Source: an uncultured Candidatus Saccharibacteria bacterium
GTDB lineage: Bacteria > Patescibacteriota > Minisyncoccia > UBA6257 > UBA9933
NCBI GenBank assembly: GCA_964362385.1
Contig: CAYIEH010000003.1
Coordinates: 1-32,232 of the forward strand
Length of the DNA stretch: 32,232 nt
Direction of reading: 5' to 3'
Made by a program: the position numbers and the translations under genes. Shown here piece after piece: positions 1 to 32,232 of the stretch (the stretch's first letter is position 1; every line of letters starts with the position of its first letter). Below the pieces are notes generated by a model. It saw only the letters and a list, made by a program, of their open reading frames with translations, ran no database searches and was not told the DNA's origin.

Positions 1-390
1 CTGCTTATTATACTCTACGATAGCCTTTTTCCCCAAAAGCTTTTCCGTTTTTTTAAATGCCTCCTCGGCCGTTTCACAAGATGGCGTGGGAAAATCCAAA
101 ATTCCCTCGCCGATGACCGCCGGCATTTTTGCCTCAATGGCCGCGCGCGCGACCTCCTCTTCAAAAAAATACATATCATTAAAAGCCCTGATGCCGTTGT
201 CCTTCATCTCCCTTATAGCTTCTTTGGTTTTTTCATAAACAAACTTCGCTGTCACCATTTTTTTCTCCATCGGCCAGATATATTTTTTAAGCCACCTATC
301 CAGCGGCATATCTTCCGCCAGACCGCGAAAACCGACCATGGCGGCGTGCGTATGCGCGTTTACAAGCGGTAAATCAAATTTTATCGGCAT
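1..390 (-). CDS. mtaD: Amidohydrolase, MTA/SAH deaminase-like (5' part; runs off window start)
   Basis: Not in the ORF track. Manual translation from ATG at 390: MPIKFDLPLVNAHTHAAMVGFRGLAEDMPLDRWLKKYIWPME...GIRAFNDMYF, with the HxH metal motif and the WL..YIWP.E and DMYF motifs of the MtaD/TRZ-ATZ family. Confidence 0.8.
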   Translation of the reverse strand, partial: MPIKFDLPLVNAHTHAAMVGFRGLAEDMPLDRWLKKYIWPMEKKMVTAKFVYEKTKEAIREMKDNGIRAFNDMYFFEEEVARAAIEAKMPAVIGEGILDFPTPSCETAEEAFKKTEKLLGKKAIVEYNKQ

Positions 391-440
391 ATTTTTATTA
401 TTTTTTATCTATTATCATACTACCAAAACTTCAAATAAAA

Positions 441-474
441 AACAAAACGATCCCGAGTACTCGGGATTGTTTTG
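441..474. terminator. Near-perfect palindrome, probable terminator of the 528-1472 gene
   Basis: acaaaacgatcccgagt/actcgggattgttttgt with A/T tracts on both sides. Confidence 0.55.
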
Positions 475-527
475 TTCTGGTATTTTACAGCGACTTAATC
501 TTTCTCCAAAAAATTTTTGCCCTGTTT

Positions 528-1472
528 TTAATTATCCAAACCCTCAAAAATTATTCCCAATTTATTTTCAATTTCTTTTCTCTTTTTCTCATCAGTACTT
601 TCATCAAAATAATTAAGAAAAAGATGAAATTCATCGCTATAGCCGCGAGAAAAATCATCAAAAGATATTTTTTTTAAAACTTCAAGGGATTTTCCCCCGC
701 AGCAATTGACTATTTCTTTAATAACCGGGAGGAGATTCCCCGCAAAATAGTTTTTTTCAAAAAGTGAAATTATTTCTTCTTTTTTAACTTTCTTTGCGTT
801 GGAAATTTTATTTATTATTTTTTCTACTATAAAAATAGTTGGATATTGGCATGCTCGCCAAAATGCACGATTGCTATGATATGGCTCCATATCCTTAAAT
901 GCAAGTTTATTATCTATTTCATCTTTATATTTATCTATAAGATATTCTGTTAAAAAATCTACAAAACCTTCATCAATGGGCCCCAGAAAGAGTTGTCTGT
1001 TTGTGTCAACTATTTTATCCACCGAAAGCCCTTGTCTTGAGGTATAATATTCTCCCTCTTCATTAACGCCAAAACTCTTTCTGGCTTTTAAGTGCAATAG
1101 TTCATGAATTAATGTTTTAAAAGCATCAAAATCATTTTCTTTTTTTGTGGTTATTATCATGTAATTACCAAACCGATTGCATGCCCCACCTGTATCTTTC
1201 CGGCCGGGAAATTTCTTTTCAAATGTTTCAGAAGAAAGCAAATGAACTTGCTGGTAATCAACATTTTCCCACTCTTTTTCTAATCCTAAAAAATTAAATT
1301 CTTTCTTTAAAATGTAATTGATAAAATCAATAAACAAAAGAAGTCTTTCATTTTTTTGCAACTCACCTTCAAAAGGAGCCAGGGCAGAATCTCGCTCTTC
1401 ATTTATAATCTTTTTTAATTCTTCTTTTTTTTCAATTAATCCCCTGCCAATAATTATTGGTTCTTTTTCCAT
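528..1472 (-). CDS. Hypothetical protein with a zincin-like HExxH motif
   Basis: 314 aa ORF; IHELLH followed by a downstream DEG motif (candidate third zinc ligand, gluzincin-like). Confidence 0.7.
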   Translation of the reverse strand: MEKEPIIIGRGLIEKKEELKKIINEERDSALAPFEGELQKNERLLLFIDFINYILKKEFNFLGLEKEWENVDYQQVHLLSSETFEKKFPGRKDTGGACNRFGNYMIITTKKENDFDAFKTLIHELLHLKARKSFGVNEEGEYYTSRQGLSVDKIVDTNRQLFLGPIDEGFVDFLTEYLIDKYKDEIDNKLAFKDMEPYHSNRAFWRACQYPTIFIVEKIINKISNAKKVKKEEIISLFEKNYFAGNLLPVIKEIVNCCGGKSLEVLKKISFDDFSRGYSDEFHLFLNYFDESTDEKKRKEIENKLGIIFEGLDN

Positions 1473-1595
1473 ATTTTAATTGTAAGCTATTTTTTAATTT
1501 TATACAAATTTTAAAATAGTCTAGAGCCAAAATAAAAACCCTGAATTCAAGACGCCAAGACGCCAATAAATCCAGGGTGTGCGGCTTATACTGAT

Positions 1596-1907
1596 TTAAT
1601 CGTCATCATCTATCATATCGGCAACTATGCCGCCTATGATTATGCCTGCGGCCACATCACATACATTAATGCCTCCTTGTTTCTCTTGTTGGTATTGACC
1701 ATCTGATTTACCGGTGCGTGGGCGTGCAGGAACCAGAAAATGGTCACTGACTTTTTTAGATAGCTGTTGAATGGGATGGTCATGTGGATGATGCTTTTCA
1801 TAATAAACAAAATCCTTTTCCGTAAGCTTCTTCCGTGGCTGGAGATGGTAATGTTGGATGTAGCGTTTCATTTCCGCGCCACATTTAAGGCATTTTTTCA
1901 TTTGCAT
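1596..1907 (-). CDS. Small hypothetical protein (N-terminal CxxC, His-rich, C-terminal glycine-rich hydrophobic helix)
   Basis: 103 aa ORF, AGGAG SD upstream, hairpin downstream at ~1537-1578. Confidence 0.6.
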   Translation of the reverse strand: MQMKKCLKCGAEMKRYIQHYHLQPRKKLTEKDFVYYEKHHPHDHPIQQLSKKVSDHFLVPARPRTGKSDGQYQQEKQGGINVCDVAAGIIIGGIVADMIDDDD

Positions 1908-2059
1908 CTCATTTCTCCTTTTCTTTTATTGTTTAAAGATTCAAATAAAGTTGCCGCTTGTAACATGTCAAAGAACTTGAATTCAAAGAAACCACCATGG
2001 TCTCTTTCACCGATTATCATCTTATAATAATTGTCTTATTTTTGCAAGGGTTATGAGGG

Positions 2060-2330
2060 CGCAGCGAAAATGGGGTGTTGGGAGAAATTCCGCCACGCCC
2101 GAGTAGTGAAGTTGGGACGCCTCCGCCTGCCCGTATAGGGCAGAACGCCGAAACAAAATTTTCTTCTTCCTTATTTGTTTTTTTGGGGGGCGCGAAATCC
2201 GAAAACTGAAGAAGAAAATTTTGTTGAGGCGTAGCCCCGCCAAAGGCGAGGCGCGGAGGCGTTGTGCCATTGGCGTTTTCCAAAAGTTTTGATACAATGA
2301 TTTTAAGAAATGCCACCGGTTTTTCGCTCG
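2060..2330 (+). ncRNA. Candidate structured RNA or structured mobile-element remnant
   Basis: Nested inverted repeats: agcgaaaa 2063-2070/ttttcgct 2321-2328, acgcctccgc 2117-2126/gcggaggcgt 2253-2262, perfect 18-bp 2152-2169/2208-2225, hairpin 2127-2143. Confidence 0.4.
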
Positions 2331-2420
2331 AAAAAGGTTCGCGCAAAGTGTATAATTACAGCACAAAACAAAAATCCCAAAGGGGATTTTTGTTTTCTTC
2401 TTCTTGTTTAGCCGCCAAAA

Positions 2421-3338
2421 TTATTTTCGTCTGCGGCCGTGAAAGGCTTTATGGACTTCTTTCAATTCCTTATTGGTCAGGTGAGTGTAAATTTGGGTTG
2501 TTGAAATATTCGCGTGGCCGAGAAGTTCCTGAACTGACCGAAGATCCGCGCCGTTAATCAAAAGATCTGTTGCAAATCCGTGGCGCATCATATGCGGATG
2601 AACCTTTTTGGCAATCCCGGCTTTGCGGGCATAAAAGTCAATAAGCCTTTGAACAGCTCTGGGAATAATTCTGCCGATAACTTTTGGGGGCAGCGCGGCT
2701 GTGGTCAGACGGCTAAGGCTTACAAACATCGCTTCGTCAGCGTCAGTTCTTTTGTCTAAGTAATTTTTAATAGCTTTTTTGGCGCTGTCGGCCAAAAAAA
2801 CAACGCGTAATTTACTCCCTTTGCCGCGGACAGTAAATTCCCCTCTGTTTAAATCAATATAGCGATTTAAAGCGCAAAGTTCTGAAATTCTTAAGCCGGT
2901 TGAAAATAAAATTTCTAAAATAGCTTTGTCCCTAAGAGACCTTAAATCATCGCCCTTGGGAGCCTCCAGTAATCTTTCCAATTCGTCATATTCAAGAATT
3001 TCAATTTGCCGCACAGGGACTTTCGGCAGTTCAATTTTATCAGAAGCTAAAACTTGGTAATCATTTTTTGCCAGATATTTTAAAAAATTTCTTAAAGCAA
3101 TAATATAGTAGCTTTGAGTTGTTTTTTTTAAGTTTTCTCCTTTTTGGTTTGGAAGACGGGCGAGGCGCAGGCGAAAATCCCGAATTTTATCAATTGTAAT
3201 ATCTTTTTCTGTTTTTACTTTGGCAAAATTAAAGAATTTTTTAAGGTAAAATTCGTAATTCTCCCGGGTTTTAGGCGAGCGGTTTTTTTCAATTTCCAGA
3301 TAATCAAGGTAGTTTTTTAAAAGGGTGTTAATATCCAT
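2421..3338 (-). CDS. xerC: Tyrosine recombinase, XerC/XerD family
   Basis: 305 aa; catalytic residues TGLRISE (R), VRGKG (K), HMMRH (H-x-x-R), LLGHAN (H), TTQIYT (Y); N-terminal SAM-like domain. XerC versus XerD cannot be resolved by eye. Confidence 0.9.
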   Translation of the reverse strand: MDINTLLKNYLDYLEIEKNRSPKTRENYEFYLKKFFNFAKVKTEKDITIDKIRDFRLRLARLPNQKGENLKKTTQSYYIIALRNFLKYLAKNDYQVLASDKIELPKVPVRQIEILEYDELERLLEAPKGDDLRSLRDKAILEILFSTGLRISELCALNRYIDLNRGEFTVRGKGSKLRVVFLADSAKKAIKNYLDKRTDADEAMFVSLSRLTTAALPPKVIGRIIPRAVQRLIDFYARKAGIAKKVHPHMMRHGFATDLLINGADLRSVQELLGHANISTTQIYTHLTNKELKEVHKAFHGRRRK

Positions 3339-3514
3339 TTAGGGTATTATATCATATCTGTCGCAAAATGAATTTTTCATAACAGAAATTTCTGTCATAA
3401 AAATTTACGGTTGTTTTGCGGCATATCTAAATATATCTCAAAATAGTTCGGCAAAACTATTTCTTTGCCGAATTTCCTAGATACCAAAGCATGACCTATC
3501 GCAGGACTTTGATC

Positions 3515-3691
3515 CAGCTTGTGAAACATTTTAAATGTTTCACAAGCTGTCGCAAAATGGTGTGAAACACTTTGTGAAACATTTTTTAGCGATTTTTAAG
3601 ATGACGTGTATAAACGTGAAACACTTTATCTCACCGTAGCGATATTGTAAAATCCAAAATGTTTTTGTGAAACATTTTGTGAAACATTTTT
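3515..3691. repeat. Cluster of seven GTGAAACA/TGTTTCAC octamers (parS-like half-sites)
   Basis: Copies at 3521, 3536 (inverted), 3562, 3574, 3616, 3667, 3679. Confidence 0.8.
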
Positions 3692-3715
3692 ACTAAAAAT
3701 CGGAGTTTTTATCAA

Positions 3716-4201
3716 TTAATCATTAAACTTTTCTTTGAATTTAGGAAGATTATCGTAAATTCCCCATTTGTATAATCTATAAAGGGACTTAAACCTATCG
3801 GGAACTTGCGGATCATTTCCAATTTTTTCAAGCCATTCATCAAATTGTTTTCTTTTATGACCTACAAGTTTTTTATAGAGAAAGGGGATTATTATGTCTT
3901 TAAGTTGCTTAAATTCTCTTACGATTAAAACAACCTTTCTACCTCTTTTTATTCCATCTTTTTGGAATGATTTGTAATTATAAACTTTATTTTTAAGCCC
4001 TAGCGTATCCCTCACTAATCTTAAAAGATTTTCGTCTCGCTCGTGCATACTAATAATAAATGCCGGTATCCGCGATCTTTTTCCATTTTTTATATTAGGT
4101 GAGGTGCAAAAAGAAAAACAACCTTCTCCCTCAACAAGCCCTCTAATATATTCATAGCTTATTTTTTGATTTAATTGTTTCACGCCGAACTCATCGGTCA
4201 T
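3716..4201 (-). CDS. Single-motif LAGLIDADG homing endonuclease-like protein
   Basis: YIRGLVEGEGCFS motif, then F.ISMHERDENLL...LG and IIPFL...L.G.K...F..W, typical of the LAGLIDADG_1 family. Confidence 0.85.
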   Translation of the reverse strand: MTDEFGVKQLNQKISYEYIRGLVEGEGCFSFCTSPNIKNGKRSRIPAFIISMHERDENLLRLVRDTLGLKNKVYNYKSFQKDGIKRGRKVVLIVREFKQLKDIIIPFLYKKLVGHKRKQFDEWLEKIGNDPQVPDRFKSLYRLYKWGIYDNLPKFKEKFND

Positions 4202-4253
4202 AAATTTTATTGTTATACAGTATTACACCTGATATAATAAATTATATCAAAAT

Positions 4254-4709
4254 ATGACTAAAAAATCCGAAATAGGCCAATTAGGCGAGGATTTGGCTTG
4301 CGAATGCCTTAAAAAGCAGGGCTATAAGATTATTGAGAGGAATTTTAGGAGGCCATGGGGAGAAATTGACATTATTTGCCAAGATCCTGATAAAACCTTG
4401 GTTTTTGTGGAAGTAAAGGCAATAAGGCAGTTCGGCAAGCTTACTGCAAATAATTCGGCAGAGTTTGTTAATTCGGCAAGCGAGCTTATGCCGGAAGATC
4501 AGTTAACCAAGTCAAAGTTTCAAAAATTAGCAAAAACCGCTTCTATGTATGTTGGCCAAAACGAGAAATTAATAAAAAATGACAAAGGCTGGAGAATAGA
4601 TCTACTGGCATTAACTCTTAGAGAATCATCAGGGTCAATCCTGAGCAGGGCCGAAGGATTGACAATAAACGGAAAAAGTGTTGATGTGAGCCATTATAAA
4701 AATATTTAA
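4254..4709 (+). CDS. yraN: YraN family (UPF0102) putative endonuclease
   Basis: G..GE..A...L...GY.IIERNFR..WGEIDII...LVFVEVK, plus RIDL near the C-terminus. Confidence 0.9.
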   Translation: MTKKSEIGQLGEDLACECLKKQGYKIIERNFRRPWGEIDIICQDPDKTLVFVEVKAIRQFGKLTANNSAEFVNSASELMPEDQLTKSKFQKLAKTASMYVGQNEKLIKNDKGWRIDLLALTLRESSGSILSRAEGLTINGKSVDVSHYKNI

Positions 4710-4726
4710 AATACAAAATGGAATTT

Positions 4727-5215
4727 TTAATGAATAGATAATTTCCGCTCGTTTTCCCTTGAGCCGTGTTTTAAGTTTATTGAGATTTTTTTATTGGGCA
4801 GAATTTTTTTAATCCTTTCCGGCCACTCTATTAAGACGATATTATCAGGATTTGAAATAATTTCTTTTATTCCCAAACTTGCTAATTCATTAAGTTTTTT
4901 TATTCTGTAACAATCCACGTGGTAAGCATTTCCATAATTCATAATTCTTAATTCATAATTCTTTATCAATACGAAAGTGGGAGAGGTTATTTTTGATTTC
5001 ACGCCCAAACCGCGCAAAAAACCCTGTATAAACGTGGTTTTGCCGGCGCCAAGATCGCCTTTGAGGATTATTACAATAGATTTATGAGGTAAGAAGTAAG
5101 AAGTAAGACGGCCCGCCAAACGATTCGTTTTGCCAGCTTTTCCGAGCGCTAAATCAGCAAGTTCTTTGGCGATTTTTTGAGTTTGAGTAGGAGAAGCAGT
5201 TTTAAATCTTACCAT
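4727..5215 (-). CDS. tsaE: tRNA threonylcarbamoyladenosine biosynthesis ATPase
   Basis: L.GDLGAGKTTF, ITSPTFVL, YHVDCYR and LIEWPE motifs. Confidence 0.95.
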   Translation of the reverse strand: MVRFKTASPTQTQKIAKELADLALGKAGKTNRLAGRLTSYFLPHKSIVIILKGDLGAGKTTFIQGFLRGLGVKSKITSPTFVLIKNYELRIMNYGNAYHVDCYRIKKLNELASLGIKEIISNPDNIVLIEWPERIKKILPNKKISINLKHGSRENERKLSIH

Positions 5216-5249
5216 TTAAACATTATTACTGATGTTATAAAAAAAGAGA

Positions 5250-5277
5250 AGCCCAGAGGCGAAGTGCCTCTGGGTTG
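5250..5277 (-). terminator. Intrinsic terminator after the 5284-6033 gene
   Basis: cccagaggc-gaagt-gcctctggg stem followed by a T-rich tail on the minus strand. Confidence 0.6.
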
Positions 5278-5283
5278 GATTAC

Positions 5284-6033
5284 TTATTTTCTGGTTGTTT
5301 TGGGTCCCAAGAAAAAGGATTTGGAAAGATCGAGAAAGTCTTTGATTTGAAAAAATTTCTGGTTTATCAAAAATCTCGCCCAGTTATCAAAGCCGTCGAA
5401 ATCTTCGACGGTGTTCATTCCCGAAATCAGTCTGAATCCGAGACCGTAATACCTTGCCCCAATTCCTTTACTGAGACGTCCCAGCATAAGCCTGTTTTCG
5501 GAGAGTGCAAGCGTACCAAGATTTTTTATTTCATTTTTTTCTTTGGCTGTTACGCTTCCGCCATAGCTACCGTTGGAATCCCAGGCGCCGCAATCTATAT
5601 AATTGCAACAGTGGAGATTAGGAAACATTTGTTTGAGCATTAAATGAAGCATCAGGTTTTTGAGCACAAGGGGTTCGGCAAACATGATTTGCGTGATTAT
5701 GTCGCAACAGCCATTACAAACGAGGTAAAACCCATCGCCGTCACCTATAGGCCTTTCTCTAATCTTATTTGGCATTTGAGAGAATGCCTTGACCGATAAT
5801 TCTCCGCCACATGCCTGATATTCAAGGGCGTCTACGATACCTGTCTTTAAAACTCTATGGCAAAGCGTACCTACGTGTTCTGCCCCGTAAAACGAAACGA
5901 TTGCATTAAACATATTGTTAAGTCCATCCTCGCCGCCTGTCGTTGCGGCTTTTCGCGGGCCAACAATAATGTGGGTACTGGCATCGGAAACGCATGTTCC
6001 TTCACCAAATGGAAAGTCTGTAAACTTTTTCAT
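5284..6033 (-). CDS. Hypothetical protein
   Basis: 249 aa ORF with AAGGAGG SD and a downstream terminator; no family recognised. Confidence 0.65.
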   Translation of the reverse strand: MKKFTDFPFGEGTCVSDASTHIIVGPRKAATTGGEDGLNNMFNAIVSFYGAEHVGTLCHRVLKTGIVDALEYQACGGELSVKAFSQMPNKIRERPIGDGDGFYLVCNGCCDIITQIMFAEPLVLKNLMLHLMLKQMFPNLHCCNYIDCGAWDSNGSYGGSVTAKEKNEIKNLGTLALSENRLMLGRLSKGIGARYYGLGFRLISGMNTVEDFDGFDNWARFLINQKFFQIKDFLDLSKSFFLGPKTTRK

Positions 6034-6216
6034 CTTTTCCTCCTTGCCTTTGCGACCGCTTCATTGAGCTCGCAACCAGGCTTTCAGAAACAAGTTAATA
6101 TTTTGCTGTTATGCGGCCGTTTTCGCCCTTCTGCTTTAAAACTTCGGCGGACAAGCCCGTATCCAACAGCGCCATTACGTTCTAACAGAACTCTACACGA
6201 TTTTAAATTTTTTGCA

Positions 6217-6254
6217 ATAAAATACTGCTATCCTATAGGATAGCAGTATTTTAT
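6217..6254. repeat. Perfect 38-bp palindrome
   Basis: ataaaatactgctatccta|taggatagcagtattttat. Confidence 0.9.
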
Positions 6255-6287
6255 CTCTCTTACATCTTACGACTTATGTCTTACTTT

Positions 6288-6381
6288 TTATCTTTTATTC
6301 CATTGTGGAGCGCGCCTCGTCCCGACAGTATAGCCTTCAGCTAACTTCGGGACTGCGGCTTTATGTAATGCAATACTTTTC
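6288..6381 (-). pseudogene. Decayed duplicate of the rpsI 3' end, interrupted by a hairpin
   Basis: 22-bp identity between 6298-6319 and 6414-6435; reads RRAPQWNKR-stop; hairpin at 6319-6353. Confidence 0.75.
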
Positions 6382-6403
6382 AGGATATTGAAACCAGTGC
6401 GTA

Positions 6404-6868
6404 TTAACGTTTCTTCCATTGTGGAGCGCGCCTCGCTTTCTTTAAGCCGTATTTTTTGCGTTCAACAGCTCGGGCGTCGCGCGTGAGAAGTCCTAGTCTC
6501 CTTAATCTTTTTTTAAAAATCGGGTTGAATTTTATCAAAGCTCTTGCAATACCCAGCCTGATTGCTTCTGATTGGGCCATTGTTCCGCCTCCTTTTACTT
6601 TTATTATCGCCCCCAATTTGTCGGCAATTTTCATTTTTTCCAACGGACTTACAGCTTCTTTTTGAAACCGCAAAACGGTAAAGTACGATTCCAATGGTTT
6701 TTCGTTAACGATTGTTTCTTTAATTTTAGTAAAAAGACGAACGCGGGCGATGGCGCTTTTTCTTCGGCCAACCGCTTCATAATATTTTTCTTTTCTAATA
6801 GGATGTTTTTTGGTTTCCACCTCGGCTTTTTCCGCGGACGATTCTTTTTTATTAGTTGTTTTTTCCAT
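6404..6868 (-). CDS. rpsI: 30S ribosomal protein S9
   Basis: GRRKSAIARV, VKGGG...Q, ERKKYGLKKARRAPQWKKR. Confidence 0.98.
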   Translation of the reverse strand: MEKTTNKKESSAEKAEVETKKHPIRKEKYYEAVGRRKSAIARVRLFTKIKETIVNEKPLESYFTVLRFQKEAVSPLEKMKIADKLGAIIKVKGGGTMAQSEAIRLGIARALIKFNPIFKKRLRRLGLLTRDARAVERKKYGLKKARRAPQWKKR

Positions 6869-6885
6869 AATTTTAATTGGCGTCG

Positions 6886-7230
6886 CTATTCTATAATTAA
6901 TTTTTTAATTCTTTTTATTTGCAGTTTATTTTTAGGCAGCATTTGTTTAACCGATCTTCTCAGCACTTCGGCCTTGCCCTTTTTATCGACGACCTCTTTA
7001 TAGGTTTCTTCTTTAATGTGCCCCATATAGCCGGTGTGGCGATAATAAATTTTTTGATTTTCTTTTTTTCCGCTGATAGTCATTTTGTTGATATTTTTAA
7101 CAATGACCTTGTCCTCGCCGGCAAGTCGGGGGTCGTATTTTGGATTTTTTTTGCCTTGCAGAATAATGGCTATTTCAGAAGCCAGTCTTCCCAAATTTTT
7201 ATTTGTCGCGTCAATCGTGAATTCTGCCAT
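6886..7230 (-). CDS. rplM: 50S ribosomal protein L13
   Basis: IDA....LGRLAS.IA..L.GK, YYRHTGY.G, MLPKN. Confidence 0.98.
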   Translation of the reverse strand: MAEFTIDATNKNLGRLASEIAIILQGKKNPKYDPRLAGEDKVIVKNINKMTISGKKENQKIYYRHTGYMGHIKEETYKEVVDKKGKAEVLRRSVKQMLPKNKLQIKRIKKLIIE

Positions 7231-7318
7231 AATTTTATAACTAGCCGTTTATGTTTTAACGGCAAAGTTATTTTTATTTCTATTTGCCTAGACGGCTGGG
7301 TTATCTAAAATTATGAGC

Positions 7319-7421
7319 ACCCCGCCCCCTAAGCTCATAATCAGCCTTATAAAAATATCAAATTATTAAATAAATATCAAACCGCTTCATTATTATGATT
7401 TATAATTACAGGGGGCGGGGT
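7319..7421. mobile_element. MITE-like element with 12-bp perfect terminal inverted repeats
   Basis: accccgccccct 7319-7330 / agggggcggggt 7410-7421 around an AT-rich core. Confidence 0.5.
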
Positions 7422-7465
7422 AATGGTTTTATTACTCCGGATATTCCGGAGATAAAACTCATAAC

Positions 7466-9607
7466 TTATTTTTTCCCTTCGGTAATCTGCTGGGCGATAT
7501 TTGAAGGCACTTCTTCGTAATGGTCAAATTCCATCGTGAAACTTCCCCTGCCTTGCGTCATAGAGCGAAGTTTCGTGGCATAACCAAACATTTCGGCCAA
7601 CGGGACTTTAACGTCAATAACTTTGACATTAGCCCGGTCGTTCATAGTCTCAATTTTTCCCCTTTTGGAATTTAAGTCGCCGGTAACATCGCCAAGAAAA
7701 TCCTGCGGCGTAATTGTCTGGACTTTCATTATGGGCTCTATGATTATCGGCTTGGCCCTTTTGCACGCTTCTTGAAAAGCCATTGAGCCAGCGATTTTAA
7801 ACGCCATTTCCGAAGAGTCAACTTCATGAAAAGATCCGTCGTAAAGAGTGACTTCAATATCGGTCATTGGATATCCTGCCAGGACGCCTTTGTCCAGAGC
7901 TTCTTTAACGCCTTTTTCAACAGCCGGGATGAATTCTTGAGGAATAATGCCGCCTTTAATTTTATTGATAAAGATAAATTTCTTGCCTCTTTCCAGACTT
8001 TTAACTTTAAGCCAGACATGGCCGTATTGGCCCCTGCCGCCTGATTGACGGATGTATTTGCCTTCAGCTTCCGCTTCGCCCTTGATGGTTTCTCTGTAAG
8101 CGACTTGCGGTCTGCCGATATTGGCTTCAACGCTGAATTCCCGCTTCATTCTGTCAATGATAATTTCCAAATGAAGTTCGCCCATTCCGGAAATAATCGT
8201 CTCGCCTGTTTCCTGGTCGGCTGAAATCCGGAATGTCGGGTCTTCTTCCGCCAAACGTCTCATGGCAATGCCCATTTTTTCCTGGTCAGCTTTGGTTTTC
8301 GGTTCAATACGGACAGAAATAACCGGTTCCGGAAAAGTGATTTTTTCCAAGACAATCGGATTGTCGGGGTCGCATAAAGTGTCGCCGGTTGAAGTGTTTT
8401 TTAATCCCACAATGGCGCCCAAGTCCCCGGCGTACATTTCTTCCGCCTCTTCGCGCTTATTGGCATGCATGCGGACGATTCTGCCTATCCTTTCCTGATT
8501 TTCTTTTGAGGAATTTAAAATATAAGTTCCTTTTTTAAGAATGCCGCTGTAAATTCTGAAATAAGTCAGATTGCCGACAAAAGGGTCTGTGGCGATTTTA
8601 AACGCCAAAGCTGTCAAGGGCGCGTCGTCTTTCGGGGCGCGAATAATTTCTTCGTTTGTTTTAGGGTGCGTGCCTTTTATTGGTTTAAGCGGTTCCAAAT
8701 CAAAAGGCGACGGCAGATAATCCAAGACCGCGTCAAGCAATAACTGTACCCCTTTATTTTTAAGGGCAGAACCGCAGAAAACCGGTATTAATTCGTTGTT
8801 GATTGTCGCTTTTCTTAAAACTTTTCTGATTTCATCAATGGATATTTCTTCGCCACTCAGATATTTCTCCGTCAATTTTTCGTCATATTCCGCGATTTTT
8901 TCTATCAGTTCCAGTCTCTTTTTTCCCGCCTCGCTTTTGAGGTTGTCGGGAATTTCTTTTTTAATGATTTTTTCTCCGTGTTCTCCTTCAAAGCCGTAAG
9001 ATTTCATTTCTATCAAATCAATAACTCCTTCAAAATTTGATTCTATTCCGATGGGGATTTGGAGAGCTATGGCGTTTAGCGAAAGCTTTTCCTTTATTGA
9101 CCTGAAAGAATTTTCGAAACTTGCTCCCATCCGGTCTAATTTATTAATAAAGCAAATTCTTGGAACTTTATATTTGTCAGCCTGGCGCCAGACGGTTTCC
9201 GATTGCGGCTCAACTCCGGCAACGCCGTCAAAAATCACAACGCCGCCGTCAAGAACCCGAAGCGAACGCTCCACTTCCACGGTAAAGTCAACATGGCCCG
9301 GAGTGTCTATGATGTTTATCCGGTACTCGCTATTTTGGCGGATTAATTGTTTTTTTTTCTCGTCAGGAGCGGTTTCCAGAAGGCGGGTTGATGTCCAAAA
9401 ACAGGTGGTCGCGGCGGCGGTGATAGTGATGCCGCGCTCTCTTTCCTGTTCCATCCAATCCATAATTGCCTGGCCTTCATGAACTTCGCCGATTCTATGA
9501 GAAATTCCGGTATAAAAAAGAACCCGTTCCGAGACGGTAGTTTTCCCTGCATCAATATGGGCGATTATTCCTATGTCTCTATATTTTTCTAATGGGTATT
9601 GTCGCAA
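7466..9607 (-). CDS. fusA: Elongation factor G
   Basis: [19 protein letters not shown] and NKLD motifs; TTG start. Confidence 0.99.
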
Positions 9608-9611
9608 TTTG

Positions 9612-9643
9612 ACTTACAACTTACAACTTACAACTTACAACTT
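9612..9643. repeat. Heptamer tandem repeat (ACTTACA)x4
   Basis: Directly visible just upstream of the fusA start. Confidence 0.9.
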
Positions 9644-9687
9644 TTATTTTTTTGTCGTTAGTTATCGGTCGTCAGTCGTTGGTTAAT

Positions 9688-10155
9688 TTATCTGGCGAAG
9701 TGCGCAAAAGCACGGTTTGCTTCAGCCATCCTGTGTACGTTTTGTTTTTTCTTAATGGCTGTTCCTTCGTTTTTAAACGCCGCGATAAATTCTTCGGCTA
9801 ATTTTTCTTTCATCGGCCTCCCTTTTTTTGATTTCGCGGCTTCAATAATCCATTTACAGGCTAAAAAAAATCTTCTTTCCGGCCTTACTTCTTTTGGCAC
9901 CTGATAATTGGCGCCGCCGACTCTTTTAGAAACAACCTCAATAAGAGGCGACGCGTTTTCAATCGCTTTTTCAAAAACAGCAATCGGGTCCAATTCGGTT
10001 TCTTTTTTAACCTTGCTTAAGGCATTATAAAGAACATTTTCAGCGGTTGTTTTATCCCCGGTTCTCATCAGATAGTTAATAAACCTGCTGATGGAGACAG
10101 AATTGAATTTAATATCCGGCTTATTTCTTTTATTGTATTTTTGTTTTCTTCGCAT
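9688..10155 (-). CDS. rpsG: 30S ribosomal protein S7
   Basis: RVGGANYQVP and HRMAEANRAFAHF; start reassigned to ATG at 10155 (MRRK...), because the longer ORF runs into a repeat element. Confidence 0.97.
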   Translation of the reverse strand: MRRKQKYNKRNKPDIKFNSVSISRFINYLMRTGDKTTAENVLYNALSKVKKETELDPIAVFEKAIENASPLIEVVSKRVGGANYQVPKEVRPERRFFLACKWIIEAAKSKKGRPMKEKLAEEFIAAFKNEGTAIKKKQNVHRMAEANRAFAHFAR

Positions 10156-10182
10156 TCTAATGTTGTTTAAATTTATTTCACC

Positions 10183-10314
10183 ACAACTTGAGCGCCCTCC
10201 CAAATTTTTATTCCAGACTTGAAATACCACCTAATCAGAGCTGAAGGCGCGACTTCGTCTTCTTACGCGCTGAAATAGATAATCTGAGATAAAAATTTAG
10301 GCGGGTAAAGGTTT
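10183..10314 (-). repeat. ~132-bp dispersed repeat, copy 1 (between rpsL and rpsG)
   Basis: Reverse complement is nearly identical to 21831-21962. Confidence 0.92.
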
Positions 10315-10363
10315 TGTCCGTAAAATTTCATCGCCTGCGGCTCAAAATTTTACACAAAACTCT

Positions 10364-10774
10364 TTATTTGGGCCTCTTTACCCCGTATTTGCTTCTTTCT
10401 TGTTTTCTTCCTTCAACTCCTGTTGTGTCCAGAAGTCCTCTTATAATATGGTATCTTACCCCGGGCAAGTCCTTTACTCTTCCGCCCCTTACTATTACCA
10501 CCGAGTGTTCCTGAAGCGCGTGTTTTTCTCCGGGAATATAAGCGGTTACTTCCATGCCGTTTGTCAGCCTGACCCTTGCCACTTTTCTTAAGGCTGAATT
10601 CGGTTTTTTCGGCGTTGTGGTGAAAACTTTTAGGCAAACTCCCCGTTTAAAAGGAGAAACGGAATTTACCGGCCGGTTTTTTATCGTATTAAAATAAAAG
10701 TTCATTGCCGGAGATTTTGATTTTTTCCCGATTGTTTTTCTTCCTTTTTTAATTAATTGGGTGATTGTGGGCAT
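10364..10774 (-). CDS. rpsL: 30S ribosomal protein S12
   Basis: [28 protein letters not shown]. Confidence 0.99.
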
Positions 10775-10894
10775 TTTAAATATTGAGTCTTAGGTATTAT
10801 GATAAAAATTGTTGAATGCCGGTTTTGGAATTTTTTGACATGCGGTCCTTGACCTGCGATACGTTATAAAAATCCTGAAAACAGGACATTGAAA

Positions 10895-10924
10895 AGGATA
10901 GCAAAATATAAAGATTATTGTCAA
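10895..10924 (-). promoter_or_regulatory. Sigma70-type promoter of the rpsL operon
   Basis: TTGACA-18 bp-TATCCT with an extended TGn motif on the minus strand. Confidence 0.6.
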
Positions 10925-10982
10925 CCTTGTAGTTATCCCGCCGTGGCGGTATCACTACAAGGCCAACCTTACATATTTTATT

Positions 10983-11011
10983 TTGACTTATTAAATAAAA
11001 TATGTTATTTA
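10983..11011 (+). promoter_or_regulatory. Putative divergent promoter
   Basis: TTGACT-17 bp-TATTTA preceded by TGn. Confidence 0.4.
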
Positions 11012-11016
11012 CAAAT

Positions 11017-11275
11017 CAGCGTTTAGTTTTATCCGCCTTCGCAGCCGAAGCTGCCGCTTCGGCGGAATAGGCAATGCGAACGGTGGACTCCCGAAGCTTG
11101 AAAAGCAAAAGAGGGCGCTTCGGCGCCTGCCTGCCGGCAAGGCAGGGATTTCGCGTGCCGTCGGCATAGCCTATGGCGACGCAGGCCGAAGAAATGAAGG
11201 ATACTACGGGCGCCACGCTCTGCCATAGCGGCTACGCGACGGCGAGTAAGCCCGTGGAGGCTTCATTGCGCGGTT
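11017..11275 (+). ncRNA. GC-rich multi-hairpin region (structured leader or pile-up of palindromic elements)
   Basis: Stems at 11032-11066, ggcgcttcggcgcc, cctgcctgccggcaaggcagg, and aatgaag...ctacgggc/gcccgtgg...cttcatt. Confidence 0.45.
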
Positions 11276-11313
11276 AATTGAAAATTTAAAAATAAAAAAT
11301 AAGGGAGATAAAG

Positions 11314-12429
11314 ATGATAAAGATTGATAAAGAAAAAGCGTTGCGGCTTTTTACGATTCTTGACAAGTTGTGGCAAAAGAAAGAAGGAATTTGCGAGGGA
11401 GTTGTTTTGCCGCAAAATTTACAGTCCAATCCGTCAGATCCGAAAGAATGCGCTCTGTGGCTTTTTTATTGTTCTTTGCCAATGAGGGGCGGCTTGGTTT
11501 CTGAAGATCCGTTTAAATGGATGTATGTTCTTAAGGAACTATTTCCTGAAATGTTTATTCCGGAAATTGTGTGCCGCGAATGGACGCCGGAAAAAATAGT
11601 CAACGCGTTTCAGGTTGCCACTAAAAAAATTTTGAACGGGAACGGTGTCGGAATAAGCGGTTCAGGAGCCATGGGCTATAAGGCGGATGAATATGCCGGG
11701 GCGTGGTTTGGGAACTCCGTCGTTCTTCATAAATACTGGGGCGGCGATGTGAGGAATGTTTTCTGGGGCGTCTTGGATTTTGAGGAAGCTTTCAGGCGAG
11801 TTGATTATCGCCACAATGAAGCCGGTTTTAAGGGGATGCGCAGAAAAATTTTTTCTCTTCTTGCTATTTTCCTGCAGGAAAAAGGAATAATTCCGGTATT
11901 TCCAACTCCGATTCCGATAGATTTTCATGCCATGAGAATTCTATGGGGAACCGAAGCTTTAATTTTAAACGGTTGTGCCAAGCCGTTTATGCCCAAGGAA
12001 AAACATCCCAAGTCGCTTGAGGGCAGATTAAGCATAAGGGTGTCTGAAAAATTTATTGACCAGATTGCGAAGTGGTCGCAAAAATTTTTACGGGAAAATA
12101 ATCTGTCGCACTTGAACGTCAACCCGGCAATATGGGTGTTGAGCAGAAGTTTGTGCTCCGAGCATTTTCAGACAGGATCGCGGAAAGACGGCAATGAATA
12201 TGTTGATGCAGAAGCGTTGCTCAGGAATAAAGAATGGCCCAAAAATTACAGAAATCCTTGTAAATACTGCGATATTGAAAAATTATGCCAATGGATTATA
12301 CCTGCTGCGCCGTATTACAGGTGGGGTTATCTTATCCGGATAAGTGAAAGAGTTCCTTTCCCTTATGAAACAATGCACTTGCCTGGACTTGATTTGAAAT
12401 TCAGATCGCGGAGAAAACAAAGGAGGTAG
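11314..12429 (+). CDS. Divergent HhH-GPD superfamily DNA glycosylase-like protein with an Fe-S-type Cys cluster
   Basis: HhH-like FKGMRRKIFSL, PIPIDFHAMR (catalytic Asp position), C-x34-C-x2-C-x5-C; SD upstream. Confidence 0.65.
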   Translation: MIKIDKEKALRLFTILDKLWQKKEGICEGVVLPQNLQSNPSDPKECALWLFYCSLPMRGGLVSEDPFKWMYVLKELFPEMFIPEIVCREWTPEKIVNAFQVATKKILNGNGVGISGSGAMGYKADEYAGAWFGNSVVLHKYWGGDVRNVFWGVLDFEEAFRRVDYRHNEAGFKGMRRKIFSLLAIFLQEKGIIPVFPTPIPIDFHAMRILWGTEALILNGCAKPFMPKEKHPKSLEGRLSIRVSEKFIDQIAKWSQKFLRENNLSHLNVNPAIWVLSRSLCSEHFQTGSRKDGNEYVDAEALLRNKEWPKNYRNPCKYCDIEKLCQWIIPAAPYYRWGYLIRISERVPFPYETMHLPGLDLKFRSRRKQRR

Positions 12430-12439
12430 ACTGCTAAAT

Positions 12440-12524
12440 GGCGTTCCTATTTTTTAAGGGAACGCTAATTTTTTTAAAATAAAAATTGCCCTTCTAAATC
12501 CAAAAGATTTAAAGAAGGGCAATT
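12440..12524. terminator. Two hairpins between convergent genes
   Basis: gcgttcc...ggaacgc followed by a T tract; aattgcccttct...agaagggcaatt. Confidence 0.6.
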
Positions 12525-13510
12525 CAGAAGGGCAGTGTACTTATTCTTGTAGGCATCATTTCAAAGACAATATATTCTTCCTGGTCTTTTTCAACAACAA
12601 TCTGGGTGTCGCAAAGTCTGGTTTCGGGATTCGGAAGCGCCAAATCGGCGATATTTTTCTGCCAGAATTTTTCTCCGTTAAACTCCAGCAACTTACAAAT
12701 TTCATCCCAAAGCGGATTTTTAATTCCTTTCGGGAAATATCTTGTCAGCATTTCCGCTATAAGATATTTTCTTTTGCCGATTTTCTGGCTTTCAATATTA
12801 TCAATAATATCTTTCGCTCCTTTTAGTTTGCTAAAATCCGCGCGATATCCGTTATTCCGATAAATTGAAAGTCTTTTATCAATGAATCTCGCCAAGCCCC
12901 CGAGCTGGTTTTTGATATTTTCATTGAGGTAAATTTCGGAATGAAAAATATCCGACATGAAATAAGCGTCTTTTAAATCAACGCTGAATCGCAAACCATT
13001 GCGTGCTATGCGGCATATCTTATGGATTACAACCGATTTGTTTCTCTTCGCGTAATACGTTTTTTGTCCTTTGATAAAAAACGGATTGGTATATGGGTTG
13101 CATTTCCATTGCGCCACGCGTTCGTCAACCAGCTCTTGAAGAAGTTTAAAAACCACGGGAGCGACAACTCGGTATTGTTTCTCGGTTAAAAGAAACCATT
13201 TCCTGCGTTTTGCAAAGGTTTTTGTTTCCCCGTTTTTTTCCGCAAATCCGCGAGGCTTTAGGCCTTCATGATACGGCCGACTTCTGCCCATGCCTATTTC
13301 GCAAAGGATTACTTCCTTAAAATCGCCAAAAGCTGATTTTCCGGGTCCGATTATCGCGATTACTCCGATAAACGGGCTATTGTTTTTGATTATTTCAGGC
13401 GAGCCGTTTGAGATGTCAATAATGAATTTAGCTCCGGTTTTAACCCTATCAACATCATCTTTGATAAGTTGCGAGATTGGTTTTGGACCATATTTTTCCA
13501 ATTCTTTCAC
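12524..13510 (-). CDS. Hypothetical protein
   Basis: 328 aa ORF. The listed GTG lies within the SD (GGAGGTG), so the true start may be TTG at 13501. Confidence 0.7.
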   Translation of the reverse strand: MKELEKYGPKPISQLIKDDVDRVKTGAKFIIDISNGSPEIIKNNSPFIGVIAIIGPGKSAFGDFKEVILCEIGMGRSRPYHEGLKPRGFAEKNGETKTFAKRRKWFLLTEKQYRVVAPVVFKLLQELVDERVAQWKCNPYTNPFFIKGQKTYYAKRNKSVVIHKICRIARNGLRFSVDLKDAYFMSDIFHSEIYLNENIKNQLGGLARFIDKRLSIYRNNGYRADFSKLKGAKDIIDNIESQKIGKRKYLIAEMLTRYFPKGIKNPLWDEICKLLEFNGEKFWQKNIADLALPNPETRLCDTQIVVEKDQEEYIVFEMMPTRISTLPF

Positions 13511-13701
13511 CTCCTTTTTGTTTAAAATTTGAAAAATCTAACTTAAATTAATCACTTATTATTAATAAAGTCAAAGGAAGAAAGCCCCGCATTGCCACGC
13601 ATTTTGCGGGGCTTGTGCGTGGGTAAAAATTTTGTTTGGTGGGCGGCATAGGATTCGGAGCAGAGCGAAGCGGCGCGGGCACCTGTGACCTCTTCGGCTT
13701 G

Positions 13702-13805
13702 CCCCGTTAGATTTCGCTGTGGGCACTGAGGGGATTGAACCCCCGACCTACTCGGTGTAAACGAGTCGCTCTACCACTGAGCTAAGTGCCCATAATCTAA
13801 CGGGG
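13702..13805. mobile_element. Inverted-repeat-bounded element carrying a tRNA
   Basis: ccccgttagatt 13702-13713 / aatctaacgggg 13794-13805; the same terminus recurs at 28062 and 28736. Confidence 0.7.
13720..13791 (-). tRNA. tRNA-Val(TAC), intact (inner), no encoded CCA
   Basis: GGGCACT TA GCTC AGTGGTA GAGC G ACTCG TT-TAC-AC CGAGT AGGTC GGGGG TTCAATC CCCTC AGTGCCC A forms a full cloverleaf. Confidence 0.96.
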
Positions 13806-14106
13806 TGAATAAACGAGGCGCTCTAACCAACTGAGCTAGCCGCCCACTTTAAGCGGGATTGTCGTCCCTACGGGAGATTTACCGCAGGTATGACAATCTG
13901 TACCTAAAATTTTACGCAAACTTGAATTTTTAGACAAATCGGGAATAAACTCGCGCTCCATGCCCCGCACAACTTGTTGCTGCGGGGTGCCCTGCCGTCC
14001 AACTTTATCGGGCGGGAGCTAAACGCGCATAAATTTAATACCTCCGTCTTTAATTATTTGCTTAATAATAATTCTACTTTTTTGACCACTCTAACCAGCC
14101 GAAAAA

Positions 14107-14721
14107 TTACAGGTCTTCTTTATTCCCGTTGTATTTTTTGTAAAAAGCTCCGCTTTTGGCAATAATTTTCCTGAAGACATTTTCAAGAAGAATCACCGCA
14201 ATCAGAAGAATTGTTATAAAGATAGCGACTTTTTTCAAGTCCTTTTTTAAAATGCCAGCCTGATCGGCGAATACAAATCCCAAAGACACAAAAGCTATTG
14301 TCCAAATTAAGGCGGCAGGAATGCTGTTGCGCAACAATCTTTTAAACGGGGTCTTCATATATCCGCTTGAGAGCAAAACAAAACGGTTGGTATTCCATGC
14401 GAATTTTGACGCAAATATATAAAGGCCTTCCCGGCTTTTAATTTTATTAAACAGCGACTCCATTTTTTCCAGATTAAAGAACAAAAACTTTTTTTTGTGG
14501 AGTTGCGAGAGTTTTTTTCCGATAAACCAATAGGCAATATCATGGATGACAACTGCGGAAAAAGCGAAAATCACCACGTTTAAAAAATTAATGCTTCCGC
14601 CGCGCACCAGAATGCCGGATAAAATAAGAACCACCTCGCCCTCAATAAACATCCCTAAAAATATGATTATATAAGTAAGGATGCGATGGACTTCGGAAAA
14701 ATTAGCAAAAAATTGTTCCAT
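14107..14721 (-). CDS. dedA: DedA family membrane protein
   Basis: EGE.VLILSG, HD...YWFIGK, IFASKF...NR...SGY.K.PF, ALIW...FVSLGF. Confidence 0.88.
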   Translation of the reverse strand: MEQFFANFSEVHRILTYIIIFLGMFIEGEVVLILSGILVRGGSINFLNVVIFAFSAVVIHDIAYWFIGKKLSQLHKKKFLFFNLEKMESLFNKIKSREGLYIFASKFAWNTNRFVLLSSGYMKTPFKRLLRNSIPAALIWTIAFVSLGFVFADQAGILKKDLKKVAIFITILLIAVILLENVFRKIIAKSGAFYKKYNGNKEDL

Positions 14722-14839
14722 ATTCCGCAGTGAAACCCCGCAGCGATTCCGCTAATAAAATTTTTTCTTAAAAAAACGCGATTGAAATTCCGCTATGGGG
14801 CATAGTCTTAGATTATAGATTATTATTTTGTCTAAAAAA

Positions 14840-14880
14840 AGTCCCCTCCTCTTGCTCTTAAAAACAAGAGGGGGGATTTT
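14840..14880. terminator. Terminator hairpin
   Basis: tcccctcctcttg...caagagggggga flanked by A/T tracts. Confidence 0.55.
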
Positions 14881-14888
14881 CCGCCCGC

Positions 14889-15359
14889 CTACTTTTTGCA
14901 GACGGGTTGAGAGGCGACTTTGGAGATGTTCCACTCGTCAATTTTCCACTGGCGAACGTCTTTTTGATTGACGTTTCCCCAGAAAGAAAATTGCTGGTTT
15001 GCCGAACCCACGAGGTTGTTGCAATTATCGTAAAAAGAAATTACGAGAGCTGTTTCTATTCTGACATTATACGGAACTCCGATATACACAGGTATGGTTC
15101 TTCCGGGCGACAACACTACGGGCTTTTTTTCAGTGCCATAGTATTGGGTTTTCAGTTTCCCATCCGTATAAATATATCCTGTGTACGGCGTGTTATTGCT
15201 TAGCGTAATGGTGCCGTACGGATAATACGTTCCGTATGGTTGGCCGCCGTAGCCGGAATAACTGCTTTGCCAGGTAATTTCCGGGCTTAAAATCAGCTGT
15301 TCTCCGGCGCAGAATGTTAGCCCAAACAAGAGAGAAATTAAAAACAGGATTTTCTTCAC
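14889..15359 (-). CDS. Secreted hypothetical protein
   Basis: GTG start with GGTGGTGA SD; signal-peptide-like N-terminus MKKILFLISLLFGLTFCA; Tyr/Gly-rich, beta-type body. Confidence 0.7.
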   Translation of the reverse strand: MKKILFLISLLFGLTFCAGEQLILSPEITWQSSYSGYGGQPYGTYYPYGTITLSNNTPYTGYIYTDGKLKTQYYGTEKKPVVLSPGRTIPVYIGVPYNVRIETALVISFYDNCNNLVGSANQQFSFWGNVNQKDVRQWKIDEWNISKVASQPVCKK

Positions 15360-15520
15360 TTTAAATCACCACCTTTCCTCTGTTTTTCTTTGTTAAATTT
15401 TTCTAAAAGCGCCCTATGCCTTTGTTCAATCCAGTCATGAATGCTTTTGGATTTACGCCAACGTTTATTCCCGTTTATATGACTCCGATGTTTTTTCTTC
15501 ACCCAAGAAAAATGAGCCAT
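15356..15520 (-). CDS. 54-aa basic small protein (not in ORF track)
   Basis: MAHFSWVKKKHRSHINGNKRWRKSKSIHDWIEQRHRALLEKFNKEKQRKGGDLK; GGAGGTGA SD; stop overlaps the next gene's GTG (GTGA). Confidence 0.6.
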   Translation of the reverse strand: MAHFSWVKKKHRSHINGNKRWRKSKSIHDWIEQRHRALLEKFNKEKQRKGGDLK

Positions 15521-15652
15521 TTAAAATCACCTCCTCATCTTTATTAAGTTTTTCTATTACTGAAGAAATAATACAATAATATATTTAATTTGTCAATATC
15601 AAAAAATAGTCAGTAAAATTGCGTAAATCCGGCTTTTTTTATTCTTTTTTAC

Positions 15653-15808
15653 CCTCCTCCGCGAAGCGGAGAAAGCCCCGCCTGTAAAGGCGGGGATGAA
15701 TGAGGGTATCCTCCGTAGCTCGGAGAGCGAAGGAGTATATGCTTCGGAGGGTTTCGCCCGACGAAGCGTGTGAAGAGAAGCCGCGGCTGTAAAGCCGTGG
15801 AGCTTCAC
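15653..15808 (+). mobile_element. Non-autonomous IS200/IS605-family element (PATE-like)
   Basis: TTAC immediately 5'; AAAG plus left hairpin ccccgcct-gtaa-aggcgggg; GAAG plus right hairpin ccgcggct-gtaa-agccgtgg; ends in TCAC. Confidence 0.75.
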
Positions 15809-15845
15809 TTGAAGTCACAGGTCTTATTATGTCAAGATTTTTTTC

Positions 15846-15883
15846 CTTTCTGCTTGGTCTCATTAATGAGACCAAGCAGAAAG
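15846..15883. repeat. Perfect 38-bp palindrome downstream of thrS
   Basis: ctttctgcttggtctcatt|aatgagaccaagcagaaag. Confidence 0.9.
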
Positions 15884-15894
15884 CTGATATTTAA

Positions 15895-17718
15895 TTAAAT
15901 TGTTTTATTTTCAATTTCTTTTCCAATTTTTTCAATTAGTTTTTCAATCTTAATTTCGCCTTCCTGTCCGCGGCGGTAATGGCGCACGTTGACGGTTTTG
16001 TTTTGAATTTCTTTTTCGCCGACAATCAAGATATAAGGAATTTTTTGAAGTTCGGCGTTTCTAATTCTTTTTCCGAGAGTTTCGTTGGTCACGCTAATCT
16101 CGGCGCGGATGTTATTGTTTTTTAATTCCTTTAAAACTCGTCTGCCGTAATCTTCGTGTTTTTCGCTTATGGGAATAATTTTTGTCTGTATCGGCGAGAG
16201 CCAGACCGGAAGTTCGCCAGAGGTTTTTTCCAATAAAAACGCAAAGAATCTTTCAAAAGACCCGAAAATCGCGCGATGGATAATAACCGGCGGTTTTTCT
16301 TTTCCGTCTTTATCAATGTAAGCCAATTCAAATTTCGGAGCGGAATAATAATCAACCTGAATGGTGGCGATTGATTCTTCTTTGCCGTGGATATTTTTTA
16401 TCTGGACATCTATTTTCGGACCGTAAAAGGAAGCTTCCCCGACAGCTTCAACAAATTTCAAATTCAGCTTGTTTAAAGTTTTTCGCAAAGCGTCGGCGCC
16501 TTCTTCCCACATTTTTTTGTTTTTGATATCGCCGAACTTTCCTTTGTTTTTTCCACCAGAGGCGGATCCGCCTTGGGCGGAAAAATCCGGAAGCGACAAT
16601 CTGAACCAATAATTCGAGATATCAAAATCATCGTACACTTTTTTATGGATATTCAGGATATTCGCAATTTCTTCCTCTAATTTTTCAGGAGTCGTATAGA
16701 TGTGGGCGTCGTTTTGGGTGAATCCGCGCACGCGGATAAGTCCGCTTAAAACGCCTGATCGCTCATATCTGTAGACATTCCCGAATTCGGCGATTCTTAA
16801 AGGCAAATCCTTATGACTTCTTATTTGATGCTTATAAATTGAATGGTGATGCGGACAATTCATCGGCCTTAAATAATATTTCTCGCCTTCAATTTCTATC
16901 GGCGCGTACATGTCTTCTTTATAATGGGCAAGATGGCCGGAGGTTTTGTATAGATTTTCTTTTGCCAGAATCGGGGTAATGACGTGAAGATAACCGTTGT
17001 CCTTTTCAACGGCGTAAATGTATTCTTCCAAAAGATGCCTGATGAAATATCCCTTGGGCAGCCACAAAGGAAGTCCCTTGCCGATTTTTTCGTCAATCAT
17101 AAACAGGTCTAATTTTTCTCCCAAAATTCTGTGGTCGCGCTTTTCAATTTCTTCCTGAAGTTTCAGATAATCGTCCAGCTCTTTTTTTGTTTCAAAAGAC
17201 ACGCCGTAAATTCGGGTGAGCATCAGGTTTTTTTCAGAACCCTTCCAATAGGCGCCGGCGATTCTGGTTAATTTAAAGGCGTCAGGATTTATTTCTTTGG
17301 TTGATTTTATGTGGGGTCCGGCGCATAAATCTATAAACGCGGATTCACGCAGATTTGACGCAGATTTACGCGGATCTAATGTTTCGTAAATTGATATTTT
17401 TTCTTTTGCTTCGTTTAGTTCTTTTATCAGTTCCAGTTTATAGGGCTGTTTTTGGAATATTTTTTTGGCTTCAGCAGGGGATACGGTTTCTTTTTTGAAT
17501 TTTAAGTCCTGTTTAATCAATTCTCGCATCTGTTTTTCTAAATCAGTAAGTCCCTCCTTCGCCAAGGCTTCGGCGGGCAAAGCAAAATCATAGTAGAATC
17601 CGTTTTCTATCGTCGGGCCGATACCCAATTTGGCTTTGGGAAATTTTTCCAACACCGCCATCGCAAGCAAATGCGCCAGCGAATGCCGGATTTTTTCGAT
17701 GTTTTGAAATTTATTCAT
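15895..17718 (-). CDS. thrS: Threonine--tRNA ligase (lacks N-terminal TGS domain)
   Basis: RHSLAHLL, DLCAGPH, RDHR, PMNCP, RVRGFTQNDAH, FYGPK, IHRAIFGSFERF. Confidence 0.98.
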   Translation of the reverse strand: MNKFQNIEKIRHSLAHLLAMAVLEKFPKAKLGIGPTIENGFYYDFALPAEALAKEGLTDLEKQMRELIKQDLKFKKETVSPAEAKKIFQKQPYKLELIKELNEAKEKISIYETLDPRKSASNLRESAFIDLCAGPHIKSTKEINPDAFKLTRIAGAYWKGSEKNLMLTRIYGVSFETKKELDDYLKLQEEIEKRDHRILGEKLDLFMIDEKIGKGLPLWLPKGYFIRHLLEEYIYAVEKDNGYLHVITPILAKENLYKTSGHLAHYKEDMYAPIEIEGEKYYLRPMNCPHHHSIYKHQIRSHKDLPLRIAEFGNVYRYERSGVLSGLIRVRGFTQNDAHIYTTPEKLEEEIANILNIHKKVYDDFDISNYWFRLSLPDFSAQGGSASGGKNKGKFGDIKNKKMWEEGADALRKTLNKLNLKFVEAVGEASFYGPKIDVQIKNIHGKEESIATIQVDYYSAPKFELAYIDKDGKEKPPVIIHRAIFGSFERFFAFLLEKTSGELPVWLSPIQTKIIPISEKHEDYGRRVLKELKNNNIRAEISVTNETLGKRIRNAELQKIPYILIVGEKEIQNKTVNVRHYRRGQEGEIKIEKLIEKIGKEIENKTI

Positions 17719-17802
17719 TGATTTTTTAAGTTAAGATGTTATTATATTTATAATATATTTATTTAAATTTGTAAAAAAATAAATAAGGAAGGGAGAAAAA
17801 AT

Positions 17803-18015
17803 ATGGACGTAAGGAAAGGATTTGAGGAATGGTATAACAAAAGGCCAAGATGTTTTGCTGAACATCAATCTAAAAATTCAATGGAAGCAGGGTTTACAGG
17901 CGGGGTAGAATTTTGCGAAAGAAAATTGCAAACACAAATAGCGTTGTTGATGGAAAAAAATGAATTATCAAAGGAGGTAAAAGAAATATTAATCAATTTA
18001 TTGGTTTTAGAGTAG
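17803..18015 (+). CDS. Small hypothetical protein
   Basis: 70 aa, AAGGGAG SD, TATAAT upstream, terminator-like hairpin at ~18045-18080. Confidence 0.5.
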   Translation: MDVRKGFEEWYNKRPRCFAEHQSKNSMEAGFTGGVEFCERKLQTQIALLMEKNELSKEVKEILINLLVLE

Positions 18016-18103
18016 GAAACAAGCAAGCAGAGGTAATAATTTTAGGATTGCGCGTTGAAATACCGAGCAACCCTTTTTATTTTCTAGTCGCTATTGGCTA
18101 ATT

Positions 18104-21100
18104 TTATGCCAGTTCCACCGCACTTTGGCAGATAAATTTCGGCTCGCTGTCTTTCCAAGACAAACGGCCTTCAGCCATTAAAAGATTGTTTTCCCGCCAA
18201 AGAGACGGATTTTTTGAAAAAGTGTCGGTAAAAACAATCATTTCCAGGCCGTCGTTGAAGTCTTCCAGTTTTGCGAAAAGCATCGGTTTGCCGGTTTTAG
18301 TGACGATTTTTTGGATTTTTGTAAGCACTCCGGCAATGCGCCAATTTCCATTGCCATTTTGGCCATTGCTTATTAAATCTTTTATGGACTTCACTTTATT
18401 CATCGTCAATTTGAATCCGTAATCTTTTAGAGGATGATCGGAAATATAGAGACCAAGAAGTTCTTTTTCCCACGCCAACTTTTCTTTTTTGGAAATCAAG
18501 GCTGACGATTCTTTAAGATTTAATTTATGATTTGAATAATTGCTTCCAAAAAGATTATTTTGGCCGTTTTGGGAAGACTGGTCTTTTTTAAGGCCTTGGC
18601 TGTAGCGCAGAAGCTCTTCCAAATTGGCGAGCAGTTTTCCTCTGTCGGCGTCTAATGAATCAAGCACCCCGGCTTTTATCAAACTTTCCAGCGATTTTTT
18701 ATTTAAGTCTTTGTGGCGGACGCGGTTTAAGAAGTCGGCGATGTTTTCAAAAGGTCCGCCGCGCTGTCTTTCTTCTATAATCGCGCTGACAATATTGCCG
18801 CCGACATTTTTTATCGCCAAAAGCCCGAAGCGGATATTTTTGTCTTCCGGAGCGAAGTTTGCGAAACTTTTATTGATGTCCGGCGCCAAAACCGCAATTC
18901 CCATTTTTTTAACCTCGCCGATTAAAAATGAAATTCGTTCAACATCGCCGTTGTCGGCGTTAAAAAGAGAAGTCGCGAATTCAATCGGATAGCGCGCTTT
19001 CAGATATGCCGTCTGATAAGCAATCAGCGCGTAGCAAGCGGCATGGGAACGGTTGAATCCGTATTTGGCAAACGGCGGGAATAATTCCCAAATTTCTTTG
19101 GCGATTTTTTCGTCAATTCCGTTTTTAATCATTCCGCTTATTAATTTTTCTTTTTGGGCGTTTAAAAGCTCTTTGATTTTTTTGCCGATGGCTTTTCTTA
19201 ATGTGTCGGCTTCGGCCAATGTAAAGCCGGCCAAATCCCTCGCGATTCTCATCATTTGTTCCTGATAAACTCCGATGCCGTAAGTATTTTTAAGGATTGG
19301 CTCAAGTTTCGGGTGAATGTAAGAAACTTTTTCCTTTCCGTATTTTCTTTTTATGTACTGAGGGATAAGTTCCATTGGTCCCGGCCGATACAAAGCAACC
19401 ATCGCGATAATGTCTTCAAATTCAGTCGGTTTTAATTCCTTGAGATAGTGTCTCATTCCGCTTGATTCTAATTGGAAGACACCCGTAGTTTCTCCTTCTT
19501 TTAAAATATTAAAAGCTTTCTCGTCATCTAAAGGAATTTCAGAAATTTTTAGGAATTCATTTTTTTCATCCCTGATTAACTTCAAAGTTTCTTCTATAAT
19601 CGTCAGATTTCTTAGTCCCAGAAAATCCATTTTCAAGAGTCCCAAATCTTCAATGCTATGCATTTCAAATTGGGTAATAATAATATCTTCGTTTTGCGGA
19701 GCTTTTTGGAGAGGAACAAAATTTGTCAGAGGTTCGGGAGCAATCACCAATCCGCAGGCATGGACTGACGCATGTCTTGCCACGCCTTCCAAATGCCTTG
19801 CGGCGTCTATGAGCTTTTTGGCGTCAGAATTGTCCTTATAAAGCTGGCTTAATTCGGCAACGTGCTTTAATGACGCGCCTAAATTAAGGGCGGGCGGAAT
19901 AAGCTTGGCGATCTGATCGCCAAGACCATAAGAAAATCCCATGGCCCTTCCGGCGTCTCTGATAGCGGCTCTGGCAGCCATAGTTCCAAAAGTGATTATC
20001 TGAGCTACTTTATCTTCGCCGTATTTTTGCCTGACGTAACTGAAAATTTCATCGCGTCTCGTATCGGTAAAATCAATATCAATATCGGGCATTTGGATGC
20101 GATCTGGGTTTAAGAATCTTTCAAAAAGAAGTTCGTATTTTAAAGGGTCAACGTCTGTAATTCCCAAAACATAAGAAACCAAACTGCCGGCCGCCGACCC
20201 TCGGCCAGGACCGACAACAATGCCGTGGCTTTTTGCCCAGCTGACAATGTCTTGAACGATTAAAAAGTAATCGGCGAATCCGGTTTTTTTAATGACATCT
20301 AATTCGTAATTTAATCTTTCCAGAATATTGCCGTTGGCTCCGGAGAATTTCTGGCCAAATTTTTCCCGGACAATTTTTTCCAAATAAGAAGTAGTTGTTT
20401 CGCCTTCGGGAATTGAAAATTTCGGCAAACGGATTTGATTTAAATTCAATTTAACATTGCAACGTTCGGCGATTTTAACCGTGTTTTCAACCGCTTCAGG
20501 AAATTCTTTAAAGGCGCTTATCATATCATCGGGCGATTTCATTGAAAAATCATCCACCCTTAAAGTCAGCCTGTCGTCATCGTCAATTTTGTTTCCGGTT
20601 TGAACCGCGAGCAGGATGTCGTGGTATTCCGCGTCTTCGGATTTCGCATAGTGAATATCCTGCGTGGCTACCAGGGGAACGTTTAATTTTTTGCTTAATC
20701 CGATTATTTCCTTATTAACTTTTTCAACTTCTTTAATGTTCGGGTGAAAACCGATTTCCAAGAAAAAATTTCCAGGACCAAAAATTTCCCGGTATTCTTT
20801 TACAACCTCCTCGGCTTTTTTGAGATCTCCGTTTAAAATTAATTGAGAAATTTCTCCGCCCAAACATCCGGAGAGTGCGATCAATCCCCCGGAATGATTT
20901 CTGAGAAGTTCTTTATCGATTCTCGGTTTGTAATAAAATCCTTCAAGATGAGCTTTGGTTGAAAGTTGGATAAGATTTTTCCAACCAGCTTCATTTTCAG
21001 AAAGCAGAGTTAAATGAAAATAATTTTCTTTTGTCCGTCCTCCGTTGGCTGTCCGATGCGGAACAGAATGATTATTATTTTTTGAAAGTTGTTTTTCAAA

Positions 21101-21322
21101 GCGGCTGTTGATAGCCACGTAAGCTTCCATTCCTAAAATCGGCTTAATGCCGGCTTTAACGGCTTTTTTATAAAATTCAACAGCGCCGTAAAGATTCCCG
21201 TGATCCGTTAAAGCCAGCGCATCCATCTTCAACTCCAAAGCTCTATTTATCAAATCATCAATTTTGGCTAATCCGTCCAAAAGAGAATAATGCGAATGAG
21301 TGTGAAGATGAATAAATTTCAT
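18104..21322 (-). CDS. dnaE: DNA polymerase III alpha subunit
   Basis: PHP domain HLHTHSHYSLLDG, GRGSAAGS, PDIDIDF, YGFNRSH. Confidence 0.99.
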   Translation of the reverse strand: MKFIHLHTHSHYSLLDGLAKIDDLINRALELKMDALALTDHGNLYGAVEFYKKAVKAGIKPILGMEAYVAINSRFEKQLSKNNNHSVPHRTANGGRTKENYFHLTLLSENEAGWKNLIQLSTKAHLEGFYYKPRIDKELLRNHSGGLIALSGCLGGEISQLILNGDLKKAEEVVKEYREIFGPGNFFLEIGFHPNIKEVEKVNKEIIGLSKKLNVPLVATQDIHYAKSEDAEYHDILLAVQTGNKIDDDDRLTLRVDDFSMKSPDDMISAFKEFPEAVENTVKIAERCNVKLNLNQIRLPKFSIPEGETTTSYLEKIVREKFGQKFSGANGNILERLNYELDVIKKTGFADYFLIVQDIVSWAKSHGIVVGPGRGSAAGSLVSYVLGITDVDPLKYELLFERFLNPDRIQMPDIDIDFTDTRRDEIFSYVRQKYGEDKVAQIITFGTMAARAAIRDAGRAMGFSYGLGDQIAKLIPPALNLGASLKHVAELSQLYKDNSDAKKLIDAARHLEGVARHASVHACGLVIAPEPLTNFVPLQKAPQNEDIIITQFEMHSIEDLGLLKMDFLGLRNLTIIEETLKLIRDEKNEFLKISEIPLDDEKAFNILKEGETTGVFQLESSGMRHYLKELKPTEFEDIIAMVALYRPGPMELIPQYIKRKYGKEKVSYIHPKLEPILKNTYGIGVYQEQMMRIARDLAGFTLAEADTLRKAIGKKIKELLNAQKEKLISGMIKNGIDEKIAKEIWELFPPFAKYGFNRSHAACYALIAYQTAYLKARYPIEFATSLFNADNGDVERISFLIGEVKKMGIAVLAPDINKSFANFAPEDKNIRFGLLAIKNVGGNIVSAIIEERQRGGPFENIADFLNRVRHKDLNKKSLESLIKAGVLDSLDADRGKLLANLEELLRYSQGLKKDQSSQNGQNNLFGSNYSNHKLNLKESSALISKKEKLAWEKELLGLYISDHPLKDYGFKLTMNKVKSIKDLISNGQNGNGNWRIAGVLTKIQKIVTKTGKPMLFAKLEDFNDGLEMIVFTDTFSKNPSLWRENNLLMAEGRLSWKDSEPKFICQSAVELA

Positions 21323-21507
21323 AATGAGTTTAAAATTATTAGAATCCCGCGTTCAACGATATTATAAATCACAAATATTAAAAATCCAAAACATGCTATC
21401 ATGAGAATTTTTCATTCAGTCAAGGATAAAGCGCGCCAGTTGGTTTAATAAGCGGTATAAATGGCAACTGTCTTGATTTTCTCGGGAAAGTCTGCTATTT
21501 TTAACGA

Positions 21508-21774
21508 ATGCTTACAAAACGTCAAAAACAGAATATTTTAAAAGAATTCCAAATACACGAAAAAGACACGGGATCGGCAAAAATTCAGATTGCTTTGCTT
21601 ACCAGGCAGATTTCCGAGCTGTCTGACCATCTTAAAAAGCATTCCAAGGACAATCATTCGCGAAGGGGCCTTTTAAAAATGGTTGGAAAGAGAAAAAAAT
21701 TGCTTAAGTATCTAGCTCAAACTGACGAGAAGGAATATGATAAAGCAATTAAAAAATTAGGATTAAAAAAATAA
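21508..21774 (+). CDS. rpsO: 30S ribosomal protein S15
   Basis: [27 protein letters not shown]. Confidence 0.98.
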
Positions 21775-21830
21775 AAAGCTTGGCCCAAGAGCGCGAGTTC
21801 GCCGAGGCGGACGAAGCGCGATTGGTTGCC

Positions 21831-21962
21831 AAACCTTTACCTTCCCAAATTTTTGTCTCAGATTATCTATTTCAGCGCGTAAGAAGACGAAGTCGCGCCT
21901 TCGGCTCTGATTAGGTAATATTTCAAATCTGGAATAAAATTTAGGCGGGTGCTCAATGTTGT
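21831..21962 (+). repeat. ~132-bp dispersed repeat, copy 2 (downstream of rpsO)
   Basis: Nearly identical to the reverse complement of 10183-10314. Confidence 0.92.
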
Positions 21963-22011
21963 AATAATTTTATTTCAGCATTGAGCTTCATAAAATTATT
22001 ACAACATTGGC

Positions 22012-22518
22012 ATGCGACACAAAGATCAAAGAATCGGAATCTTCATTGATGTCCAAAATTTATACCATTCGGCGAAAAATTTTTACCACGGACGAGTAAA
22101 TTATCGGGAACTTATTAAAAATCTGGTTGCTTCCCGGCATTTAATAAGAGCTTTGGGTTATGTGGTGAAGAGCGAATCTCTTGAAGCAACCGGCGAGGCG
22201 TCTTTTTTCGAAGCCTTGGAAAACGCCGGCATTGATTTAAGAATAAAAGATTTGCAAATTTTTGCCGGCGGCATTAAAAAAGCCGATTGGGATGTCGGTA
22301 TGGCCGTTGACGCGATCAGAATGGCGGATTTTTTGGATGTTATTATTTTAGCAACCGGAGACGGCGATTTTATTCCTTTGGTTGAATATCTTAAATGGGG
22401 TAAGGGAAGAATTGTTGAAGTCGCCGCTTTCGGAAGAAACACCTCGGCTAAATTAAAAGAAGTGGCCGACACTTTCATTGATTTGGAAAAAATACCGAGA
22501 GTGATACTTAAAAAATAA
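22012..22518 (+). CDS. NYN domain protein (LabA/DUF88)
   Basis: FIDVQN, K.DWDVGMAVD, TGDGDF.PL, S..L...AD.FIDL. Confidence 0.92.
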   Translation: MRHKDQRIGIFIDVQNLYHSAKNFYHGRVNYRELIKNLVASRHLIRALGYVVKSESLEATGEASFFEALENAGIDLRIKDLQIFAGGIKKADWDVGMAVDAIRMADFLDVIILATGDGDFIPLVEYLKWGKGRIVEVAAFGRNTSAKLKEVADTFIDLEKIPRVILKK

Positions 22519-22679
22519 AAAATCAAAATGACATTTTAAAAATAAAAATTTAAAGATAAAACAAATAATTATAAAAATCTTTCGCGGTGAGGATATACTA
22601 ATTCATACTAATGATACTGATGGATTTTATTCGTGTCATTCGTATGCATTCGTATATTGGTATCGCGTAAGCGTAGCGT

Positions 22680-24797
22680 ATGGAGTTAAACAAAAAAGAA
22701 TTTCAAATTGAATTTGCCGGCAAACCATTAAAGCTGACAATTTCTCAAATAGCGGAACAAGCCACTTCTGCGGTTATGGGTCAATACGGCGACACGGTTG
22801 TTTTGGTAACCGCGGTGATGGGCAAGGAAGACCGCGACATAGATTATTTTCCTTTGACGGTTGATTACGAGGAAAGGTTTTATGCCGCCGGAAAAATTAT
22901 CGGCAGCCGGTTCGTGCGCCGCGAGGGACGGCCTTCGGAAGAAGCAATTTTGTCCGGCAGAATGATTGACAGGACGCTTCGTCCTCTTTTTGACGGCAGA
23001 ATGCGCCGCGATGTCCAGATTGTGATTACGGTTCTTTCTTATGACGAGACGAATGACCCTGATTTTGTGTCCCTTTTTTCAGCTTCAACGGCGCTGGCTA
23101 TTTCGGAAATTCCCTGGCAGGGACCGGTGGCTGGCGTCAGATTGGCTAAATTGAAGAACGGAGAATTTATTATTAACCCTTCAAACCAGATACTGGGCGA
23201 CGCAGAAAACATCTATTTTGAGTCTTTTGTCAGCGGGACTGAAGATAAAATAAATATGGTGGAGTTCTCGGGAAAAGAGGCGCTGGAAAACGAAGTTGCC
23301 GAAGCTTTTGAAAATGCCCATAGTGAAACCAAAAAGCTGATTGAATTCCAGAAGGAAATTGTGCAGAAAATAGGCAAATCTAAAGCTGATGTTTTGTTGG
23401 CTGAAGCCGATTCTGACATTAAAAATAAAATTAAGGAATTTTTAAAAGACAAACTTGAAGCGGCTGTTTACGGCAAGGAAAAAACGGAACAGCACAAAAA
23501 AATTGACGAATTAAAATCCGCTCTTAAAGATTTTTTGGTTAAAGGCGGGACAGAAGATTTATCCAAAGTTGATTATGTGTTTGAAGAAGAAATTAACAAT
23601 CTTGTCCATAAGAATATTTTAGAAAAAGAAATGAGGCCTGACGGAAGAAAGCTTGACGAGGTCCGGCCGCTTTATGCCGAGACGGGATTATTTAAGCGCC
23701 TTCACGGCTCAGCGCTTTTTATCAGAGGCGGCACTCAAGCGCTGGCAGTAACCACCTTGGCGGCTCCGGGAGCCGAACAGTTAATTGAAACAATGGAAAT
23801 TTCTTACAAGCGCCGCTTCATGCTTCATTATAATTTTCCGCCGTACTCAACCGGAGAAACCGGAAGATTGGGATTTACCGGCAGGAGAGAAATCGGACAC
23901 GGCGCTTTGGCGGAAAAAGCCGTCAGGTCAATGATTCCTTCAAAAGAAGAATTTCCGTACACTATCAGAGTTGTTTCTGAAATATTGGCTTCAAACGGTT
24001 CTTCGTCTATGGCAACGGTTTGCGCCGCTTCAATGTCCTTGATGGATGCCGGCGTGCCGATAAAAAATGTTGTGGGAGGAATAGCAATGGGGCTCTTTGT
24101 TGAAAATCCGAAATCCGAAATCCGAAATCCGAAATATAAGATATTGACCGACATTCAAGGCCCGGAAGACCATTACGGCGATATGGATTGCAAAGTTGCC
24201 GGAACTAAAAATGGAATTACCGCCATTCAGATGGATGTTAAGGTTGACGGGGTTACTCCTCAAATGTTTAAGGAGGTTTTGGATCATGCCAAGAAAGCGC
24301 GCCTTGAAATTTTAGAAACCATAAATAAGGCGATTTCAAAACCGCGGGAAAAAGTCTCCGATTTTGCTCCGGTGATTATGACAATAGACATCCAGTCGGA
24401 ACAGATCGGCGAAGTCATCGGTCCCGGAGGCAAAATCATCAATGCGATTATTTCAGATACCGGCGTAACTTCCATAGATATTGAGCAAACCGGACGTGTG
24501 TTTGTCGCAGGGCCGGATTCTAAAAAAGTCCAGGCCGCCATTGACACGGTAAAGGGCATTACCAAGGAATTCAGACCGGGCGAAATCGTGGAGGGTCAGG
24601 TTATAAAAATTTTGGAATTCGGGGCAATCGTTGATTTGGGAAACGGCAGAGACGGAATGATTCACGTGTCCGAACTCAAGGAAGGATTTGTCAAAAAAGT
24701 GGAGGATGTAGTCAAGATTGGAGATTTTATAAGAGCCAAGGTTATTAAAGTGGAAAATGGAAAGATAGGATTGTCATTGAAAGCGGCACGCGAATAG
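22680..24797 (+). CDS. pnp: Polyribonucleotide nucleotidyltransferase
   Basis: RREGRP, RREIGHG, SNGSSSMA, TDI...ED..GDMD; KH and S1 domains. Confidence 0.99.
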   Translation: MELNKKEFQIEFAGKPLKLTISQIAEQATSAVMGQYGDTVVLVTAVMGKEDRDIDYFPLTVDYEERFYAAGKIIGSRFVRREGRPSEEAILSGRMIDRTLRPLFDGRMRRDVQIVITVLSYDETNDPDFVSLFSASTALAISEIPWQGPVAGVRLAKLKNGEFIINPSNQILGDAENIYFESFVSGTEDKINMVEFSGKEALENEVAEAFENAHSETKKLIEFQKEIVQKIGKSKADVLLAEADSDIKNKIKEFLKDKLEAAVYGKEKTEQHKKIDELKSALKDFLVKGGTEDLSKVDYVFEEEINNLVHKNILEKEMRPDGRKLDEVRPLYAETGLFKRLHGSALFIRGGTQALAVTTLAAPGAEQLIETMEISYKRRFMLHYNFPPYSTGETGRLGFTGRREIGHGALAEKAVRSMIPSKEEFPYTIRVVSEILASNGSSSMATVCAASMSLMDAGVPIKNVVGGIAMGLFVENPKSEIRNPKYKILTDIQGPEDHYGDMDCKVAGTKNGITAIQMDVKVDGVTPQMFKEVLDHAKKARLEILETINKAISKPREKVSDFAPVIMTIDIQSEQIGEVIGPGGKIINAIISDTGVTSIDIEQTGRVFVAGPDSKKVQAAIDTVKGITKEFRPGEIVEGQVIKILEFGAIVDLGNGRDGMIHVSELKEGFVKKVEDVVKIGDFIRAKVIKVENGKIGLSLKAARE

Positions 24798-24864
24798 CGC
24801 ACTACGAATGCGCCCACGCGAATAAACATTCGTAAATTCGTGTGTTATTTGTAATTAGTGTCGC

Positions 24865-25119
24865 TTATTTCAGTAATTTGCTTAATCTTGATTTCAGCCT
24901 TGAAGCCTTATTCTTTTTGATTAAATTGACTTTCGCCGTTTTGTCCAGTTTTTTATAAACTTGCGATAAATATTTTTTGGCTTCTTCTTTTTTGCTTTCA
25001 GTAATCAATTTTTTGTATTGTTTAATAACCGCTTTTAATTCGGTTTTTACTTTAATATTTTTTTTTCTCCTTTTGATATTTTGGCGCAAAGCCTTTTTCG
25101 CTGATTTTATTTTTGGCAT
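24865..25119 (-). CDS. rpsT: 30S ribosomal protein S20
   Basis: MP.IKSAKK..RQ, I.KNKASR.KSRL. Confidence 0.95.
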   Translation of the reverse strand: MPKIKSAKKALRQNIKRRKKNIKVKTELKAVIKQYKKLITESKKEEAKKYLSQVYKKLDKTAKVNLIKKNKASRLKSRLSKLLK

Positions 25120-25209
25120 GCCGATAAATAGAATTTAGAATATAGAACTTAGAATATAGGAGACGACTTTTAATGTCAATGATTTTGAAATATAATAACT
25201 ACCACATTT

Positions 25210-25788
25210 ATGATTTACTCTTTATCGGGAAAACTCATTGTTAAAAAGCCACAGTTTGTCGTTGTTGAAGTCAATGGAATCGGATTTAAGGTTTTTGCGT
25301 CAACAAGGACTTTAAAGAATATCCCAAAAATCAATTCAAAAATAAAACTTTTTTGTTCGTTTCGCGTTCGCCAGGAAATGCCGGAAATTTACGGATTTTT
25401 TGACGAAAAAGAATTGGAAATTTTTGAATTGCTTAATTCTATCAGCGGAGTCGGCCCAAAGTCGGCATTGGGAATTTTGAGCAAGCTCAAAATAGAAAAA
25501 TTGCTTCATGCCATAAATCAAGGCAGGGCTGACGCAATTTCCGCGAGTTGGGGAATAGGAAAAAAGAAGGCCGAACGGATTGTTTTGGAACTTAAAGACA
25601 AAATTAAAAAATCAGCTTTTTCCGGCGACGCCGACACCTTTGATTCGGACAAGGATATAAAATCAGCCCTGAAAAATCTTGGGTATAAACAAAAGGAAAT
25701 TGAAGAAGCGCTTGAACAAATTCCTCCAAAAATAAAAAAAACCGAGGATAGATTAAAAACAGTCATCAAATTTCTTTCTAAAGGGTAA
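25210..25788 (+). CDS. ruvA: Holliday junction branch migration protein RuvA
   Basis: MI..L.G, VNGIGF, YGF, ISGVGPKSA, GIGKK.AERIVLELK, ALKNLGY. Confidence 0.96.
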   Translation: MIYSLSGKLIVKKPQFVVVEVNGIGFKVFASTRTLKNIPKINSKIKLFCSFRVRQEMPEIYGFFDEKELEIFELLNSISGVGPKSALGILSKLKIEKLLHAINQGRADAISASWGIGKKKAERIVLELKDKIKKSAFSGDADTFDSDKDIKSALKNLGYKQKEIEEALEQIPPKIKKTEDRLKTVIKFLSKG

Positions 25789-27131
25789 TGGAAAAAATTC
25801 TGCGGTTTTTCGAAAAATACATAATTCCTAAATCGCTTTATAAAGCGGGGCAGCCGATCTATCATTGGCTGTTGGGTTTTTTGGGCGCCTTGTTTTACGG
25901 TTTTCCGTCCAAAAAACTTTTCGTTATCGGAGTAACCGGCACTAAAGGCAAAACCACCACTTGTAATCTAATCGCTCAGATACTCAATTACACCGGAATT
26001 AAAACAGGAATGGTAACGACCGTAAATTTCAGAATAGGCAAAAAAGAATGGCTCAATGAAACAAAACAAACAATGCTTGGAAGATTCCAGCTCCAAAAAC
26101 TTATCGCGCAGATGGTGGAAGAGAAATGCAAATACGCGGTGGTTGAAACTTCTTCAGAAGGCATTCTCCAGCACCGCCATCAATTTATAGATTACAATGT
26201 CGCGGTCTTTACCAATCTTTCGCCCGAACACATTGAACGCCACGGCGGTTTTGAAAATTACCGCGCCGCCAAGATAAAACTTTTCAAAAAAGTCGCGAAA
26301 AAAGAAAATGGCATCGGCGTTTATAATTTGGACGATGAAAATTCGGGTTATTTTCTGGAGCCGAAAATTTCCAAACAATACGTCCATACTTTGCGTCTTT
26401 CAGACCATCTCGGCCAGATCGGGAATTTAAACCGCGTTACTGACATTGAAATCTCCACGCGGGGAACAAGATTCTCGTTCAATGGAGAAAAATTTGAAAT
26501 GCCGCTCATCGGCGAATTCAACGTCTACAACGCCGCAGCCGCGATTTCCGCGGTCCGGGCTTTGAATGTGCCTATGGGAACGATAAGGAAAGCGCTACTC
26601 AAAGTCCAACCGCCGCCGGGCAGATTGGAAATGGTAGACAAGGGACAAAAATTTACCGTCATTGTGGACTACGCCCACGAACCGTCAAGCTTGGAGACGA
26701 TTTATAAGACAATTCATAATTCCAAATTCATAATTCATAATTCAAAGCTTATATGTCTTTTGGGCGCGCAAGGGGGAGGAAGGGATAAATGGAAAAGACC
26801 GGAGATGGGCAAAATCGCAGGGAAGTATTGCGACAAAATTATTCTAACGAATGAAGACCCATACGACGAAAACCCGCTTCAAATTATAAATGATATTGAA
26901 AGCGGTTTTTTGCAAATGGCAAATGGCAAATGGCAAAGCGAAAAAAATTATTGGAAAATTATTGACAGGCGGGAGGCGATTAAAAAGGCGCTCTCACTCG
27001 CGAAAAAAGGAGACGTTGTTATTCTGACCGGCAAAGGCGGGGAGAGATGGATGTGTATTGAGAACGAGAATAAGATACCCTGGGACGAAAGGAAAATCGT
27101 AGAAGAAATTATAACCGAACAACGAATTTGA
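25788..27131 (+). CDS. murE: UDP-N-acetylmuramyl-tripeptide synthetase (Mur ligase)
   Basis: GVTGTKGKTT, ETSSEG, FTNL..EH, GRLE, VDYAH, GGRD..KRP.MG, EDPY.E. Confidence 0.92.
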   Translation: MEKILRFFEKYIIPKSLYKAGQPIYHWLLGFLGALFYGFPSKKLFVIGVTGTKGKTTTCNLIAQILNYTGIKTGMVTTVNFRIGKKEWLNETKQTMLGRFQLQKLIAQMVEEKCKYAVVETSSEGILQHRHQFIDYNVAVFTNLSPEHIERHGGFENYRAAKIKLFKKVAKKENGIGVYNLDDENSGYFLEPKISKQYVHTLRLSDHLGQIGNLNRVTDIEISTRGTRFSFNGEKFEMPLIGEFNVYNAAAAISAVRALNVPMGTIRKALLKVQPPPGRLEMVDKGQKFTVIVDYAHEPSSLETIYKTIHNSKFIIHNSKLICLLGAQGGGRDKWKRPEMGKIAGKYCDKIILTNEDPYDENPLQIINDIESGFLQMANGKWQSEKNYWKIIDRREAIKKALSLAKKGDVVILTGKGGERWMCIENENKIPWDERKIVEEIITEQRI

Positions 27132-27323
27132 ACGAATATTACGAATTCGTAATATTCGAGTTTATTCGCTGTTCGTATACATAATGAAATACGAAATTCT
27201 TCCGCATTCCATAAAAAGATTTTACTAAAATGGCGCGGGGGTTGGAGATAAAAATAAGAAGGTAAAAAAAGACCCTTGATTAACAAGTTAACAAGAGTCT
27301 TACACGGGTAGAGTTTTATGCTT

Positions 27324-27608
27324 TCAGAAAAGCGCGGGCTGAAGTCGCCTGCGCAACTCCTTAGCTTTTATTGCGCGTTGCCGGCCCATCATTATACCAA
27401 GGGCCATTTTTGCAGCCGTCTCATAGGCGACCTGCGGAACTTCGCATTCAGAAGGGTTAAAGATTCGCGCACCGATCTTTGATACGCCGATTTTTTTGAC
27501 TTTAACAATTTTATTGTCTTCCCAATCCGGCGCGAATTTAAGCAAAATATTTCCCACCCTGACTTCCACTAAAAATCCTTTTACGTCCTCGCATTGGATA
27601 TCATTCAT
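27324..27608 (-). CDS. Hypothetical protein
   Basis: 94 aa, AAGGAGG SD, ATGA overlap with the upstream ORF. Confidence 0.6.
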   Translation of the reverse strand: MNDIQCEDVKGFLVEVRVGNILLKFAPDWEDNKIVKVKKIGVSKIGARIFNPSECEVPQVAYETAAKMALGIMMGRQRAIKAKELRRRLQPALF

Positions 27609-27772
27609 TTCGTTGCGCCTCCTTTTTGCGGCTCAAGTCCATTCATAGGATTGGCCTCTTCTATTAGAGACGTTAACAACTCCTTATTTTCAGCAACTGC
27701 AACTATATAGCCGCAGTCACCGCATTTCCCTTTCTCATCCAAGTCGCCGTATTTACATAACGGGCATTTCAT
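27605..27772 (-). CDS. 55-aa zinc-ribbon small protein (not in ORF track)
   Basis: MKCPLCKYGDLDEKGKCGDCGY...; two CxxC motifs; GGAGG SD; overlaps both neighbours. Confidence 0.65.
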   Translation of the reverse strand: MKCPLCKYGDLDEKGKCGDCGYIVAVAENKELLTSLIEEANPMNGLEPQKGGATK

Positions 27773-27998
27773 TTTTTTTCCCTCCTTTTTTTCTCCGAGT
27801 GTCGGGAAATAATATCCGGAACACGCCAGTCAATCGGCACAGCGTTGCCGAGAGAATAATTCCGATAATTATTTTCATCCCATTGCTTGCAAAATTAATA
27901 TGCAAGAGTATTGAGGCGATTGCTAAAATCCCGAAGATTGTCATTAAAATGGCAACGACTTCATTGACAAAACTTTCTTCTAAATCTCTTTTCTGCAT
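27753..27998 (-). CDS. Small two-TM membrane protein
   Basis: 81 aa with two hydrophobic segments, GGGAGG SD, TTGACA promoter at ~28057-28062 on the minus strand. Confidence 0.6.
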   Translation of the reverse strand: MQKRDLEESFVNEVVAILMTIFGILAIASILLHINFASNGMKIIIGIILSATLCRLTGVFRILFPDTRRKKGGKKNEMPVM

Positions 27999-28176
27999 TT
28001 TTCCTCCCTATTTTATTTGTAATTTGTGTTTAAATTATATTGTATTTCATTAGATTTGTCAACCCCGTTAGAAGTGCGGCTTTTTATGCCGTAAAACCGC
28101 CTAATTTGAGAAAATCCATACAATATCTTACATTAATATAGACGAATTATCGCCATAATTATTACTCCATATCAAT

Positions 28177-28761
28177 ATGATTGAATATTATACAGAAGCG
28201 CTGGTTTTAGGCAAGGAAGATGTTAATGAAGCTGACGGCCTGGTTTATTTTTATACCAAAGACTTGGGCAAGGTCATTGGGAAAGCTAAAGGCGTTAGGA
28301 AAATGACGTCAAAATTAAACGCTCATTTAGAACCCCTTAATTTCGTAAACGTCCGCCTGGTCTCGGGAAAAAACCATTATTTCCAGATTGCCGACGCCTT
28401 GTCGTTTAAAACGGATTTGACAAAGAAGATAAAAAAATCGCCTCAAATTTTGTCCAAATTTTTGGGGATTGTTGATTTTATAAAAGAAGCGACTTTTGAA
28501 CTTCAGCCGGACTTTAATTTGTGGCAAACAATCAATAAGATGGTTTCTTCTGACATTAAAGAAATATCCGCTTTCAGGCTTATTTTAAAAGAACTGGGGT
28601 TTGACCCGGAATTTGCCGAATGCGGATTGTGCCGCAATAAAAATATCGTTTATTTTCTGAAAAAAGACCAGATTTTTTTATGCGAGAAATGCGGACATAG
28701 TTCCAAAATTCCCGAAAATGAATTAATATTAATAAACCCCGTTAGAGATCTGGCAATGTGA
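28177..28761 (+). CDS. recO: DNA repair protein RecO
   Basis: EAD..V..YTKDLGKV...AKGVRK..SKL..HLEP; LGF.P....C..C and C..C zinc finger. Confidence 0.92.
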   Translation: MIEYYTEALVLGKEDVNEADGLVYFYTKDLGKVIGKAKGVRKMTSKLNAHLEPLNFVNVRLVSGKNHYFQIADALSFKTDLTKKIKKSPQILSKFLGIVDFIKEATFELQPDFNLWQTINKMVSSDIKEISAFRLILKELGFDPEFAECGLCRNKNIVYFLKKDQIFLCEKCGHSSKIPENELILINPVRDLAM

Positions 28762-28864
28762 TATTTTCGTCTTCTTAAGCAAGAAGTGGCTTTAATATTA
28801 TTCTTAGTTAATGGTCAGAAAAAATTTTTGTTAAAAATTTTTTCTTGAAGATCTTTAACGAAGT
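28736..28864. mobile_element. Degenerate CCCCGTTAGA-family element overlapping the recO 3' end
   Basis: accccgttagagatct 28736-28751 versus agatctttaacgaagt 28849-28864 (13/16 complementary). Confidence 0.55.
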
Positions 28865-28909
28865 AAGGAAAACCGATAACTAACGGCCAATAGCTGAATT
28901 TAAAAAATT

Positions 28910-30763
28910 ATGTCTTTAGAAGATTTAGAAAAAAAATTATACGGACTTGGAAAGAACCAGAATGAAACAAATAAACCTGTTTCAAAAAATCAGGGAGAGG
29001 CTAAAAAAGAAGAAATAAGAAGCGAATGGGAAATTCAAAAAGCCGCTTCTGAATCCGGGGAACAAGTCCGGCAAGCATCGAGATTTTCTGAAAAATTCGG
29101 CATTTTTACCAAAACGATTTTTTGGCTGTCCGTGGTTTTAATAGTGGCCGGCGCCGGTTTTGCTTATTATTTCGTTTCCCAATATTACAAAAGCCGGGAC
29201 TTAAACTTTGAAGTAGAAGCTTCTTCTAAGGCAATAATTGCCCAACCTTTTGAAATCGCCGTCAATCTGGAAAATAAATCCCAAAGCGTTTTAAGAGATC
29301 CTAAGATTATGATTAAGTTGCCGGAGGGAGTTATAAGTTTGGATAAAAATCCCGATATGCAGATTATTGAAGAAGGATTAAGCGACATAAATCCCGGGAG
29401 TTTGGTAAAAAGAAAATTTAAAATCGTTATCGTTGAAGGCGAGCAGTCAATAAAAAAATTTGACGTCGGTTTTTCTTATATGCCGCCGAAACTAAACACC
29501 CGTTTTGAACAAAATAAAACAATTGAAATATCAACGGGCCAGCCCGCGATTGCCGTAAACCTCATAACTCCGCAAAAAGTTTTTAACAGAGAAGCATTTG
29601 AAATTGGCGTAAATTACCAAAACATCTCGGATTTTAATTTTCAAAAATCGCGTCTTCAGTTGGTAATTCCTTCAAACTTTATTTTTAAGGAAGCGTCTGT
29701 CAAGCCGACGCTTGGAACCAATGTCTGGAACTTAGGCCAAATTCCTCCAAAATCCCAAAGCAACATTATTATCAAGGGCGCTCTTGAAGGTCCTGACCAG
29801 TCGTTTTTTGAAATAAAGAGCCAGTTTTTCGTTTCTTTTAATCAGAAAGAATATTTAATCAGCGAAAAAACCGCCAGTTTAAGCATCGCTTCATCGCCTC
29901 TTTCTTTATCTGTTGTCGTTAACAACGATTCCAATTACATAGCGAAACCCGGCAATGACTTGGCTTATCAGATTAAATACCGGAACAATACCGAAATCGG
30001 CCTTAACGACGTTATCGTAAAAGCGAAATTAAGCGGCGAAATGTTTGATCTGGCGTCTCTGCAGACCCCGGGATTTTTTGATTCAAAAACCAATACTATT
30101 TTATGGAATGTTGCAAACAATCCGCAGTTTCAATTATTGCCGCCGGGAGTTGAAGGCGCGCTGAATTTCACCATAAAAACCAAAGATTATTATCCGATTA
30201 AAAGGTTGTTTGACAAGAATTTTGTTTTAAAAATTCAGGCGGAAATCAATTCCCCGACTGTTCCTTACAATGTTTCAAGCGACAAAACCGTGGGTTTCTC
30301 AAATTTAGAAACCAAGGTGGCGGGAAATGTTGATATTTTGGTTTCAGGAGATTATGTTAAGGGCTCTTATTCCCCCAAAGTTAATCAGCCGACGACTTAT
30401 AATATCCGCTGGATAATCAAAAATTATTCAACCAATGTCAAAGATGTAAGAATGAACGGGTTTTTGCAGTCAGGAGTAAAGTGGCTGAATATCGTTAAAA
30501 GCAATATTGACGCCATTCCTGTTTATAATGAAAGGACCGGCGAGGTGGCGTGGTCAATAGATAAGATTTCGGCGACAAAAGGGATAATTTCCAAACCCGT
30601 TGAAGCGACTTTCCAGGTTGAAGCAACGCCGAATATCACTCAAGCGGGCCAGGCGTTTATTATTTTGGGCGAGACGTTAATCTCGGCTGTCGATGAATTC
30701 ACCGGCCTTCAGATAAACAACAGAGTTGAGCTTTTAAAAACTGAAACAAATGTCGTTAATTAA
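28910..30763 (+). CDS. Membrane-anchored protein with Ig-like/DUF11-type repeats
   Basis: 617 aa, single TM near residues 68-90, repeated beta-rich units (PG..L.Y.I.Y.N, WNLG.I.P). Confidence 0.75.
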   Translation: MSLEDLEKKLYGLGKNQNETNKPVSKNQGEAKKEEIRSEWEIQKAASESGEQVRQASRFSEKFGIFTKTIFWLSVVLIVAGAGFAYYFVSQYYKSRDLNFEVEASSKAIIAQPFEIAVNLENKSQSVLRDPKIMIKLPEGVISLDKNPDMQIIEEGLSDINPGSLVKRKFKIVIVEGEQSIKKFDVGFSYMPPKLNTRFEQNKTIEISTGQPAIAVNLITPQKVFNREAFEIGVNYQNISDFNFQKSRLQLVIPSNFIFKEASVKPTLGTNVWNLGQIPPKSQSNIIIKGALEGPDQSFFEIKSQFFVSFNQKEYLISEKTASLSIASSPLSLSVVVNNDSNYIAKPGNDLAYQIKYRNNTEIGLNDVIVKAKLSGEMFDLASLQTPGFFDSKTNTILWNVANNPQFQLLPPGVEGALNFTIKTKDYYPIKRLFDKNFVLKIQAEINSPTVPYNVSSDKTVGFSNLETKVAGNVDILVSGDYVKGSYSPKVNQPTTYNIRWIIKNYSTNVKDVRMNGFLQSGVKWLNIVKSNIDAIPVYNERTGEVAWSIDKISATKGIISKPVEATFQVEATPNITQAGQAFIILGETLISAVDEFTGLQINNRVELLKTETNVVN

Positions 30764-30770
30764 AAATAAG

Positions 30771-32162
30771 ATGACTGAAAAAAAACAATCAATTTCGCCA
30801 AATGACGGAGCAGGGATAAAAGAAAATTTAATGGATAAGATTGTATCTTTGTGTAAAAGACGGGGATTTGTTTATCCTGGTTCGGAAATTTACGGCGGGC
30901 TAAAAGGAACTTGGGACTACGGCCCGCTTGGCGCTGAACTTAAATTTAATATCAAACAGGAATGGTGGAAAACAATAGTTAAGAACCGCGAAGATGTTGT
31001 CGGAATAAGCGCTTCTATATTAATGAACCCGAAAGTTTGGGACGCCTCAGGCCACACGGCCGGCTTCAACGATCCTTTAACAGAATGTAAAACTTGCCAT
31101 CAAAGGTTCCGAGCCGATCAAAATGATGTAATAGCAGAGCATGAAAAATGGCACAAAGAAAAGAAAGAAAAAGTGGAATGGACCGAAGTAAAAAAATTTA
31201 ACCTGCTGGTTGAAGCGAAAATCGGCGTGATTGAAGGCCAAAAAGAAACTGCGTATTTGAGAGGTGAAATAACGCAGGGTGTTCACGTAAATTTTAAAAA
31301 TGTTTTAAACAGCACTCGTCTTAAAATTCCTTTCGGCATAGCGCAAATCGGCAAGGCGTTTAGAAATGAAATTACACCCGGCAATTTTACTTACCGGTCA
31401 ATTGAATTTGAACAAATGGAGCTTCAGTATTACGTTAAACCCGACGAGAAAGAATCAATGAGACAATATGAATTTTGGAAAAATCTCCGCATGGATTGGT
31501 ACAAATCTCTGGGCATCAATCCCGATAATTTGAGATTCAGAGAACACGAGAAAAACGAACTTGCCCACTATGCGAAAGCGGCTTGGGATATAGAATATAA
31601 AACGCCATTCGGCTGGAGAGAATGCGAAGGCATACATCATAGAGGTGATTGGGATCTTTCGCGACACCAGCAATTTTCCGGCCAAGACCTTTCCTATTTC
31701 GACGAAGAAACAAAAGAAAAATATATCCCTTGGGTGATTGAAACGTCGGGCGGGACAGACAGAGCGATGTTATTCTTTTTAATTGACGCTTATTCGGAAG
31801 AAAAAGACCCCGCCTCCGCGAACGCTTCGGCGGGCAAGCGTATTATTTTAAAATTAAATCCTAAACTCGCGCCTTATAAAGCCGCAGTTTTTCCGCTTTT
31901 GGCAAACAAACCGCAACTAGTTGAATTGGCGCGGAAGATTCACGGCGATTTAAGAAAAGATTTTATGATTGCCTGGGACGACAGAGGCAACATCGGCAAA
32001 CGTTATTATTCCCAGGACGAAATCGGCACTCCGTATTGCATTACCGTTGATTTTGATTCACTTGAAAAAGGCGATGTGACTGTCCGCGACAGGGATACGA
32101 TGAAACAGGAGAGGATTAATATTCCAGCCTTACAAGATTATTTAAAGGAAAAGCTGAAATAA
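30771..32162 (+). CDS. glyQS: Glycine--tRNA ligase, homodimeric type
   Basis: LCKRRGF, EIYGG...WDYGPLG, GKAFRNEITP, EFEQME, QDEIGTP; start uncertain (30750, 30771 or 30831). Confidence 0.97.
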   Translation: MTEKKQSISPNDGAGIKENLMDKIVSLCKRRGFVYPGSEIYGGLKGTWDYGPLGAELKFNIKQEWWKTIVKNREDVVGISASILMNPKVWDASGHTAGFNDPLTECKTCHQRFRADQNDVIAEHEKWHKEKKEKVEWTEVKKFNLLVEAKIGVIEGQKETAYLRGEITQGVHVNFKNVLNSTRLKIPFGIAQIGKAFRNEITPGNFTYRSIEFEQMELQYYVKPDEKESMRQYEFWKNLRMDWYKSLGINPDNLRFREHEKNELAHYAKAAWDIEYKTPFGWRECEGIHHRGDWDLSRHQQFSGQDLSYFDEETKEKYIPWVIETSGGTDRAMLFFLIDAYSEEKDPASANASAGKRIILKLNPKLAPYKAAVFPLLANKPQLVELARKIHGDLRKDFMIAWDDRGNIGKRYYSQDEIGTPYCITVDFDSLEKGDVTVRDRDTMKQERINIPALQDYLKEKLK

Positions 32163-32232
32163 ATTTTTAATTTCTAAATGCTCAAAATTTTAGTTAAATT
32201 TTATGACTAAAAATTTAAAAAATTTTGGCATT

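What the first reader, a model, noticed from the sequence alone, without database searches (positions are those of the whole stretch)
13637..13845. tRNA inside a tRNA: an inverted-repeat element carrying intact tRNA-Val sits in the anticodon loop of another tRNA-Val-like gene
Seen: on the minus strand, an outer tRNA (GGGCGGC acceptor stem, perfect D arm, ACCA end) breaks off in its anticodon loop after CCTCG-TTTA. It resumes about 110 nt later as CCGAAG-AGGTC-ACAGG. The insert is bounded by a perfect 12-bp inverted repeat (ccccgttagatt/aatctaacgggg) and contains little except a complete tRNA-Val(TAC). The inner acceptor and T stems differ from the outer ones, so this is not a simple local duplication. 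Both share CTCGTTTA at the anticodon arm, suggesting the same isoacceptor. Inference: a small element inactivated an essential tRNA while supplying a full replacement. Integrative elements typically restore only part of the target tRNA. Alternatively, the insert is an excisable stem-bounded intron and one transcript yields two tRNAs.
Basis: partly seen in the sequence, partly recalled or inferred. Interest (0 to 1): 0.9.

Follow-up and report, generated by a model that had tools for sequence, protein, structure and literature searches.

The report
Russian-doll tRNA genes from mobile cassettes
A working valine tRNA gene sits inside the broken anticodon loop of an older valine tRNA gene, which itself sits inside still older remnants; the same nesting recurs across many ultra-small (Patescibacteria) genomes and looks like a small mobile cassette that kills a tRNA gene while delivering its replacement.

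Summary
On the minus strand, an intact tRNA-Val(TAC) (13791-13719) is bounded by a perfect 12-bp inverted repeat. It lies in the anticodon loop of a second tRNA-Val-like gene (13845-13637).

That outer gene is a decayed copy of a tRNA that is intact in relatives. It has a 21-nt insert in the T loop and stem mismatches. No single deletion restores it.

The nest is deeper than reported. The "outer" gene sits in another cassette, inside a third and possibly a fourth tRNA remnant (up to 14028).

Independent contigs from two studies reproduce the structure.

The same genome holds a second nest, Val(CAC). Relatives and many named Patescibacteria lineages hold dozens: Val, Met, Thr, probably Ile. Some are three deep.

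The 12-bp repeat is the terminal repeat of a MITE-like family spread through this genome. Ten of 25 inverted pairs have 4-bp target duplications.

No splicing endonuclease or RtcB ligase was found.

Best reading: serial DNA insertion of tRNA-carrying mini-elements, with outer genes as relics. The insertion enzyme and the reason for strict cognate targeting are unknown. Six full-text searches found no description of this.

The parts
13719..13791 (-). Level 1: intact tRNA-Val(TAC), no encoded CCA. This is the presumed working gene.
   Evidence: ARAGORN; Rfam tRNA 72.5 bits. It is 100% identical over 73 nt to a plain tRNA in G047 and, by eye, to the nested tRNA of G259. A CCA-adding enzyme is encoded on contig C2.
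13794..13805 (-). Left terminal inverted repeat of the type A cassette (CCCCGTTAGATT), preceded by TTCA at 13809-13806.
   Evidence: pair I4. The same left end, TTCA plus CCCCGTTAGA, is seen in G371, G275, G259, G101, G076, G116, L084, L106 and L155.
13702..13713 (-). Right terminal inverted repeat of the type A cassette (AATCTAACGGGG), followed by CAAGC at 13701-13697.
   Evidence: pair I4. The cassette is 104 bp from repeat to repeat. A CARG tail follows the right repeat in all type A nests inspected.
13810..13845 (-). Level 2, 5' half.
   Evidence: It matches intact tRNA-Val(TAC) genes L047, L046 and L045 at 97% over the aligned part.
13637..13696 (-). Level 2, 3' half: anticodon-stem 3' strand (one mismatch), variable loop, T arm with a 21-nt insert at 13680-13660 and an altered T loop, acceptor strand and ACCA.
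   Evidence: compared with L047. No single deletion restores an ARAGORN-detectable tRNA-Val.
13846..13945 (-). Left flank of an older 'type C' cassette that delivered the level 2 tRNA. It contains a promoter-like TTGTCT-17-TAAAAT and an internal hairpin.
   Evidence: Its first 21 nt and last 16 nt are identical to the left flank of the nest in G016 (L042; exact matches). Promoter-like site: (1 found, 0.8 expected by chance). The same hexamers and spacing are seen by eye in L042. Hairpin: I1.
13946..14000 (-). Level 3: 5' half of an older tRNA-Val-like gene, broken after TTTA, with its D loop replaced by a GC-rich hairpin. No matching 3' half was found downstream.
   Evidence: compared with the intact outer gene of G016 (L042). 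G116 (L291) has the same order (type C flank, middle tRNA, type A cassette, Val(TAC)) and still keeps the level 3 3' half.
14016..14028 (-). Possible level 4: a 13-nt fragment that reads as an acceptor 5' strand plus D-stem start, followed by a short flank that ends like the type C flank.
   Evidence: Direct repeat D3 shows 82% identity to the start of the inner tRNA. Weak evidence, from inspection only.
13582..13614 (-). GC-rich hairpin downstream of the nest, followed by a T-rich run. Possible terminator of the unit.
   Evidence: pair I8 (10-nt perfect arms). The scan did not call it a terminator.
14107..14721 (-). Upstream neighbour, a DedA-like membrane protein used as the synteny anchor.
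   Evidence: Pfam VTT_dom 22.8 bits, below the 33.9-bit cut-off. tblastn finds homologues next to tRNA-Val(TAC) in 7 relatives.

Best explanation
The locus is a stack of tRNA-Val genes made by repeated DNA insertion. A small non-coding cassette consists of terminal inverted repeats enclosing one complete tRNA gene. It inserts into the anticodon loop of a resident tRNA gene of the same kind. The resident gene is split and dies, and the cargo tRNA takes over decoding. Later a new cassette can hit the cargo in turn, so the innermost gene is the youngest and the only working one, while the outer halves decay.

In the window, a type C cassette carrying its own promoter-like site delivered the middle tRNA into an older gene next to the DedA-like gene. 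A 104-bp type A cassette then delivered the present tRNA-Val(TAC) into that middle gene.

The type A ends are the terminal repeats of a MITE-like family that is spread through this genome and makes 4-bp target duplications. So the cassette is most likely moved in trans by the same, still unidentified, machinery. The whole nest is presumably transcribed as one unit. The inner tRNA would then be released by ordinary RNase P and 3'-end processing, followed by CCA addition.

Shown here: the anatomy, the recurrence, the decay of outer genes, empty sites in relatives, the shared ends with MITEs, and independent assemblies.

Inferred: that insertion is transposition-like, the order of events, transcription and processing, and why only cognate targets are seen.
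For: 1. Anatomy.
2. A second nest exists in the same genome, Val(CAC) in a Val(CAC)-like outer gene on C44, with a different flank sequence.
3. The outer gene is a relic. Compared with the intact orthologue L047 it has a T-loop insert and stem mismatches. In 22 of 35 nests, including the window and all type B nests, no single deletion gives a normal-length tRNA of the same isotype.
4. Empty sites exist. Seven relatives have the DedA-like neighbour next to tRNA-Val(TAC); five are plain and two are nested.
5. The same cargo sits in different hosts. The window's inner tRNA is 100% identical to tRNAs in two other families (G047; G259) but only 90-92% identical to those of its own family. The outer genes around this cargo differ in the window, G259, G101, G076 and G116.
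6. Multi-level nests occur: the window, G116 (L291), L138 (a clean three-level nest) and L112.
7. Spread. A strict pattern hits 16 of 401 genomes of the order with 0 control hits; I judged 12 to be true nests. About 23-25 of the 80 loci listed in the all-species scan are nests, in MAGs named as many Patescibacteria lineages.
8. The type A end belongs to a MITE family. There are 25 inverted pairs in the genome, and 10 have perfect 4-bp direct repeats abutting the ends, against about 0.1 expected.
9. Independent contigs from two studies reproduce the structure.
10. No EndA and no RtcB was found. A CCA-adding enzyme is present.
Against: - The tRNA cassettes themselves show no target-site duplication. 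Junctions are either exact between anticodon bases 2 and 3, or carry an extra TTCA on the left with CA lost on the right. In type B nests 5 nt are lost. This does not fit the simple cut-and-paste behaviour of the cargo-less MITEs.
- No free cassette outside a tRNA gene was seen. All 15 type A-plus-tRNA matches in 401 genomes follow a tRNA remnant. Random transposition plus selection should leave some free copies.
- No transposase was tied to the element. DDE_Tnp_1 and rve were not found. The only candidate is an IS200-like Y1 protein on C33. Such a protein is present in 6 of 12 nest-bearing genomes against 112 of 401 overall, which is no clear link.
- Some outer genes are fully restorable (13 of 35). 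That fits recent insertion but also fits function.
- Contig C47 carries another tRNA-Val(TAC), so the disrupted copy need not have been essential.
- There are no expression data.
Confidence: 0.68

Rival explanations
1. Guided homing. The cassette is not inserted at random and then filtered by selection. It is aimed at the cognate tRNA gene by nucleic-acid homology or by structure. The cargo tRNA, as DNA or RNA, might pair with the target gene. Alternatively, the enzyme might recognise hairpin loops of tRNA genes in single-stranded DNA. This differs from the best explanation only in how the target is chosen.
For: All 15 type A-plus-tRNA matches in 401 genomes lie inside a tRNA remnant. The remnant is of the same isotype wherever it can be read: Val in Val and Thr in Thr. 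Met sits in Met. No free copy was seen. Relic outer genes repeatedly carry GC-rich hairpin inserts in D and T loops: window levels 2 and 3, L028, L071, L285, L292, L299, L291 and L077. This suggests that loops of tRNA genes are insertion hot spots.
Against: Cargo-less MITEs with the same ends sit in ordinary intergenic DNA at varied 4-bp sites. One nest has a non-matching outer anticodon remnant (G116, CTCA, around a Val(TAC) cargo). Junction positions vary: after loop base 33, 35 or 38, or inside the stem. No guide-using enzyme was identified.
Confidence: 0.17
2. Functional intron. The stem-bounded insert is removed from the transcript and the outer halves are rejoined, so one transcript gives two tRNAs. 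Alternatively, the outer halves stay paired as a split tRNA.
For: The outer acceptor stems usually pair perfectly, and some outer genes are exact once the insert is removed (G016 L042, L138, L126, L121, L056, L057). In all, 13 of 35 are restorable. The flank stems covary between families while keeping their pairing. The fold is more stable than shuffles.
Against: The window's outer gene has a 21-nt T-loop insert and stem mismatches. 22 of 35 nests cannot be restored by any single excision, and type B nests always lack 5 nt. EndA and RtcB were not found in a 95% complete genome. No Rfam intron family matches. Terminal repeats of a transposon covary for their own reasons. Level 3 has lost its 3' half altogether.
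Confidence: 0.08
3. Scars of integrase-driven islands. Larger integrative elements (phage or plasmid) carrying a tRNA integrated into the tRNA gene and were later deleted down to the tRNA and the attachment-site arms.
For: Disrupt-and-replace integration is known for phages (PMC10865867; I read the abstract only). Some loci show only one side of the nest (L041, L062, L064, L076, L044), as if more cargo lay between. L063 has four stacked right-flank-plus-3'-half units. A tyrosine recombinase gene lies in the window at 2469-2996.
Against: The same minimal unit of about 100-170 bp, with no ORF, recurs in dozens of independent loci. No identity block is shared between left and right junctions, as a tyrosine-recombinase core would leave. 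0 of 83 viral-contig stretches with the type A left end is a tRNA cassette. The ends are shared with MITEs that make 4-bp duplications.
Confidence: 0.05
4. Assembly or binning artefact that joins reads of several tRNA-Val genes.
For: The genome is a 48-contig MAG with scaffold gaps. tRNA k-mers are shared among organisms in the sample (depth spikes). One relative's nest (L058) has repeated identical units around an N gap.
Against: Exact per-run contigs span the left junctions in two runs. A diverged strain from another study carries the whole nest. The architecture recurs in many genomes, including long contigs.
Confidence: 0.02

Closest known systems
tRNA-dependent lysogeny of actinobacteriophages (Guerrero-Bustamante & Hatfull 2024, PMC10865867; abstract read)
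   Same: A mobile element integrates into a host tRNA gene without rebuilding it. [quoted passage not shown]
   Different: That element is a whole temperate phage with a tyrosine integrase and a short common core of about 10 bp. Here the element is about 100-170 bp with no ORF. It is bounded by inverted repeats, lies in the anticodon loop, shows no common core, and nests recursively.
MITEs, miniature inverted-repeat transposable elements (general knowledge; Correia elements of Neisseria recalled, no call)
   Same: Small, non-coding and bounded by terminal inverted repeats. The ends are shared with many other copies in the same genome that make short target duplications. The repeats would form a stem in any transcript.
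   Different: The cargo is a complete working tRNA gene. The target is the cognate tRNA gene's anticodon loop. No target duplication is seen at the nests, and no autonomous partner was found.
Archaeal tRNA introns and split tRNAs: bulge-helix-bulge introns, the box C/D RNA inside the tRNA-Trp intron, and Nanoarchaeum split tRNA genes (recalled; reviews PMC4090602 and PMC4390854 seen in search listings only)
   Same: An insert in or next to the anticodon loop is bounded by a helix. There is precedent for a functional RNA lodged inside a tRNA intron.
   Different: The host is a bacterium without detectable EndA or RtcB. The junction forms an 8 x 5 internal loop rather than a 3-4-3 bulge-helix-bulge. 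Most outer genes cannot be restored by excision. The insert is itself a tRNA.
Group I introns in bacterial tRNA anticodon loops, for example cyanobacterial tRNA-Leu(UAA) (recalled; PMC4476775 seen in a search listing only)
   Same: A bacterial tRNA gene is interrupted in the anticodon loop.
   Different: Nothing in the window besides the tRNA reaches any Rfam family's gathering score, so no intron family does; the laxer search of the nest region gave only weak matches below gathering score, none to an intron family. The insert is about 110 nt and consists of a tRNA plus a stem.
Insertion sequences that target loops of palindromic repeats, such as IS1397 and ISKpn1 in REP units, and REPIN/RAYT systems (recalled, no call)
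   Same: Insertion goes preferentially into hairpin loops of structured DNA, with short duplications. A Y1 (IS200-like) protein is encoded in this genome.
   Different: No rve-type transposase was found. The Y1 protein scores 29.9 bits against the 80-bit cut-off of the REP-associated transposase model. The repeats here are paired ends, not single palindromes.

Membership tests
MITE-like non-autonomous transposon | Terminal inverted repeats at both ends | tested here: met
   Perfect 12-nt repeat at 13702-13713 / 13794-13805.
MITE-like non-autonomous transposon | Small size and no coding capacity for a transposase | tested here: met
   104 bp from end to end, of which 73 are the tRNA.
MITE-like non-autonomous transposon | Many copies in the genome sharing the ends | tested here: met
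   25 inverted pairs with CCCCGTTAG-type ends, allowing up to 1 mismatch, lie within 18-450 nt of each other in the 597-kb genome. They enclose several unrelated inner sequences. Only one of them carries a tRNA.
MITE-like non-autonomous transposon | Target-site duplication flanking the element | tested here: not met
   The nest is flanked by TTCA and CAAG, not by a direct repeat. The other type A nests also lack one. Cargo-less family members do have one: 10 of 25 pairs show perfect 4-bp repeats.
MITE-like non-autonomous transposon | A related autonomous element or transposase | tested here: inconclusive
   DDE_Tnp_1 and rve were not found. One Y1_Tnp protein is present (29-30 bits). It shows no clear association with nests: 6 of 12 against 112 of 401. 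Other transposase families were not searched.
Protein-spliced (archaeal-type) tRNA intron | Splicing endonuclease (EndA) and ligase (RtcB) encoded | tested here: not met
   PF01974 and PF01139 give no match in the 95% complete genome. The control genomes ring.
Protein-spliced (archaeal-type) tRNA intron | Excision restores a canonical tRNA | tested here: not met
   No single deletion gives an ARAGORN tRNA-Val of 71-78 nt for the window. 13 of 35 nests can be restored.
Protein-spliced (archaeal-type) tRNA intron | Bulge-helix-bulge motif at the exon-intron borders | tested here: not met
   In the fold, an unpaired 8-nt and an unpaired 5-nt stretch separate the anticodon stem from the 12-bp helix. 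There is no pair of 3-nt bulges around a 4-bp helix. Judged by inspection only.
Group I intron in tRNA | Match to a group I intron model | tested here: not met
   The tRNA is the only match at gathering threshold in the window. No intron family appears at E up to 10 in 13450-14100.
tRNA-dependent integrative element (phage type) | Disrupts a tRNA gene without rebuilding it and carries a cognate tRNA | tested here: met
tRNA-dependent integrative element (phage type) | Own integrase, and attL/attR sharing a common core | tested here: not met
   There is no ORF in the insert and no shared core at the two junctions. 0 of 83 viral stretches with the left end hold a tRNA cassette.
REP/REPIN-RAYT system | REP-associated tyrosine transposase | tested here: inconclusive
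   NF047646 scores 29.9 bits against a cut-off of 80. Pfam Y1_Tnp scores 29.2 bits against a cut-off of 23.

The most novel reading that the evidence does not exclude
Patescibacteria harbour a self-targeting 'tRNA gene drive': mini-cassettes that home specifically into the anticodon loop of the tRNA gene cognate to their own cargo. The cargo tRNA sequence or the hairpin structure of the target would serve as the guide. Each tRNA locus is then overwritten again and again, leaving a fossil stack of earlier genes. This would be a new way of choosing a target and a new route of tRNA gene turnover and horizontal tRNA replacement in reduced genomes.
Probability: 0.2. Interest if true: 0.95.

Novelty: new variant of a known kind. 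Interest (0 to 1): 0.8.

Why it matters
If the reading holds, four consequences follow.

1. tRNA genes in a whole bacterial phylum are being replaced by insertion of mobile tRNA cassettes rather than by point mutation or duplication. The dead outer halves then act as a datable fossil record of earlier tRNA genes at the same locus.

2. The cassette is a minimal selfish element that makes itself indispensable. It breaks the resident gene and supplies the only working copy. This is the logic recently shown for some temperate phages, here reduced to about 100 bp.

3. It gives a concrete, testable case for how tRNA identity can move horizontally between lineages with single-copy tRNA sets.

4. It affects annotation. 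Standard tRNA finders report only the inner gene, or chimeras in intron mode. These nests and the relic genes are therefore invisible in current annotations of Patescibacteria.

The strict cognate pairing with no free copies is unexplained. It may point to a targeting mechanism not yet described.

Tried and rejected
- ARAGORN intron mode joined the outer 5' half to the inner 3' half and produced chimeras. It was no help in defining the outer gene.
- cmscan at E up to 10 reported no partial tRNA match for the outer halves, so their tRNA nature rests on alignment to intact orthologues.
- The first reconstitution script failed. The second was too permissive and called chimeras with arbitrary anticodons. 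Only the strict version is used.
- Viral contigs: 83 stretches hold the 14-nt type A left end. That is about what chance would give, and none is a tRNA cassette. Three or four show the short hairpin form of the motif.
- RNA evidence: no RNA holder was listed for the locus, so expression, processing and splicing could not be examined.
- Y1 transposase link: 6 of 12 nest-bearing genomes against 112 of 401 overall. Inconclusive.
- The type B flank motif searched at up to 2 mismatches in five genomes gave as many control hits as hits. Only the 0-1 mismatch pairs in G101 and G216 were followed. They bound AT-rich intergenic pieces, and one lies in the 5' end of a pilin-like ORF. I could not decide whether they are MITEs.
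- Promoter and terminator scan: one promoter-like site against 0.8 expected by chance, and no terminator called. The promoter idea rests on conservation in G016, judged by eye.
- I looked for a target duplication at the tRNA cassettes, and for co-transfer of the outer anticodon stem with the cargo as gene conversion would give. Neither is seen.
- Literature: six full-text searches found no paper describing a tRNA gene nested in a tRNA gene in bacteria or in the candidate phyla radiation. Papers outside the held library and all supplementary files were not seen.
- Complex prediction, structure tools and the large protein searches were not needed.
Full report
**1. What is in the window**

Read on the minus strand, the region 13845-13637 begins with a seven-base acceptor strand, a regular D arm and the 5' strand of an anticodon stem. 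It breaks off after TTTA, the loop up to the second anticodon base.

Then come, in order:
- TTCA;
- a 12-nt repeat arm (13805-13794);
- two spacer bases;
- a complete tRNA-Val(TAC) at 13791-13719 (ARAGORN; Rfam tRNA 72.5 bits against a gathering score of 29);
- a short spacer;
- the perfectly complementary 12-nt arm (13713-13702, pair I4);
- CAAGC;
- the rest of the outer gene: anticodon-stem 3' strand, variable loop, T arm, acceptor strand and ACCA (to 13637).

The outer acceptor strands are perfectly complementary (I14). As RNA the stretch folds with the outer acceptor stem, the 12-bp stem and the inner cloverleaf all formed. MFE is -88.6 kcal/mol, z = -3.78, and 0 of 200 shuffles fold as well.

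**2. The outer gene is a dead copy of a real tRNA**

Intact plain tRNA-Val(TAC) genes of relatives (L047, L046, L045) match the outer 5' half at 97% and have the same T-stem and acceptor sequences.

Against L047 the window's outer gene shows:
- a stem-breaking change in the anticodon stem;
- a stem-breaking change in the T stem;
- a changed T loop;
- 21 extra bases inside the T loop (13680-13660).

I removed every possible single segment around the inner gene in silico. No version gives an ARAGORN tRNA-Val of normal length.

**3. The nest is deeper than reported**

The 100 nt upstream of the outer gene (13945-13846) begin and end with 21 and 16 bases that are identical to the left flank of another nest, in relative G016 (L042). 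There, a tRNA-Val(TAC) with that flank sits exactly between anticodon bases 2 and 3 of an otherwise intact outer tRNA-Val, again next to a DedA-like gene.

In the window this flank is preceded by the 5' half of a third tRNA-Val-like gene (14000-13946). That half also ends in TTTA, and its D loop has been replaced by a GC-rich hairpin. Its 3' half is no longer recognisable downstream.

A further 13-nt piece that reads as the start of a tRNA lies at 14028-14016. This last level is weak.

Relative G116, from another family, shows the same order: type C flank, middle tRNA, type A cassette, Val(TAC). It still keeps the third gene's 3' half (L291).

The type C flank carries TTGTCT-17 nt-TAAAAT in both the window and G016 (by eye). 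That cassette may therefore bring its own promoter. The scan alone is not significant: 1 site found against 0.8 expected.

**4. It is not an assembly error**

Per-run contigs laid on 13300-14300 reproduce the junctions.
- Run X2 has an exact 194-nt piece over 13766-13959.
- Run X1 has three exact overlapping pieces over 13766-13950.
- Run X4, from another study, holds a strain a few per cent diverged. Its two pieces (13639-13776 and 13757-14214) cover the right junction and the whole upstream stack.

No RNA run was listed.

**5. It is a recurrent architecture**

*Same genome.* The genome is 597 kb in 48 contigs, 95% complete, and has a tmRNA. Its only tRNA-Val(CAC) is nested in a Val(CAC)-like outer gene on contig C44, between a different pair of inverted flanks.

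*Close relatives.* Among 60 relatives searched with the window's nest (61 genomes with G000), most tRNA-Val genes are plain. I found two-sided nests in G005, G016, G024, G037, G040 and G056, a less clear one in G039, and one-sided remains in G002, G030 and G054.

*The order.* A strict pattern asks for a D-stem end, six bases, TTNA, 12-42 bases, then the start of a new D arm. It hits 16 of 401 genomes of the order with no control hits. By inspection 12 are nests and 4 are not.

About 23-25 of the 80 are nests.
- They lie in MAGs named Niyogibacteria, Doudnabacteria, Levybacteria, Parcubacteria, Paceibacterota, Saccharibacteria, Buchananbacteria, Kerfeldbacteria, Magasanikbacteria, Moraniibacteriota and Roizmanbacteria.
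- A few lie in MAGs labelled Gammaproteobacteria or Bdellovibrionales.
- The hits in Bacteroidia and other phyla are mostly a 5' tRNA fragment followed by a full tRNA without inverted flanks. I treat these as a different thing.

*Depth and isotypes.* Clean three-level nests occur (L138, L112). Nests are not limited to valine:
- Met in Met (L126, L121, L124);
- Thr(TGT) in Thr (G016, G022, G382);
- probably Ile(TAT) and others.

**6. The flanks**

At least five flank families occur. The two arms always pair but differ in sequence between families.

The window's type A end, CCCCGTTAGA, is the key to its nature. The motif is far over-represented in this genome. CCCGTTAG occurs 51 times, against about 10 expected from base composition by my own estimate.

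It forms 25 inverted pairs 18-450 nt apart. These enclose unrelated short sequences such as GC-rich hairpins and AT-rich palindromes, in intergenic DNA, for example between ribosomal protein genes. In 10 of the 25 pairs the four bases outside the two ends are identical: TTTA four times, and TCAA, TTGA, ATTA, TGAA, TCCA and CGAA once each. About 0.1 such pairs would be expected by chance.

These are MITE-like elements with 4-bp target duplications. The tRNA cassette shares their ends.

**7. Junction details, and what does not fit**

The tRNA cassettes do not show a duplication.
- Type A junctions come in two forms. Some are exact between anticodon bases 2 and 3, with a four-base YARG tail belonging to the element (L028, L034, L112 middle level, and a stacked remnant in L087). 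Others have an extra TTCA on the left with the two loop bases CA missing on the right (the window, L059, L061, L071, L084, L106, L108, L153, L155).
- Type B nests always lack five bases of the outer gene (C44, L024, L038, L058, L060).
- Types D and E sit after the last loop base (L056, L057, L069, L081).
- Other junctions lie after loop base 33 or inside the stem.

All 15 matches of the type A end followed by a tRNA start in 401 genomes are preceded by a piece of a tRNA anticodon arm. It is of the same isotype wherever it can be read. One has a non-matching anticodon remnant (G116), and one has only a minimal remnant (G167). I saw no free cassette.

**8. Enzymes**

| Search in the window's genome | Result |
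|---|---|
| Splicing endonuclease (PF01974) | no match |
| RtcB (PF01139) | no match |
| DDE_Tnp_1 | no match |
| rve | no match |
| CCA-adding enzyme | present |
| Tyrosine recombinase | one, window 2469-2996 |
| IS200-like Y1 protein | one, 220 aa on C33; Pfam 29-30 bits; REP-associated transposase model 29.9 against cut-off 80 |

Y1 proteins occur in 112 of 401 genomes of the order and in 6 of the 12 strict-pattern nest genomes. This is no clear link. The 14-nt type A left end occurs in 83 viral-contig stretches, none of them a tRNA cassette.

**9. Weighing the explanations**

Several findings point to insertion of a foreign cassette into a resident gene, repeated over time:
- the decay of outer genes, with 22 of 35 nests not restorable by any single excision;
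- plain tRNAs at the syntenic site in 5 of 7 relatives;
- an identical cargo in three families inside unrelated outer genes, while tRNAs of the same family are only 90-92% identical to it;
- multi-level stacks;
- ends shared with MITEs.

An RNA-level intron is unlikely. The parts needed for protein-dependent splicing were not found, and most outer genes could not give a tRNA.

A worn-down integrated phage or island is unlikely because the same minimal ORF-free unit recurs and no common core is shared by the two junctions.

What remains open is how the target is chosen. Two possibilities stand:
- random MITE-like insertion followed by survival of cognate hits only, which is my default;
- true guidance by the cargo or by hairpin structure.

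The lack of free copies and of target duplications favours guidance. So do the repeated GC-rich hairpin inserts in the D and T loops of relic genes.

A caveat on "addiction": contig C47 holds another tRNA-Val(TAC) next to tRNA-Ile(TAT). The disrupted gene therefore need not have been essential in this genome. The nested Val(CAC) on C44 is the only gene with that anticodon found in the genome.

**10. Known relatives and novelty**

The closest concept is tRNA-dependent lysogeny, in which a phage disrupts a tRNA gene and carries a cognate replacement (PMC10865867; I read the abstract only). The closest structural class is the MITE.

Archaeal tRNA introns and split tRNAs, group I introns in bacterial tRNAs, and rRNA intervening sequences resemble it only in position or in shape. 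Section 8 and the membership table show which defining features fail.

Six full-text searches found no description of tRNA genes nested in tRNA genes in bacteria. The library is incomplete and supplements were closed.

I rate it a new variant of known kinds: a cargo-bearing MITE-like element with disrupt-and-replace logic. There is a real chance that the targeting mechanism is new.

Noticed in passing
G000:C4:21925-22028 (outside the window): A 104-bp MITE with the same CCCCGTTAGA-type ends sits in the last bases of the tmRNA gene, flanked by a TCCA duplication. ARAGORN ends the tmRNA at 21926, inside the element.
   Followed up: partly
window 28063-28074 and about 28737-28865: Two more copies of the motif lie in the window. 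One is a single copy in the promoter region of the ORF at 28177-28761. The other is a MITE of about 125 bp overlapping that ORF's 3' end, whose right arm runs past the stretch I read; near-identical copies of it lie on C26, C20 and C7.
   Followed up: partly
window 13660-13680 and 13961-13990; loci L028, L071, L077, L285, L291, L292, L299, L110, L111: Relic outer tRNA genes repeatedly carry GC-rich hairpin inserts of 18-150 nt exactly in their D loop or T loop. It looks as if loops of tRNA genes are insertion hot spots that become visible only once the gene is dead.
   Followed up: partly
G000:C41:2843-2920 (outside the window): ARAGORN calls a tRNA of unknown type with a four-base anticodon (taaa). 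It has a short variable arm and a TTTAAAA loop. A normal tRNA-Leu(TAA) exists on C5.
   Followed up: no
L298 (G167:C8): A type A cassette whose cargo tRNA is itself interrupted in the D-arm region by a further cassette. That cassette has long inverted flanks and carries tRNA-Thr(CGT).
   Followed up: no
L063 (G101:C1) and L058 (G296:C5): L063 has one 5' half but four stacked 'right flank plus 3' half' units. In L058 the outer and inner genes are identical, and units are repeated on both sides of an N gap. This could be unequal recombination, self-insertion or an assembly problem.
   Followed up: no
L277-L284 (G101, G216): The type B flank motif occurs as inverted pairs 80-280 nt apart around AT-rich intergenic DNA. 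In L278, one arm lies within the 5' end of a pilin-like ORF read by hand.
   Followed up: partly
window 13529 and 13639-13645, in run X4: The diverged strain in run X4 has a 24-nt insertion behind 13529 that contains the AATCTAAC motif. It also has about 82 extra letters at the 3' end of the outer tRNA. The letters were not shown.
   Followed up: no
window 12524-13510 (-): The 328-aa ORF downstream of the nest has no Pfam or NCBIfam match. It is not the gene that follows tRNA-Val(TAC) in several relatives.
   Followed up: partly
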